From a virus: a stretch of 64,000 nt of DNA. The number at the start of each line of letters is the position of its first letter. Position 1 is the first letter of the stretch. A model generated the notes under the pieces. That model worked only from the letters and a program-made list of their open reading frames with translations, was not told the origin of the DNA and made no database searches. Location: positions 12,016-76,015 of the IMG/VR virus record IMGVR_UViG_3300027852_000038. One strand, given 5' to 3'. Position numbers and translations under genes: made by a program. Positions 1 through 64,000 of this stretch are shown here, one piece after another.

Positions 1-639
1 ATGTAGGCCGAACAATTGAGATATGTCCCTGATATCCTGACATAGACCCCTTTTTTGATGCATAAGGTTCAAGGTTCCTTTTCTTACGCTGCCGGTTGCT
101 TCCCATAAACCAGAAAGCAAACCGACTAAAAATTCTCTATTTGATCTAAAGGCCCATTCAGGAACCCTTCTTGTGTTTTCTTGATATAATTGAAGGGTCT
201 TAACATCGTTTTTACTAATCAACCAACGGCAGCAAGCCCCCGAACCACCTAGATATTTACCTATTAAATGACCAAACCCTTCTTCTGATAAGCCTACAGT
301 GGCCATCGTTCTATATGTAGGATTATTAAACATAATTTGTTCAGACCTGTCTAAAGCCACCCAATCACCAATCTTTATATCTTTTAATGCTTTCCACTGT
401 ATCCATTTAGATGAGGCAATTCTTACCCGGTGAATGGGAGTCCCTTCTAACTCCATCCTTGATGACCTGATACCGATTATAGGCTGTTCCCCACCATAAT
501 AAAGATGGCTGGAATAAGCACCCCCTCTAACCTTAACTTTAAAGGGGACAAACTTATCTACTCCAATCGGTAACATAGGTAAATCTTTTATCCTTCTATA
601 ACCCATAGATGTGTTGACCCTGGTGTGATCAACTACACA
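1..639 (-). mobile_element. Intein in DnaB P-loop (partial), with degenerate LAGLIDADG domain
   Basis: Block A CVVDHTRVNTSMG begins right after the Walker A Lys; block B LEGTPIHRV; LAGLIDADG-like FGHLIGKYLGG and FLVGLLSGLWEATG. Confidence 0.9.
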
Positions 640-1176
640 TTTGAAACTTGCCGGAGGTGCTGCAATTACAGTCAAAGTCCCATATGTAAAACCCTTAGCA
701 ACTTCATCAATTTCAGGGCACCCCATCATAATACCGGAAGGCCTGTCATTCAACTTTTTTAAATCCGCAACTGCATCTAATGCACTGACCTTGACATAAG
801 GACTATCAACAACGCCCTCTTTTAAGATAATTTCTCTAGCATTATCTACCCGCCCAAGGGATAATTCAATTTGACATCTTTCAACAATTGAACTTTTTCT
901 CACTTCTACTAATAGATGAGTGGCCACATCTTTTGAATATTCAAAAGTCGGTTCACCCACCACCCCCGGAAAATATGAATCTAGTAAAACCTTATCCGGA
1001 AATTTTTTGTTATCTTGTGCGAACTGATCAGCAAAAGTGAGCAGCTCAGTCAAATACTCAATTGAAGACCCTTCTACAGCCTCCAAAAGAGTCTTGCAAT
1101 ATGTAAGATCTTCAATTTTATTAAGATTTGTAACCACCACGGATGATAACTCTAAAAGACTTCTGTATTCGGACAT
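1..1176 (-). CDS. dnaB: DnaB-like replicative helicase, intein-containing, runs off the window edge
   Basis: Not in the ORF track; hand-translated from ATG at 1176 with no stop to position 1. GIMMGCPEIDEVAKGFTYGTLTVIAAPPASFK matches the DnaB pre-Walker A/Walker A pattern and is followed directly by an intein. Confidence 0.85.
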   Translation of the reverse strand, partial: MSEYRSLLELSSVVVTNLNKIEDLTYCKTLLEAVEGSSIEYLTELLTFADQFAQDNKKFPDKVLLDSYFPGVVGEPTFEYSKDVATHLLVEVRKSSIVERCQIELSLGRVDNAREIILKEGVVDSPYVKVSALDAVADLKKLNDRPSGIMMGCPEIDEVAKGFTYGTLTVIAAPPASFKCVVDHTRVNTSMGYRRIKDLPMLPIGVDKFVPFKVKVRGGAYSSHLYYGGEQPIIGIRSSRMELEGTPIHRVRIASSKWIQWKALKDIKIGDWVALDRSEQIMFNNPTYRTMATVGLSEEGFGHLIGKYLGGSGACCRWLISKNDVKTLQLYQENTRRVPEWAFRSNREFLVGLLSGLWEATGSVRKGTLNLMHQKRGLCQDIRDISQLFGLH

Positions 1177-1634
1177 TCAAGCACCCCTTCCTTTTCCTTT
1201 CTGACAGCCGAAACACCAGGTATTTTCACTTCAGACAGGACCAAGGTCCTTTTGCCTTGCTCCATTCTATGCGTAGCAGTATATTGGATTAAATGTGGCA
1301 AAAATTTATTTGGTGGAGTGTCTTTTAAATGTAAGATAATTAAAAAATCGGTAGGATGCTCATAAAAACAAACACCTTCATCTAGATACATCGTCAATAA
1401 TTCATAAGATAATATTTTGTGGTAGCTTTTACCCCACAAGGATAATGCCACCGCCCCGAACTTCGTCAACTCTGAGGAGGGAGCAAGCTTGTATAAAAAA
1501 AAAGAATCCAACTCTTCAATTTCTTTTTTGATTTGCTCCCTCTTTTCCTTTTTCACCTGGACATAAAACCGACCAAAATAAGCTTTTAAAAATCTCATTC
1601 TCTGTTCTTGCGAAACCCTGGTTGAGTTCTCCAC
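1152..1634 (-). CDS. hypothetical protein (160 aa)
   Basis: ORF overlapping both neighbours in operon fashion; no motif recognised. Confidence 0.6.
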   Translation of the reverse strand: MENSTRVSQEQRMRFLKAYFGRFYVQVKKEKREQIKKEIEELDSFFLYKLAPSSELTKFGAVALSLWGKSYHKILSYELLTMYLDEGVCFYEHPTDFLIILHLKDTPPNKFLPHLIQYTATHRMEQGKRTLVLSEVKIPGVSAVRKEKEGVLECPNTEVF

Positions 1635-3016
1635 ATCATTTCCTTTCTTACCTGCTCCAATAAAAACCCACTATATTGCTCAAATTCTGACGGGGGAATG
1701 ACCTCATTTTTCAACGTTGATTGGAATAACTCTCTATGATTACGAAGGTAAATCATTTTATATTCATCAATAGTCCCTTTCAAACATATAAATGTTATAC
1801 GAAACTTTGTATAACTTGAATAGCTCCGAACTACCCGACCAATAACCTGGACAAAGTTACCAGGAGTGGCCATAATATCAAAGAAAATTAAATGGTTCGT
1901 AGAATGCAAATTCATCGACGCCCCTGCAATTGGGGAAACGATCAACACTTTCCCTTTAGGGTCTGAATTAAACTTATTTTTTGCCGCCTCAATATCCTCA
2001 TTTTTCATTTTACCAGTGATTTTAATCACTTCCAGTCCAGGGGGTATATTCTGAGAAACCAAATCAATTGAATCATAGTAAGAGCAATAAACCATTGAAC
2101 CCGTGGCCCTGTTCTCACTTAATGACTTCTTTAACAAAGCCAATTTGCTTGGGTCTTGATTAACTACTTTTTGAAGATCAAACCTACGAGCAAGAAAATC
2201 CTTTTGACTTGTTGAATTTGCATAGCCATCTGCTGCAATACTATATTCTTTTTCATTGGTTAACTCACCCTCTAACACCTGATAATCAATTTCCCTTTGT
2301 GGAAAATAAGAAATCATAACCCCTTTAAGCTGATCATATAACTGATCTAAATTTTGATACGAATCTGTAACCCAAACCTTCATTTTTCTCAGTTTACCAA
2401 ACGCGCCCCTTTTATAAAAGGACTTCAGCCGCCTGACCATATAATTTTCCCGGAAACTATACAAAGTCCCCAAACACCCGGGACTAATATACGAGGTGAT
2501 ATAGTATAAGTCCTCTAACTTTGATCCAATATTTGTAGCAGAAAACCCGAAGAATAAAGTAGATATTTTACGGACAGTGGCGAACTTTTGTGACAGCCCA
2601 GAAAGAGGATTTTTTAACTTGTGAACTTCATCAGCTACCACCATGGCCCGTTGATCTTTCATGGCTATGCAAAAACTCTTTGACTCAACGGCCTTTTTCA
2701 TATCACCATAAGTGCAAAGAAGAACCTTCCCTTTACCACTCATAAAAGGTTCAAGACTGTCAGAGTTCTTAGCTACTTCTGGTTTATAATCAGTAAACTT
2801 AAGCCAATCATTGTTGATTTCCATTATTGAAACCCTGGTTCCAACGATCACAGCCTTATCTATTTCCAGCAGCTTGAATTTGATGATTACTGACCCGATG
2901 GCAATTAATGACTTTCCCACCCCGGTTCCATAATTTATTAAACCACAAGATCTAGATCTGATAAAAACTAAAGCTTCAATTTGCTGTTTACTTAACTTAA
3001 CGCCTGTTAATTTCAT
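1595..3016 (-). CDS. SNF2-like superfamily 2 helicase/ATPase
   Basis: Walker A YGTGVGKS, DExH VVADEVHKLKN, motif III SAT, motif VI QVIGRVVR. Confidence 0.9.
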   Translation of the reverse strand: MKLTGVKLSKQQIEALVFIRSRSCGLINYGTGVGKSLIAIGSVIIKFKLLEIDKAVIVGTRVSIMEINNDWLKFTDYKPEVAKNSDSLEPFMSGKGKVLLCTYGDMKKAVESKSFCIAMKDQRAMVVADEVHKLKNPLSGLSQKFATVRKISTLFFGFSATNIGSKLEDLYYITSYISPGCLGTLYSFRENYMVRRLKSFYKRGAFGKLRKMKVWVTDSYQNLDQLYDQLKGVMISYFPQREIDYQVLEGELTNEKEYSIAADGYANSTSQKDFLARRFDLQKVVNQDPSKLALLKKSLSENRATGSMVYCSYYDSIDLVSQNIPPGLEVIKITGKMKNEDIEAAKNKFNSDPKGKVLIVSPIAGASMNLHSTNHLIFFDIMATPGNFVQVIGRVVRSYSSYTKFRITFICLKGTIDEYKMIYLRNHRELFQSTLKNEVIPPSEFEQYSGFLLEQVRKEMMWRTQPGFRKNRE

Positions 3017-3863
3017 TTTGATCTTTCAGAAACTGGACCATTCCATATTCTTTAGCCACCCCGACACTAGGAAAAAGCTGCTTCTTTTTTGGCTTACTGC
3101 CTTTGTTATTGTCAAACTGGTGGAAAGTCAAGTCTACTATTTTATAATTTATTAAAGCCTGCTTCTCACCCAAAACAAACTTTTTGAGTGAAGAATGATT
3201 GACATATTGTAAGGCTTGATTATAACTGTTAAGCTCCCGCCACTTTAAAGCAAACCTTTTAACTACTGTCTTAGGCACCATTGATGTGACATTAGGAACA
3301 TTGTCTGATCTATCGCCTTTTAATGCTTTCCAATAAGGCAAAAGCTCTGAATTAATCCCAAACTTTTCATTAAGATACTCATTACCCCAATACGTAAAAC
3401 CACCTTGTTGAGAAAATTGATTTGCCACCTTAGCTCCGAATTGACATAGCTGTAAAATATCACTATCCCCTGAATAAATAACCACATCACCCTTCCCCCG
3501 GAGCATAAAAAATAATCTTGCCATGATATCATCAGCTTCGTTTAAGTCCCACTCCACGGCCTGAACATAATCTAACAACGAAGCAGCCTGCAAAATCTTT
3601 TCTTCTAAATCTCTGGGGTGAACACCTCCTTCATTTGATCCGGTTCTATTTGCTTTATACAGAGAATAAAAGCTCTTCCTCCACAATTTCCGGGAATCCA
3701 TACATAAAATAACCCTTACATCTGGAATAATAGCAACCCTTGTCAAAAAATCTAATGCCCCATACATGGCCCCAGTTGGTGTGCCTTTGTAACAGAGATT
3801 TTTAAAAGCAAAGAAACTTCTATACTGCAACCACGCATAGTCAACCAAGACAAATGTTCTCAC
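2997..3863 (-). CDS. 5'-3' exonuclease / flap endonuclease (Pol I N-terminal or T4 RNase H type)
   Basis: [42 protein letters not shown] motifs. Confidence 0.92.
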
Positions 3864-3868
3864 GGCTC

Positions 3869-4279
<411 letters not shown>

Positions 4280-4283
<4 letters not shown>

Positions 4284-4450
4284 TCAACCCTCTCAGTTAA
4301 ATTCAATAAAGATGTTCGAGAAATTTTAACGCCCAAACCCCCCGCCTTGGATACACTCTTTAACAAGACCCCCTCTTTTGAAGTAGAGGATCTCAAAAAA
4401 CCTGTTTTTACTATTCTTTTTAACAGCTTTCCTTGTTTTTTCAATAGCAT
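4280..4450 (-). CDS. small basic protein (56 aa), not in ORF track
   Basis: MLLKKQGKLLKRIVKTG...TERVE*; its TGA overlaps the start codons of the next gene; RBS-like AGGA upstream. Confidence 0.55.
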
Positions 4451-4458
4451 AATAATTC

Positions 4459-4629
4459 CTATCTTTTTATGTAGCCAGATTTAAAAATACGTTTGTGAAT
4501 TTTACCCGCCAAAAAATAAACTCTTCTGTAGATCTTTTTACTCATCGCAGCAATAAACTTGCCACGGGTTGAAATCCCAATGGACCCACCCCCAAACTTA
4601 CCTCTTGTGGTTATGCTTATTGATACCAT
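4459..4629 (-). CDS. small basic protein (56 aa, from internal ATG MVSISITTRGKF)
   Basis: AGGGG RBS just upstream of ATG 4629; internal repeat SITTRGKF/GISTRGKF. Confidence 0.5.
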   Translation of the reverse strand: MVSISITTRGKFGGGSIGISTRGKFIAAMSKKIYRRVYFLAGKIHKRIFKSGYIKR

Positions 4630-4637
4630 GATTCCCC

Positions 4638-7094
4638 TTATACCTGGACCTGCTTCCAAAAAGTAAATTTACCAGGCCCGTTTCCATCAGCCTGGATCTG
4701 GTATGTTTCTAGAACGTCGTTATCAGTCCCGACACTTACTTTATCTGTATAAGTTCGGAGCCTGGCCGAGGTCAAATTGGAGTCCCCATCATAAACAGGC
4801 TGGTCAATATAAACATTTTCTTGAGACAGCCCCAACAATCTTTGAGTTGCTAATAAAATTGCAGCGACATCCACTTGACTTGCTGGTGTGTCCGGTAAAT
4901 TGTCCGTGCGTTCTTTAATAGCCAAAGCATTTTGCCTCACCTCATGCAAAGCATAAGATTTTTCTCTTGCTTTGATTTCATGCAATTTTATTTCCCTGGT
5001 GTGAGGGTCATTGTTATAAAATTGGATCCTGATCTGTTCATAAATTTTTAATTCAGAAGACTCAACCGTGAACCAATCTTCATTTTTACCCCAAGCCCCG
5101 TTATACACTGGATGCCAAACATCCCCATAGTAAGCTTCAATATTCACCTGGTCAAAATCTTCTGGATGATCAGTAGACGCATAAAATCTAATCAATTTTG
5201 ATTCTATTTCCGGAACAGTGAAACCGGCCCAATCACTCCAATTATACGCCAATACATCAATATAACTATATGTGTCTAAACTCCCATCAATTACGTTTTC
5301 CTCATCGATCCAATTCGTAGCATTACAGCCTTCGGGAAGAGCCCAAACACCAACGGCCCTTTCCAGGTCAATCAAGGTGGAATCTTTGTCTCTTTTGTCG
5401 CTGCTCCCCATGATGTAATTATCGGGTAATTTACTCTCAACAGTATTTTTAAAAGAGGATAATAAAGCATAAACATCATCAATATTATACTCTGGAAACC
5501 CGTCTGCGTAAACATACTCACTGGTCAATCCTGTTGTTCGGACAACTAACTCAATTGGATAATTATCCGTAATAAGGCTACCTGATACGCTTACAGTATA
5601 TTTTTCATAATCTTCAGTCAAATTAAATTCAACCCAATCAGTAATCCGAACCCCCATATAAAAAGCCGCTCCCGAGCATTCCCCGGAAAACACAGCTGTC
5701 TTTTTTAAATAAATACTCAAGTCCGTATTAGCACCAGCAGCGGCGGCAATAGTCCAAATATGATATATATAATCAGTGACACTCAAAGGGCAAAATCTAA
5801 ACCCGTCGCCGTCTAAAGTCTCCGATCCCTGTATTCTTTCTACATTGCCGTATAAGGTGTTAAAAATGTACTTATCCACATCAGGAGCATTATAATGTAT
5901 TACGGTAAAACCCGGGATCATCCCTTGAATATTTAATGCACTGATATCATTACCGTTAGCTGACGTAGTGAGATGAAATACTTTGTTATCAAACCCATAG
6001 TTGGTATGTATACCGGTGCTTTCATTCTGGACAGTGGCCCGGGTAATCGTATTATTATAAGCATAGTAAAATCGTATTCCATAAGTCATATTATGATTTG
6101 TTTCGATAGTTGCGAATATATTGTTATTAGACCGGTATAACTCAACGCCATAGCTCCCGTTTTCTTCAATCAAAAGGTTCTCGAAAGTACAAGCGAACAT
6201 ATAATAACTGCGCAACCCTCTCGAATAATTCCGTCTGGCAGTATAAGCCCCTATAACAACATCTAAAGAGCTATAAATATAAGATGCGTAACCACCATTA
6301 CTACAAACAACTAAACTATCAATATTAATATTGGTGGTGTTATAGCAATAAAATCCATAGTTATAATTAGCATTACAAATTATACCCCCGAATTCACAAT
6401 TTTTGATTGTACTCACATATATTCCATATTGACAGGCCAAACATTCTAAACGGCCCGTTGATACAAAATAATCCGAATAACTTGAACTTAAACCATAGTA
6501 ATATCGTAAAAAATGAATATCAGATAATTCTATATACTTCCTATTGTATATATATAATCCATAACCATTTTTTACAGATGTATAAGGAATGACACCCTGT
6601 CTAAAATAAGTGGTCCCTGTTTTAATATCAAAGGCAGGATTCCATCCCCCGGATATTATAAGCGGTGAACCAGATGCTCCCTCATTAATGACTTGCTGGA
6701 CTTTTTCCGATGATGATGACGCATTTCCAGTATCAGTAGGAACTAATTTTACACCAGCCGCTATATCGTTTGGACCTGAATAACGTCTATCTAAACCCAA
6801 TTCTGTAGCAGTCACGGAGGTGACTGCCCAGTATCCTGAATTTCCAACACTTGTAGATTTTACAAAATCACCAGGGAATACTTCAGCGGTTAAGTCTACA
6901 CTCGTGGGAATTTTTGTATTGCCGTCTGTAAAAGTCAATATTCCTGATAGAACCACATCCGGGGGGTTCGCCTCCACCCGTATCTCATCCCCCGGAGAAG
7001 CACTAATCACTTCCGATATAGACTTCATTGGATCGGCAGGTGTTCCAGCTCCTCCGGTTGTTCCATTTAGCCAAGACACGCACCATATGGCCAT
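4638..7094 (-). CDS. Right-handed parallel beta-helix protein; putative tailspike/receptor-binding protein
   Basis: N-terminal GTPADPMKSI motif and repeated N-x-YGI/xYxxxN beta-helix rungs; located at the end of the tail block. Confidence 0.7.
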   Translation of the reverse strand: MAIWCVSWLNGTTGGAGTPADPMKSISEVISASPGDEIRVEANPPDVVLSGILTFTDGNTKIPTSVDLTAEVFPGDFVKSTSVGNSGYWAVTSVTATELGLDRRYSGPNDIAAGVKLVPTDTGNASSSSEKVQQVINEGASGSPLIISGGWNPAFDIKTGTTYFRQGVIPYTSVKNGYGLYIYNRKYIELSDIHFLRYYYGLSSSYSDYFVSTGRLECLACQYGIYVSTIKNCEFGGIICNANYNYGFYCYNTTNINIDSLVVCSNGGYASYIYSSLDVVIGAYTARRNYSRGLRSYYMFACTFENLLIEENGSYGVELYRSNNNIFATIETNHNMTYGIRFYYAYNNTITRATVQNESTGIHTNYGFDNKVFHLTTSANGNDISALNIQGMIPGFTVIHYNAPDVDKYIFNTLYGNVERIQGSETLDGDGFRFCPLSVTDYIYHIWTIAAAAGANTDLSIYLKKTAVFSGECSGAAFYMGVRITDWVEFNLTEDYEKYTVSVSGSLITDNYPIELVVRTTGLTSEYVYADGFPEYNIDDVYALLSSFKNTVESKLPDNYIMGSSDKRDKDSTLIDLERAVGVWALPEGCNATNWIDEENVIDGSLDTYSYIDVLAYNWSDWAGFTVPEIESKLIRFYASTDHPEDFDQVNIEAYYGDVWHPVYNGAWGKNEDWFTVESSELKIYEQIRIQFYNNDPHTREIKLHEIKAREKSYALHEVRQNALAIKERTDNLPDTPASQVDVAAILLATQRLLGLSQENVYIDQPVYDGDSNLTSARLRTYTDKVSVGTDNDVLETYQIQADGNGPGKFTFWKQVQV

Positions 7095-7095
7095 C

Positions 7096-7377
7096 TTATA
7101 AAGCCTCCAACATCGTTTTTAAGTTAATAAATTCTAATTGTTCCATTTCAAATTCAGCTAGATAAAACCCTAAAGCTATATTTACATCATCAATCAACGT
7201 AGACAAATCCTCACCGGCACCTATAGGAGGCACTACTGCCACAATCGAATCGATTTTAGTCTGTAGATCATCAATTTTTGCTTGTAATTCTTCAACGGAC
7301 ACAATCTGCTGAGGGTCTGGTGACCCTTCTTCAGCGTAGGTCCCCCCATCATCTTCATTTATAAATAACCAACTCAT
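7096..7377 (-). CDS. hypothetical acidic coiled-coil protein
   Basis: Likely start MSWLFINE at 7377 with GGGGG RBS; heptad segment LQAKIDDLQTKID. Confidence 0.55.
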   Translation of the reverse strand: MSWLFINEDDGGTYAEEGSPDPQQIVSVEELQAKIDDLQTKIDSIVAVVPPIGAGEDLSTLIDDVNIALGFYLAEFEMEQLEFINLKTMLEAL

Positions 7378-7394
7378 TTCCCACCCCCTTTTAT

Positions 7395-7577
7395 TTAAGA
7401 CCCATCCCCTGAGGAGCACCACCCCCCCTGAGGAGCACCACTACCACCCCCCTGGTAAAAATTTATTTTTTGATTTATTTTAGTTTCTTGACTTGGTTCC
7501 AAAATATCCTCTTCAATTAAGACTTTTAGCACCTTCTTTAACTTGTATTGTTTCCTTAAATTCTCCGTAATTTCCAT
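7395..7577 (-). CDS. small hypothetical protein with Gly-rich tail
   Basis: ORF with AAAGGGG RBS; C-terminal GGGSGAPQGG. Confidence 0.45.
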   Translation of the reverse strand: MEITENLRKQYKLKKVLKVLIEEDILEPSQETKINQKINFYQGGGSGAPQGGWCSSGDGS

Positions 7578-7857
7578 GATTAACCCCTTTTAAATCACCC
7601 ATTAGTTCAATTACCCGAGAAGCCTCGATCTTACACCAAGATTTAAATGCCTTAGTTTCAGACATACGTTTAAACGCTATACGCTTGTTTTGGTGCTGAC
7701 TCCGTGTGTCGGTGCTTTTACCTATGGCCCCCGAATCAAAGTGGGTGATCCTGACCCCCGACGATGTCTTATTTTGATGCTGGCCACCCTTACCACCCGA
7801 CCGAAAAACATCAACTTTGCAATCTTTTATTGTCACGTTAAAAAGTTTCTCTCTCAT
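7513..7857 (-). CDS. Stand-alone class I release-factor (GGQ) peptidyl-tRNA hydrolase domain protein
   Basis: FRSGGKGGQHQNKTSSGVRITH...RSQHQNKRIAF is the RF-1/ArfB catalytic domain signature. Confidence 0.9.
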   Translation of the reverse strand: MREKLFNVTIKDCKVDVFRSGGKGGQHQNKTSSGVRITHFDSGAIGKSTDTRSQHQNKRIAFKRMSETKAFKSWCKIEASRVIELMGDLKGVNHGNYGEFKETIQVKEGAKSLN

Positions 7858-8450
7858 TTTATTACCTTTTTATCTCCAATATGATCACTAACCTCATGGC
7901 CTAAATCAGCATGAATATGAGTATCATGGTTATATTTCTTAACGGTGTCCCGGTGTATCGCTTTCTTTAATATTTCGTATCTACCATTGAAACCACCCAG
8001 TCGTTTTACTTCGTCATAAATTCTAAAATCCAACCGCATTTTTACAGCAGGAAATCTTAAGGTTAATAGATACCATAAATAAACATTCTTTTCAACTTTA
8101 AACGATCCCGCTCCTGGAATCATCCGATTGTCTGAATAGTCCATATAAGTCTTACATGGAACTTTACCACCCCGATACCCTGTATTGTTGGAGCCAACAT
8201 TGAGATCGGAACCAAAATCCACAGTCCTGCCATCCCGGTGAGAATGTTCAGGATGCTTATGTGTTGACAGGTCTTGTATAAACCTTTTAGAAAAACATCC
8301 CAACCAGAGAGCTGACTCTTCTCCAGGCATTGCAGGGTAATCAATTGCCACTGACCATAAAACATCTTCAAACGCTTTCCGATGTAAAAAATCAATTTCA
8401 TTATACGGATCATGGGGAGAAAAAACCCAAGCGGCGGTTTCCGTCTGCAA
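7854..8450 (-). CDS. MepA-like LAS zinc endopeptidase (putative peptidoglycan hydrolase)
   Basis: HSHRDGRTVD (H-x6-D) and HDTHIH (HxH) LAS metal-binding motifs. Confidence 0.7.
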   Translation of the reverse strand: MQTETAAWVFSPHDPYNEIDFLHRKAFEDVLWSVAIDYPAMPGEESALWLGCFSKRFIQDLSTHKHPEHSHRDGRTVDFGSDLNVGSNNTGYRGGKVPCKTYMDYSDNRMIPGAGSFKVEKNVYLWYLLTLRFPAVKMRLDFRIYDEVKRLGGFNGRYEILKKAIHRDTVKKYNHDTHIHADLGHEVSDHIGDKKVIK

Positions 8451-8485
8451 CCAGTAAGCCCTTCTATTTTCCCTATACAGCCCGG

Positions 8486-8779
8486 TTAAAGTTTTTTTTT
8501 ACCTGGTATGAATTGAAATGCACCGGTCTTGGTATCAAATAAAATGCCGTCCGGGTAAACTCCTCTGTTGTGCTGTATTTCTGCAATCCAGGCTCCTTTT
8601 TCTTCGAAGAAAAAAGACTTGCTTGAATAGGGCTCAATCTTTAACTCTTTATATTTTTTTACTGAACCCTTCCTAAAAATCATATTAACCACTTGATCAA
8701 CATCTGTATCATTTGGGACTTGAAAGCCGGTCTTCCACTTTCCGTCATTCAATACTCTAGGAATAATTGTTGTTTCCAT
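8486..8779 (-). CDS. hypothetical protein (97 aa)
   Basis: ORF with GGAA RBS; no motif recognised. Confidence 0.55.
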   Translation of the reverse strand: METTIIPRVLNDGKWKTGFQVPNDTDVDQVVNMIFRKGSVKKYKELKIEPYSSKSFFFEEKGAWIAEIQHNRGVYPDGILFDTKTGAFQFIPGKKKL

Positions 8780-8805
8780 TGTTTACATTCCTTTCATTTA
8801 ATTTT

Positions 8806-9528
8806 TTAATTTACATCAACACATACAATACATGTTTGAACATTCGTGCCACTTTTAGAAAACGTTTTTTCTGGTAACATTTTTATTGTGCCCCCAAAAG
8901 AATAAACCCGATCCCTAAAAATTATAGTTTTTTTATTCGTGCGAAATAAAACAGAAGCAGACGCCACAGAAACAACCCTCCTCCTCGCCAAATCCATCAT
9001 TTTGTTAATATGATCAATATCCTGTTGTTTTGTAAATGGAGGATTTGCAACAATCACATCATACTGTTTATTATCAAAATCCATAAAATTCTCACCGACA
9101 ACAGTAAAACCACCCTTGATTAAAAAATCTCTGTTTTCTTGATTTAACTCAATACAATGACACCCATTTATTAATTTTGCAATTCTTCCTTTGCCCGCAG
9201 AAGGCTCTAGCACAGTTTCCCCTTCTTTTATACCTGCCATCTCAACCAGTTTTGTTGCTAATTCAGATGGTGTTTCAAAAAAATTAAATTTCTTTTTTTG
9301 ATCCGTGTATTCCCCCGACAAAAGCATAGCTTCAACAACATCAACAGGCGAGGTTTTAAAAATGTGGGCTTTGCTCTTTCTATCCCATTTTCCTTTTATT
9401 GCAACCAAAACTTTATTGACAGCAACATATAATTTTCTATCAAGTTGTCCTGAGGGCAAATATAATTTATTGCCCTCAATACGTGAATTTGCCAATACAT
9501 CAATAACTTCATTCTGTATTTTCAACAT
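8806..9528 (-). CDS. SAM-dependent amino (N6-adenine type) DNA methyltransferase
   Basis: FFETP, motif I VLEPSAGKG, motif IV IVANPPF. Confidence 0.88.
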   Translation of the reverse strand: MLKIQNEVIDVLANSRIEGNKLYLPSGQLDRKLYVAVNKVLVAIKGKWDRKSKAHIFKTSPVDVVEAMLLSGEYTDQKKKFNFFETPSELATKLVEMAGIKEGETVLEPSAGKGRIAKLINGCHCIELNQENRDFLIKGGFTVVGENFMDFDNKQYDVIVANPPFTKQQDIDHINKMMDLARRRVVSVASASVLFRTNKKTIIFRDRVYSFGGTIKMLPEKTFSKSGTNVQTCIVCVDVN

Positions 9529-9540
9529 AAGATGTTCCTT

Positions 9541-10035
9541 TCATTTTTTCAGTTTTTCAATTTGCACTTGAATCCTAGTCAAGATATCAAACACTTCACG
9601 GTTTAAAGTTTTTATGTCCCGGATATCCTCTTTCAATTCTGTGACATCCTCTTTCATAGTAATTTTTGATATCTCCATTTCCCGACGTATGTCTTCTTGG
9701 TTTTTGTTCAGCTGAAAAGTAAAATCTTCTTTAACCCGATTTAAGCCGGTCTTGAATTCACACCTCAAATCAAATATATCTTTTTTCAAGTTGGCCTGGA
9801 TTAAATTAATGGTCTGTTTTAAATTCTTGGCATTAACATGGGAAACGGTTTCTTTGGTTATGACTTGCGATGATATCCGGGTTTCCATTTTCAATAAATC
9901 TGCCTTTGTCGCTTTATTACTGAGAGCATTCCCCAAAGGAATTAGAACAGCAAGCAACAAACCCAAAAAAGCAATCAAAGCCCCAATCTGTTTCACTGTA
10001 ATTACCTCCCTGTCTGGTCCCCCGTTTAAGTCCAC
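9541..10035 (-). CDS. Membrane-anchored coiled-coil protein; possible holin/lysis accessory
   Basis: N-terminal TM helix IGALIAFLGLLLAVLIPLG plus a long coiled coil; immediately downstream of the endolysin. Confidence 0.45.
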   Translation of the reverse strand: MDLNGGPDREVITVKQIGALIAFLGLLLAVLIPLGNALSNKATKADLLKMETRISSQVITKETVSHVNAKNLKQTINLIQANLKKDIFDLRCEFKTGLNRVKEDFTFQLNKNQEDIRREMEISKITMKEDVTELKEDIRDIKTLNREVFDILTRIQVQIEKLKK

Positions 10036-10052
10036 TGGTTATTCCCCCCTTT

Positions 10053-10532
10053 TTAAAAACGAATTTGTGACATGCACTTGAATGGTTCCGACCTCTCACT
10101 ATTGAAAAACTTTAACCTTGTATCTTTATAATGCCTGTTAGTAGGCAATGATACGTGTATAAATCGAATACTTGAGTCTTTCCTTAAATAAGCAATCAAT
10201 TGACCATATATAAAAGGATGTTTATTGAGAAAACTGAATAATCTAAAATTCCACATATCTGCACCAGCAGTGACATCAACGGCGTTTCCGTCCTTATGAT
10301 CTGAATATATCACACCCCCCACCAATCTGTTTAACTCATTTGACCTAAGTCCACTCAACACCCTGCACCGAACTTCATCTTTAATAGCTGACTTCAAAAA
10401 GAAAGGCATTAAAACAGTCGTATGGAGCAGAAAAAGATTTCTTTCTTGCAAAACAGAAGGATTAATACTCTTTGCTGTCTCTGGGTAACTGCTAGACACT
10501 ATATAGTTTCTCACTTGAAATTCTGGAAACAT
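10053..10532 (-). CDS. Peptidase M15A-like endolysin
   Basis: VLSGLRS, SDHKDGNAVDV (H-x6-D), FIHVS. Confidence 0.8.
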   Translation of the reverse strand: MFPEFQVRNYIVSSSYPETAKSINPSVLQERNLFLLHTTVLMPFFLKSAIKDEVRCRVLSGLRSNELNRLVGGVIYSDHKDGNAVDVTAGADMWNFRLFSFLNKHPFIYGQLIAYLRKDSSIRFIHVSLPTNRHYKDTRLKFFNSERSEPFKCMSQIRF

Positions 10533-10548
10533 TTAACTATCCTTTCAA

Positions 10549-10989
10549 TTATGGGGTTAAAGTTTTCTTATTCCAACTCTGTTTGTCTCCTCCAGTCAGT
10601 TGACCTGTAAACTGACTCTTGTCCTGTCTGTATATTTTCGATCTTTCCGAACACCCTGCAAACCAGGGGGTAACTACAGATCCTGGAAAACCATCAAGGG
10701 GAATAATGTCTCCAAAGGCTTTAATCGACAAAGGGCCTGATATATCAGTATCTGAGGTAATCTCAACCCTTATGACTTTCTGAAGATTAAACCCTTGCGC
10801 TGATATAACATAATTGGAACCCATAAAAACTACCATAATACGGCCATCAAAGGAATTAGATATTGACTTAAAAACATCCAATCTATTAATGGCTATCAAC
10901 CGCCCCGTTGCCCGTTCAACTTCGCTTTTTGTAAAAACACCCTCCGTCCAGAAATTAAACAAAATTGACCTGGTCCTATCTTTATTCAT
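10549..10989 (-). CDS. hypothetical protein (146 aa)
   Basis: ORF with GAGGTG RBS; no motif recognised. Confidence 0.55.
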   Translation of the reverse strand: MNKDRTRSILFNFWTEGVFTKSEVERATGRLIAINRLDVFKSISNSFDGRIMVVFMGSNYVISAQGFNLQKVIRVEITSDTDISGPLSIKAFGDIIPLDGFPGSVVTPWFAGCSERSKIYRQDKSQFTGQLTGGDKQSWNKKTLTP

Positions 10990-11003
10990 TCCACACCTCT
11001 GAA

Positions 11004-12836
11004 TTATTCTTTAATCAAAGTTTCAAAGAAAAAGGGACCTGCTGGCAAATTCAAACTTCCCACCACCACTTTACCATCAGCCGTTCTTCTTGTGGCCGTT
11101 ACATCTATATGCTCGTTCCCATCTACGTCCTTACCATGTTTCAACAAGGCGTAGGGAAGTTGGAAAGGAAAGCCATTGACTTTATATGAATCCTCATAAC
11201 CCCATTCGTCCCAATCCTCTTCTGTTTCTGTTATATCTAAATCCTTCCCATTCCATAAATTCACATGAACTTGGAATCCTACTTTGTCTGGAGCGATGTG
11301 TGCTTTTGACACACCTCGACCAACTATAAAATTATTATAATATGTATGTATGCCTTGATCTATTGGATACCCTGAAACAGTGATCCACGTTCCAGAACAC
11401 CACCACCGAAAAGTCTTGCGTGATTGCCACTCATTTCCATCAGTTAATTTTGACCCGCCAAAAGTTTGTAGTGTTTTTGAGCCGCCTTGTGTATAAGATA
11501 AAATATAACTTGTCCAAACTTGCACTTCATCTTCACAACTTACACTATGACCGCAAGCACTGGAACCCATTACAGAAAGTTCCCCACAAACACCACTATC
11601 ATATGAATCAACCACAAAGAAAGAACCCGGACAGGCATCACCACAAGCAACCAAAGCCCCAACCAACCTCCAACAATTGATTGATTGCTGCTCAACCCCT
11701 ATGCATTCAGTAATAGATGGATCAGTTACCTCTGTCCAGGGATAAAAATCCAACTCCCCGGTTTTTTCATCGATGGCAGCAAAAACAGCCGCCTCTTCTG
11801 TGAGCGTGATACTTTCAGTTGACATATCAACTTCATAAAATTCACCGATGCCTTGAAGGGTCCCATAAAATACGTTTGTATATGCCCAGTAAGCCTTCTT
11901 TTTAGTGCAACCTAAAAGATGGCAATGATGCTCAGGAATTATATTGGGTGGATGTCTGGTAGCAAAATACGCCCTTACATCAACGTGTAAAACCTCAATT
12001 TCACTGTCTGGGTCTGAAACTTTCGCCACATACATTGTTTGTTCCACATCACCTATACAACTGACAAAGGTATCATTTCCCTCTTTCCAGATATCAAAGG
12101 CTTTATAGACAGCAGATTGATTGCCCATATGATCGGTGTGAGTAATCCGGTTACTTAATCCATCCGGGGGGAACATTGATTGACCGTCAACCGTCAGTCT
12201 TTTTCCCAAATGATCCACCGATAAATACCAACGAGGGGGAGACATAGCTTCCTCAACCTCTACCGCTATGGCTGTATAATCATCATACGTTTTAGAGTAG
12301 GAGTTAAAACAGTTAAACGCCCCATGTGAAGACGAATTGCGCCCGGTATTACATAATCCATTCATCGCACAAGTAAGACTGTCCCAGTATTCAGGATCAA
12401 GTGACCAATCCTTGACATGATATTGACTATACATACGCCGGGAAGAATCTTCATGATCACAAATTACAGGGTTCCCCTCATGGTCAAAACAAAAAATTGG
12501 ATCCCACATGAAAAGTAAATTTTTACCACAAGGCTTTAAGCCATCCTGAAAAGCAATGATTTTTAAATAGTCAGCCCCTGGAGCAACCCCACCGCCCACT
12601 TTAGTATTAAGAATAAAGACTTTATCACCCTCATTGAATGCCTTTGACCCGCCTTCTGTTGTTGCCTCTTCCGGGCAATGGTAAAATATTTCAATATCTT
12701 CTATCTCACCAATGCCATCTATATCAACGGTGGCGGTATCATTTTCGTAATCAACTTCAACGATTTCACCCTTGAGAACAGATGAATCAGCTATTTTGAT
12801 AAAATCATGAGGTGTGTCCCAATTTATTGTCGTCAT
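11004..12836 (-). CDS. Cys-rich putative tail-tip protein with N-terminal OB-fold-like segment
   Basis: KGEIVEVDYENDTATVDI...AFNEGDKVFIL resembles spike OB folds; position in the tail block. Confidence 0.45.
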   Translation of the reverse strand: MTTINWDTPHDFIKIADSSVLKGEIVEVDYENDTATVDIDGIGEIEDIEIFYHCPEEATTEGGSKAFNEGDKVFILNTKVGGGVAPGADYLKIIAFQDGLKPCGKNLLFMWDPIFCFDHEGNPVICDHEDSSRRMYSQYHVKDWSLDPEYWDSLTCAMNGLCNTGRNSSSHGAFNCFNSYSKTYDDYTAIAVEVEEAMSPPRWYLSVDHLGKRLTVDGQSMFPPDGLSNRITHTDHMGNQSAVYKAFDIWKEGNDTFVSCIGDVEQTMYVAKVSDPDSEIEVLHVDVRAYFATRHPPNIIPEHHCHLLGCTKKKAYWAYTNVFYGTLQGIGEFYEVDMSTESITLTEEAAVFAAIDEKTGELDFYPWTEVTDPSITECIGVEQQSINCWRLVGALVACGDACPGSFFVVDSYDSGVCGELSVMGSSACGHSVSCEDEVQVWTSYILSYTQGGSKTLQTFGGSKLTDGNEWQSRKTFRWWCSGTWITVSGYPIDQGIHTYYNNFIVGRGVSKAHIAPDKVGFQVHVNLWNGKDLDITETEEDWDEWGYEDSYKVNGFPFQLPYALLKHGKDVDGNEHIDVTATRRTADGKVVVGSLNLPAGPFFFETLIKE

Positions 12837-13624
12837 CCTGTCGGCCCTTTTCCATCAACATTCAGAGGGAAAATTAAAGCTTTTCCACCTTTAAACTCAT
12901 TGCCTTCACACTGATCATTTCTTTGCCAATCACTACAACCCGAACCATTGGGTTTTAACACCTGGACCCAATCACCAACCTTGTATTCAAAAAAATCAGA
13001 AGATTCACATTCATACTCCGCACCTTCTATTTCAACAGAATATTTGATGTCATCTTTTCCGTATTCCCCTATTACAGAAATAACAGTGCCTCCGGTCATA
13101 CAGCAAGTGTAAAAATAAGTATTCGCTACTTGAACTGCTACCGGGCCATCGTATTTCCATTTTAAATATAACATCTCGCCAGGTATAAGCTCCCTGGTGT
13201 CTTTTTCCATGCGCTCAATAATTCTGAGGGCATCTTCTTTATTTTCTGGACAAAGCCCATCCCCGGAATCGGGAAAAGCCATTGTTAATAGGCCATGGTG
13301 CTGCGTGTAAACCTCTGTCATAGTCCAATTACATATCAAAGGATTTGAAAAATGAACGTCAACAAAATTACTCTGCCATGTCCAGTCAACCTCCCAGTGC
13401 AAAGCCCCTTCCCGTTGACCCATACACCACCTGGGAATCTCTAGCGTTTTAACTATACCAGCCGCCACATAAGAAGGATTGATTCCATATTTCTCCGGTA
13501 AAAGGCCGACAGTAACTGCTCCATCAATTTCAGTGTTTCCCCCACATTCAGGGGGTTGATCAAAATACTGAATCCCGTTAACCTGTAGGGGACACATCCA
13601 AGCAGTCACATTTTTTACACTCAT
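12833..13624 (-). CDS. putative tail-tip protein
   Basis: C-terminal GGTVISV...YSVEIEG...YKVGDWVQV OB-like segment; tail block context. Confidence 0.45.
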   Translation of the reverse strand: MSVKNVTAWMCPLQVNGIQYFDQPPECGGNTEIDGAVTVGLLPEKYGINPSYVAAGIVKTLEIPRWCMGQREGALHWEVDWTWQSNFVDVHFSNPLICNWTMTEVYTQHHGLLTMAFPDSGDGLCPENKEDALRIIERMEKDTRELIPGEMLYLKWKYDGPVAVQVANTYFYTCCMTGGTVISVIGEYGKDDIKYSVEIEGAEYECESSDFFEYKVGDWVQVLKPNGSGCSDWQRNDQCEGNEFKGGKALIFPLNVDGKGPTG

Positions 13625-13633
13625 AACAACCCC

Positions 13634-14431
13634 TTAAGCAATAAAACTCCCATTATTAATACTATCTTGGTCTGAAGGCGTATACCCAGCCCTCGTAATT
13701 ATTAAAGTGTAAGTTTGACCCTTGATTAAACGCTCCAATAAAATACGTCCTTCACTGTTTGTCGTTTTAGTTGCATTGTAACCAGGTCCAGACACAACCA
13801 CCAAAGCACCCTCAAGTTTATAATCACTGCAAAAATCTTTAACATATAAATTGACGTCAGTGTATTCAATCCCACCTCCTGGACCGGTTCCAGGTTCAAC
13901 AAAAGGAATTACCAGACTTGAGTAAATGTCATCTTGATTCACTACCAACAGAACCTTATCGGATGAAGGGGAATCGACCCGAATTGAATCATATGTAGTA
14001 TGGTAACTAACTTTTAATAATCCAATAGCCTCTTCCGGTAGTTTTACATTTCTACCCTCAATTATAACATTACTTTCAGGATAAACCCGACCCACCCAAT
14101 TATATTGAGCCGGTAAAAAAGGCATGTAATTTAAAGATTGCTCTTTGGTATTCACAAAAGTTAAAAACTCCTCCACAAAAAGCGGGACATCCTCACCCAC
14201 TTTGGCAGCTTCCCCTAAATTAACTGACAGATTGTAAGGCGTATAAACATCACTGAAATACCGACAAAAAGCAGGTGTGTTAATTACAAATTCAGATTGG
14301 TTATCATTTTTTTCAGAGTCAAGAACTAAAGACGCATTTAAAAAATCTTGTCCCCGGTCTTCCTGCTCCTCTTCCGGCGTTGTAAAGTCAATCAATAAAG
14401 CTTTCTCAGATTTCATGAATTTACCCTTCAA
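13634..14431 (-). CDS. virion protein with C-terminal carboxypeptidase-regulatory-like (transthyretin-like) domain
   Basis: VKDFCSDYKLEGALVVVSG...TTNSEGRI...YTLIITRAGY. Confidence 0.6.
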   Translation of the reverse strand: MKGKFMKSEKALLIDFTTPEEEQEDRGQDFLNASLVLDSEKNDNQSEFVINTPAFCRYFSDVYTPYNLSVNLGEAAKVGEDVPLFVEEFLTFVNTKEQSLNYMPFLPAQYNWVGRVYPESNVIIEGRNVKLPEEAIGLLKVSYHTTYDSIRVDSPSSDKVLLVVNQDDIYSSLVIPFVEPGTGPGGGIEYTDVNLYVKDFCSDYKLEGALVVVSGPGYNATKTTNSEGRILLERLIKGQTYTLIITRAGYTPSDQDSINNGSFIA

Positions 14432-14681
14432 TAATTACAGTTTTTCTTTCTCTTGGTTTAAGCTTATCCCTGCCAACCACTGTAACACCGTCGTCAGTAA
14501 TGGCTAAAATAACTCTATCACCTATATAATATATGTCAGTTTCAATTCCAGTTGTAGCTCTGTAAGTTTTATTACCAACTTTTATCTTTAAACGGCCCCC
14601 GGTCTCCACTTCAGACACTACTCCAATAATCACGGGGGTTTCTTTTTTATCAACGTCTAATAATGATTTTATACCAGGCAT
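14421..14681 (-). CDS. small putative tail-tip protein
   Basis: IGVVSEV...IGDRVILA OB-like pattern; overlaps both neighbours. Confidence 0.45.
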   Translation of the reverse strand: MPGIKSLLDVDKKETPVIIGVVSEVETGGRLKIKVGNKTYRATTGIETDIYYIGDRVILAITDDGVTVVGRDKLKPRERKTVIIEG

Positions 14682-17600
14682 TGCTTAACCTCCATATTAT
14701 TCAGCACCTTTAAACCTTGGATAGAGATTGTCACTTTTTCTAAATGAACATTGCCATAAATTTTTAAACCGGCATCGTCTAAGCTTATTAATTTGCCATC
14801 AACCGCCTCATTTTTATACGGAGCAACTATACTTAATTTTTTAATGTCATATTTACTATTATCTAGATAAGCCTTCCCCCTGATAACCGCCACACTTTCA
14901 GTGACTATGTTAATATCTTGAATTGACGGAGCTTCTTTTACCCCCTCCCCGGTCTGAACTAACACACTTACATTTTCCCCACCACTTATAGCAAGGACAT
15001 ACAATAATTTTTCAATATCATGCTCAGCCACTAAATACCTGTCATAATTTGTGACATATTTTATTTTTGCAATCCTTGAAGCATTCCCGCCGATGATCAA
15101 TTCTTTATTATTTTCTGCATATCCAACACTTCCCCCGGTCATACCAATCCACTCTATAGATATTATAGATTGAATCGGCTTAGCAGTAGACCCTTTTCCG
15201 GATTGAAAAACCACAAATTCTTCTTTTTCTTCGTCAAAATTCCCCAGAAAAGTAACATTTCCTTGAGTAGCATAATAATTCAACGCCTCTTCTGGAGTCC
15301 TGACCGTTTCCCAGTAGGCCCTAACATGGACGCTATCGCCTTGTGGCCGGTTAGATTCTTCGATTTCTAAAGTAGGAAAGATCAAATAATCATTGCCCCC
15401 ATTGACCTCGACTGAATCAAAACCCTTACCTTTTATGACTTGATAATTCAATCCAATAAGATTCTCAATATCAGTATACCAGGCAACCGGTGAAGTGTCA
15501 GCCATTATGTCAACCGGCCGAACCGGGAAACGGTCCCTAACCAATATTGACCCATCATCTTGTGACCTAACTACTGCCCCTATTATTTGAGCTATTTTCT
15601 TAATGATCTGAATTGGAGTTCCTCTTACTTCGAAAACGTCCGGAATGACCCAATCGGAACACTCCCAATCAAGAGCATTTGCAGTCAAAACCCCACCAGC
15701 TACTTCAGATGCTAAAGTGGCCGTATCTAACACAAAGTCAGTTTCACTGCTGTAGGGTAAATCATCAAGTGCGGAAAGACTTCGGCCCCATAATTGAAAT
15801 GAGTATTTATCACCCTTTCGATCTTCCAGCAGAAAGTAAAGAACTCTATTACCGATCTGTAATTCAATTCTTGACTCCCCTTTTCTATCTTCTGGATCAG
15901 CGTCAAATTGCAAATCAATACTGGTTGAAGATATCGAAATAGTGTTGTGTATTTGATTCTCATCATACACCACCGACAGTGATTTAATCTTTCTTTTAAT
16001 CGACTTCCCATCAAGGTAAATTTCCCATGGTATTGATATAGAGTAGGCTTCATGATCTTTAAATCCGAATATGATTTGTTGCAATGAATTAATGTAGGTG
16101 GTTTCTTCCAGGGTATTTAAAATGGCCTGGATAGCCTGGTAAGAATCACCAGATATGACATTTTTTAATTCTTGGATGGCCGCTTTTCCCTCACTTATTT
16201 GATTCTTAATAGTCTGAATTGATTCAAGACCACCACCCATACGCAAGTTTTGTATTTCATTCAATCCCAACTTTATCAAAAAAGCCTGAACATCCATCAT
16301 ACCCAAGGGATTGCCGATTGTTTCAATCCCCCTTGCCGGATCTGTTATAATTGCAGAAATATCCTGTATATACCTCATTGCACCAATTTTTAAATATATA
16401 TCTTGCTTTTCCTGGAGTCCAAAAGGAACAGGCACGGCCTTAATTGATTCAAGGCCCATCGACGCTATGAGTCCTTCTGGTGCTTGAATTTCTTTGACCC
16501 GGTTCCTTAAAGATGAAACATATTTTAAATCTGCAACTTTGATAAGATAATTAAATACAGACTCAAAGCCTAACCCATTAGAAGACATCTGGATGCTTAA
16601 ATTTACCGGGTTGGACAGTTTGTTTAACGTATCTCTCCATGCACTGTTATCCACCTTCACCCATTCAGGAGAATGAGCTACTTTAGATAGCCGCCATTCA
16701 TCGGCATAATACCAGGTGTCAGTTCCTTGCCAAACCCCATCATACCAGATGCCGGAAATTCTAATTTGTTCACCTGAAATTCTCATCTCTTCGTTATGCT
16801 CTACCGTAGATCCCATCTGAACGCCGTCTCTATAAGCTTTTAACTCTCCGGCTACCCGGTCATAAGTTCCTACGTATGTTTGCCAACTGTGATAGGTCCA
16901 ATCAAAGTCGTCTACCCCAGCATAAATCATTTCATCGGAGGTCTGTTTCAATAATCCAAATTTCCAGTTTTTTACTCCGTCAACGCCATCACCATAAGAA
17001 TTAAAATCCCATGAAGGTAGGTCTGTTCCATCAGGTCCACCTTTCGACGCCCACGAATAAAGATCTGTTCCACCGCCACTATTATCTATCATCGTATACA
17101 TAAGACATTCAACAGACATAGCTTGTTTTATTTCAAGTTCGGAAGAATTAGCAATGGCGCCATAACCGCTATCCTGTAGATAAATATAGTAACCCATCTC
17201 ACCTTCGTCACATTCTTCCCAGGGATTATTTCTCATATGTAAATCCCCGGTTATATTATATTTTGATGAGTCAAAAAGAACCTCTTGAGTAGCATATTCA
17301 TTATTTCCGTTAACTACCCAACTGTAATGGAATACTCTTAAATAATAGTCATTCCAAACACGTTTACACGGGGTTTCCCCACGTCTTCCAATATAATAAT
17401 CATTACGCTCGCCGGTTGGTCTTATATAGATATCTATTTTCATGCCTGATATTGCCAACATTTTTGGGACACGGGTATGGATTACCGCCTTTGAAGAGTC
17501 ACCGTTCCAATAACCTATCTCTCCATACAATTCCTGTTTTATATTATTCATTTTAGCAACTAGAGCGAGCCGGGCAGATCCCGGATGATTGTTTAATACC

Positions 17601-19069
17601 CATCCAATAGAACCCGCTGAATTAACTACTAAATCATAAAACTTAAATTTAGTAGTAGGCTTATTGTCCCAAAGCCCATTCCTCACCCATATTTCCATAT
17701 CAGTATTTTCAAAATTAGCATCTGTAAAAGTCCCAACTTGGGACCAGGCGGACCCACTCCAACGATATCCCTTTAACACGCTTCCCGCTCGCGTAATTCG
17801 TAACTTACCAGAAGTATCAGAACTCCCAGAGCTTCCGGTAGTTGACCAAGAGCCATTAAACACTTTATTAAATTCATACCGCCTTCCGCCGGAATATATT
17901 AAACCCATAATAGCAGCATCTGTATAATGCCTACCTTGAGCACAACGCGCCCAAATACCACAACGCCAACTATTAGTATCAGGATAGGTCAACAAGTCAA
18001 AAGATACCTGGACATCAAAATCACCTTTTAAAAGATACTTAGATTCAATCCGTGGACCTGTAGCTGTGGAAGAGGAGGCCGCCATTTCCAATTTACCACC
18101 ATCAAAATAAATATTATCCGGATCAGACATATTCCACAAATCTTCTGTAGGCTTATCCCCATCCGACCCGTCTAAATCATCTGATATTTCAGCAATCGTA
18201 TTCCACGGAGCATTTAACTTGTCGAAAAACTCGGAGCCGTCATAATTAGAAGTACCACAGCTATCATTAATATGAATTGCAAGTGGATAATCGTCAAGAT
18301 CTGTATCTATTTGGGTGGGGTCTGGTACAACTGTTATCTGCTTTTCCCATCCCCCGGCTACGAATAGCTGGCCATACATCTCATCAGCAATCGTATCCAT
18401 ATCAGCGGTGTCAAGATACCGATTAAATATCACTACTCCATCAATTAACCCGTCGCAGCACTCGCCGTCGAGGTTTCCCCCGATAGACCATTCAGCAGAA
18501 GTTATAGATGGCTCATTAGAAAAAAAACCATTTTCATCATCACCTAGTTGGGCCAGGTCTCCATCAAGAATGTGTATTCTAAACTCTTTTGTAATTCCAT
18601 TTAAGGCTATACATACAAAATACCATTCATTTAGAGTGAGCGCACTTTCATGACCTTTAGTCTCCGTCCCTACTCCCCCGTTGTATCCAATTCCAATTCT
18701 TATTTCAATCCCATTAGTATAAACCATGAAAGATCTTTTATTAGCACCGCCAAACCATTTTCCAAATATAATATCATTCACACCAAGAACAGTAGGTCTA
18801 TACCACCCACATACAGTGACAATCTTGTTATCCTCACCATATTTAAACGGGAACCCGGAAACTAACGAAGAATCATCAACCGATAAATATTGAGCAAAGG
18901 TAGAGTCAAATTCAGCGGACCTGTTCCCCACCTTACTGACTAAACTTTGTGTAGCTCCATTCGTATTGACAAGGGTCTGGCTATTAATGCCATCAATAAG
19001 AAAAGCATCATATTCAAAATTCCAATACCCTTTCGCCGCCGGATCTGTTGTGAATACATTTTCACTCAT
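14669..19069 (-). CDS. Large tail/baseplate protein with LamG (concanavalin-like) and DUF2341-like domains
   Basis: GYWNFE...KVGNRSAEFD...NEWYFVCI...GLIDGVVIFNRYL (LamG); QITVVPD...DDYPLAI and IKVDNS-like SPEWVKVD (DUF2341-like); C-terminal hub-like region. Confidence 0.75.
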   Translation of the reverse strand: MSENVFTTDPAAKGYWNFEYDAFLIDGINSQTLVNTNGATQSLVSKVGNRSAEFDSTFAQYLSVDDSSLVSGFPFKYGEDNKIVTVCGWYRPTVLGVNDIIFGKWFGGANKRSFMVYTNGIEIRIGIGYNGGVGTETKGHESALTLNEWYFVCIALNGITKEFRIHILDGDLAQLGDDENGFFSNEPSITSAEWSIGGNLDGECCDGLIDGVVIFNRYLDTADMDTIADEMYGQLFVAGGWEKQITVVPDPTQIDTDLDDYPLAIHINDSCGTSNYDGSEFFDKLNAPWNTIAEISDDLDGSDGDKPTEDLWNMSDPDNIYFDGGKLEMAASSSTATGPRIESKYLLKGDFDVQVSFDLLTYPDTNSWRCGIWARCAQGRHYTDAAIMGLIYSGGRRYEFNKVFNGSWSTTGSSGSSDTSGKLRITRAGSVLKGYRWSGSAWSQVGTFTDANFENTDMEIWVRNGLWDNKPTTKFKFYDLVVNSAGSIGWVLNNHPGSARLALVAKMNNIKQELYGEIGYWNGDSSKAVIHTRVPKMLAISGMKIDIYIRPTGERNDYYIGRRGETPCKRVWNDYYLRVFHYSWVVNGNNEYATQEVLFDSSKYNITGDLHMRNNPWEECDEGEMGYYIYLQDSGYGAIANSSELEIKQAMSVECLMYTMIDNSGGGTDLYSWASKGGPDGTDLPSWDFNSYGDGVDGVKNWKFGLLKQTSDEMIYAGVDDFDWTYHSWQTYVGTYDRVAGELKAYRDGVQMGSTVEHNEEMRISGEQIRISGIWYDGVWQGTDTWYYADEWRLSKVAHSPEWVKVDNSAWRDTLNKLSNPVNLSIQMSSNGLGFESVFNYLIKVADLKYVSSLRNRVKEIQAPEGLIASMGLESIKAVPVPFGLQEKQDIYLKIGAMRYIQDISAIITDPARGIETIGNPLGMMDVQAFLIKLGLNEIQNLRMGGGLESIQTIKNQISEGKAAIQELKNVISGDSYQAIQAILNTLEETTYINSLQQIIFGFKDHEAYSISIPWEIYLDGKSIKRKIKSLSVVYDENQIHNTISISSTSIDLQFDADPEDRKGESRIELQIGNRVLYFLLEDRKGDKYSFQLWGRSLSALDDLPYSSETDFVLDTATLASEVAGGVLTANALDWECSDWVIPDVFEVRGTPIQIIKKIAQIIGAVVRSQDDGSILVRDRFPVRPVDIMADTSPVAWYTDIENLIGLNYQVIKGKGFDSVEVNGGNDYLIFPTLEIEESNRPQGDSVHVRAYWETVRTPEEALNYYATQGNVTFLGNFDEEKEEFVVFQSGKGSTAKPIQSIISIEWIGMTGGSVGYAENNKELIIGGNASRIAKIKYVTNYDRYLVAEHDIEKLLYVLAISGGENVSVLVQTGEGVKEAPSIQDINIVTESVAVIRGKAYLDNSKYDIKKLSIVAPYKNEAVDGKLISLDDAGLKIYGNVHLEKVTISIQGLKVLNNMEVKQCLV

Positions 19070-19342
19070 CTACTCACCTACTTTTTTAAGGGCACGTTTT
19101 AAACTGGCCTTTGATCCTTTTAAACCTGCATCTTTTAACATTTCAATCGCCGCACGAATGCGCTCTTCAACATCACCCTCTTCAAAACCACCCTCACTTT
19201 TTATGAGCAGAGTCTCATGAGTTATTTTACCAATATAACCATTGAGAACCTGACCCACTTCAAAATATTTCTCATTCCCTTTAAAACTCAATAACCATTC
19301 TTCAGCTTCCTCAAAGGTGTCAAACAATCCAAAATCTCTCAC
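19070..19342 (-). CDS. hypothetical protein (90 aa)
   Basis: GTG start with GAGG RBS; abuts the next gene. Confidence 0.55.
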   Translation of the reverse strand: MRDFGLFDTFEEAEEWLLSFKGNEKYFEVGQVLNGYIGKITHETLLIKSEGGFEEGDVEERIRAAIEMLKDAGLKGSKASLKRALKKVGE

Positions 19343-19390
19343 ATCAACCTCACAAATAATATGTTATCTTCCATTTATTTATTTAACCTC

Positions 19391-19720
19391 TCACAGTTTA
19401 GACCGATCATCAAGCCTCGGAAAGTGCCTGGTATATTCTAAAAGAGTAAGACAACCCCATGCAGCATGTGCAAGGTGGTGAAGGCCCGACTCACTATCAT
19501 ATCTTTCCCCACCCCAGAAACTCCATAAATGTCTCATCAAAGCGGCGAAAACTCTACCCCAGGACATTCCCTTTTCCCAGTTTCTAAAAGGGTGGCCCTT
19601 CCCCTCTTTACCGGCACCCTCAACTCCATAAGTGTATACGGCCACAAGCTCCTTAAGTGCCCGGGGTGGAACAAGATCAAACCTTAACTTCCCTAAATCG
19701 TTTTTGACACCGCCTTCCAT
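19391..19720 (-). CDS. DUF5664 / dATP-dGTP diphosphohydrolase N-terminal-domain protein
   Basis: KNDLGKLRFDLVP, YGxxKY-like segment, NWEKG, AALMRHL, DSESGLHHLAHAA; likely start MEGGVK at 19720. Confidence 0.85.
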   Translation of the reverse strand: MEGGVKNDLGKLRFDLVPPRALKELVAVYTYGVEGAGKEGKGHPFRNWEKGMSWGRVFAALMRHLWSFWGGERYDSESGLHHLAHAAWGCLTLLEYTRHFPRLDDRSKL

Positions 19721-19988
19721 TTTAACCCTTTCAATTTTGACTAAAAATACCAGAAAATTAGCACGGATCACCTTGCAGCATTCGTCCCGTTTAGTTTTGT
19801 ATGCACACCAATAATTCTAGTATTCTGATTTGAAATCTTTGCACTATCTTTTAATACGAGAAACCTTAAAAATTTTTGAATCTCATATTGGCGTTAAATT
19901 GATTTGCCCCTTGTCAGTATAGTTAGGGACTAAATTAATAATTAAAATTAAGAGAAGTTTGACACATCAGGTTTTGAATTGATCTGTT

Positions 19989-21404
19989 TTATTCAGCATA
20001 CCAGCCCAGAACAAATAGATTGTCTGGGTCTTGTGCTGTTAGTGCCGGGACAACCTCTTTCAGCCAAATTGGGAAGGCTGCGGGATCAGTATGAAATTCA
20101 ATTTTTTCACTGTCCGCCCAAGTCCCGCCCCACCCGGTCCCGGTGAGGGTAAAGTAAGGTTGGCCTGTATTAGGATTAATAGGGGAAAAGGTCACACCGA
20201 CTGTTCCTGATCCAATCGCTCCTGCATTTGTTCCAGCAGCTGAAAAAGTAGTTCCACCCCCGGTGAGTGTCAGGGTGAAATCATCTTCTTCAGTTCCATC
20301 ATTAAACATCAGGACCGGATAGCCCGATTCATCGTAGGTTCCGCTTGCGGAAGTCTCAACCCAACTATCCATTGACGGGGTAATCTCACCACCGTCTAAA
20401 CAGCCAGCTCCATACGTGTTGTTATTAGCGGCGGTGTAACTGTTTGCAACTGTATTTTCCAGGGTGACAACGACCTGATTACCCGTGTAAGCAAAGCAAT
20501 TTTCTTTATAATCGATGGTCACATTTGTTCCCGTCGCCACCACTGAGGTCCAGGTGATTTGAGTGGTCCAGGCGCCGGTTGCCATATTCAATTCTCCAGC
20601 ACTGCAATCCCCGGAACATACACCATCTTTATCAATACTAACAATCTGGGCTCCAGCTGTAACTTCCGGTAATGAATCTGGTTGCCGACAAATCCCATTA
20701 GTGATATTGGTTAAGGTTGATAAAGTAGGAGCAGTGGTGTCATCCCCGGCCCCAATGACTTCCCCCACATAAGCGTTATCGGCAATATCAAGCCACTCTT
20801 CTTTCGTGGTGGCTTCCAGGGTCATAACCTTATTAGATCCCACATACAGCCCATAAGGATATTCTATATCAACACTGGCCGTTCTCTTTACCCATTCCCC
20901 TCCGGAATATTCCACACTATCACCAACCCTAACCCCGATGGCTATAGTTTGACTGGTTTTAAACTTATCGGTAAGATGTAAAACCCCACCATTCAAGAAT
21001 CGAAAATCATTATTTTCCATCAAAAGAGTGACAGTCCCATCCCCGGCGGTTATATCAGCCGCCAAAGATCCTACCCCAAGTAGAATAGGGGAATAATCAG
21101 CAAGATCACCCTGAACGTCAATTTGAGAACCCTCCCCGATATAAAAACGATCATCAGCATTAGAAGGATATTCTGGATAAACCAGCATACCATATCCAAT
21201 ATCGTCGTCAGCATTTTCATTGGCCCAAAATTCTTTACGCCACCGGGTAACTCCGTTTATTCTTTCTGACTTGGTAACCCTGGGGAATAAATTATGTCTA
21301 ACCCCGGACACAACTTCAACCTGACCCTTACGGCCTCCATTGCTTGAAGCGTCATTAACCATTACGCTCTTTCTAAACTTGATATCACTTACATTTATAC
21401 TCAT
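19989..21404 (-). CDS. tail/baseplate structural protein
   Basis: Thr/Gly-rich beta protein in the tail block; N-terminal DIKFRKS...NGG and C-terminal PIWLKEVVPA. Confidence 0.6.
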   Translation of the reverse strand: MSINVSDIKFRKSVMVNDASSNGGRKGQVEVVSGVRHNLFPRVTKSERINGVTRWRKEFWANENADDDIGYGMLVYPEYPSNADDRFYIGEGSQIDVQGDLADYSPILLGVGSLAADITAGDGTVTLLMENNDFRFLNGGVLHLTDKFKTSQTIAIGVRVGDSVEYSGGEWVKRTASVDIEYPYGLYVGSNKVMTLEATTKEEWLDIADNAYVGEVIGAGDDTTAPTLSTLTNITNGICRQPDSLPEVTAGAQIVSIDKDGVCSGDCSAGELNMATGAWTTQITWTSVVATGTNVTIDYKENCFAYTGNQVVVTLENTVANSYTAANNNTYGAGCLDGGEITPSMDSWVETSASGTYDESGYPVLMFNDGTEEDDFTLTLTGGGTTFSAAGTNAGAIGSGTVGVTFSPINPNTGQPYFTLTGTGWGGTWADSEKIEFHTDPAAFPIWLKEVVPALTAQDPDNLFVLGWYAE

Positions 21405-21425
21405 TTGCTGGACCCCCTTAATTTT

Positions 21426-21827
21426 TTATTCTAAAACCATGAATTTCAGTCTAACATTACTATAATAATCAGTACCACCCTGGTTAGGCCTAGGAATTAA
21501 TGGGCTTGCCTCAATTACAGGAGGATCCTCATGACGAAAACGGACCACATATAGATCGGTTTCATATTGAAGCTCATAGCTCGCTCCCGTAACCTTAGAC
21601 AATTCCAATATTTCGTTTAATGTCTCGCGAGTAATCCAACCGTGTAAGTAATCTCCAACCAAATCTAAGGGTTTGCCCGTTTTTTCTTCTTCCCAAATAA
21701 TAAGGTTTTGCGCCAAGGTCCTGGCAACCTCGGCACTCACCCCGGTCCAGGCAAACTCATTTTCAATTATTAAATCAGGCAACACCACACTCTCCAGAGT
21801 TACAGCCATTTTAATTGTCCCCAACAA
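21426..21827 (-). CDS. putative distal tail protein
   Basis: Directly downstream of the tape measure gene; 133 aa. Confidence 0.5.
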   Translation of the reverse strand: MLGTIKMAVTLESVVLPDLIIENEFAWTGVSAEVARTLAQNLIIWEEEKTGKPLDLVGDYLHGWITRETLNEILELSKVTGASYELQYETDLYVVRFRHEDPPVIEASPLIPRPNQGGTDYYSNVRLKFMVLE

Positions 21828-24759
21828 GGCTCTCTTTAACTAAAGCCGACTTTAAATTTTCAATAACGTCGATATCACCCATGATTGGGTAGCTACCACC
21901 CCCAAAAGACAGCTCTAAACGGCCATAATCTTTGGCCCCCTCTAATGGTCCTCCGGTAGCAAAATTTGTTCTTAAGGGACTGCTACCAATTTTACTATTT
22001 AAACCAGACAAAAGAGAGTTAGAGTCCAACTTTAAAGCATTTAATTTGTCTAATTTTGGAACACCGATTGCTCTAACTGCTTCTTTTCGGAGCATATATT
22101 CCCCGGCTTCACCCATAATTGGTATACGATCCCCACCACCATATCCAGGAAAATAACGACCTGTTCTTGCTCCGATCGCTCCTGCTGATTGGTTACCCCC
22201 ACCTTCTGATACTGTTTTTACAGTGACGGTCTTTGTTACTGGTTCAGACAAAGAGTTAATTTCCTGTAATCTTGCTTTCACTCGATCAAATTCTAACAAC
22301 TCAATATCGATCTGTAAATCTCTTTTTTTGACAAGGTCATCAACAATCAATTTCATCTCTTCAGCTTGTTTAGACGTTGTTTTTAACCCATCCTTAGAGC
22401 TTTGAGCCTGTAATTCTAAAATCTGAATTTGCACTTTGCCCACTTCTTTTATACCTTCTTGAGCAACCTTAATGCCCTCTTCAATCGGAACAGCAATTAT
22501 AGCCTCATCACCGGCCCCGGTTTTAATCTCTCTCGCCAAATCTGCAAACAGACTTTCAGCACCCTTAACCAGTTTTTGAGCCGATGCTAATCTCAAGTTC
22601 ATTACTTTTTCATCTTCAGCCGCTGAAGCCTCACCGATCATCTTCTGAGCTTCCAGCATTTTTTCTTCTGCTTGAGTTCTCTTATCTACCCAAACCGCCT
22701 CCTCTTCCATCCCTTTCTGTTTCAAAGCTCTCAGCTTGTCTTCAGTAGACATTCGAGCCATGTGGATCTTTTCTTCCCATGCAATAACATCTTGAGCATA
22801 TTTTTTTACCGCTTTAGTTAAACCATTATACGTCTCCCTGGCAGTAGTCAATAAAGTTTGATATCTCTCTGAATTACTTTTTATAGATACACCTACTTCA
22901 TCAGTGCCTTTACGTAAATTTATAAGTGCCCCTGTATATTCATTTGTCTTGCCTTCCGCTTCTTTTACCGATTTACCGGCCATCCTTGCAGCGTTTTCTG
23001 TATGGGTCCAAAATTTCATCGCAGAAATCAACGCCACTTCGTATTCTTTCCGTTGTTCTTTTGTTAAATTTCTTATCTCTGAACGGGTTTTAATTTCCTG
23101 TTTTTTTGAATCGGCAAACTCTCTTGACGCCGCCGCTTCTTTCTTTGCCATCTTAGCGGCGTACATCATAGCCTGCGTATATAGAGATATTTCGTAAGCT
23201 AACCGGATCCCCTGAATACCGGTATAAATAATTGCACCCACCAAACCTACAGTAAGGCCAAAGGTCAATGCTGCCGAAGCCTTAGCCGCTGCATTGATGG
23301 CCAATATCATCATTTTAAAACCGGAAAGCATGGCCCCAAGACCTACTTTCCACAATGTGATACCCGCAACCGTTGCCCCTATGGAAGCTACAAGATATTT
23401 TGTAACCGAATCCACTTCTATGATTCCCCTGGACAACCAGGTCAAGGCTTCAGCCAGTTTCATAACTGCCGGTGCTAAACCCTCACCCAATTGTTGTGTA
23501 AGTCCTTGCATAGCTGATTTCAAATTTCTTAAAGCTCCACCAATACCGGCTTCCATATCCTCAGAAATTTTCGCCATTTTTCCAACATTCTCACCATATG
23601 AATCAGTCAACGCACCAAGAGCATCTGAACCTTGTCTGATTAAGGCCGCCATACCAGGCCCGGCACGCTCACCGAACAATGCAAGAGCTTCCGCACCTCC
23701 AATATTTGCATCTTCCAGTTGCTCAATAACTTTTTTAAATCCAACGAATTTGCCTGTAGTTTTGTCTGTCAATTCCAGAACATGACCAAGCCGCTCCCCT
23801 AAAGATTTCATCAAAGCGGCTTCCATGTCTGTAGGATTAAGCAAGGCACCCAAGGCCCCCCTTAGAGCCGTGCCAGCCATTGACCCCTTCAAACCTGCAT
23901 TATGTAACATACCAATTGCGGCGTTTAATCCCTCAAAGTCTTGTTCTACAGCAGCGGCAATAGGCCCAACCAAAGAGAAAGCTGTTCCCAATTCTGATAG
24001 TGTTGAATTTGTGGAGGTGAATGTATGCACTAAAATATCATTAACCCTGGTTAATGCTGATACCTCCAAACCATAACCAGTTAAAATATTTGTTGCTATA
24101 TCGGCCGCCTCACCTAAATCTAGATTGCCGACTGTAGCCAACTGGAGAACTCCAGGCAATGCAGCAATAGCTTCATGAGCAGTCATACCAGCCATTGCTA
24201 AAAACTTTAAACCCTCAGCAGCTTGCAAGGGTGAATACCTTGTGGAAATTCCCATTTTTCTGGCGGTTGCCGTTAAAGCTGCATACTCTTCTTCTGTTGC
24301 TTGAGATACCGCTTTAACCAGTCTCATTGTATCATCAAAAGCCGAAAACGACTCAATAACCGTATCAACAGCCCGCTTCACAGTGTATAAAGCTATCCCC
24401 AAGCCGATGGCTGACCCCTTCATGGAATCAAAAGCCGCCCCTACTCCTGACGCCTCATTTTTTAAAGCTTTAATCCGAGCATTTGCAACTTGTGTTACCC
24501 TTGCAAGTTCCATCATTGAAACTTTACCAGAAGCCTTTAACCGATTTAATGACGCTTGAACCAATTTGACTTCCCGGTTAATATCTTTAAAAGATCTTAC
24601 ATCCAAATTCTTAAAAGCTTTGTTGATATTCTTACCTACCACAACGGCTTCTTTACCCATGCCGTTAAGGGTCTTATCAAAAGCACCACTGATCTTCTTC
24701 ATGGTATCAGCTACGCCCTTTGCAGACAACCCAATAGTAAGTTTTACATCATCAGCCAT
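21811..24759 (-). CDS. Tape measure protein (TP901-like core)
   Basis: FDDTMRLVKAVS, TRYSPLQAAEGLKFLAMAG, LPGVLQLA, GLKGSMAGTALR; long helical; C-terminal GEAGEYMLRKEAV. Confidence 0.95.
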   Translation of the reverse strand: MADDVKLTIGLSAKGVADTMKKISGAFDKTLNGMGKEAVVVGKNINKAFKNLDVRSFKDINREVKLVQASLNRLKASGKVSMMELARVTQVANARIKALKNEASGVGAAFDSMKGSAIGLGIALYTVKRAVDTVIESFSAFDDTMRLVKAVSQATEEEYAALTATARKMGISTRYSPLQAAEGLKFLAMAGMTAHEAIAALPGVLQLATVGNLDLGEAADIATNILTGYGLEVSALTRVNDILVHTFTSTNSTLSELGTAFSLVGPIAAAVEQDFEGLNAAIGMLHNAGLKGSMAGTALRGALGALLNPTDMEAALMKSLGERLGHVLELTDKTTGKFVGFKKVIEQLEDANIGGAEALALFGERAGPGMAALIRQGSDALGALTDSYGENVGKMAKISEDMEAGIGGALRNLKSAMQGLTQQLGEGLAPAVMKLAEALTWLSRGIIEVDSVTKYLVASIGATVAGITLWKVGLGAMLSGFKMMILAINAAAKASAALTFGLTVGLVGAIIYTGIQGIRLAYEISLYTQAMMYAAKMAKKEAAASREFADSKKQEIKTRSEIRNLTKEQRKEYEVALISAMKFWTHTENAARMAGKSVKEAEGKTNEYTGALINLRKGTDEVGVSIKSNSERYQTLLTTARETYNGLTKAVKKYAQDVIAWEEKIHMARMSTEDKLRALKQKGMEEEAVWVDKRTQAEEKMLEAQKMIGEASAAEDEKVMNLRLASAQKLVKGAESLFADLAREIKTGAGDEAIIAVPIEEGIKVAQEGIKEVGKVQIQILELQAQSSKDGLKTTSKQAEEMKLIVDDLVKKRDLQIDIELLEFDRVKARLQEINSLSEPVTKTVTVKTVSEGGGNQSAGAIGARTGRYFPGYGGGDRIPIMGEAGEYMLRKEAVRAIGVPKLDKLNALKLDSNSLLSGLNSKIGSSPLRTNFATGGPLEGAKDYGRLELSFGGGSYPIMGDIDVIENLKSALVKESLVGDN

Positions 24760-25214
24760 TTACTTCTTCCCTTTTAATTTGTCTCGTTCTCGCTTAGCCT
24801 CTTTAGCCTGCCCAACAGCCAAATCAACCACATTTTCGAAGAATGAATACTCATAATCCAATACCGCTGTATGTCCACACTCTATAAGCTGGAAAAGGAC
24901 TCTATCAAAATCTTTGAGAGTGACGCTTTTATTTTCGCCAGCACCCCCGCCTTTTCCATCAGTCCGAAAAAAGAGCTATTTACCTTCTGAACATGCCCCC
25001 ATATCTCTTCTAACTCACTTGGAGTAAAATCTTCCAATTCAAGCATTTTCAAATTTGAAACTAAGGGGACTATATCCTCAAGTTTTTCCATGATTCCTTT
25101 GGTGCCCTCTTTCTTTTCATCATCAAAAGACTGGAGAATAACACGGATTTCTTTTGCTGTCAATTCCCTGATTTCAACATCCTTATTGCCTATTTTTGTA
25201 TTGATTTTTGCCAC
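24760..25214 (-). CDS. Tail assembly chaperone gpGT-like product via -1 frameshift
   Basis: The -1 frame opens just before T TTT TTC (24966-24972) and reads ...LIECGHTAVLDYEYSFF...KGKK to TAA at 24760-24762, abutting the TMP ATG. Confidence 0.8.
24882..25214 (-). CDS. Tail assembly chaperone (gpG-like)
   Basis: Between tail tube and TMP; PSELEEIW...VNSSFF motif. Confidence 0.8.
   Translation of the reverse strand: MAKINTKIGNKDVEIRELTAKEIRVILQSFDDEKKEGTKGIMEKLEDIVPLVSNLKMLELEDFTPSELEEIWGHVQKVNSSFFGLMEKAGVLAKIKASLSKILIESFSSL
24966..24972 (-). promoter_or_regulatory. -1 ribosomal slippery site T TTT TTC
   Basis: X XXY YYZ heptamer in the gpG frame; a -1-frame TAG lies just upstream and the frame is open downstream. 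Confidence 0.8.
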
Positions 25215-25257
25215 TGTCTAAACCTGCCTTTCGTTTTAATTCAACTAATTTATTTTT

Positions 25258-25680
25258 CTACTCAAAAACCGGAGCGACTAAAACTTTCTTTTGATTAGAA
25301 GCAGACGCTGCAAAACCTGCAAATCTTTTTACAGCCCTGTAAACATACCAGGCCCTAAACTTACTCATTCCATCTTCGAGGCACAACTGCCGAAGTAAGT
25401 CATCGGCGGTAGCTCTTGCAGTATGTTCAAGATATCCGTTCCGTATCAACTGATACAAAACATCATGAACCAAAGATGGCCTCATAAATGTTTTCGTATC
25501 TTTTGTGAGCCCAGAAGGGCCGTCCCAAGCATAGCCTGTTTTTACCCTCAAGTGGCCATCCTCGGAAAGATAAATAAAAGGCAATTCCACCGGCTCTTCC
25601 CTTTTCAGTTCAGCCGGTAGTTGAATAAAAAAATCTCTAGCTAATTGATATTTAAAACCCTCTCTATAAAATATCTGCAT
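25258..25680 (-). CDS. DUF1353 family protein
   Basis: GYAWDGPS...SLVHDVLYQ...ADDLLRQLCLEDGM...YRAVK. Confidence 0.8.
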   Translation of the reverse strand: MQIFYREGFKYQLARDFFIQLPAELKREEPVELPFIYLSEDGHLRVKTGYAWDGPSGLTKDTKTFMRPSLVHDVLYQLIRNGYLEHTARATADDLLRQLCLEDGMSKFRAWYVYRAVKRFAGFAASASNQKKVLVAPVFE

Positions 25681-25700
25681 TATTTACCTTTCTGGTAAAA

Positions 25701-25931
25701 CTATCTTACCAACTCCATGGCTTTAATTATTGCTTTAATGACTTTTGTTTCTGACTGCTGATCTTTTATTTCAAACTCGATTCTTCCATCAGCAAACCGA
25801 ATAACCTTTAAACCTCTTATCTGTTGATTCCCCACCCGGCTATATGTCACTTCGCCTGTTCCCGGATTAAAAACTACACTTGAGCAACCTGTCAACAGAA
25901 AGAAAGCAACTATCACCGTTAATTTCTTCAT
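25701..25931 (-). CDS. small lipoprotein
   Basis: MKK plus hydrophobic stretch plus lipobox LTG-C. Confidence 0.8.
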   Translation of the reverse strand: MKKLTVIVAFFLLTGCSSVVFNPGTGEVTYSRVGNQQIRGLKVIRFADGRIEFEIKDQQSETKVIKAIIKAMELVR

Positions 25932-25946
25932 TTTCCACTTTCCCTT

Positions 25947-26927
25947 TTAACTAATTTCAGTTAACCTGAAAAAGGGTTCACTAGGATGAAGTTCGGACAT
26001 GGATAAAACCTCAACAGTCATCGGAATTGAGGCAACTTCTGTAGTAATAAATCCGATAGAACCACCCACCGTAATAGAAGCGGACCAAATTTCAATTCTC
26101 AACTGCGGTCCTTGATCCGGATCACCCACAAAAAGTATTGACCCCTTAACCTGCGAGTTGGTCAAACCTCTAACAGATTTAGTAGTTTTGGCAGGATAAT
26201 TGCAAGATACATCTGCAACTTGAGCCGGTATACTCCCAGTGGACAGTTTTCTGATCAGTCCACCCTTGCCATCAAAGGAATAATCAGTTCCGAGAACATA
26301 ACGAGTAGTAGGAGTCGCTGCATCATCAACCACAACACCGTCCTCAAGATCTTCGGTTCCGGTAACAGTTGCTGTCGCTGTCGAAGTCCCACCGGTGATT
26401 ATTTCATCCACATCAAAAGTTCCGGATACATTCACACATTCTAACTCGTTGGTGCCGACCCACGCAACTTGTGCAGTAGCTGCCGAACTTCCCCCGGTTA
26501 TCGTTTCCCCTGCCACAAAAGGTCCATCGGTTACAGTTCCGTGTTTTACTTTATGAAAGGTCATGTTAAATTTTCCGGATTCAACCTCAACAAATCGATC
26601 ATCAATAAGGGTAATCGTCTCGCCGTCAACAAACCCGACGATCTGGGACCCGGCCTGAACTCCATCACCCAAAAAAATAATATTCAAATTTTCTGCACTG
26701 TATTCTTCCAGGTCAAGAGAAGACGTCAGTTTCTTCTGCTTAACCAAGTCAAGAACTTTTTCGTCCATCCCGGACCGACTCGAAAAATGTTCCAACTTTT
26801 CCAGTATCGGCTCAAGTTCAAATTTGGGAACATTCCCCAAATCAAGATACCCAGTTTCACCTTCAAGTTTAAAAAAAAGTCTCCCTTTTCCATACATGAA
26901 ATTATTCACGTTATAAGCCAATGGCAT
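25947..26927 (-). CDS. Major tail tube protein
   Basis: YGKGRLFF...DLGNVPKFEL...EHFSSRSG...LEEYSAENL; position upstream of chaperone and TMP; no sheath gene seen. Confidence 0.85.
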   Translation of the reverse strand: MPLAYNVNNFMYGKGRLFFKLEGETGYLDLGNVPKFELEPILEKLEHFSSRSGMDEKVLDLVKQKKLTSSLDLEEYSAENLNIIFLGDGVQAGSQIVGFVDGETITLIDDRFVEVESGKFNMTFHKVKHGTVTDGPFVAGETITGGSSAATAQVAWVGTNELECVNVSGTFDVDEIITGGTSTATATVTGTEDLEDGVVVDDAATPTTRYVLGTDYSFDGKGGLIRKLSTGSIPAQVADVSCNYPAKTTKSVRGLTNSQVKGSILFVGDPDQGPQLRIEIWSASITVGGSIGFITTEVASIPMTVEVLSMSELHPSEPFFRLTEIS

Positions 26928-26940
26928 TTTTAACCCTCCC

Positions 26941-27396
26941 TTATCTTAAATATTTATATTTACTAATGTAAAAAAATTCATAATTCACAACTACATCAAC
27001 TATGGTGCTGGTCATCGGGACTACTTCCATTGACGTTGCTCCATAGGTTGACACCAGCCTCCTAAAATCTTTATCTGTTTCAACAGCAGAAAAGATCCGC
27101 TCTGCCATTAAATTGCCCCTCTTCCACATTTCTTGTGGAACTGTTTTATCAAAATATTCAATTGTTATCAAATCTGTTTTTTCGTAAAGATTATCAGCCA
27201 CCCTTTTAATCCCTTCCCGACCCTCAAATACAAAGATAGAGGGGAACTGACTCACTTCGGCACCGATAAAACCCCTTGTCACGGAAGTTCTTTGCAGACC
27301 GTTTTCATCATTGCGAAAATAAGGCACTAAACGACCCTGTATTAACTCTTGTATAACCTCCTCCCTTACCCCTCCGTAATTGATGCTAGCTGTCAT
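26941..27396 (-). CDS. putative tail terminator/completion protein
   Basis: Synteny; FPSIFVFEG motif. Confidence 0.55.
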   Translation of the reverse strand: MTASINYGGVREEVIQELIQGRLVPYFRNDENGLQRTSVTRGFIGAEVSQFPSIFVFEGREGIKRVADNLYEKTDLITIEYFDKTVPQEMWKRGNLMAERIFSAVETDKDFRRLVSTYGATSMEVVPMTSTIVDVVVNYEFFYISKYKYLR

Positions 27397-27486
27397 AATT
27401 TCCTCTTCGAGTATTAGAACTTTAAGCCATCAAACAATCAATAGCTGAGAAGGGAGGAGGCTTTTTATTATCCCCCACTATTACAA

Positions 27487-28059
27487 TTAGCCCCTATTTT
27501 CTTCTTCAATTATCCGAACTTTAAGTTTGTCCAGTGCATCGTCAACAGAAGTGCTGAACCATCTTTTTGGTTCAATCTTAACCTCATCAACTAACAAGAA
27601 TAAAGGAACAAGCTTCTTCTTTCCTTTAATCGTGAAAATGATCAGATTACCCTTTTTTGATTTTTGAACAAACGTGTCTGCCCATTCCCGGGGACCTTTT
27701 CTCAACACACCTGCTTTTGTCATTGCAGCAGGAAGAGGGATAGCAAGATGATTTGCATTGACAGGCTTTAAAACTCCACCAGGTAAACCCTCTGTTCCGT
27801 GCTCCAACAATCTTGCTTGTGGAGCATCACTTGTTAAAGTTAAAGTTATATCAAAATCACTTGTTTTGATATCTGCCCACCCCATACTCCTTGCTAATTG
27901 TCCAGTGCGCCGCTTTAATACCTTCCCACCAAGGTTGATACCTGTTGCGGCATCAATGTCCATTTGCCACCGGGTAAGACCTCTTAATATAGTGGGTTTA
28001 TCAAAAACTTCATTTATATCCTGTAAAGCCTTTGATTTATCTACTGTTACTTCAAGCAT
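27487..28059 (-). CDS. neck/tail completion protein (HK97 gp10 / virion morphogenesis-like)
   Basis: RRTGQLARS and ARLLEHGT motifs; synteny. Confidence 0.65.
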   Translation of the reverse strand: MLEVTVDKSKALQDINEVFDKPTILRGLTRWQMDIDAATGINLGGKVLKRRTGQLARSMGWADIKTSDFDITLTLTSDAPQARLLEHGTEGLPGGVLKPVNANHLAIPLPAAMTKAGVLRKGPREWADTFVQKSKKGNLIIFTIKGKKKLVPLFLLVDEVKIEPKRWFSTSVDDALDKLKVRIIEEENRG

Positions 28060-28070
28060 GCTTTCACCTC

Positions 28071-28691
28071 TTATAATATTTCAGCGCAACCGTAATAAAT
28101 CAAATCTCCTAACAACTCCATAACAGATTGAGACAGATGGCCGTTTTCAATAGGAGATTTTTTAGAAGTGCCCTTATCGCTTGATACTGAATCAAGGCCC
28201 AGAATACTGCGGTTATGATAAAAAGATATTGCTTGAATTATTAAAGCCGATCCTAAAATATCAACATCACCGGCCGTTTTTAACCCTCCAGTGTAAGTAA
28301 CAGTAACTTCACTTGTAAGATCTTCATCAAGATAACTCCCACCTGTCAAAAAGTTGTAATCGGCACCCAAGGAAAGCGTGTTGCCTTTTAAAGTGTAATC
28401 AGTTGCGGCTAATTCCACCCCATTGGACACAACTTTAATAATCGACTCCACGGGAGCAAGTCTAAGAGATTCCCCTGTAATCCGGAAAATGGGATAATAT
28501 TCTTCTAACTCCTCTTTATACATGAAATCACGTTTACAATAAGATTTAATCAAAGAGTAAGTCAATTTTACAGCTGTCTTAACAGCAGGGTCTGTCACAT
28601 GGATGTTTCCTTCAATCCCTTTGACCTGTAAATAACTACAGATATCTTGAACGGAGGCTTCAATAAAATTCTCTAGTGTAGTATTCGCCAT
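28071..28691 (-). CDS. head-tail adaptor protein
   Basis: IKSYCKRDF, VTVTYTGG; synteny after the capsid. Confidence 0.65.
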   Translation of the reverse strand: MANTTLENFIEASVQDICSYLQVKGIEGNIHVTDPAVKTAVKLTYSLIKSYCKRDFMYKEELEEYYPIFRITGESLRLAPVESIIKVVSNGVELAATDYTLKGNTLSLGADYNFLTGGSYLDEDLTSEVTVTYTGGLKTAGDVDILGSALIIQAISFYHNRSILGLDSVSSDKGTSKKSPIENGHLSQSVMELLGDLIYYGCAEIL

Positions 28692-28702
28692 GATTACCCT
28701 TC

Positions 28703-28993
28703 TTACTTTATGACACTGCCGGTTTCAATTTTGACACTTGCACCAGCCACTACTTTCTCTTCCTCCACCGGTTCAACGGACTGTTTCTTACGTGCCAGGT
28801 GTTTGAGATTCATTGCCCGGACAGTCCTACCCTTGGGCAACCTCGTTACGGGGAACAATAACTTTTTTCTTTCCCCTGTCTTATTAACTCCCAGAACTTT
28901 GGCCAATTTTGGGTCCATCTCTAAATATTCTCCGGCACTTGCCCCTACTGCAAGCTGTGCCTGCGTAAAAGTTCGTTTACATTTGTAAATCAT
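28703..28993 (-). CDS. hypothetical head-associated protein (96 aa)
   Basis: Synteny; AAGGGG RBS. Confidence 0.5.
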   Translation of the reverse strand: MIYKCKRTFTQAQLAVGASAGEYLEMDPKLAKVLGVNKTGERKKLLFPVTRLPKGRTVRAMNLKHLARKKQSVEPVEEEKVVAGASVKIETGSVIK

Positions 28994-29013
28994 TTCTTCC
29001 CCTTTTCATTGTT

Positions 29014-29050
29014 AAAGAAAAAGGCGGGGGAGACAAATCCCCCTCGCCTT
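29014..29050 (-). terminator. Rho-independent terminator after the major capsid gene
   Basis: Minus strand AAGGCG-A-GGGGG...TCCCCCGCCTT GC-rich stem followed by TTTCTTT. Confidence 0.8.
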
Positions 29051-29083
29051 ATTTTCTTCCTTTCTCTAACGAGGCCGCTTGTT

Positions 29084-30196
29084 TTATACAGCCGCCGTAG
29101 TTAAAACAGCAAATCCCGCAGGAAGGCCAACAATCATTGCTTCCCGCTGAATTGCTCTCAAGTAGGTCTGGTCATTCTTGAACCCGATATGAGTAGACTG
29201 AGCCAGACTGATTTTTTTACGGTCTCCGATATACAGATATTTCAGATTTCCGAAACAAACAAAGGGAGTGGAAACCGCCGTGTCAGTCAGGGCCGGTAAG
29301 GAATCCGTCAATTCATACGGATAACCCCATATGGTGCCAGGCTGAAGTCCTGAAGGATTCTGATAAATATAATCACCGGCAGTGTCCTTCAACTTCCGAA
29401 TGACGTTAAAAATTGTTCGATGCATATAAAACTTTGCACCCCTGAGCGCTCCGGCTTTCAAGGCGGTTATCATATCGCTGAGATGATCGGCGGTGACATC
29501 ACCAAAACCGGTCTCACCAGCACCCATCACCACCCCATTGGTTCCAGTAGCAAGCAGAATCCCATCAAACGGATCTGTTCCCCCGGAATCGCCTACAAAT
29601 CCCACACGGTCTTCCTCTTCGGCCATTCCCTCGCCAAACAGAGTCGCTAAAAGGTTGGCTATTCCCAAAGAGCTATCTTCCAACAGCTCAGAGGAGGCCG
29701 GAACCATGGCAGCCATTTTCTTGGCGATAAAATTGACATTGCCCAGAACAGGCTTGGACTCGGTTATTGCAGCTTCTTCACCGATCCAATAAACCGTAAC
29801 CCCGGAAACAAGAGAAGGAATATCCATTTCATTTGTTCCCATCGGAATCAAAGTTGCACCCTTCCGAATGATCCCATACTCTTCGATGATCCGAAGTAGC
29901 ATTGCCTGAAATTCAGTGGGAACAAGATACCCTCCATCAGCATCAACCCCCTCAGTCATTCCCTTGGCGGTTAAATCTCTATGGAAAGCTCCCCGGCAAA
30001 AAGTCATAAAATCAGCGGCCTTCTCCTCATTCCTGAACGGGGTATGTAATACCAAACCCTCATATTCGGGAGCTTCAAGCTGCCGTTTCTGCAATTCTGC
30101 AATAACATCCTTCAACATCTTGATTTCATCCCGTTGCCCTTTGAACTCAGCAAGAGCAGCTTGTATTCCCTTCTTTAACTCTTCCAACATTTCCAT
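29084..30196 (-). CDS. Major capsid protein, HK97 fold
   Basis: Coiled-coil delta domain, AK|GMTEGVDADGGYLVP, WIGEE, FGNLKY; likely start MEMLEE at 30196. Confidence 0.95.
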   Translation of the reverse strand: MEMLEELKKGIQAALAEFKGQRDEIKMLKDVIAELQKRQLEAPEYEGLVLHTPFRNEEKAADFMTFCRGAFHRDLTAKGMTEGVDADGGYLVPTEFQAMLLRIIEEYGIIRKGATLIPMGTNEMDIPSLVSGVTVYWIGEEAAITESKPVLGNVNFIAKKMAAMVPASSELLEDSSLGIANLLATLFGEGMAEEEDRVGFVGDSGGTDPFDGILLATGTNGVVMGAGETGFGDVTADHLSDMITALKAGALRGAKFYMHRTIFNVIRKLKDTAGDYIYQNPSGLQPGTIWGYPYELTDSLPALTDTAVSTPFVCFGNLKYLYIGDRKKISLAQSTHIGFKNDQTYLRAIQREAMIVGLPAGFAVLTTAAV

Positions 30197-30265
30197 AATT
30201 TTTCCCCTCCACAATAATAAAAAAATTGTATTATATACCTAAACAACACTCGGCATCACTCAACG

Positions 30266-31489
30266 TTACCCGCTGTTCTTCAGCATTGAAAGAATCCCAC
30301 CAAGATCCTCATCAGTGTAACCTAAATCTTGAACGGAAATGTCCTTCTCACCCATTTCCGACAAATACTGAACCCTTACCCTTAAAACAGAAAGTGACTC
30401 ATCAACAGCTTTCATCAGAGTTGTTAAACCCTCCAACTTTCCGTCCAAAGCACTCAAGGCCTCTGAGGTCTCAACTTGTCCGGCATCGTCCCCCGAACCC
30501 TCCTCCTCTGACGTTTCCGGCTCTACAAACTCTAGAACATGACGGTTCAGGTGGTCCAGACTTCCCTTCAAAATTTCCGAATCAGCGTCGGCCTCCAGCA
30601 ATTCCTTAATACTCTCGATATGGCCGTCAACCGCTTCTTTTGAAACAAATACCTTTCCATCTTTCGTGAAGTGATGCATGTATTTGTAAGACGATTTGAC
30701 TTTAGTTGCCGTCAAATCAACGGCAGCGTAAGCAAACCCGATATCTTCCCAATTCAAGGAATCTGCTTTAGAAAACTTACTTAACAGCCGGTCAACCTCT
30801 AACTCAGGGTCAAAGGCACCAGTCTTAACTTCATTGGAGATGAAAGGAATGACCCCTTTTTCGATCTGGCCCATGTTAACTATTGCATCATTAACCAAGG
30901 CTTCAATGCCCTCTTGAGTTGATTTATAAAACCCACTCAAAACAGGACTAGGAACCACACCCTTCTCAGCCATTTTAGATCGAATCAAAGCTTCAGGATT
31001 CGAGGGAACCGGAACTGGTGAAATTTCAAGCAGCTCCCAATCTACCACAATGCGTCGAGGCCGAGATTCATACTTAGTCAAATCCACCTCAATGCCTTTT
31101 CCGGATAAAGTTTTTACTGCGATCTTATCCGGGGATTTTTCATCAACTTCGATTCTGGATTTGGGAATGAACCCAACAGAAAAGGCCCGCATGAATTCAT
31201 GATCATACATGTAATCAAGAGTCTTACCATCTTCCGTATCAGCAAACGTGAAATCAAACACAACTTCGGTTGGAAAAACCTTTACATCCAAAACTTTGCC
31301 CACTGGAAAATCCCAATAATTATGAATGCCGAGCATTACCGGATTCTCCATGAAATTGTCCAACAGAACGCCTTCAGGAACCAAAACTTCTAAATCTCGG
31401 TCTAAGGCCAGCGTAGAAGCAATAGCAGTCCTGATCTTTACACCACCCTTTTCACGGACACCTTTTTTTATTACGGCTTTAAATTCCAT
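30266..31489 (-). CDS. HK97-type prohead protease with C-terminal extension
   Basis: LDRDLEVL, LGIHN, AFSVGF, ELLEISPVPVPSNPEA; ATG at 31489 with GGGGTGAT RBS. Confidence 0.92.
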   Translation of the reverse strand: MEFKAVIKKGVREKGGVKIRTAIASTLALDRDLEVLVPEGVLLDNFMENPVMLGIHNYWDFPVGKVLDVKVFPTEVVFDFTFADTEDGKTLDYMYDHEFMRAFSVGFIPKSRIEVDEKSPDKIAVKTLSGKGIEVDLTKYESRPRRIVVDWELLEISPVPVPSNPEALIRSKMAEKGVVPSPVLSGFYKSTQEGIEALVNDAIVNMGQIEKGVIPFISNEVKTGAFDPELEVDRLLSKFSKADSLNWEDIGFAYAAVDLTATKVKSSYKYMHHFTKDGKVFVSKEAVDGHIESIKELLEADADSEILKGSLDHLNRHVLEFVEPETSEEEGSGDDAGQVETSEALSALDGKLEGLTTLMKAVDESLSVLRVRVQYLSEMGEKDISVQDLGYTDEDLGGILSMLKNSG

Positions 31490-31493
31490 TTTA

Positions 31494-31563
31494 TTTATCA
31501 CCCCTCTTATATTATATATTTAAATATTTAATCTTATATTTAAATATATAGGGGAGTGATAAA
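31494..31563. promoter_or_regulatory. Inverted repeat covering the protease RBS, enclosing two ATATTTAAATAT palindromes
   Basis: TTTATCAC-CCCT (31494-31505) versus AGGGGAGTGATAAA (31550-31563); palindromes at 31516-31527 and 31535-31548. Confidence 0.6.
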
Positions 31564-31565
31564 AT

Positions 31566-31763
31566 TTATTTATTTTTTGACATAACCATGTCTTCCACTG
31601 CAAGATAATACAAACCCTCGGTCGGGATATCCGGATTTTCAGCCTTCAACCGGTCAATATTTGCAGCAAAATAAGGCCCAAAAGATTTATGGAACCATTC
31701 TTTATGTGCCTGGTCCTCTTCTATTTCTTCATCTGTTATAGTCTCTCGATATACCGTTGGCAT
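31566..31763 (-). CDS. small acidic protein downstream of the ART fusion (candidate immunity/partner)
   Basis: 65 aa; starts 1 nt after the portal-fusion stop; role inferred from position only. Confidence 0.6.
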   Translation of the reverse strand: MPTVYRETITDEEIEEDQAHKEWFHKSFGPYFAANIDRLKAENPDIPTEGLYYLAVEDMVMSKNK

Positions 31764-31764
31764 T

Positions 31765-34700
31765 TTACATTCTCCCTTTTATTGGTTCAACAACTACCCA
31801 CCTTATTGATGCCCTATCTACATGAGTGGAAATAATCTTGTAATAATTTTTTACAGCTATTTCTTGTTCATTCTCAAAAGGAAACAAGTCAAAAGAAGTT
31901 ATCTCCTTCTTGTTGTTTACAAGTTCATTTACATCTTGAACCGGATTAATTTTCTCAAAAGCCATATTATTATCTAAATACGTTTTCGCTTCCTTTTTTG
32001 GTATCTTGATCAAGACTTGATCTGTATCTTGAAAACGATAAGATGCAGGCCCAAAAGAACTATAACCCAAATCCATCTCTTTACCTACGATCCCCGCATC
32101 AAATTCTTTATTTGTTATATTATACTTACGTAAAGCCCCGCTTCTTCTCAAAACCAAATGATCTTTTATTTCACAAACCTCTGATACTGCCTTTGGAACC
32201 CTTTTTTTGAAAGTATCCCTTATATATTTATTGTCTAACTTCTTGTGTAATTCTGCCAATCTTTTTCCCTTGTGATAAAATTTTTTCATGGCTTGTGACT
32301 CAGTGTATAAATCCACCACATGCCTCAGATCAGGTGCCCCCCTCTCCATTGTAGGCATTAAACCCTGCCGAACTAAAAAAGGCGCATCTTCCATCACCTC
32401 TTCTAAACATTTTAACTGACGGCCCGTTTTTACATTTCCAAAGTTTGAATCGCCTACCCAATTAAACACCTGTTTGACGTCCGTCCGTAATTTTTTCTTA
32501 ACTTTCATTACCAATTCTTGATTATTTGCAGCAGACATCCCACCCGCTAGATTCTCTGTCATCTTTTCCCACGCAGCTAATTTTTTAGCAACGGCCTTTT
32601 TAACTTTTATTTCATCCAACCTTTTTGCCGGTATTTCATCCATTAAAAAGAAAACCTGTCTGCTTGGTCCGGCCTTTTTATTTAATTCAATCATGCGTTT
32701 AATCAAGTCCGAAGCCTTCTTTATCTCAACAGCGGAACCCGTCTTGAGTAAATCGGCTTTTATTTTTGCCAAAACACTATCCTGAATATGGGGTTGAAAC
32801 TTTGTAAAATCCTCCACAAACTTACTTGACAAAGCTTCCATATCGCCTTTTACATCAACGTCTTTTGGTTTAATCGGTTCCATCTTACCAGGAACCTTTG
32901 ACAAGGCTGTTGGAATTGTCGTGCATCTACAGTTAGCAGTTTGATCTACTGACCCGTATGGATCATGAGGATACCGACAACCCGTGTGCGGGAACTTTTC
33001 ACCGATACGAACAGGATCAGCGGCGGCCTGTTTAACATGAGGTTCTCTAACTAAACCATCACCTGCCGAAACCCACTTATGTTCAACCACGCCCTTTGCC
33101 TGGTGTCCCATAAACCTTCCAGAATTATACGCAGTTCCAGCAATATCACGAGCCCAAGACAAGGCTTTTTCTTGCGTCAATTGAGTAACCTTAGTAAACA
33201 AGTGTTTCCGTATTTGGTCCACTGGCATACCTACGTCAACCGCTGCCTTGCCCAACTTAGATATTCGATTTAAAGTTCTTAAGGGCAGGCTTTCTGCCTT
33301 TAATGCCAATGTGCTAATAGATCCACCAACAGTCTCGATCTGTTCCGGGGTCAAATATTGAGTCAAAACAGTTGACCCCTTGTAGTCAGCAAACAAATCC
33401 TTGGCAGTGAAAGCCCCCATCTTGTCAATCTTATCTAACTCAAGGAAAGCTTTACTGATTCCAAGATTGACTGTTTCCCTTAATTTTGGCAATGCTCCAT
33501 CATTCCACACCCACATCCAAAAATCTAACTCAATGTTAAAAACACCCGTGGTTTTAAGATCACTTAAAAGTCTGTCAACAACCTGTCTACCCCAAGTCCT
33601 TAGAAACGTTCCCCACCTAATAGCCAATTTCTCAAGTATGACATTTTCATACAAAGTTGCATACTCTCTTCCAAACCTGGACTTAAAGTCTATCAATGAA
33701 CCATTCTGAAACTTAGAAACGCAACCTTCTGAATTATTAACATCCTCTGAATTATTAACATCCTCTGGAGGATCTTCTGGAGGATCTTCTGGTGGATCCT
33801 CTTGTGGTTTTTCGTCTCCGTCCCCCGCTAAAGCAGGATTGCCCAGAATAACGGCGATTTCTGATTTTTTATACCCGGCCGATTGATAATTTTTAACAGC
33901 CGTTGACTCATTAACTGTATCAACGTATCGTCCTCTTACCTCTGAAATATTATAATCAATGGTATAGCCAGGAAAAAAAGTTTCAACAAGCCTTGTCTGG
34001 AACAGATCAGAAATATTAGTTAACTTTGGGGTCATTGTGGATTCCCAAAAAATTTTCATCTGGGCATTCGTGTTGGCATAGTTTGCATAACGGAAGATGC
34101 CAACCATGGCCGGGGGAACCCCATAAGTGGCACAGATCTCTTCCCTTGTGTTCTGCTTACCTGTTGCAAAGTCGGCATCTTTAGCAGATGTATGATGTAT
34201 TTCTGCATCTACATCTTTACCGCCCACAATAAGCAAATTGTCATTATTTCCCCACCCACCGAAACCAGAAATAAGCCTTTTCTTAAATTCCCTCATTTGA
34301 GCAGCGTCAAGTTGCGTTGGTAATTTGACAACGACTGTCGGCCTGACGCCCTGCTTAAAAAAGTTTATATTCCATTTAGAAATATAAAAATCTTCTTCTA
34401 TTGAAAAAGCCGCCCGGGTATATGGAGCTTCCCCGGTGAATGCGTTAAGGGAAAACCCGGTCCTTATGAATATAAACTGCTCCAACGGATATTTCTTTGA
34501 CCCGGCCGCCCAATATTTTAAATTCCCCTTGCTGTCTAATACAGGAGTGAGGGAATAACCATCAATCAGATGCAGTTCTGTAGGCACCCCTTCCTTGAAC
34601 TTGTCCAGGCCTAAACCACAACCCCCAAAGTAAGACAAGTTTAAGAGAATAAAATGTGTTAAATCTGACAGTGTCCTTTTATTCTTTAAACCTCCCCGCA

Positions 34701-34896
34701 ACAACTCTAGTAATGGATCGCCAGCACTCACCTCTGTATCATTCTTTGTTATGATAAGAGGCACCCCCGCCCCTGCTTCCGATATCCTGGTTGAACAAAT
34801 ATAAATCCAACAAACCTTGCGCCACGCTTCCGCAAGAACAAAGGATTTATTTGAATTTGAACCACCACCACCAAAAATATTGCTAAAAATACTCAT
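31765..34896 (-). CDS. Portal protein fused to MuF (gp7-like) domain and C-terminal putative ADP-ribosyltransferase
   Basis: Portal: FFKQGVRP, EEICATYGVPPAMVG. MuF: KWVSAGDGLVREPH...NCRC. C-terminus: LVLRRSG / GYSSF / ENEQEIAV (R-S-ExE). Confidence 0.85.
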   Translation of the reverse strand: MSIFSNIFGGGGSNSNKSFVLAEAWRKVCWIYICSTRISEAGAGVPLIITKNDTEVSAGDPLLELLRGGLKNKRTLSDLTHFILLNLSYFGGCGLGLDKFKEGVPTELHLIDGYSLTPVLDSKGNLKYWAAGSKKYPLEQFIFIRTGFSLNAFTGEAPYTRAAFSIEEDFYISKWNINFFKQGVRPTVVVKLPTQLDAAQMREFKKRLISGFGGWGNNDNLLIVGGKDVDAEIHHTSAKDADFATGKQNTREEICATYGVPPAMVGIFRYANYANTNAQMKIFWESTMTPKLTNISDLFQTRLVETFFPGYTIDYNISEVRGRYVDTVNESTAVKNYQSAGYKKSEIAVILGNPALAGDGDEKPQEDPPEDPPEDPPEDVNNSEDVNNSEGCVSKFQNGSLIDFKSRFGREYATLYENVILEKLAIRWGTFLRTWGRQVVDRLLSDLKTTGVFNIELDFWMWVWNDGALPKLRETVNLGISKAFLELDKIDKMGAFTAKDLFADYKGSTVLTQYLTPEQIETVGGSISTLALKAESLPLRTLNRISKLGKAAVDVGMPVDQIRKHLFTKVTQLTQEKALSWARDIAGTAYNSGRFMGHQAKGVVEHKWVSAGDGLVREPHVKQAAADPVRIGEKFPHTGCRYPHDPYGSVDQTANCRCTTIPTALSKVPGKMEPIKPKDVDVKGDMEALSSKFVEDFTKFQPHIQDSVLAKIKADLLKTGSAVEIKKASDLIKRMIELNKKAGPSRQVFFLMDEIPAKRLDEIKVKKAVAKKLAAWEKMTENLAGGMSAANNQELVMKVKKKLRTDVKQVFNWVGDSNFGNVKTGRQLKCLEEVMEDAPFLVRQGLMPTMERGAPDLRHVVDLYTESQAMKKFYHKGKRLAELHKKLDNKYIRDTFKKRVPKAVSEVCEIKDHLVLRRSGALRKYNITNKEFDAGIVGKEMDLGYSSFGPASYRFQDTDQVLIKIPKKEAKTYLDNNMAFEKINPVQDVNELVNNKKEITSFDLFPFENEQEIAVKNYYKIISTHVDRASIRWVVVEPIKGRM

Positions 34897-37512
34897 CTAT
34901 TCCACCTCATCCCATAAACTTTCATTTAAGACTTGATCTGCAATAGTTTCATCCTCTCCACCAGTTGAGCCTATGAACATCGTGGGTAAATAATTTTGTC
35001 CATAATTGAAGACATTGATCACAGAACCAACTACCGCATCACTTAAATCTTTAGACTGTCCAGGCCTGTGGTCAATCTTCCTTTTCCGCTTGTCCCAAAC
35101 TAAATTTAAAAGCTCTCTCTTAAATATAGAGTTAGCCGGACAAATATATTTATCTGCTATAATCAGTCCTTTTAAAAATAAATATTCTTCGTCGGTCCTG
35201 TCAACAGAAACCAAACCACAGTTAATGCCCTCACTTTCTAGATATTGTAAGCTGCTTCTACTTTGAAAACTGTCTAAACTCACAAAGGCTATGTTATAAC
35301 CTAAATCTCGCAAGTGAACAATAAACTCAGCCACCCTTAAAATGGGAATTTCACCCACCGAAGGGGGAGAAAGAGACAGCATCCATTCTGTTGCCACATG
35401 AGGGTCTAAACCTCCCCGCATAGAGCAACCAATGTGAACAGAACAAGCTAAACCGGTTCGATCTGTTGTTATTGACTGATCTATATGAATACATCTGGGA
35501 ACTTCCCTGTCATAATTCGGCGTATCAATAAAAAAATCCTCAATTCTATCACTTCTTTTGGTGGATATTGAAATGATATCCTTGACAAACATTCTTTTCA
35601 ACATACTGGTGGTTGCTTTGTTTAAGGATCTCTCTGTTACAAACCCCACAGAACCCCTTAAACTTTTCCCAAGTATATCCTGAATACTGGCAACTATATC
35701 ATCTAGAAAATCATCAAGAAAATCAACCGGGACCGCCTCCAATTCAAGCCTATCAGCAAACTGATCAAACAATTCAATTGACCCGGCCTTTTTATCATAT
35801 TCAATTGACAGACCCTCCAACAACTCCACTAAGTCGTCCCGATTCTGAATAACTTTGGGGTCAAACATCTCTGAGCCCAAATACACATGAAATTTGTCAT
35901 CTGCTGAAAACTTAGCTGCGTTCACTTTCAGACCTTCAACAATGGTGACAAATCCCTTTCCACTACTATTCAATTTTTGAATTCGCTCTTCAACAAAAGG
36001 GGACTGATAGGAGGGGGAGGATATTAAAAGAGAAAGTCCGTTATCTTCTCCCTTAATATTAAAACGGGTTTTTCTCCTCCGCAGGGTAGCTTCATAAAGA
36101 ATTTTTGATTTACTTAAAACCTCAACATCTTTAGGACTGACCACACTTTTATAGAAATCCCCTTCATCAAGGAAAGTTCCAAATAAATCCATACCAATTT
36201 GATGGCCTACATCAGAACCATAGGTGACAGTCATTGAAGGATAAACCAGGCTTGAAATTACATTTTTATCACGAATAAAATACTTATTGAAATATGGTAT
36301 TGTGTCAGCAATTGCCATTATCCTACCATACCCCGTCCTTTTCGCTTGGGTCAAAGAAACTGAAAAATATACAAACCAAAGTATAGTTGATCGCATAAGA
36401 TTATAAATACCAGGAATAGGACTGAAACAAGACAGTTCATAAATTTTCCGGAACAGTGCAAACGCCGCCGCCGTTGTATTATGATTAATGACTCCCCCGG
36501 CATAAAATTGGTGTGTAACAGGAACAGACAAATCATAAACATTTACAGATTTCTTGATGATCTCAACCTTACATTCAGTGAAAACAAACCTTGTTTTGGG
36601 AGCCTGAGTTGGATTTGTGAGCCGGTTAAATTCAACCTCTGTAAACTCAAGACCAAAATAATTTATATAACCCTTCATTGATTTAACTTTAAACCGGGGG
36701 TAAATAGACAAAATATTTGACAACTCCTGAATAGATTTAATCAATCCTTTTGATTGGGAAGCAATCTCATAATGACGCTGACCCGGTCTAAGAAGCCCAA
36801 GTAAAAATCCTCTAATAAAATCTTTATTGCTTTTAAAAAACCACTCAGATAGTTTTTCCATCTCCAGACTTTCACCAAGTGACAAAGTCCCTGTGGCATG
36901 ACCAAACTCTCCCTCTGTTAAATCTTTAAACTCCTCTGGCCGAGTGGTCCTGTTGTTAAATAAAACAGGAACCTGCGTATCCAGGGCCACTCTTACACCG
37001 TTTTTTAGTTCTCCTAGTTTCTTAAGCTGAACCCCGTCAGGAGTAAGGACTTTAATTGGATGATCTTTTGTTCCCGATAAATCTATCCTATCACTGTAAA
37101 CCCTTACAACTTCCTGTTGGGTAGAATCTTTATAAAAGTAATCTGAACTGTGTGTGTCATCAACTTTGACCTCTAATGGAGTAAACCCATCAACTTCAGA
37201 AGGGGCAAGATCTTCTATTTTGATATACCCCTCCGAGGTCATAACACGGTTATTTCCAGTAATACACTTGCCAGAACCCAGACTTCCAAACAATACCCAC
37301 TCTGGTTGACCTGAATGTATAAATTCGGTTATTTCTTGCTTCCAAAAATCATAAAGCAACAAGCCATCAGGTCCACAATAAAAGCCGTTTTCCAGCCACT
37401 TTTCTATCGGGACAATCTCTCTTATTTGTTCAGTTTTAGTAGTGGCATGTATATCTGCAATACTCTGAAATATTTCAATTAATTTTGGTTGCATTTCCTG
37501 CCTTCTTTTCAA
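34897..37512 (-). CDS. terL: Terminase large subunit, intein-containing
   Basis: Walker A GSLGSGK|T split by an intein; Walker B FLDEGD; nuclease HIDQS, SLDSFQS, KDLSDA; upstream of portal. Confidence 0.93.
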   Translation of the reverse strand: MKRRQEMQPKLIEIFQSIADIHATTKTEQIREIVPIEKWLENGFYCGPDGLLLYDFWKQEITEFIHSGQPEWVLFGSLGSGKCITGNNRVMTSEGYIKIEDLAPSEVDGFTPLEVKVDDTHSSDYFYKDSTQQEVVRVYSDRIDLSGTKDHPIKVLTPDGVQLKKLGELKNGVRVALDTQVPVLFNNRTTRPEEFKDLTEGEFGHATGTLSLGESLEMEKLSEWFFKSNKDFIRGFLLGLLRPGQRHYEIASQSKGLIKSIQELSNILSIYPRFKVKSMKGYINYFGLEFTEVEFNRLTNPTQAPKTRFVFTECKVEIIKKSVNVYDLSVPVTHQFYAGGVINHNTTAAAFALFRKIYELSCFSPIPGIYNLMRSTILWFVYFSVSLTQAKRTGYGRIMAIADTIPYFNKYFIRDKNVISSLVYPSMTVTYGSDVGHQIGMDLFGTFLDEGDFYKSVVSPKDVEVLSKSKILYEATLRRRKTRFNIKGEDNGLSLLISSPSYQSPFVEERIQKLNSSGKGFVTIVEGLKVNAAKFSADDKFHVYLGSEMFDPKVIQNRDDLVELLEGLSIEYDKKAGSIELFDQFADRLELEAVPVDFLDDFLDDIVASIQDILGKSLRGSVGFVTERSLNKATTSMLKRMFVKDIISISTKRSDRIEDFFIDTPNYDREVPRCIHIDQSITTDRTGLACSVHIGCSMRGGLDPHVATEWMLSLSPPSVGEIPILRVAEFIVHLRDLGYNIAFVSLDSFQSRSSLQYLESEGINCGLVSVDRTDEEYLFLKGLIIADKYICPANSIFKRELLNLVWDKRKRKIDHRPGQSKDLSDAVVGSVINVFNYGQNYLPTMFIGSTGGEDETIADQVLNESLWDEVE
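36478..37266 (-). mobile_element. Intein in TerL P-loop (263 aa), degenerate LAGLIDADG remnant
   Basis: CITGNNRVMTSEG ... GTKDHPI ... VYDLSV ... INHN|T. Confidence 0.95.
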
Positions 37513-37867
37513 CTTTAGAAATCTCTTTAGAGAGTAGAGTGAAATCTTCCGGGGACATATTTGTCATTTTATAAACCATGGCATCGATTTCTTCTGAACC
37601 CTCTAAACCCGAAGGCTCCATTTGAATGGCCACCTTACGGACAAACTCAATCAAGTTGACCACTGCCTTGGATATAACTTGAACATCTTCTCTCAACTCA
37701 TTCAACTGTATATCTGAAAATTGAACACCCGAGCTAAAATCCCATTGACCTAAAATAGTAGCTTCAGCATCCTCTAAAAATTTTAAATGGCACTCAATCC
37801 TTGCCTTACTCTTCTCAACAATGTTAAAAAGAAATTCTTCTACAGTCCGTCTATTTAATTTTGCCAT
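37475..37867 (-). CDS. putative terminase small subunit
   Basis: Positional inference: helical 130-aa ORF overlapping the TerL start; no diagnostic motif. Confidence 0.4.
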   Translation of the reverse strand: MAKLNRRTVEEFLFNIVEKSKARIECHLKFLEDAEATILGQWDFSSGVQFSDIQLNELREDVQVISKAVVNLIEFVRKVAIQMEPSGLEGSEEIDAMVYKMTNMSPEDFTLLSKEISKVEKKAGNATKIN

Positions 37868-37893
37868 TTCTTTACTCCCCTTAACAAATCATA
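37822..37893. repeat. 72-bp exact direct repeat, copy 1
   Basis: Identical to 38526-38597; contains the RBS and first codons MAKLNRRTVEEFLFN. Confidence 0.95.
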
Positions 37894-37932
37894 CACCCAC
37901 CCTACTTATTATGCCATCATGGGTAAATAATT

Positions 37933-38571
37933 TTATCCATAATTGAAAACACCTATAACCGAACCAACAACAGCATCGGTTAGATCTTTAGACTGTCCAG
38001 GTCTGTGGTCAATTTTCTTTTTTTGCTTGTCCCAAACTAAATTTAACAGCTCTCTCTTAAATATAGAGTTAGCCGGACAAATATATTTACCTGCAAGAAC
38101 CAATCCCTTTAAAAATAAGTATTCTTCATCAGTTCTATCGACAGAAACCAAACCACAGTTAATGCCCTCGCTTTCTAAATATTGTAAGCTTGCCCTCGAC
38201 TGATATGAATCTAGACTAACAAAGGCTATATTATACCCTAAATCTCGCAAGTGAACAATAAACTCAGCCACCCTTAAAATAGGAATTTCCCCCACCGAAG
38301 GAGGAGCGAGAGACAACATCCATTCAGTTGCCACATATGAGTTTGATCCTCCCATCAATGAACAAGCTAATCCAGTTCGGCTGATATGAATACACCTGGG
38401 AGCTTTCCTGTCATAATTCGGAGCATCAATGAAAAAATCCTCAATTCCATCATTTCTTTTGGTAGAAATTGAAATGATATCCCCGACAAACATTCTTTTC
38501 AACATACTGGTTGGCGGTTTAGCCTTGTTAAAAAGAAATTCTTCTACAGTCCGTCTATTTAATTTTGCCAT
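37933..38571 (-). CDS. Paralog of TerL nuclease domain lacking first catalytic Asp, fused to 15 N-terminal residues of putative TerS
   Basis: By-hand alignment to the TerL C-terminus: 10 substitutions in the last 133 aa and two in-frame deletions, including DQSITT. Confidence 0.9.
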   Translation of the reverse strand: MAKLNRRTVEEFLFNKAKPPTSMLKRMFVGDIISISTKRNDGIEDFFIDAPNYDRKAPRCIHISRTGLACSLMGGSNSYVATEWMLSLAPPSVGEIPILRVAEFIVHLRDLGYNIAFVSLDSYQSRASLQYLESEGINCGLVSVDRTDEEYLFLKGLVLAGKYICPANSIFKRELLNLVWDKQKKKIDHRPGQSKDLTDAVVGSVIGVFNYG

Positions 38572-38597
38572 TTCTTTACTCCCCTTAACAAATCATA
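38526..38597. repeat. 72-bp exact direct repeat, copy 2
   Basis: Identical to 37822-37893; overlaps the 3' end of the sigma-like gene. Confidence 0.95.
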
Positions 38598-39296
38598 TGT
38601 TTGCTGTTGACTTTTTGTCTTTAACTCGACTTCCTCCCCCTCTAACTTCTTTCTTATATCACTAATAGACTCCATTACATTAGCCAAGGTTATATCCTTC
38701 ACAAACCGTATGTTCTTCCCGCTGAATAAATAAAACACATAAACTAGATCAGCTCCCAAGCGATCAAAAAGAAGCAACAAAGTGAAATAATCTAGCTTAT
38801 AGACCCGGCTTAAATAAGCCGCTAGAATTTCAAAGTCTAAACTGTCTCCCTTACTATGGGAATTTTTCTCTTCAAAATCATACTTCTTGGCCCTTTGCAC
38901 GGCCTCTCCTGAAGGTGGGTCAATGACATCACTTGCTTTTACCAAGGAATCGACAGAATTGACTGTATTATTAATCAAATCAGCCTTTAGAACCTCCCCT
39001 TCAGGAGTAGACAATAATGCAGCATCAAGGTGATAAGAGTCATCAAGTTTCCTGCCTGCTCTATAAATATCGGTTGATATAGAATTTCTAACAACAGTGA
39101 AAATGAAAGTCAAAAAATTTTGAGATTCATCATAATAATCAAGAGCTTCATACACCCGGACAACCGCCCTGCTTCTTACGTCGTCATCGTGGCGAAAAAG
39201 ATACCGAACAACCAGATAATCCACAAATTTCAACAACTCGGTTCCAAACTCTTCTGTTTCAGACCCGCCATTAAAATACAATTCGTTTAATTTCAT
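38559..39296 (-). CDS. Sigma-70 region 2-like phage transcription factor
   Basis: DDVRSRAVVRVYEALDYYDESQNFLTFIFTVVRNSI resembles sigma region 2; sits at the head of the packaging operon. Confidence 0.55.
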   Translation of the reverse strand: MKLNELYFNGGSETEEFGTELLKFVDYLVVRYLFRHDDDVRSRAVVRVYEALDYYDESQNFLTFIFTVVRNSISTDIYRAGRKLDDSYHLDAALLSTPEGEVLKADLINNTVNSVDSLVKASDVIDPPSGEAVQRAKKYDFEEKNSHSKGDSLDFEILAAYLSRVYKLDYFTLLLLFDRLGADLVYVFYLFSGKNIRFVKDITLANVMESISDIRKKLEGEEVELKTKSQQQTYDLLRGVKKWQN

Positions 39297-41524
39297 TTAG
39301 TAAACCTTGATTTGCTTGAACTCACTTGTCCAATCATTAAAGATTTAATGGAATATAAAAACAAACTCCAATCGGTAGTGTTCTTTAAATACCCACTCAT
39401 TTTTAAATAATACTTAATCAAGTCAAATCTGAAACTATTAGAAACATCACCCGTGAACTCTTGTTCGGCCAAGTCCCGGATAAACTTGTCAAAGTCTTGC
39501 CGGATAATGTGAACCGGTTCTGAAAGTATCCGATCTATAACCAGTTTGGGAGATTTACCAGCCTTTAACAATTGAATAATGGCCCTTATGTCATTATCTA
39601 AAACACCCACGCACTTTGTAAATTCATCACCCATTAATACGAATAATTCTAACCCTTGAAGAGAATCTCTAAAATGACCCCCGGCCCTTCTCACTATAAT
39701 ATCCAAAGCCTCTTTTGGTAAATCAATACCCTCTCTTTCAGAAACAGCTTTTACAAGGGAACAAACCTCTTCATTGGTGCCAAACGGATATCTAAGAACT
39801 AAGGATCTTGAAACTATTGTATCAATCAGTCCCCCGATATCTGTTGTTGAAAATATATAAAAAATCTTTGCAGTTGAATCTTCCAAGATCTTAAGCAGTG
39901 CTGACTGTGCCTGATTACTCACTAAATGGCTTTCATCAAGGACCGCCACCCGCCAGCCTGCCAAAGACGAATGAGCTAAAATATCCCTCATTTGCCTGAT
40001 TGTATTTACATTCCCCACAACAGCAGAATCAAATTCATGATACTGAGCCCCGCCTTCCAAAGAAGCCTTACACCCGGCACACTCATTGCAGCAATCACCA
40101 TTTCTTTTTTCACAGTTGACAGCCCGGGCAAATATCCTCGCAGCAGTTGTGTTATGCACCAAAATAGAATTAGCCACAAACATATGCGATTTACTGTTAG
40201 TTAAATCGTAAACTTCACCCCTTCCCTTTTCTATTCCTTTAACTTTAGCAAAAAATAGAGAATTTGGCAAGTCCGGGAACCTACCCCTCAATTCAGGAAT
40301 CAAATTCTCCAGTTTTATTTTGACCTCTTTAAAAGATCCATAGCTTATTTCTGGTTTTTCAAGGAAATAACGATTAATTTCTATAAGTGCCTTCCGCATC
40401 CGTCTGGTTAACTTTACCCCGGCCAATAATTTTTTAATGAACAAGACACCCCCGGGAATTACATTATCATACCTTATACCACCAACAGTCAAAATATATC
40501 GTTTACTTTGGGTGTTACCTTCTCGCATTTTACATACAATCCCTTGACTGTTGTGCATGTGAAAGACAAACAAAGCAAGATCTTCAAAATTAGTTCCATA
40601 TTCCATACGTCCTAAAGGGCTGTTTTGAGTCATCTTAAGCAGGCCCCTGATAAAAGCGCACTGATTAGACCAAGTTGTATTCCAAATAATATCAGGAACC
40701 TTCTTGCCCTCCACCCGTCTATTAAAAACTCCTAAGTATTTCAACCAGCTGTTAAAAGCTACATCATTCGGAACAATGTCAATATTATAAAAGCCCTCAT
40801 GGTTGCTGTCTGCTGATCTTTTCGAGGATACCTTTAATTCCATGTCAAGGTAATCTTGTATCCAATCCAAAAGGTCCAGGTCTGAAGAATGAAACGGAGA
40901 TAGTCCATATTGCAATCCGTCCCCTATCAACAGACCAAGGAAAAAGGCCTGGGAATTATCCAAAGCTTGTCGAGCCTTGGCTTCTAAACACTTCTTTTTA
41001 GTCTCAATTGGATCCTTTGACGGGACCCACACCGTGCTCCCCAATAGATTCCATGGAACTGGCGAAATGTCCTGTATTACAGTGTCCCCTCTCTTTAGAA
41101 GGCTTAACTCTTTGAATGTCAGGTCGAATTTGTCTTTATCCCAACTAAGAACAGGATGCTCCAAGGTTCCCCCTAACTTGTTCCCTTCTTCAGTCTCAAA
41201 AAAGATTAAATCCCGCTCTCCACCATAGAAAAAAGCGGACACCTCTTCAAGTTTTCCGTGAACCAATACTTTTTCCTTGGCCTTATAAAAAGCTTGTTCA
41301 ATTAACGGTCCCCCGGGTGATAGATCCTCAATCCTTCTAAGACCTTTTTCACTCTTAATCAGTGAACCTTTAACCACACACTTTCCTTGACCATGAGGAC
41401 CACACAATATAATTGATCGTGGTGCCCGTTCTGGGTTCTTAGCTATCCGATTTAAAACAGAAACAGCGGGAATATTACCCGCCATTTCTGAAAAAGTTTG
41501 GGGCCTGTAATCTCTTGTTAACAT
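39293..41524 (-). CDS. dnaX: DNA polymerase III gamma/tau-like clamp loader, intein-containing
   Basis: YRPQTFSEMAGN, GPHGQGK|TTAARIFARAVNC, CCNECAGC Zn motif, LDESH, ALLKILE, SRS. Confidence 0.93.
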   Translation of the reverse strand: MLTRDYRPQTFSEMAGNIPAVSVLNRIAKNPERAPRSIILCGPHGQGKCVVKGSLIKSEKGLRRIEDLSPGGPLIEQAFYKAKEKVLVHGKLEEVSAFFYGGERDLIFFETEEGNKLGGTLEHPVLSWDKDKFDLTFKELSLLKRGDTVIQDISPVPWNLLGSTVWVPSKDPIETKKKCLEAKARQALDNSQAFFLGLLIGDGLQYGLSPFHSSDLDLLDWIQDYLDMELKVSSKRSADSNHEGFYNIDIVPNDVAFNSWLKYLGVFNRRVEGKKVPDIIWNTTWSNQCAFIRGLLKMTQNSPLGRMEYGTNFEDLALFVFHMHNSQGIVCKMREGNTQSKRYILTVGGIRYDNVIPGGVLFIKKLLAGVKLTRRMRKALIEINRYFLEKPEISYGSFKEVKIKLENLIPELRGRFPDLPNSLFFAKVKGIEKGRGEVYDLTNSKSHMFVANSILVHNTTAARIFARAVNCEKRNGDCCNECAGCKASLEGGAQYHEFDSAVVGNVNTIRQMRDILAHSSLAGWRVAVLDESHLVSNQAQSALLKILEDSTAKIFYIFSTTDIGGLIDTIVSRSLVLRYPFGTNEEVCSLVKAVSEREGIDLPKEALDIIVRRAGGHFRDSLQGLELFVLMGDEFTKCVGVLDNDIRAIIQLLKAGKSPKLVIDRILSEPVHIIRQDFDKFIRDLAEQEFTGDVSNSFRFDLIKYYLKMSGYLKNTTDWSLFLYSIKSLMIGQVSSSKSRFTK
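40151..41380 (-). mobile_element. Intein in DnaX P-loop (410 aa) with LAGLIDADG domain
   Basis: CVVKGSLIKSEKG ... GTLEHPV ... FLGLLIGDG ... VYDLT ... LVHN|T. Confidence 0.95.
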
Positions 41525-41542
41525 CCTACCTCCTCAACCTAA

Positions 41543-42586
41543 TTAAGATGTCAATGCCATAACCTTATTCGCAACAATAGATACGGGGGTTTCTAACATA
41601 CTTCCCCCGCTTTCAATGAATTTTTGGTTATAGTGGTTAAAAACCAAGGCTTCTGCGTTCTTTGTCGCTGAAATTGACCCGTTGATTCTGTGCGACATGT
41701 AGGTAATAATATTAACCGCATCTTCCATGCAATCAACTTTATCCGGAACCACTTCGACAGACACGTCAAGATCTTTACCGCCCTCTATTATGTCAAGGTG
41801 CTGTCTTGCTTTGCCTAGAATAGTTTTAGACATGCCAGCTCGTTGCAAGTCGTCACAATCATCTCTTGCCATGTCCACCCCGGAATAAACCTCTTCATGC
41901 ATGAATTGCTTTAACGCTTTATAATCACCGGCCAATCCTTCCAGGACATCAGGAACCGCACTCATAACCCCTTTAACTACTGTAGGGGCCACTTTCTTAA
42001 GATTCATGTTAAAAACATTATCAGTAACACGGTTGATCAACCCATTTGTGCAAACAACCCGCCATAAACCGGATTCCATTTGCGCTCTACCATAATAAAA
42101 AATAGGAATATCAACGAAAACACAAGGCTGAAAAGATTTTTTGTCTGAAGGATCCACAGATTTGAAATATCTCACCATACCTGTTTGATGAGAAACATTA
42201 GACACTTCCCAACCATTGGCCGGATTAAACTCCATTACCTCGGCGGGATCATTCCACCCCCAATTCAAAGCAGGTGCCAGAACGTTTATTCTTTCGTCAT
42301 TCATCAGACCGTAAAACTTATCACCCAATTCAGTGATAACACTCCTCTGAGAAGCAAACACATTTTGACTGACGGCATCAGGTAGCTTATTCTGAAAAGA
42401 CGCCGGAATATTTGCTAACTTGCACAAATGACCGAACCCCTCATTTGACAATAACAAACTTCTCTCGTCTGAATCCTGTTGGGTAAGCTCGATAATTTCA
42501 CCAATTCCTAACTCGTAAACATCACCGCCAAACGCACTTCCTAACTTTTCCATGCTGTTTCCTTTCTTGTAATTGATTAAAACCAC
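41543..42586 (-). CDS. DUF932/DUF945-like protein
   Basis: SGLWRVVCTNGLI signature. Confidence 0.65.
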   Translation of the reverse strand: MVLINYKKGNSMEKLGSAFGGDVYELGIGEIIELTQQDSDERSLLLSNEGFGHLCKLANIPASFQNKLPDAVSQNVFASQRSVITELGDKFYGLMNDERINVLAPALNWGWNDPAEVMEFNPANGWEVSNVSHQTGMVRYFKSVDPSDKKSFQPCVFVDIPIFYYGRAQMESGLWRVVCTNGLINRVTDNVFNMNLKKVAPTVVKGVMSAVPDVLEGLAGDYKALKQFMHEEVYSGVDMARDDCDDLQRAGMSKTILGKARQHLDIIEGGKDLDVSVEVVPDKVDCMEDAVNIITYMSHRINGSISATKNAEALVFNHYNQKFIESGGSMLETPVSIVANKVMALTS

Positions 42587-42599
42587 ATTTACTTATATG

Positions 42600-43319
42600 T
42601 TATACGTTCAAAACCGATTTTAAGGGTTTCAAAAAAGAATAAACCAATTGATCTATGTTTTTTGTATTGTCAAGCAGTTCACCAAAATCATGTCCAGGGG
42701 GTCTGAGTCTAAAAACCGGTTTACCTAAACAATCTGGATTGGATCTCACAGTGTCAAACACTTTTTCTCCGGGACCATCTCTATCTGTAGCAATTATCAA
42801 GGCCTTTGCTATCTTAGCAAGTAAACCAATCCAACTTTTAGTTGGCATAACTGTCAACGCTGAAAGAACAAAAGGATAACCCTGTTTTAAAACAACCCCA
42901 TCTTTATAACCCTCTGTCAATATAATTGTCTCGCCTTCATAAAAATCAAATTCGGTCCAACCAAACAATGCAGGTGTTCCAGTAGGACAAACCCTGTAAA
43001 AATCTTTTGACTTATAACCTCGCAACAAGAATTCAATTACTTGTCCGTCAATGAGTTCAATTGGAATGATCCAAAACAGTGGGTTCTTCTGATAGAATGG
43101 ATAAAGATTGTCATCTTGTGGAAGCAAGTCAAGATTCAATTTGACACTGGCCAGGGCCAATTCCTTAGATTTACTCAAGGCACTTGCCCGTTGATAAGGA
43201 TTCAAAGAGGGTTTTAAATCAGACGCCTTATAAGCTCCCCTGTATAAGATCTCCATCTCTTCCATTAAATCCATTATTAACCCCTCACAGTGAATAAACC
43301 TGCCAAGCAAGCCGGACAA
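42600..43319 (-). CDS. TOPRIM-domain DNA primase (DnaG-like, no Zn finger seen)
   Basis: IILTEGYKD, IATDRDGPG, HDFGE; IPIxLIDGQVIEFLLR. Confidence 0.85.
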   Translation of the reverse strand: MSGLLGRFIHCEGLIMDLMEEMEILYRGAYKASDLKPSLNPYQRASALSKSKELALASVKLNLDLLPQDDNLYPFYQKNPLFWIIPIELIDGQVIEFLLRGYKSKDFYRVCPTGTPALFGWTEFDFYEGETIILTEGYKDGVVLKQGYPFVLSALTVMPTKSWIGLLAKIAKALIIATDRDGPGEKVFDTVRSNPDCLGKPVFRLRPPGHDFGELLDNTKNIDQLVYSFLKPLKSVLNV

Positions 43320-46300
43320 AAATCAGCCTTTTTGTCAGCAGGTATCATTTTACCAGTAGAATTTTGACACCCTGGTGTTTTGCATTTCCCTTCTCCAATA
43401 TACACCCCTATCTTACGTTCAAGAGAAAAAGAAAGATACATTCTTTTGTAAGTTGTCTTAAACCAGCCTGCTAAACAAGCCCATGGATTATAATCATAAG
43501 GCAAAGCAAAACAGCCTTGACTCCCTGTAGGTGAAGAACAAACTGAAAAGCCCAACACCTCCTCAACAAGCGGTTTTTCCTTATACCCCCCCTTCCCACA
43601 CCAATCAGGGAAAAAAGCATAACCACGATCTAACCTACCTAGCACTTTATTTCGTATATCAAAGGCTGAAAGACTTGAACTAAACTTCCAGATTAACCAC
43701 AGATCCTTATAAGCTTTTGGAACAAAAGGGAATAACTCAACTTTTAAAACCTTTGCCCCTGTTAAATCACCATTCATTTTTTCAATTACTGGAGCAAAGT
43801 CTACGGGCTCCAAAGTTTTTAATAACGACATGTCAAAAGATCCAAACCCACTCCATCTATCGGGGGACCTACGGACAGTAAGTCTTTGTTCAATGTCTCT
43901 ACCCATGCCATAATAATTGCCCGCAACTTCTGGACAATAGTTGTTAAGTAAACCTCCGATCCGGTGTGAAAGAATCCTTTTTAACCTGAAACTTGCAACG
44001 GGGTCACTACTTATCATGTAACTAACACGAACACTTGAAATGGGCCTTGCTTTAAACTTTGCCGTGGGTACTTCATCAGGGGAAGCGTCAACTCTGAGTT
44101 CCCTGTTTATCATTTTTGTTTTTTTGAACTCTTTATCTATGCAATTTCCGCAACCATAACACTTAGGATTAAGATTTGAATCAGTCCGTAAACAATACTC
44201 AGTCTTTTTTTTACCGACAGATTCAACCAGGGCACGAAGTTTAAACTCTTTCATGGCTGAAAACATAGAGCTGAAATTCAAATCTTCAAAAGATCTTTCT
44301 TCGGAACAGTAGTCTCTTATCTGCTGATCTTCTATTATACCCACAGACCCCATACATTTCCTGATAAGCTGCCTTCCTTTATCCCCTGTTACGCTTATTG
44401 GTTTACCCTCATTATCAGTTCTTCTCACATAGTCTAAAAGAATTGATGAAAGCAGCCTGCCAAAATCAAGTATTGTCTGTTGAAATGCAAACCCGGTGCC
44501 CCCGTTAAACTTGATATTCGCTCGCTTAAAACCATGAACACTTTCAATTAACTTGTTCATTCTGGGTGAGGGAAAAAGCTGTTTTTCCATTGACTTTCGA
44601 GGAAGCCAAGCAACCGGCGTCATTTGATATTGAATTAATGCAGTGCAAGAAATCAATACAAAAGTTTTGACTCCGTATTTATCCCTCATTGCCATTATTT
44701 CTTCTAACAAATCAATAAACTCCTGAACGTCCTCTTCCTCTTCAAACCCACTAGAAACAATGTTCATTTTCAGGTTTCCGAGTCTCTGTTCAAAAACATT
44801 TTGACAACACCTCAAAATCTGATCCTTCGATAAATTTTTATTCAAGTAGTCATTTCTGATTCGCTCAGAGATACCTTCGAGGGCAATGGATACCTTGTTA
44901 AACCCCGCTAATTTACTGAACTTGAGATAATCTTTATTATCAGCTAAAGTGTCAGCCCGCATTGTAAAAATACCAGCACTGGGAGCCTTGGCGATTGTTT
45001 GTGTGTAAAGCCTGACCATTTGAGAATGAAAATTGGAGTTATAAGAGAAATAAGAAATCATATTGCATGCGGTAACTTTGTTGACATCATCAATACAGGC
45101 CACCACATGACTATAGTCTTTTTCACGCCATGGCCCCGCCACTAACCCTTCATGACACTGGTGAGTAATCACGGAATCAAAAGCACACCAATGAGACATT
45201 CGAGTGGTCAAGTCCCACATCTCTTCCTTTTGGCCGGTATACTTGATGCTTTCCACTCTGGACACAACCACTTCACACCTTAAAAATTTCTTTTGTAAAC
45301 TATTAAGCTCACATCCCTCTAATTCTGCCAACAAAAATTTAACCCTTGTTGCATACTTCCTGCCAGCATACAAATCACCCAAGCCATACTTTTGAGCTTC
45401 TTCTCTATTTGGATAAGTTGCCCTGACTTCATCTACTAAATCACCAACTGGGAAAAGTTCTGTTGAAATATCCAGGAATTGATGTCCTGCAAATTGCTTT
45501 GTGTTATTACCTATCAAATCAACAAAGTCATTTTTTGATCTGACCCCTTTAATGCAAAGGCTAACAGTTGCCCGCCTTTTGTTTACCCCTATTCCCTCAC
45601 ATTTATCAATATACCGCCGCACCTTCTTTTTATTCTTGATTGAATCAATGCCGAGTAACCACAACAATTGTTGGACCTGGGAAACCATTTCAGATGACAC
45701 CGTAGTAAGGCATGGAGTCTTACCAATCATCCAACCTTCAGCTTGAAATATACCTGCCAGGTAAGGTGCAATTATATCAAGAGGTGAGTGAAAAATCATT
45801 TCCGGAATAGTGGCAAATTCTCTTTTTTCCTTAATATTCAATACATCAATCAAGGTAGCATTGAAAGGATCAGACAAACATGTTGAATCTAGAATTAAAC
45901 CACCCACCCCAACTTCAGCAGCATCCCTGCCAAAAACTTCATTTAGAGCCATACAAAGCTTAGTCCGATCATCAGATTCACAAGCACAAGACAAGAGGTC
46001 AATATTTTCATAATAGTAGCCACCCCCTTTGAGATACCCAAAGGCATAAGCAAACTTTTTGTCGAACCAATACCCACCAGGCAACTTTTGATATGGTGGA
46101 TTATGAACTTCAGACCCCAGTCTGATCAGAACCCGATCACCCACATGTAAATTGGTGGTAGTTGTCTCCTCTAATTGACAAGATTCAGGATTTAAAATCA
46201 TAAACTTATGATGCTTATCAACTGGTAGAATGTTACCCCGATCAAACCCGACTTTGATTAACTCCCTCTCTCCCTGACAAAAAACCTTTTCGATCAAATC

Positions 46301-47293
46301 CGTATGAACCGCATCTGTTGGAACAGACTTTGCCTCAGATAAATCTTCTATTTTTAACAAGCCATCGGGAGTTCTTACCCGGGTTCCCTTGGCCACGGCA
46401 AAATAGCAACTCCCATACCCGGAACAGCCATGGGAAATCAATAATTGACCTAGTCCAGCTAACTCATTTCGTCTTAATAAAACGGGATCCTGGAAAATAG
46501 GCCCTTTAGTGTCAAAGTCTCTGTGGAAATTTACCTTTTTGGGGACCCAATCAAACTTCGGTTCTATCGACTTAATCTTATGACCTCCAGGTTCAATATC
46601 AAAATCATAGCCATCAGGATAATAAAGGCTGTCATATTTTTCAACAAATTGCCTCAAAACAGCCATTTTATTGGCTTTAATACCGCCCTTGGTTTCCACA
46701 TTGAATTTAATAAAGTCTTGTATTATCAGAGGTAAACGGCCCTCACCTTCGCCATAATAACACAAGTCAAGTATTGACCCTCCAGGCAATCCATTTAAAA
46801 TATCTATTTGATCAATAACATTACCTCCACCAAACACAAATGGAGAACTGGGATCTTCTACCCGCTCTTTATGAGTCATAGGAACAGCACCGTTTGACCC
46901 AAGCATCATTAAAAACGCCCTGATTGTTTCTTCATGAACGGAAAAAGAAAAAGAAACAATATCAAACTCATCTAATGACTTATAAGAACACCACCCAAAA
47001 GAAGAGGGCAATTTTTCTTTTTTCATTTCTTTTATGTCTTGAGGGTCTAAGACACACATGAAATCAATGTAAACAGGCTGTTCGGCTGTCTGGCCTTCCC
47101 TGATTAACATCTTCAGTTGTGTTATGGTTGATGCTTTGCCCCTATCCTTAAAGCCACTGAGAAAAACCAAACAAATCTTTAACTTAGCATCTTCCCACTT
47201 AGGATTCCCCATGTTAAGATCAAACTCACCGACACCCGGAGCGAAGTCCACTCTAGGCAATACCTTGACAATACCTTCTTTCAAGTCCATCAC
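43277..47293 (-). CDS. TIGR03960-like radical SAM protein with DUF2344-like C-terminus, intein-containing
   Basis: FDIVSFS, GGGN, GEGE, HGCSGYGSCYF|C, ALEGISERIRNDYLNK, CYGCGNC; about 924 aa after splicing. Confidence 0.8.
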   Translation of the reverse strand: MMDLKEGIVKVLPRVDFAPGVGEFDLNMGNPKWEDAKLKICLVFLSGFKDRGKASTITQLKMLIREGQTAEQPVYIDFMCVLDPQDIKEMKKEKLPSSFGWCSYKSLDEFDIVSFSFSVHEETIRAFLMMLGSNGAVPMTHKERVEDPSSPFVFGGGNVIDQIDILNGLPGGSILDLCYYGEGEGRLPLIIQDFIKFNVETKGGIKANKMAVLRQFVEKYDSLYYPDGYDFDIEPGGHKIKSIEPKFDWVPKKVNFHRDFDTKGPIFQDPVLLRRNELAGLGQLLISHGCSGYGSCYFAVAKGTRVRTPDGLLKIEDLSEAKSVPTDAVHTDLIEKVFCQGERELIKVGFDRGNILPVDKHHKFMILNPESCQLEETTTTNLHVGDRVLIRLGSEVHNPPYQKLPGGYWFDKKFAYAFGYLKGGGYYYENIDLLSCACESDDRTKLCMALNEVFGRDAAEVGVGGLILDSTCLSDPFNATLIDVLNIKEKREFATIPEMIFHSPLDIIAPYLAGIFQAEGWMIGKTPCLTTVSSEMVSQVQQLLWLLGIDSIKNKKKVRRYIDKCEGIGVNKRRATVSLCIKGVRSKNDFVDLIGNNTKQFAGHQFLDISTELFPVGDLVDEVRATYPNREEAQKYGLGDLYAGRKYATRVKFLLAELEGCELNSLQKKFLRCEVVVSRVESIKYTGQKEEMWDLTTRMSHWCAFDSVITHQCHEGLVAGPWREKDYSHVVACIDDVNKVTACNMISYFSYNSNFHSQMVRLYTQTIAKAPSAGIFTMRADTLADNKDYLKFSKLAGFNKVSIALEGISERIRNDYLNKNLSKDQILRCCQNVFEQRLGNLKMNIVSSGFEEEEDVQEFIDLLEEIMAMRDKYGVKTFVLISCTALIQYQMTPVAWLPRKSMEKQLFPSPRMNKLIESVHGFKRANIKFNGGTGFAFQQTILDFGRLLSSILLDYVRRTDNEGKPISVTGDKGRQLIRKCMGSVGIIEDQQIRDYCSEERSFEDLNFSSMFSAMKEFKLRALVESVGKKKTEYCLRTDSNLNPKCYGCGNCIDKEFKKTKMINRELRVDASPDEVPTAKFKARPISSVRVSYMISSDPVASFRLKRILSHRIGGLLNNYCPEVAGNYYGMGRDIEQRLTVRRSPDRWSGFGSFDMSLLKTLEPVDFAPVIEKMNGDLTGAKVLKVELFPFVPKAYKDLWLIWKFSSSLSAFDIRNKVLGRLDRGYAFFPDWCGKGGYKEKPLVEEVLGFSVCSSPTGSQGCFALPYDYNPWACLAGWFKTTYKRMYLSFSLERKIGVYIGEGKCKTPGCQNSTGKMIPADKKADFCPACLAGLFTVRG
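45158..46399 (-). mobile_element. Atypical intein (Ala1, C-terminal Gln, Cys+1), 414 aa, LAGLIDADG-like domain
   Basis: AVAKGTRVRTPDG aligns to block A; MWDLT block F; ITHQ|C end; YLAGIFQAEG. Confidence 0.9.
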
Positions 47294-47305
47294 TTCTCCT
47301 CAATA

Positions 47306-47647
47306 TTAATTGGTTGTGGCATGGTCCAAACTTCTGTTGTAAACCCTCTCAATGAGCTTGCGGAACTCCCTCAATCTAGGGGGAGGATCTATGACAAGAG
47401 CAGCTTCATAATTACCGGTAGCCACGATTTGATCTACAATATTAATATACGCTTTTTCCCTATCGGTTAGAAGGCCCGTGGTAATTTTTTCTAACGTAGA
47501 TACCAGGGAATAAATCGAATAAATATCTTGAGCCGCCTCTTCAGTTAGAACGCCCTCTTCTTTTAAAATAGTAATTAAAACATTTAACGGAGTCTTCACA
47601 GTGTCCCCCTTAAGACATTGAACCGAAAACAACAGTAGTTGTGCCAT
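47306..47647 (-). CDS. hypothetical protein (113 aa)
   Basis: ORF only. Confidence 0.5.
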   Translation of the reverse strand: MAQLLLFSVQCLKGDTVKTPLNVLITILKEEGVLTEEAAQDIYSIYSLVSTLEKITTGLLTDREKAYINIVDQIVATGNYEAALVIDPPPRLREFRKLIERVYNRSLDHATTN

Positions 47648-48794
47648 CAGTTAAGGCAAAGGAACCAATACCGGTTTCTTCAAACTTTGTATATTTAAAA
47701 TCAATTGTCGGTATACTTGAAAACAAACCAATTGCCATACTAAAGACATTTGTTGGAGCAGCGGTGGAAAATTCTACATTTTCCATTACTCCAATAGGTA
47801 TATTGACAATTTTACCGGTGGAAGTCCTGGCAACAATTCTTACTTTATTGTCTTCGGCCTTAACGTTAATTAATCCGGTAACCCCAATCATTTGTTTAAT
47901 CATGGTAGCAATAGACCTAACCTGAATTGGAGAAATAACAAGACCTCCCACAAACTCTATTTTATTTAACATATCCGAAACGGCGCTTAAATCTGAACAA
48001 TCAAGCTTTACAAAAGAAACTTTGTAAAAGTCAGTTTCAAAATGCAAGTGTTCTTTGCCATTTATGAATTTAACTTGTGAAGCAGACTGGAATACCTGAG
48101 ATAAAACGGCCATATCACTTCCCCTGATAGACATGTCAGGGAAGGTCTTACCGGAGTCAATTTTACACAAGCACGACAGGAAGTTAAAATAAGCCACGCC
48201 ATTTTCAACCAGCATCCGGCGATCCTCTATTTTTGTTGACAAGGCGCATATTGCAGCACACCTGGAGGAGAAATCAACGGCCGGTAGGGTGTCAATTTCA
48301 ATAGACTCACCGTCTGGTTCAACAAGAAACATCCCTGGATCCAAATTGAAATTCTCCAGTTCAACCTCTCCACCTAAAACCGCCGTAACTAAATAGCCAT
48401 CACGATCTTGAAGGACGACATGGCCGGGTGAATTACGAATAATAGACAGCAGGAATTTAAACTGCACAATGTATGAAGTTTTCAACATGTTGGTGGTGTT
48501 TTCTGCAATCACATAAGTTGACAGGAATGTTCCCCCGTTATTTGCATATAAATAGATCCTGTTGCCTTTGGGCTGAATCAACATAGACCTGGAATATACC
48601 TCACTAGAATCTTCTATCACCTTTGAAAACGGCTTTAAGGCCACGAGGAAATCTGCCGACTTGATGGCTGCATGAGGTGTTTTAGTATCGTCAAAATTAC
48701 CTACACCCACCTGTCCAGTTGCAAGCTTTTCTATTTCTTCTGGTGTTATTTCCAAATCGTCCATAGTTTCAATTTTATCTTTGTCTTGGTCCAT
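47610..48794 (-). CDS. Beta sliding clamp-like protein (DnaN-like)
   Basis: Length about 390 aa; repeating helix/strand pattern (IYLYANNG, YIVQFKFLLSIIRNS) typical of beta clamps; near DnaX. Confidence 0.65.
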   Translation of the reverse strand: MDQDKDKIETMDDLEITPEEIEKLATGQVGVGNFDDTKTPHAAIKSADFLVALKPFSKVIEDSSEVYSRSMLIQPKGNRIYLYANNGGTFLSTYVIAENTTNMLKTSYIVQFKFLLSIIRNSPGHVVLQDRDGYLVTAVLGGEVELENFNLDPGMFLVEPDGESIEIDTLPAVDFSSRCAAICALSTKIEDRRMLVENGVAYFNFLSCLCKIDSGKTFPDMSIRGSDMAVLSQVFQSASQVKFINGKEHLHFETDFYKVSFVKLDCSDLSAVSDMLNKIEFVGGLVISPIQVRSIATMIKQMIGVTGLINVKAEDNKVRIVARTSTGKIVNIPIGVMENVEFSTAAPTNVFSMAIGLFSSIPTIDFKYTKFEETGIGSFALTDGTTTVVFGSMS

Positions 48795-48806
48795 CGGTTC
48801 CCCTTT

Positions 48807-49730
48807 TCAAAATTCAAGTAGTTGTGTATTGTATATATGCTTTATATACGTTATTACGGGCTCTGGTGCTTTCATTTTTGTTAAAACTTCCCTCATTGAT
48901 TCCCTTTTAACTTTTGATTCTTCCAGAGTTGTCAAAAAATCGGTTATATTTGATATGAACACCTCAAGGCCTAGATCTTTCTTCGTGGGCTCTTTAATAA
49001 ATACCTCACTGTATGGCCGATGCTCAATGGAGATTATTTCTTGAGACTTTACACCATTGTCACACTCAAGCAGTAAAAACTTTGGGACCCTCTTAAGATT
49101 AAATTCATGAGATGAACCCCTGGAAATTGCCCCAATTCGATACAGATTAGTATTGTTTATTTGTTCGGTAGCCTGCTCTGAATGCTCGTGACCTAGATAA
49201 ACAATTTTATAATTCAGCTTTTTGATATATTCCTTGGTCAAACTGAATGACCTATCATGCGGATAGTCATAAAAATAATGACCGATCAGGACTTTGTCAT
49301 TGGTGGTATCAATAGGCACGTCAAGATCTTTAACTTTTGATACAGTAGGCATTCCAATAAAAGTAGTATTTCCAAAACGTTCTTTTGTCAAACTCTTAAC
49401 CACTCTAACAGACTCCATGAGGGCCAGGGCTGTTCGGTTATAGTTAGCATCATAATTGGAATACGGAATATCATGGTTTCCGGGAATTGTATAAATCTGG
49501 GTTCCTATCTTTTCCTGGATCCGGCGAAACGCCGTTGCAATAACGTTTAAAAGGTAACAAGATACCGTCGGCGTGTGAAAAATATCACCGGCTATAATGA
49601 GGACATCAACCTTTTTACATACAAAAAGTATTTTACGGAGAATGTCCAAATTATAAGACTCAGTTCTGGAACGTGGAACACTTCCGGAAAAATGAGGATC
49701 CTGGATAAGTCCAACTTTTGTTATACTCAT
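48807..49730 (-). CDS. sbcD: SbcD/Mre11-like metallophosphoesterase nuclease
   Basis: DPH, GDIFH, GNHD, GHEH motifs. Confidence 0.9.
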   Translation of the reverse strand: MSITKVGLIQDPHFSGSVPRSRTESYNLDILRKILFVCKKVDVLIIAGDIFHTPTVSCYLLNVIATAFRRIQEKIGTQIYTIPGNHDIPYSNYDANYNRTALALMESVRVVKSLTKERFGNTTFIGMPTVSKVKDLDVPIDTTNDKVLIGHYFYDYPHDRSFSLTKEYIKKLNYKIVYLGHEHSEQATEQINNTNLYRIGAISRGSSHEFNLKRVPKFLLLECDNGVKSQEIISIEHRPYSEVFIKEPTKKDLGLEVFISNITDFLTTLEESKVKRESMREVLTKMKAPEPVITYIKHIYNTQLLEF

Positions 49731-50449
49731 TGCTGGTTTCCCTTCTCAAAGACAAGCTGTCCATTGACAATTTTATATGTTTTGTTCGCATACTCACTGA
49801 ACCTTGGATCATGTGACACCATTATAACATGAAAGTTTTTAGATTTACAGTATTCCTGCATGAACACAAAGAACCGTTTTACATACTCCTCCGATAAATA
49901 AGAATACGCTTCATCGATAAATATTGAATCAATGCCAAGATTCTCTAAATAAATCACGGAAACAATAAAAGAAATAACAGTCTTGATTCCTTTACCGGAT
50001 GATCTTTTAATGTTCATCCATTGTGGATCTGAATCAGAATGGTTCATAATTTCAATAACAAGTGACTTACCTCGTGAATCTGACATGAGCAGACGTGCTG
50101 TTATGCGGTGATTCCAAAATATGAACGCAAGTGCTGAATTTATCGTATCAGACACCTTCCCGATTGACTCAGCATAGATTAGATCAACAGCTTTTTTATA
50201 AATATCTGATGACATATCCAAGAGCTTGATTGCATTAGGAATCTTTGACAGAGTGCTTTCAAGCTCTACCTTACGGTGTTCAGACTCATCAAGAATACCC
50301 TTTGCCCGAATGAGTGAGTTCCGCATCAAGGTCAAATCAAACGTCGGTCTGGACTGCTTGTCTTGAAGACTGTTTTGACGTAGACGCCGGGCCGTGTTTT
50401 TAATTTTTTGTATTTGATTGTCGGCTATCTGATTAGATCTATTATCCAT
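49727..50449 (-). CDS. sbcC: SbcC/Rad50-like ATPase, C-terminal half
   Basis: Signature SSGKG, Walker B IFIDE, H-loop VSHD. Confidence 0.85.
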   Translation of the reverse strand: MDNRSNQIADNQIQKIKNTARRLRQNSLQDKQSRPTFDLTLMRNSLIRAKGILDESEHRKVELESTLSKIPNAIKLLDMSSDIYKKAVDLIYAESIGKVSDTINSALAFIFWNHRITARLLMSDSRGKSLVIEIMNHSDSDPQWMNIKRSSGKGIKTVISFIVSVIYLENLGIDSIFIDEAYSYLSEEYVKRFFVFMQEYCKSKNFHVIMVSHDPRFSEYANKTYKIVNGQLVFEKGNQQ

Positions 50450-50712
50450 TATTTCTCCAGTTCATTAACGAGCGGTCCAACAGTCTCCACGAATGATTGG
50501 ACTGCAATTGCAGACTCATCTAACGCTTTTTTCAAACTGTCAAACTGAGTCCTAAACTCCCCCATTGACGTGACAGCGTGCTTGGTGAATATTGCCGTCA
50601 AGCGGGCTGTCTTTTCCTTTTCTTGACCCTTTAACGTCTGAATTTTTGAACCCAATGCAGCAAGCTGTTTATTAAGCTCTTCAAACTTTTGAACATCATT
50701 ACCAGCGGTCAT
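50449..50712 (-). CDS. small coiled-coil protein
   Basis: Heptad pattern; GGAGGT RBS. Confidence 0.6.
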   Translation of the reverse strand: MTAGNDVQKFEELNKQLAALGSKIQTLKGQEKEKTARLTAIFTKHAVTSMGEFRTQFDSLKKALDESAIAVQSFVETVGPLVNELEK

Positions 50713-50748
50713 AGTGTTTTACCTCCCTTTATACAGTTAATTTGTGCT

Positions 50749-51050
50749 TGTCAGCTTTGACGTTAAAGCCGATGACATGACGTTGACTCGTGAAAGTCAA
50801 CTAACAGGTTCCATCCAAGAATCATCTACCGGCAACAAACATTAAAAGCTTTACTTGGTTTTTTTAAACTCCACGGTTTATCGCTTGATTGTATTTCAAG
50901 CCAAACATTGCCCAATTGTATTTTAAGCAAATTCGTGACAGTCTTTTATACGTAGATTCAAGGCAAACTTTCAAACAATCTCTACTCAAGGCAACTGCTT
51001 TATTATATTAAATATATACCCCTTGAGTCCTTCCCTTATACCTTGAATCT
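50749..51050. other. Highly structured intergenic region (nested inverted repeats, several hairpins); candidate ncRNA/leader or origin
   Basis: AGATTCAAGG 50954/CCTTGAATCT 51041 and ACTCAAGG 50984/CCTTGAGT 51021; hairpins at 50751-72, 50782-801, 50883-901, 50908-30. Confidence 0.5.
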
Positions 51051-51065
51051 TTTACCCTTTCCCTT

Positions 51066-52223
51066 TTACAGATCCATACCTTTTCCTAAACCTTTACAAT
51101 CTTGAAGATCACTTCCACACAACGGACATACTTTGTAACTTGATAATTCTATGCTTATCTCTTCTCTATGTTTCATGCACAAGTCTTTTTGCTTTTTTAA
51201 TTGATCGAGATCAATTTGTATTTTTTTAGCTTCTTTAAGACTTTTGTCGGTATCTTTAAACGATTCAATCGAATCGGTATCAAACTCTGGAATGTCAAAA
51301 CTTAATATCTTTTGCAATCTACTAACTTCTTTTAACAAAGATCCTGCCTGATTTAAATCTTTTTCAGAAGAAAACAGTAGATCATAATCTTTTACAGGTT
51401 CCGGTGGATCCTCTAATTCGGCAACCTTTGTCAAAAATACCTTGATTTGTTCAACCTCAATAAGCTCTTTTTCTAACTCTTCCAACTGGTCCAGGTCAAG
51501 AGGGTTTGGTATTTCTAATTTTTGCAACTGGGTCAAGATCTTTGACCAATTAGCAATGCCGCTGACAATCTCTTGATCCTCTTCAATGCTCTCAACGTTC
51601 TTTAAAACAACCTTATAATCATTATAAACCCGGTCTAATTCTAGAACTTGTGCTTCGAGGTCCACTTTTTTAAGGTCCTCAATTTTCTTGTTCAGTGTCT
51701 CCAGTTCTTCAGTTGCAACCCGTTCTTTAAATAACACCTCAGTTTTATCGTTTTTAATGGCCTTTAAGATAGAAGCAGTGTCAGCTACCCCCCACATACC
51801 TTCAAACATCAGGAAAAGCTCCGTTGCCGTCTTGGAATAAGGGAATAAAACAGAATCCTCACCAATCACGTTCGCAAGCTCATTACCTCCCAGTATCAAA
51901 GGTTTAAAATTGGGAGCTATGTCAGATAATTTTGACCGGCCCAGTTTCTTATCCACCACACCATTTATTTTATATGCCCCGGATGCTTTGACTCTACTCC
52001 ACTGTATTTTATTCTTTCCATGTTCGTAGAGAACATCGCAGCCTTTTGTCCCGTGCTTAATCATGCTAGCACCCCACCCAGGATTCAAATGTAAACATTC
52101 CCAAGCACGAATAACGGCAGTCTTGCCTGAATCGTTCGGTCCTGTAATAAGGGTGAAGCCTTCATCAAACTGAAAATCTGCTTTACCCAAAGCCTGAAAA
52201 TTTCTAACTGAGAATTTAATCAT
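51066..52223 (-). CDS. sbcC: SbcC/Rad50-like ATPase, N-terminal half ending in Zn hook
   Basis: VRNFQ, Walker A GPNDSGKT, coiled coil, terminal CPLCG; likely start MIKFS at 52223. Confidence 0.88.
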   Translation of the reverse strand: MIKFSVRNFQALGKADFQFDEGFTLITGPNDSGKTAVIRAWECLHLNPGWGASMIKHGTKGCDVLYEHGKNKIQWSRVKASGAYKINGVVDKKLGRSKLSDIAPNFKPLILGGNELANVIGEDSVLFPYSKTATELFLMFEGMWGVADTASILKAIKNDKTEVLFKERVATEELETLNKKIEDLKKVDLEAQVLELDRVYNDYKVVLKNVESIEEDQEIVSGIANWSKILTQLQKLEIPNPLDLDQLEELEKELIEVEQIKVFLTKVAELEDPPEPVKDYDLLFSSEKDLNQAGSLLKEVSRLQKILSFDIPEFDTDSIESFKDTDKSLKEAKKIQIDLDQLKKQKDLCMKHREEISIELSSYKVCPLCGSDLQDCKGLGKGMDL

Positions 52224-52375
52224 TATACTGCTCCCCTTCTTTTGATGTTCTTTATTCCCCTTCTTAACCAAATACGAAGATCAGGATTGAATTTTAACGC
52301 CTTAATTCCTATCCTCCCTGGTGTTTTATTATTTAAAGTTTTATTGTTTTTCTTTAATAGCAACGATATTTTCAT
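52223..52375 (-). CDS. possible small basic protein (50 aa), not in ORF track
   Basis: MKISLLLKK...RRGAV*; TAATG overlap with the SbcC start; weak RBS. Confidence 0.3.
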   Translation of the reverse strand: MKISLLLKKNNKTLNNKTPGRIGIKALKFNPDLRIWLRRGIKNIKRRGAV

Positions 52376-52390
52376 AAGATAAACACTCCA

Positions 52391-52555
52391 GTGCTAAATT
52401 GGCCCAAATGGTGAATTGGGAGAAACCCTGGTAGCAGGCCTTCACAGCATTTTACACTTTTTCATGTTTTTTATTTGCTTTCTTTTCATACACAATTGAT
52501 CTGTTGGGTTATTTATTTCTGGTGCCAAATTCTCCCAAATGGTGAATTGGGAGAA
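52391..52555. repeat. Two 34-bp imperfect direct repeats with internal palindrome
   Basis: 52391-52424 and 52522-52555, 3 mismatches; the second contains the TTCTCCCAA/TTGGGAGAA stem. Confidence 0.85.
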
Positions 52556-52572
52556 TCAATGGTGACGTGGGT

Positions 52573-52917
52573 TCACACATCTTGGGAACAAAAAGTTGAT
52601 TTTAATGCTTTGATTTTTCTGCTTTGTTCTTTATTTCTTGCTTCAATTGCCAGATATCTAAACGTTGGGTGAAAATAGACTTCTGGTTTTAATTTGTCCT
52701 TTTTCATATGTCCGAGCTCGCCACGTTTTACAGCAGCGTTTAAAGATTTCCGAACATCACGGGAAAGCTTATGGACAATGCGAAAACGCTCACTTCTTAC
52801 AAGCTGAACATTTGCCACTTCCGCAGTTATTTTTCCCTGCTGTAAATGATCGGATAATCTTTCTCTATTATTTTGATGACTCATTTCTGTTGCTCCCCGG
52901 CGGTCAAACTTAACCAC
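52573..52917 (-). CDS. hypothetical protein (about 100 aa)
   Basis: ORF overlapping the RecA 3' end; no motif recognised. Confidence 0.55.
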   Translation of the reverse strand: MVKFDRRGATEMSHQNNRERLSDHLQQGKITAEVANVQLVRSERFRIVHKLSRDVRKSLNAAVKRGELGHMKKDKLKPEVYFHPTFRYLAIEARNKEQSRKIKALKSTFCSQDV

Positions 52918-53861
52918 CCGTTATCCCTGGCAAAGTCTTTTAATTCTTGAAAATTGGATTTAACAAAGGCGTGAAGGTCTGGAGTCCTAAGCTTTTCTTG
53001 TCCTCCCTTATACGCTAACTTCCAATGACCGCCAGCACCACCAGTTATAGCCTCCCTTATTTTAAAAATCTCAATCAAAGTAAGAACATTACTGACCCCC
53101 AATCCATAAATGATCGGCATTTTATGTTTAATGAACGATCTTTCATTACGGTTCTTTTCATTCCACAGCCACGCCCAATTCCCGTATACCACTTCTTGAA
53201 CCCCGGCAACAGTATCTTCATTTCTTGAAATTCTAGGTCCATTTGCTAGACGAATACGGACATCCGGCATAAATCTCAAAGCCTGCCCCCCGGCTGAATC
53301 AGTGGTAACATGCATAAACCGACCCTTCCCAGACATTTTAGTTCTCATTTGATTAACCAGTGCTAGAATAGAACCGGCATCACGTAACTCAGGCTTCCAT
53401 TTTTTCAACAAGGAAGAGGTCTGCCGGGATTCCAAACCAATTTCAATTTCAGCAACGGCCTTTTCCCTCAACTTAGCTGGTAAAACTGAGGTGATTGAAT
53501 CAACCACGATAAAATCATACTTTTCTTCAAGTATTAACTTGACAAACAATTCGTCAATTTCATCAAAGGTTATTGGAGATGCTATATAGAAATCTGCACC
53601 TATAACATCGGAAGCCCCTTTGTATAAACCCATGTTTCCCAAAATGCGCTTTTTGACACCCCGCTCCACATCTAAAAATGCACACCGTAACCCACGGGAT
53701 AAAAGATTTCTTACTGTTGCAAGTAACAAGGTGCTCTTTCCAACACCTGACTCAGAAGAAAGCTCTACCAAATCGCCTTTTTCCAGGCCACCACCTAACA
53801 CAGTATCAAAAGCGACAATACCAGTTTCAACCAGGTCAATATCAATAAAACTTTTTACCAT
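52881..53861 (-). CDS. recA: RecA/UvsX-like recombinase
   Basis: TGIVAFDTVLGGG, ESGVGKST, LDVE, VVDSI, NQMR, GGQALRF. Confidence 0.92.
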   Translation of the reverse strand: MVKSFIDIDLVETGIVAFDTVLGGGLEKGDLVELSSESGVGKSTLLLATVRNLLSRGLRCAFLDVERGVKKRILGNMGLYKGASDVIGADFYIASPITFDEIDELFVKLILEEKYDFIVVDSITSVLPAKLREKAVAEIEIGLESRQTSSLLKKWKPELRDAGSILALVNQMRTKMSGKGRFMHVTTDSAGGQALRFMPDVRIRLANGPRISRNEDTVAGVQEVVYGNWAWLWNEKNRNERSFIKHKMPIIYGLGVSNVLTLIEIFKIREAITGGAGGHWKLAYKGGQEKLRTPDLHAFVKSNFQELKDFARDNGWLSLTAGEQQK

Positions 53862-54508
53862 TTTACATCCCTCATTTCTAAACTGGGTTCCCTTGGAATG
53901 AACAAAAACTTCCTTCTTATACGGTCATATTCTATTAAAACAAGCAAAACAAGAGCATCTGCTTCATGATCTGTAATTTTTCCTTTTAACCCGAACAGGT
54001 CCGTCATATATTTTACAATTTTCTTTTTATCTGATTTCCTTTGTTGAAGTAAAAACTGGGCACCCCTCCCATTAAAGAAAACCATACCCCCTACTTTACG
54101 GGAATAATGAGTAACCAGGACACCAATTAAAGCATATAAACCTGGAGCAAATTGACCTTGAACATAAGGTAACTCAATATAAATTGTGGTTTTAAAATCA
54201 GGCTTAAAATCTTGATCAATTTGTTCAATGATTTCCTTGCCATGACTAACCAATTCAGGAAAAGTTCTTTTGGTAGGCATAAAACTTTTAAATGTATAAC
54301 ACTTCGAATAGATCTTATTATTCAAAGTGTTATACATCGCCACCCCAAAAAACTTATACCCGGGATCAAAAGAAAGGAGCCTGGTAGGCTCCTCAATAGA
54401 TTGTTTAAATACCATTTTTTCAGCTTTCAATGGTTTAGTCCCCCAATAGATCCTCAATTTCAACCGACGAATCAAGTTCTCCTGTCTTGTCATTCTCTCC
54501 ACTTTCAA
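53855..54508 (-). CDS. RuvC-like Holliday junction resolvase
   Basis: LSFDPG, IYIELP, KSDKKK, DHEADAL. Confidence 0.8.
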   Translation of the reverse strand: MKVERMTRQENLIRRLKLRIYWGTKPLKAEKMVFKQSIEEPTRLLSFDPGYKFFGVAMYNTLNNKIYSKCYTFKSFMPTKRTFPELVSHGKEIIEQIDQDFKPDFKTTIYIELPYVQGQFAPGLYALIGVLVTHYSRKVGGMVFFNGRGAQFLLQQRKSDKKKIVKYMTDLFGLKGKITDHEADALVLLVLIEYDRIRRKFLFIPREPSLEMRDVKW

Positions 54509-55286
54509 CTGTTGCAGGTGTCCCGGCTGTATTGGGAAGTGTTAAAGCTGGTGACTCATCTGGTTTAACACCCTCCTGACAAACCAGTGGATCGGCGAGC
54601 TCTAGACCTTCAGCAAGAGAGCCGGGCAAATTTGCGGGCAATGGAAGAGCAGGAGCAGCAGCAGGAACCGCAGGAGCAGCAGCAGGAACCGCAGGAGCAG
54701 GAGCGGAAGCGGTTGATGGCTGATTTTGTAATGCCATAGCCTTCAACTCAAGATATTTTTGCGTTGTAACCGCACGAGCTACTGAGAGTTCAAGCAAGGC
54801 CCCAAAATCTGCATATAACTTTTTTACCTCCTCAATTAACACCTTATCTTGACGCCACTTGCAGGGACCGGTAATGATATCAAAGGCCAGATTTTGATAT
54901 TGTTCATTTGTGCATCTCACAAGCATATCTTTTTGGGTAAGATCGGAATTTAACTGATCTTTGACCATGAACTCCTCATAACCCTTGAGAGAAAGAGAAA
55001 GATATTTCACAAACACCGGTGTCCCATATTCCATGGATGTCAAACTTCCCTGGACCGAATATTCCAGAACCGGCACAATATATTTAATTGATGGTAACCC
55101 AAGATCCTGGCAGCACTGACCTTGAAAACAATAAATATGCCCCACTCCTGGCATATAATGCAATGGGGCTGCCTGGACACTTCTTGAAAGAACATTGAAA
55201 AAATAATTTACACCCATGGAAGCCTTGAATCTTTCAGCTGAAACCGCTTTCATCGTGCTTCCGAATACCAATTTTGTCAATGACAT
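54435..55286 (-). CDS. Single-stranded DNA-binding protein (T4 gp32-like)
   Basis: HY...HIYC...CC, KYIVPV, acidic C-terminal tail after an Ala/Pro linker; recombination cluster context. Confidence 0.6.
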   Translation of the reverse strand: MSLTKLVFGSTMKAVSAERFKASMGVNYFFNVLSRSVQAAPLHYMPGVGHIYCFQGQCCQDLGLPSIKYIVPVLEYSVQGSLTSMEYGTPVFVKYLSLSLKGYEEFMVKDQLNSDLTQKDMLVRCTNEQYQNLAFDIITGPCKWRQDKVLIEEVKKLYADFGALLELSVARAVTTQKYLELKAMALQNQPSTASAPAPAVPAAAPAVPAAAPALPLPANLPGSLAEGLELADPLVCQEGVKPDESPALTLPNTAGTPATVESGENDKTGELDSSVEIEDLLGD

Positions 55287-55300
55287 TTTTTCTCCTCCCC

Positions 55301-55897
55301 TTAAGCTATTTCTAAATCTCCTAGTAAATCCGCTAAAGTTTCTCCATCAGAATCTTCAACGGTTTCAGGTTCTTTGACTGGAGCGGGCTCAACAACTGGA
55401 GCGGGCTCAACAACTGGATCAGGTTCTTCAACAAGGTTATCAAATTTAAGAATCCCCGGGTCAAAGTCTGGTCCAGATTCTTCACCCGGTCCATTTTCCA
55501 CAGCAGGTTCTTCAACCAGTCCATTTTCCACAACTGGAGCAGGTTCCGGCTTGGTTTCTTCGGGTGGCGTAGACAAATCAGGTTTCGGACCCCCAGTAAA
55601 CATTAATGAAGCCAAAAGCGGAACACCGTCATTGATCGCCGCTTCGATCCGGGTAGAAGGATAAAACCTCGCCTTTTTTCTTCCTGACCGGCCGGAAACA
55701 ATATGACAAATACGCCCAATCCCACTCAATGACAGAGGTATTTCACGTGAAATATCAAACATAGTGTAAATAGTTATTTTTGCCAGTTCCCACGCCTTTT
55801 CCCTCGAAACAGTCATACCAGCCGCCTGCAAATTTGCCTTGAAACTTTCCACAAAGGCGTCTTTGGTCTGGATCGGCTTTCTTTTCTTTTCTTGCAT
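55301..55897 (-). CDS. HU/IHF-like DNA-binding protein with long acidic Pro/Glu tail
   Basis: TKDAFVES...SREKA...LSLSGIG...ARFYPS matches the HU pattern. Confidence 0.65.
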   Translation of the reverse strand: MQEKKRKPIQTKDAFVESFKANLQAAGMTVSREKAWELAKITIYTMFDISREIPLSLSGIGRICHIVSGRSGRKKARFYPSTRIEAAINDGVPLLASLMFTGGPKPDLSTPPEETKPEPAPVVENGLVEEPAVENGPGEESGPDFDPGILKFDNLVEEPDPVVEPAPVVEPAPVKEPETVEDSDGETLADLLGDLEIA

Positions 55898-55912
55898 AAA
55901 ACTTCCCCTTTT

Positions 55913-56275
55913 TTATGGATTGATTAAATTGACCAAATCTCTTAGGGCTCGAACCCTCTCACCTAAATTATATGACACTGACTTATACGTTATTTTCCAC
56001 TCTTCCAACTCGCCTAGATATTTTTTTGCTACTGAGCCTTTAGTGGTCCTGGAAGAAACCTCATTGGTAAACTCTGATAATTTCCGTTTAACCAACTGGG
56101 CCTGGACCAAAAATACAGAAATATCATAAAGCAAGGAAGATATTCTATCCAATTCTGCTGTAAACTCTTCCCGGGTAAAAGGCTTTGAAGGTTTTTTTAT
56201 TATTTCCGCATTCATCAACCCAAGATCACGTTCAAATCGTTTTAACACCACTGCAACATCATTAAAATCAACCAT
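55913..56275 (-). CDS. hypothetical helical protein (120 aa)
   Basis: ORF in operon; no motif recognised. Confidence 0.55.
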   Translation of the reverse strand: MVDFNDVAVVLKRFERDLGLMNAEIIKKPSKPFTREEFTAELDRISSLLYDISVFLVQAQLVKRKLSEFTNEVSSRTTKGSVAKKYLGELEEWKITYKSVSYNLGERVRALRDLVNLINP

Positions 56276-56903
56276 TGATAAACCCCTTTACTTTTTCCAA
56301 TAAAGCTCGCATCCACTCCCATGTATGAAAATTCCTGGCAACCATGCCAGGATGCAGGGCCGGAACTATTAAAATTTCTCTCTCATCAATACTTCCTTTA
56401 TACATTACCCCCAGAAAAACGGCCGGACTCGGATGGCTTCGGCCTAGAACCCCCTTAACAGCATCCAACCCCATCAAAATAACCACCTTTAAATTGGGTA
56501 ACATTCTTAAAGTCGTTCCGGTAAAATCTTTGCAGGCTTCCCGCTCAACCTCAAAAACCATTCTATCCCCGGGGGTGGAACAATGAACAATATGAGAAAT
56601 AAACACTTCATCCCTGGTCAATCTTAAAACCTCTAAATACTCATCAAATTGCCAACCCATCTTGCAGCCAGGATTGAAGAAATGACCATAAATTATATCA
56701 TCCTGACTTGGATTGCGGCCTATTAAAGCAACCTCTGATTCCAAATTTCCGTTGTGTATCAATGGATCTCTTAACCCTGTCGCAGCTAAATTACAACTCC
56801 AGCAACCTTGAATTAAGGCCAATGACGGGCTCTCAGGAAGAATTGGACCAATGTCAATGGGGTCACTATTTAACAAACTTTTAAACCTGGTGTCACTAAT
56901 CAT
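56268..56903 (-). CDS. Family 4 uracil-DNA glycosylase-like protein (divergent active site)
   Basis: CWSC..., IGRNP, HIVHC, EREAC, ILMGLDA, PALHPG. Confidence 0.8.
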   Translation of the reverse strand: MISDTRFKSLLNSDPIDIGPILPESPSLALIQGCWSCNLAATGLRDPLIHNGNLESEVALIGRNPSQDDIIYGHFFNPGCKMGWQFDEYLEVLRLTRDEVFISHIVHCSTPGDRMVFEVEREACKDFTGTTLRMLPNLKVVILMGLDAVKGVLGRSHPSPAVFLGVMYKGSIDEREILIVPALHPGMVARNFHTWEWMRALLEKVKGFING

Positions 56904-57637
56904 TTAACACCCTCCAGATGTTTCTCAATTCTTTCTTTTCCAATATCAAAATACTTTTTAACGTTTTCAATGCCTATAAAATCACGATTTGTATTTATAC
57001 AAGCAATGGCAGTAGAAAAACTTCCAGCGGCAAAATCCAAAACGGTTTCACCCTCTTTTGAATACGTCTTGATTAAATACTCCATCAACGCCACTGGTTT
57101 CTGTGTTGAATGAACTTTGCCTTTTTGAGAAGCGTTACTGATATTGATCAAACTTTTTGGATAATACATGTCATTCATTGCCGTTGACTTGGTGGGAATT
57201 ATTCCATAATTCTCACTTGTTGAATAACCACCCTTCTTCCGTAATTTACCCCTAACCATTTGAGGGTAATACCTAACTTTACCACTTGCGAACACACAAA
57301 CATCCTCGACTATTTGAAACGGTCTAATTTTAGCTAAAGCGAACCCTGCTGAGTTGTTTTTATTCCATTGCCAATTATGACGCCACATTTTCATATTGGA
57401 TGCCATGAGGATGGTGGTGAAGGGCTGAGCAGCGTTTAAAACTATCCCACAATTCGGTTTAACAATCCTCTTTAATTCCATCCACATAGGTTCAAGGGGG
57501 ATCATAGAATCCCAACTACAAGCAGTTTTTTCAAAGGGTGGGTCTGCCATCACCATATCAATTGACGCCGATTTAATTTGTTGCATTACCTCCAGACAAT
57601 CACCTTGGATAAGTTGCAATTTATTTCCCTCCGTCAC
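56900..57637 (-). CDS. N4C/N6A DNA methyltransferase (beta class)
   Basis: GDCLE, ADPPF, HSTQKPVALMEYLI, VLDFAAGS. Confidence 0.92.
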   Translation of the reverse strand: MTEGNKLQLIQGDCLEVMQQIKSASIDMVMADPPFEKTACSWDSMIPLEPMWMELKRIVKPNCGIVLNAAQPFTTILMASNMKMWRHNWQWNKNNSAGFALAKIRPFQIVEDVCVFASGKVRYYPQMVRGKLRKKGGYSTSENYGIIPTKSTAMNDMYYPKSLINISNASQKGKVHSTQKPVALMEYLIKTYSKEGETVLDFAAGSFSTAIACINTNRDFIGIENVKKYFDIGKERIEKHLEGVK

Positions 57638-58253
57638 TTGAACATTTTCTTAAAAACTCCATGAAAGCTATTTCTGATTTGTCCCCTTTGAAAAAACACA
57701 AAATAGCTTCTGAAAACCTCCCGTTATAACTTTTGTTCCTTCTTAATACGTTAGCATAACCCACAGAAATACCAACGTTATCTTCCACCAATGTTTTCAT
57801 TTGCATAGTCAACAAAGAAGAAAGAATTACCATATAATTCCTTTTTATACTGAGATAAATACGTACACTTTTAGAAAAGCCACCAAACAAACCCCGGTAT
57901 AAATCATAAATGCTTTTTAACTCCTCCACCTGGACTCTATCAAATTTTCTGTTTATCCAAGCGACTTTCACAACTTCATCAAAATCTTCGGACTCAATCA
58001 ATATTTTTCTATTGGTCGCTGATATTTTTATACCTTGTTGAATGTAAAAATCAAATAAACCTTCCCGGGAATCTAACGCCGTTCCACCACTGGACCGACA
58101 AATAAAACTACCCGGGGGAAGTCTACCCTCCCATTTATCCGAATAAATAATAGAGGGTTTTAAAATAAACGGAGGAATTGGATCCTTGAAAACCTCCAGC
58201 CCTGGAAAATAAACCCCCAACAAATAAAGATTCGCTCGTTTTAAAGAAATCAT
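57621..58253 (-). CDS. possible DNA pol III delta (HolA)-like subunit
   Basis: GIKIS and SIYDLYRGLF...VILSSL weakly resemble the HolA C-terminal region; adjacent to a HolB-like gene. Confidence 0.35.
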   Translation of the reverse strand: MISLKRANLYLLGVYFPGLEVFKDPIPPFILKPSIIYSDKWEGRLPPGSFICRSSGGTALDSREGLFDFYIQQGIKISATNRKILIESEDFDEVVKVAWINRKFDRVQVEELKSIYDLYRGLFGGFSKSVRIYLSIKRNYMVILSSLLTMQMKTLVEDNVGISVGYANVLRRNKSYNGRFSEAILCFFKGDKSEIAFMEFLRKCSSDGGK

Positions 58254-58624
58254 AATCCCTTCAAGTATTCAATAGCTTTTCTTGTGACAATCCCGCCCTC
58301 ACCTATTTGCATTTTAATCAAACTCTTGTCAGGGTCTACATACGGTAATTTAATCACTTTAACCATTCTAGATAAAATGGTTGACAAAATCGGATCCATG
58401 GCCCGAATAACCAACGATCCTTTATATTCTTCCACAAATTTTAAGATCCTACCCTGCAAAGAATGATTTAACCACCGGATATCAAGTATTAAATCCGGGG
58501 GTTTGGTCCTTTTGAGATATTTGACATAAAGCTGATTGAGTTCAGCAGCACTATTCAATTTCACTATTACGGCCCCCGCCCGATCTTCTGGGACAGGAGC
58601 CGAATCCAACAGTAATAACCTCAC
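58250..58624 (-). CDS. degenerate DNA pol III delta-prime (HolB)-like subunit
   Basis: LNHSLQGRILKFVEE and ILSTILSRM resemble AQNALLKTLEE and ILPTIRSRC. Confidence 0.55.
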   Translation of the reverse strand: MRLLLLDSAPVPEDRAGAVIVKLNSAAELNQLYVKYLKRTKPPDLILDIRWLNHSLQGRILKFVEEYKGSLVIRAMDPILSTILSRMVKVIKLPYVDPDKSLIKMQIGEGGIVTRKAIEYLKGL

Positions 58625-58636
58625 AAATTCCCCCTT

Positions 58637-59188
58637 TTAGTTGGTTAAATACCTTTTAACTAATTCCTTTTGCAGCTGTCTTATTCTGAAATCAGAAATT
58701 CCAAAATCACTTGCTATATCGGAAGAATCTTGATTGGCTGACCTGGTGAATAATGATCGCCAAGTTAAAGGATAATTCGGAGATATCCTTTTTTCCGGAA
58801 CTGCTCGCTCCATGTCTAACAAATAACTTTGTAACTCCACATCAGATTCAAGCAGGCCCTCAAGAGTCAATCCTTCAGTGCCCCCGATTTCTTGATGAAT
58901 GCTCACCTCTTGAACCGGGGAACCATTTACCATCCGACTCTTGGCAAATTTTGCCCTTTTAACATCGATCAAATAATTCTTGGCAATCCGATAAACCAGC
59001 ATGTCTAGGTTGCACTTTTCCGAATCATAGGATGAAAGTCCTTTTCGACTCAAAATATTGACAACTACATTTTGGACAAAATCTTCCGGCTCCATATATT
59101 TTCTTATTTCCCACCCATGCTTCGATGAATATTTGTCAAGTGCCAGCTTAATTTCTCCGATTCTAGAACGCCTAACATCTTCAATCAT
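58637..59188 (-). CDS. Phage-encoded RNA polymerase sigma factor
   Basis: Region 2 EDFVQ...YD...YRIAKNYLID; SIHQEIG...TLEGLL; region 4 HTH DIASDFGISDFRIRQL. Confidence 0.8.
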   Translation of the reverse strand: MIEDVRRSRIGEIKLALDKYSSKHGWEIRKYMEPEDFVQNVVVNILSRKGLSSYDSEKCNLDMLVYRIAKNYLIDVKRAKFAKSRMVNGSPVQEVSIHQEIGGTEGLTLEGLLESDVELQSYLLDMERAVPEKRISPNYPLTWRSLFTRSANQDSSDIASDFGISDFRIRQLQKELVKRYLTN

Positions 59189-59190
59189 TT

Positions 59191-59409
59191 TTAATTCCCC
59201 TTTTTATTTTTTGCTTCATTTTTGACAATCTGCTCAAAAGAAAGAGCGGAGGAGCTTGTCTTTAAAGATGGTGAAACTCCCTTTGTAGTGACCATCCTTT
59301 TTTCACAGCCAACAATAACCAATATACGGTTGTCCGGGTGTTTTCTCCCTCCGATACCAAAACCGGTTTCTCCCCCCTGATTTTTTCCAACCATAGAGTC
59401 AAAAATCAT
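59191..59409 (-). CDS. small hypothetical protein
   Basis: ATG overlaps the TGA of the Zn-finger ORF (ATGA coupling). Confidence 0.45.
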   Translation of the reverse strand: MIFDSMVGKNQGGETGFGIGGRKHPDNRILVIVGCEKRMVTTKGVSPSLKTSSSALSFEQIVKNEAKNKKGN

Positions 59410-59540
59410 TCTAGGATTTCTTCTTGACAATTTTCGCAGTAAGGAACATATTTTTTTGCTGTGAAATCATAAACTTCGATTTTAGCTACGGTTTTGCACC
59501 ATTCGCACTTACATTCGTGTGTGATTTTTCTTGTTTTCAT
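59406..59540 (-). CDS. 44-aa zinc-finger microprotein, not in ORF track
   Basis: MKTRKITHECKCEWCK...PYCENCQEEILE*; AAGGGG RBS inside repeat cassette D. Confidence 0.75.
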   Translation of the reverse strand: MKTRKITHECKCEWCKTVAKIEVYDFTAKKYVPYCENCQEEILE

Positions 59541-59618
59541 TTTTTATTCCCCTTAAGTTTGTTGTTGTTGTTTGCTCTTATTTAGCTTATCGGCATCCTG
59601 CAAAATAACTTTAACTTT
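59525..59618. repeat. Regulatory cassette copy D (nearly identical to 62336-62428)
   Basis: Core 59587-59618 plus a leader, RBS and MKTRK codons shared with copy A. Confidence 0.9.
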
Positions 59619-59733
59619 TTTATTCGCAAGGTGAATTAAAAGTTTTTGATTTGCTCTTTCCACTTCAAAAACAAGTCCAATATCCTCTTTGGTTGATTCT
59701 CCGATTGTGGAGCGTCTCACATTTTCTGTCATT

Positions 59734-60027
59734 TTAATTCTGGGGCACGTAAATATTAATAGTCCCAGTAATCCTATGAACCTTGACCATTGTTCCATCG
59801 CTCCCTTTCATTCCACAAACCTTCAGACCGCTGGAATAAATTTTTCTTACTAATTGATACGGTTCAGTATCACAATTATCTATCCAAAAATTAGAAATTT
59901 TTATATTTTGAATATACCCAATGGCTCTCTGAATAGCATAATCCTCAAAATCATTCGTAAAATATTCCATCATTTCATTTAAATCATTCATTTTTTCTTC
60001 CCTGATCTCTTTTGCTCTTGGTATCAT
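59734..60027 (-). CDS. hypothetical protein
   Basis: Downstream of cassette C with AAAGGGGAA RBS. Confidence 0.6.
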   Translation of the reverse strand: MIPRAKEIREEKMNDLNEMMEYFTNDFEDYAIQRAIGYIQNIKISNFWIDNCDTEPYQLVRKIYSSGLKVCGMKGSDGTMVKVHRITGTINIYVPQN

Positions 60028-60035
60028 TTTGGTTC

Positions 60036-60151
60036 CCCTTTGTGGATTGGGTCCAGGATTGTTCCTGTTCCCTTTATAACTCTTATCGGCATCCTATGAA
60101 ATAACTTTAGCCTTATTCTATAAACCTACCATACATTCAATATTTTGTCAA
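60036..60151. repeat. Regulatory cassette copy C
   Basis: Core 60083-60114; upstream TTGACA segment shared with copy A, hairpin/RBS segment shared with copy B. Confidence 0.88.
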
Positions 60152-60280
60152 GGTTTATCCAAATTCCAGGCGTCTGGACATCCACAATTTTCACAGAACG
60201 GAAATTCGCAACAGCCACAAATCAAGCATACCTGTTGCCCACATACATGGCAGCAAACACCCAATATAATTATCCATCAT
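60148..60280 (-). pseudogene. Cys-rich microprotein interrupted by a one-base frame offset
   Basis: RBS plus ATG at 60280 is in one frame; the +1 frame 60264-60148 reads LGVCCHVCGQQVCLICGCCEFPFCENCGCPDAWNLDKP*. Confidence 0.5.
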
Positions 60281-60295
60281 TATTTCCCCTCAAAA

Positions 60296-61567
60296 TTATA
60301 AGACCAATTTCTTCAATACATCTTCAGACAAAACACAATCAAGATAAGTCTTGTCAGTCCTAAACCCACGGATCCAATCAGCTTCAGCATGCATAATCCT
60401 TTTAGACTTTCCAGAAATATCCTGACCGTTAACAATTAAAACCCGGTTATAATATTCTTCTTTCAAGCATGGGTTACCATTATCATCAAGCATTGACATT
60501 TCCTTTCTTAGATCTAACGGCACGGAAGAAATAGAGCATATATGATGCTCTTTATTTTTTGACCCCTTAATCAACACGGACATTTTAAGAGAACCAATCA
60601 ACCCTAAGTCTGACCACTCTTTTCCTTCTGTTGCCGGAACAAACCCGGAAATAAAAGCGTCAAGGTCTGATCCTAACGATTCATTCATTGATCGCTTCAG
60701 TTTAACCTGGGTATCACGTCTTCTGGAATCAGTTCTAACGTATGGTTTATAAAGATTCTTTAAAACAATCCCTTCACACCCTCCAGCCACCAATTGATCA
60801 AAATATTTCTTCTTGCCTGTTGTAATGACCTCCGATTGACTAAACGGAAGTTGTTTTTCCAGGCCTCCTCTAACCACCTTATTTAGAACTTTTTTTCTGA
60901 AGTGGAGGTCATTACGCCAAACCGGAGTTTCCCCTACTTCCAATATGTCCCATTCCTTGAAAAATAACTGACATTGTGTTTTCTGAATTTCATGGGAATC
61001 TTTAGCATTAATACTGAGAATCGCCGTCACCGCATCTAAAGCAGTCTCACAGACCGTTCCATATTTACGAAAAACAGTTGTGTCAATAGAGGATTTCTTA
61101 ACAAAACACTCCCCATCCAAAATGAAAGATTTCTTAAACACCCCCTTCCATTGTCCCGGGGTAGTTATCACGCCATCTTTAATCAACAGTATCTTATCAG
61201 TGTATTCGATTGGTTGGAAATCGACCACTGAAATATTCCTACTGAAAAATGTAAAGCCCTCATCCGGATGATAAAAGGGTAACATCCGGACCCCGTCTTC
61301 TTTCTTCTCAGCAATATAATCGGGGGAGTTCAACAATGCATGCTTTTCTTTTTCCTTTAAATGTTTAAAGGAGAAGCAAAGCATGGGGGATTCAAGCTCG
61401 TTCCGTTTAATTCGACCCCATGAAGGGGAATCAATTTTCTTAAAATGATAATCCATTAAAAGCTTGATCATCGCTTTTCTGGTGATTTTGTCAGGGATTA
61501 TAATTCCCCTGATTCTACACTCTTTTTTTAATTGTGCTGACGTTCTTTGCACGGCTCCTCCTATCAA
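60296..61567 (-). CDS. ATP-dependent DNA ligase
   Basis: Motif I EKKEDG, ILDGE, WDIL, EGIVLK, C-terminal OB domain. Confidence 0.9.
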   Translation of the reverse strand: MIGGAVQRTSAQLKKECRIRGIIIPDKITRKAMIKLLMDYHFKKIDSPSWGRIKRNELESPMLCFSFKHLKEKEKHALLNSPDYIAEKKEDGVRMLPFYHPDEGFTFFSRNISVVDFQPIEYTDKILLIKDGVITTPGQWKGVFKKSFILDGECFVKKSSIDTTVFRKYGTVCETALDAVTAILSINAKDSHEIQKTQCQLFFKEWDILEVGETPVWRNDLHFRKKVLNKVVRGGLEKQLPFSQSEVITTGKKKYFDQLVAGGCEGIVLKNLYKPYVRTDSRRRDTQVKLKRSMNESLGSDLDAFISGFVPATEGKEWSDLGLIGSLKMSVLIKGSKNKEHHICSISSVPLDLRKEMSMLDDNGNPCLKEEYYNRVLIVNGQDISGKSKRIMHAEADWIRGFRTDKTYLDCVLSEDVLKKLVL

Positions 61568-61865
61568 TTTTTACATGGATCAAAATATCTTTTTGATCCA
61601 CAGAAACCTCTTTCTTAATTGTCAGAGGTTTCATATTCTTACAAAACTCTTCTCCATAATAAACGCACCCAGGAACAACAAAACTACCTGCATACAATGA
61701 AATACTCTCAACTTTAATTGTATGAGACTCATTACTCACAAAATCACCGACCCTGACAGGATTGTTTTCTTGCGCAAACCGTAACCCCCAGTTTACTATC
61801 TCCCTTTTTTGCCTTTCTACAATTTCATTAAACCATTTTATTTCTCTCTCTTCTCTGGTATCCAT
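61515..61865 (-). CDS. hypothetical protein, paralog of 63682-63978
   Basis: Shared VxxGDxV...IxV...PxCxYxG pattern. Confidence 0.6.
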   Translation of the reverse strand: MDTREEREIKWFNEIVERQKREIVNWGLRFAQENNPVRVGDFVSNESHTIKVESISLYAGSFVVPGCVYYGEEFCKNMKPLTIKKEVSVDQKDILIHVKIDRRSRAKNVSTIKKRV

Positions 61866-61881
61866 TTCAATTCCCTTTTTA

Positions 61882-62019
61882 TTATCTGATTTGCTCTATT
61901 TGATCCAATCTCTTGGAACTCAAATCTTTAACATCATTTACCATGTCCATTGCAGAAAATGCAAACCAAGCATAAACGGTTCCAATAATTGCTACTGTGA
62001 TTATTATTTTTTTCAGCAT
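61882..62019 (-). CDS. 45-aa membrane microprotein, not in ORF track
   Basis: MLKKIIITVAIIGTVYAWFAFSA...; AAAGGGGAA RBS in cassette B. Confidence 0.7.
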   Translation of the reverse strand: MLKKIIITVAIIGTVYAWFAFSAMDMVNDVKDLSSKRLDQIEQIR

Positions 62020-62025
62020 GGCATT

Positions 62026-62106
62026 TCCCCTTTTTTGGTTGGGTTCAGGATTGTTCCTGAACCCTTTATATAATTTATCGGCATCTTGTGAAATAACTTT
62101 AGCTTT
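62026..62106. repeat. Regulatory cassette copy B with perfect 10-bp hairpin
   Basis: Core 62075-62106; hairpin GGGTTCAGGA-ttgt-TCCTGAACCC at 62041-62064. Confidence 0.9.
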
Positions 62107-62351
62107 TATTTACGAATGAGAAAGTTAGGATATTTTTCTAAATTATTGCCTGGATAATACGGCCAGGCAATAAACTCACCAAGAGTGTTATCGTGGTGGG
62201 ACGTGCAAACATAACCCCTTGCCTCAAATTCCTCCTGGTAGGATTCCACCAGGCCGGAGGACATTCTGGACTTTTTATAATACCGATTCAGGTAGTCTTC
62301 GACCGAATCAGCCTCAACCACTCTTGTCATTGCTCTTTTTCTTGTTTTCAT
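62106..62351 (-). CDS. hypothetical protein (81 aa)
   Basis: Downstream of cassette A; starts MKTRK like the Zn-finger ORF. Confidence 0.65.
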   Translation of the reverse strand: MKTRKRAMTRVVEADSVEDYLNRYYKKSRMSSGLVESYQEEFEARGYVCTSHHDNTLGEFIAWPYYPGNNLEKYPNFLIRK

Positions 62352-62462
62352 TTTTTATTCCCCTTAAGTTTGTTGTTGTTATTGCTCTTATTTAGTTTAT
62401 CAGCATCCTGCAAAATAACTTTAGCTTTATTATACAAACCTACCATACAATATTTTGTCAAG
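62336..62462. promoter_or_regulatory. Regulatory cassette copy A with TTGACA and TATAAT hexamers (21-bp spacing)
   Basis: Minus strand TTGACA-aaatattgtatggtaggtttg-TATAAT, then core 62397-62428 and RBS. Confidence 0.65.
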
Positions 62463-62564
62463 TTATTTCTTGAATCTCTAACTTAAGTTAAACTGAAAAC
62501 AACATGTCAAAGGTTATGAACCAAATTAATAATTCAAATTAAGGGTAATTACACGCACAAAAAT

Positions 62565-63680
62565 TTACTGCCAAGAAGAACCCAAATTAGAACGGGAAAA
62601 ATAAATGGGTAGTCCGATATCTTTTGAACTTTTTTCTAAAATGTCCGTCAATTCCTTGACTTTCTCCTCTGTTGCTTCAATCGGCAACTCAATCAAAAAT
62701 TCATCAAATATTATACCGATCAATTGACCTTCTTGTTTTTGGGTCCACTGCTCAACAACTGGCAAGAGCAGTCTAATCAATTCCCCAGCTGTTGACTGGA
62801 CAGCATGAGAAACCATCGACTTTTCAACATCTGTTGAATTTTTAAATATTCTCACTGTTCCGAACATTGTCTTTGATGAAAAGTCGGCCCGTTCCGTAAT
62901 ATTGGCCATGAACTGTAGAACTTCCGGATATGTATTAAAAAAACTATCAATGTAAGATTGGGCTCTATCCTCCGACACTCCCAACTCTTTAGAAATTAAA
63001 AACTTCGTGCCCCCATAGACTATTGAAAAACTAATAGCCTTTGATTCTTCTCTCATTTCTGGAGTAACCTCTTCCAAACCCACTCCAAAAAGTTTAGTAG
63101 CGAAGGTCTGATGATAATCCCCAGAATTCAAATCATTTAAAAGAGTCTTACACTTAGAATAATAGGCCAATATATAAAGCTCCACCCGTTTGGCGTCGAT
63201 CTTCCAGAAATGCCTACCCTGTTCAGGAATAATACACGCCCGATATTTTTTAGCAAATCCCGTGTAGTTAAAGCCCTTTGTATATACACGGCCAACATCC
63301 GGTTTAATGTCATACGTGGAAAACAGCCGCCCTGATTGAACAGCTTGTAAAAGTTTATCAAGGGAAGTTGCTTGACGACTAATCGTAGATGCCTTAACTG
63401 AATCCCCTATTAGTTCTGGAGCTCCCGGAAACCGCTCAACTGCCGCTTTAGAAAGAGAAGCCCCCCGGGTGGTCATTGGCCAACCTGGAAACTCTCCCGC
63501 TAATAACTTAGCTTTCCTGGAAAGAGAAGCAGTCGTCTTTTCCCCATGCTTATCCAAATAAAAAGCCACCATGGACTTTTCTTGTTCGACAAACCCTGAA
63601 AGCATCTTTACATCAACCTGCATTCCCCTAGTTTCTAACCGCTTCAAAATCACATTCGATGCATCCAAACAAATTGCCAT
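62565..63680 (-). CDS. polA: Short, divergent family A DNA polymerase (polymerase domain only)
   Basis: Motif A IDAKRVELYILA, motif B REESKAISFSIVYG, motif C IIFDEF; no exonuclease domain. Confidence 0.85.
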   Translation of the reverse strand: MAICLDASNVILKRLETRGMQVDVKMLSGFVEQEKSMVAFYLDKHGEKTTASLSRKAKLLAGEFPGWPMTTRGASLSKAAVERFPGAPELIGDSVKASTISRQATSLDKLLQAVQSGRLFSTYDIKPDVGRVYTKGFNYTGFAKKYRACIIPEQGRHFWKIDAKRVELYILAYYSKCKTLLNDLNSGDYHQTFATKLFGVGLEEVTPEMREESKAISFSIVYGGTKFLISKELGVSEDRAQSYIDSFFNTYPEVLQFMANITERADFSSKTMFGTVRIFKNSTDVEKSMVSHAVQSTAGELIRLLLPVVEQWTQKQEGQLIGIIFDEFLIELPIEATEEKVKELTDILEKSSKDIGLPIYFSRSNLGSSWQ

Positions 63681-63681
63681 T

Positions 63682-63978
63682 TTATAATCCTCTGTTTTTA
63701 ATTTCTACAAGGTTGGATTGATAAACAGATCTGGTCCCCTCTCTTTTTGACAATTTCCCCGCTTTTGTCAAAACCTGACCTACATAAATACAGCAGGGTT
63801 CGGAAGAAAGATATATTTTCTTCCTTCTTACAACAATTGAACCAATATGATCAGTAACAATATCCCCAATTTTAACAGTGCAATGGGATAAGGCATAGAC
63901 CTTCTGTAATTTCAATTTACTGTCTTTTGCAGTTTTATCTATTTCCTGCATTCGCATTTTAAATTCTTCCAATTCCAT
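63682..63978 (-). CDS. hypothetical protein, paralog of 61515-61865
   Basis: GGAGG RBS; VKIGDIV...PCCIYVG. Confidence 0.6.
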   Translation of the reverse strand: MELEEFKMRMQEIDKTAKDSKLKLQKVYALSHCTVKIGDIVTDHIGSIVVRRKKIYLSSEPCCIYVGQVLTKAGKLSKREGTRSVYQSNLVEIKNRGL

Positions 63979-64000
63979 CTTAACGCCTCCATTATAAAAA

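Follow-up and report, generated by a model that had tools for sequence, protein, structure and literature searches.

A chimeric open reading frame carrying a putatively disabled terminase nuclease domain in a marine phage genome, a candidate product of recent recombination

In the terminases of lambda and T3/T7, the C-terminal tail is the usual portal/prohead-binding part of the protein. The nuclease domains of large terminases (TerL), including those of G20c (5M1K), D6E (5OE9), SPP1 G2P (2WC9), HK97 (6Z6D), and T4 gp17 (3CPE), have an RNase H-like fold. The same fold was predicted for the product of a 212-aa open reading frame (ORF) in the genome of a marine phage, assembled from a metagenome, and the downstream acidic and His residues that are invariant in the terminase family were kept in this ORF. 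Unlike the large terminases, the ORF stands alone, without an ATPase domain, the beta1 Asp, the DQSxTTD loop, or the C-terminal tail, and it has a shortened beta2-beta3 hairpin and 15 N-terminal residues that come from another gene.

Phage mosaicism is attributed to illegitimate and homeologous recombination (PMC2327257 and PMC3945230). The locus presented here resembles such mosaicism in that a diverged homologous segment with microhomology joints and a target duplication was found in one lineage only. It differs in that a piece of an essential packaging gene is placed just upstream of its own gene and in that the fragment stays an intact, probably translated frame with a clean active-site deletion.

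Terminases are also ligands of the STAND defense proteins Avs1-3. Avs sensors envelop the core of their target and are activated by binding (PMC13581612), and KpAvs2 engages the ATPase domain of the terminase, both as shown and as predicted for its interface (PMC11564622). The ORF product is similar to an Avs1-3 ligand in having the fold of part of a terminase (chain E of the Avs3-terminase complex 8dgc was found at rank 24 in a Foldseek search), but unlike such a ligand it does not include the ATPase domain, the predicted binding site of KpAvs2.

Gene order and assembly support

The window, meaning the whole stretch of 64,000 nt that was analyzed, comprises bases 12016-76015 of a single contig of 77,775 bp with 39% G+C. 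The contig ends share an exact 126-nt overlap (genome 7-132 and 77650-77775; self-BLAST), which suggests a circularly closed metagenomic phage assembly. The contig record is classed as linear, with an estimated completeness of 57%, despite this overlap. A family of 70- to 216-nt repeats with 83 to 94% identity was scattered near the contig ends (self-BLAST), at ~59405-62480 in the window and at genome positions 6286-6800 and 76235-76335 outside it.

All genes around the chimeric ORF are on the minus strand. In the order of transcription, they are a clamp-loader gene (39293-41524) with an intein right after the P-loop lysine, a sigma-70 region-2-like gene of 245 aa (38559-39296), the chimeric ORF of 212 aa (37933-38571), a small gene of 130 aa (37475-37867), the resident TerL gene of 871 aa (34897-37512) with an intein after the Walker A lysine, and a portal-MuF fusion gene of 1043 aa (31765-34896) with portal and MuF-like head-morphogenesis domains. 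TerL was assigned to the 871-aa gene from weak PHROG matches, synteny, homologs, and fold. An overlap between the stop codon of the sigma-like gene and the start codon of the chimeric ORF suggests that the two are translationally coupled, as the 130-aa gene would have been in the ancestral arrangement.

The insert is flanked by a perfect 72-nt direct repeat (38526-38597 and 37822-37893, 100% identical), which contains the last codons of the sigma-like gene, a ribosome-binding site, and the first 15 codons of the small gene. The first copy supplies the 3' end of the sigma-like gene together with the ribosome-binding site and the 15 codons used by the chimeric ORF; in the second copy, the ribosome-binding site and 15 codons belong to the 130-aa gene and the sigma-derived part is noncoding. 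A preliminary description of the locus, made from the sequence, had proposed that the ORF borrows the ribosome-binding site and 15 codons of a putative small terminase gene. The repeat confirms the borrowing, whereas the small terminase label is positional only: the small gene lies directly upstream of TerL and overlaps it, but it had no match in Pfam or PHROGs and no usable Atlas match, and no Terminase_2 domain was detected in the genome.

Three assemblies of the region (a JGI assembly, an ENA k141 assembly, and the window's own record) were 100% identical over 16 to 20 kb and probably derive from one sample. Among public runs, the region was present in one DNA run and in no RNA run. Strain composition was assessed from the k=31 Logan contigs (unitigs) of one run, in which the 72-nt repeat formed a separate unitig with a depth of 68, about twice that of the flanks (31 to 34), and insert-specific unitigs had depths of 27 to 40x compared to 31 to 34x for the flanks, which fits one copy per genome. 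No diverged contigs (85 to 95% alike, at a likeness threshold of 85%) were found in that run over the rest of TerL or the small gene.

These data bear on whether the ORF is an assembly chimera, in which the assembler would have linked reads from two strains present together, either via the 72-nt repeat or via TerL words common to both, an outcome that the preliminary description had named as one that would overturn its reading. The genome is metagenome-derived, and a single sample and run seem to be the origin of all records, so such an artifact is conceivable in principle, but it is very unlikely here: the assemblies agree, the junctions are unique and are represented by unitigs, the repeat has double depth and the insert the depth of its flanks, no second strain is visible in the run, and mixing of strains would not fuse the fragment to codon 15 of another gene. 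Nearly all genomes of the one population sampled appear to carry the insert, which, given the easy precise excision expected from perfect 72-nt repeats, would be at least not costly.

Sequence and predicted fold of the chimeric ORF

Codons 1 to 15 of the chimeric ORF are the start of the small gene, and codons 16 to 212 derive from the TerL nuclease domain, with the frame ending in TAA. Residues 16 to 212 aligned to TerL residues 631 to 838 (871-aa numbering), and the whole TerL-derived fragment (~615 nt; 37915-38529), which is internal to the TerL gene and cut off at both ends, corresponds to TerL residues 631 to 845. Compared to the matching region of the resident gene (34978-35622), the fragment had 85.7% DNA identity (595 aligned nt, 85 differences); it contains 6 extra nt near its 5' junction and lacks 18 nt at each of two sites. 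The 212-aa protein was 84% identical to the C-terminal domain of the resident TerL, and in its last 133 aa only 10 positions differed, with 35 codons changed synonymously only, including all of those for V-D-R-T-D.

Both deletions were in frame. The first removes DQSITT, and the Asp that follows is changed to Ser, so that both Asp residues of the HIDQSITTD loop are lost; the second removes SVHIGC. The alignment at the first deletion is ambiguous, and it may have arisen by one 18-nt loss between AGATC repeats with several substitutions or by losses of 4 and 14 nt with one substitution. The duplication of the nuclease domain, the 10 differences among many synonymous changes, and the two 6-aa deletions, one of which takes the first catalytic Asp, had all been reported in the preliminary description and were reproduced.

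The segment IHIDQSxTTDRTG was invariant or nearly so in 12 to 15 homologs, and D53 and D59, which were invariant in 15 homologs, are missing from the ORF. The remaining acidic and His residues (in DSYQS, KIDH, and SKD..DA) were all kept, in columns that are invariant across the family including the copy, as was every family-invariant residue outside the deleted loop. The copy also keeps the ancestral DSYQSRA where the resident TerL has changed. These comparisons support a reading of the ORF as a second, putatively catalytically disabled copy of the TerL nuclease domain. Identity as an intact TerL was ruled out, as the ATPase domain and the beta1 Asp and DQSxTTD loop are missing; in place of the N-terminal ATPase domain (Walker A/B), there are 15 codons of the neighboring gene, after which the sequence continues from TerL residue 631.

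No decay of the reading frame was found, with 212 of the 212 codons open and a single stop 18 nt before the end of the similarity. That stop results from a CAA-to-TAA change, beyond which similarity to TerL runs just 18 nt further, to L-P-T-M of TerL; had the CAA codon been kept, the frame would have run on for just 8 codons. The preliminary description had noted the change and the similarity past the stop correctly and had ascribed the loss of the acidic tail to it; the tail is missing because the copied fragment ends before the TerL tail, not because of the nonsense change.

Since the ORF inherits a ribosome-binding site, a start codon, and an overlap with the upstream stop, the intact 212-aa frame is probably translated. 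A scan for promoters around the insert gave 9 promoter-like sites compared to 6.6 expected, which is no excess over background, and scans for terminators and RNA folding around the insert gave nothing above background (fold z = -0.03).

Neither Pfam nor PHROGs recognized the 212-aa ORF, and a PDB sequence search with the TerL C-terminal domain returned chance matches only. An RNase H-like terminase nuclease fold was instead predicted from structure. The AF2 model of the 212-aa protein had a pLDDT of 85 and a pTM of 0.84, and its top 23 Foldseek matches in the PDB were all large-terminase nucleases (E values from 1e-5 to 1e-3; probability, 1.00), the best being G20c (5m1k), D6E, SPP1, HK97, and T4. 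When the C-terminal domain of the resident TerL was modeled with AlphaFold, strand beta1 ended at the first Asp (D53), and the remainder of the invariant segment, with D59, formed the beta1-beta2 loop. The second deletion would shorten the beta2-beta3 hairpin, the loop of which was modeled with low confidence. Both deletions trim a loop or a hairpin tip in these models and spare the core strands, and the ORF ends after the last core helix. The predicted product is a compact nuclease core without the beta1 catalytic loop, the beta2-beta3 hairpin tip, and the C-terminal tail.

Age and origin of the insertion

The chimeric ORF is best explained, with moderate confidence, as a young, probably translated, nuclease-dead by-product of recombination without a dedicated function. 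We infer that the small gene ahead of TerL received, after its 15th codon, a TerL piece of ~615 nt containing the nuclease domain alone, with two junctions at microhomologies, as in template switching or illegitimate recombination, and with duplication of 72 nt of the target. The chimeric ORF would thereby have taken over the ribosome-binding site, the start codon, and the overlap with the stop of the upstream gene. The source would have been a diverged TerL allele other than the present resident, either from a related phage or an old allele before its replacement, and most of the 14% divergence, which is strongly synonymous, would have arisen while both sequences belonged to working terminases.

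Features expected of a fragment placed by recombination were found: truncation at both ends, AACA and ATGA microhomologies, and perfect flanking 72-nt repeats. The 5' junction lies in ...TTTAACA / AACAAGGC..., which is common to the small gene and TerL and contains the AACA microhomology. Between the clear TerL similarity and the second repeat copy there is a 21-nt filler (37894-37914). This filler aligns weakly to TerL (~14/27 matches) and may represent a decayed stretch of that gene, interrupted by a 7-nt gap; its final ATGA recurs at the start of the repeat. The identity of the repeats extends exactly to both microhomology junctions.

The repeats also date the insertion relative to the divergence of the copies. 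Roughly half of each repeat copy has no coding role of its own, yet there were 0 differences; at the divergence rate of the TerL copies, the probability of 72 of 72 identical positions was ~1.5e-5, and the 95% upper bound on repeat divergence was 4%. As the repeats are perfect and un-eroded, the TerL copies, now 14% apart, had begun to diverge long before the insertion took place and the ORF arose.

The ratio of nonsynonymous to synonymous changes (dN/dS) between the ORF and TerL was 0.12 to 0.13 (NG86 and YN00; NG86 ratio, 0.13, with dN of 0.076 and dS of 0.60) and was 0.09 in the last 133 codons. The preliminary description had proposed dN/dS as a check on its claim; the ratio was indeed low, yet the recent date of the insertion confounds its interpretation. 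It is low most likely because the divergence built up between functional TerL alleles before capture and was inherited with the allele of a relative. Because the insertion is young compared to the divergence of the copies, pairwise dN/dS is uninformative on selection acting on the fragment. A relative-rate test was restricted to amino acid changes, as the outgroups were ~50% identical and synonymous changes cannot be polarized; it assigned 10 derived changes to the copy and 5 to TerL (P = 0.30), and 4 to each in the last 133 aa. The copy looks like a snapshot of a working TerL with a few lesions. The locus illustrates a more general caution: when a fragment was captured from another lineage, selection on it cannot be read from a low dN/dS relative to its resident homolog.

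Searches for relatives covered both proteins and viral contigs. A word-indexed search of 5.8 billion proteins returned only the ORF itself and a truncated terminase, with no ortholog, and an exhaustive search of 1.84 billion representatives returned terminases and terminase fragments and no ORF ortholog. The stand-alone relatives that the preliminary description had suggested looking for were not evident among 1947 matches; the short matches of the exhaustive search resembled terminase calls that were cut short or given a wrong start, and in many of them the D-x-S-x3-D loop is retained. The nearest TerL proteins were 51 to 52% identical, and none was above 53% among the 5.8 and 1.84 billion proteins. 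A scan of viral contigs with the TerL C-terminal domain for close relatives or a donor allele found nothing, and no donor allele was found in the two protein searches, which counts against the recombination by-product.

Five distantly related loci (L003 to L007) each had exactly one match to the ORF, inside TerL, and so a single nuclease domain. The order in L007 was clamp loader, sigma-like gene, small gene, TerL, and portal-MuF, with no insert, and L004 had the same order, also with no insert, but with a 217-aa gene in the sigma position that is not recognizably related; identity to TerL in these relatives was 41 to 52%. L003, L005, and L006 share just the TerL-portal part of the locus. The site is empty in distant relatives, and the insert appears to be derived and lineage specific. 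Lineage specificity does not show that the insert is useless. The preliminary description had called the copy conserved, a view that does not agree with the un-eroded repeats, the lack of orthologs, and the absence of the copy from these five syntenic relatives.

An older origin within the genome was also considered, in which the small gene and TerL were duplicated in tandem, an internal deletion followed, and the copies diverged in place while conversion homogenized the repeats. The copies are 2937 nt apart in register, and a tandem duplication with one deletion gives exactly such a layout. Within the 14%-diverged copies, there were two perfectly identical runs of 42 to 44 nt (~35144-35185/38081-38122 and ~35338-35381/38275-38318; positions approximate, read off the alignment), which exceeded the lengths obtained by codon shuffling (P ~0.005 for the second run). 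These runs may be gene-conversion patches between the copies, and frequent conversion could also keep the 72-nt repeats identical and mask an older origin, a point that weighs against a young by-product. Conversion should, however, homogenize a 600-nt homology more readily than a 72-nt island bounded by unrelated sequence; neither repeat edge was eroded, the identity of the repeats is improbable without conversion at the rate given above, and there was no trace of a second copy in relatives. Old duplication with conversion was considered improbable and was rated below capture of a diverged allele. One of the identical runs encodes KYICPANSIFKREL, a segment that is variable within the family.

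Under capture of a diverged allele, the locus would be a clean, well-dated example of the birth of a chimeric reading frame in a phage, with a two-junction microhomology insertion and an untouched 72-nt target duplication.

Possible roles of the product and features of neighboring genes

The preliminary description had taken retention of the frame through a fusion and two deletions to suggest selection for an inactive protein. The retention stands, but two function-free explanations and luck may also cover it. A free, unregulated nuclease domain expressed from a strong ribosome-binding site would probably be harmful, and loss of the loop would be expected as inactivation was favored. Translation to 66 nt before the small gene would avoid polarity on the small gene and TerL, which would favor in-frame inactivation over a stop or frameshift. 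By luck, the frame would stay open in roughly 1 in 9 to 1 in 27 cases (frames alone), and a scan that picks intact ORFs enriches for such lucky frames.

The same retention of the frame through the fusion and both deletions is a point against the recombination by-product, as are deletions that trim a loop and a hairpin tip, keep the core, and leave an ORF ending after the last helix, which is tidier than a random scar, and the near-full frequency of the insert in spite of repeats that should permit easy precise excision. These observations are instead those expected if the ORF encodes a maintained, working protein, namely, a nuclease-dead terminase core made from expression signals of the small-terminase type, with a confidently predicted terminase nuclease fold, a strong inherited ribosome-binding site, and coupling to the upstream gene. 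Possible routes include action in trans on packaging (where, for example, it might bind DNA ends or TerL and restrain cleavage), action on a host terminase sensor as a decoy, and action against co-infecting relatives. A working protein is nonetheless unlikely, though it merits consideration: it was conserved neither in the protein searches nor in the five related loci, the insertion is young relative to the divergence, so that nothing can be drawn from dN/dS, the other catalytic residues have stayed unchanged, in keeping with recent inactivation, and the ATPase domain and the conserved Trp-acidic C-terminal tail are missing. A dominant-negative effect on packaging is conceivable despite the missing Trp-acidic tail. 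We give a rather small chance to the narrower proposal that a newly made, nuclease-dead, stand-alone core is kept for acting in trans, where it might temper or time TerL cutting, sabotage packaging in a co-infecting relative, or weaken a host defense that senses terminase. If the protein is used, it would be a first example of an inactive terminase nuclease that stands alone and acts on packaging or on immunity that senses terminase, and the birth of such a gene would be directly observable.

The decoy of Avs sensors that the preliminary description had put forward gained no positive evidence and has at most a very slim chance of being correct. The product shares a fold with part of an Avs ligand, but Avs proteins are normally activated by binding, and a mimic would more likely trigger them than titrate them; the ORF is also without the ATPase domain, the active-site loop, and the tail. 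In the literature found on terminase recognition by Avs, it is the ATPase domain or the whole fold that is recognized, and no terminase decoy was reported. The finding is no evidence for a new anti-defense principle. A young recombination by-product remains the preferred account of the ORF.

The small gene preceding TerL was in the same position in L004, L005, and L007 and was poorly conserved. The small proteins of L005 (262-621) and L007 (9685-10035) share an acidic motif, (D/E)EMYHKL(K/R)(S/T)LD, near the C terminus, and the 130-aa protein of the window has a looser version of it, EEIDAMVYKMTNM; none of these three proteins matched a known small-terminase family. The portal-MuF protein (31765-34896) contains a PEDP/DVNNSE repeat linker and a long C-terminal extension, and portal-MuF fusions were present in all five relatives as well. 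Inteins were found in three essential-type genes, those for TerL, the clamp loader, and an upstream radical-SAM enzyme (L001 1282-5295), and the TerL and clamp-loader inteins both sit directly after the P-loop lysine. Among the relatives, intein-free versions were found in L004 and L003, and inteins were found in the TerL of L005 and the radical-SAM enzyme of L007.
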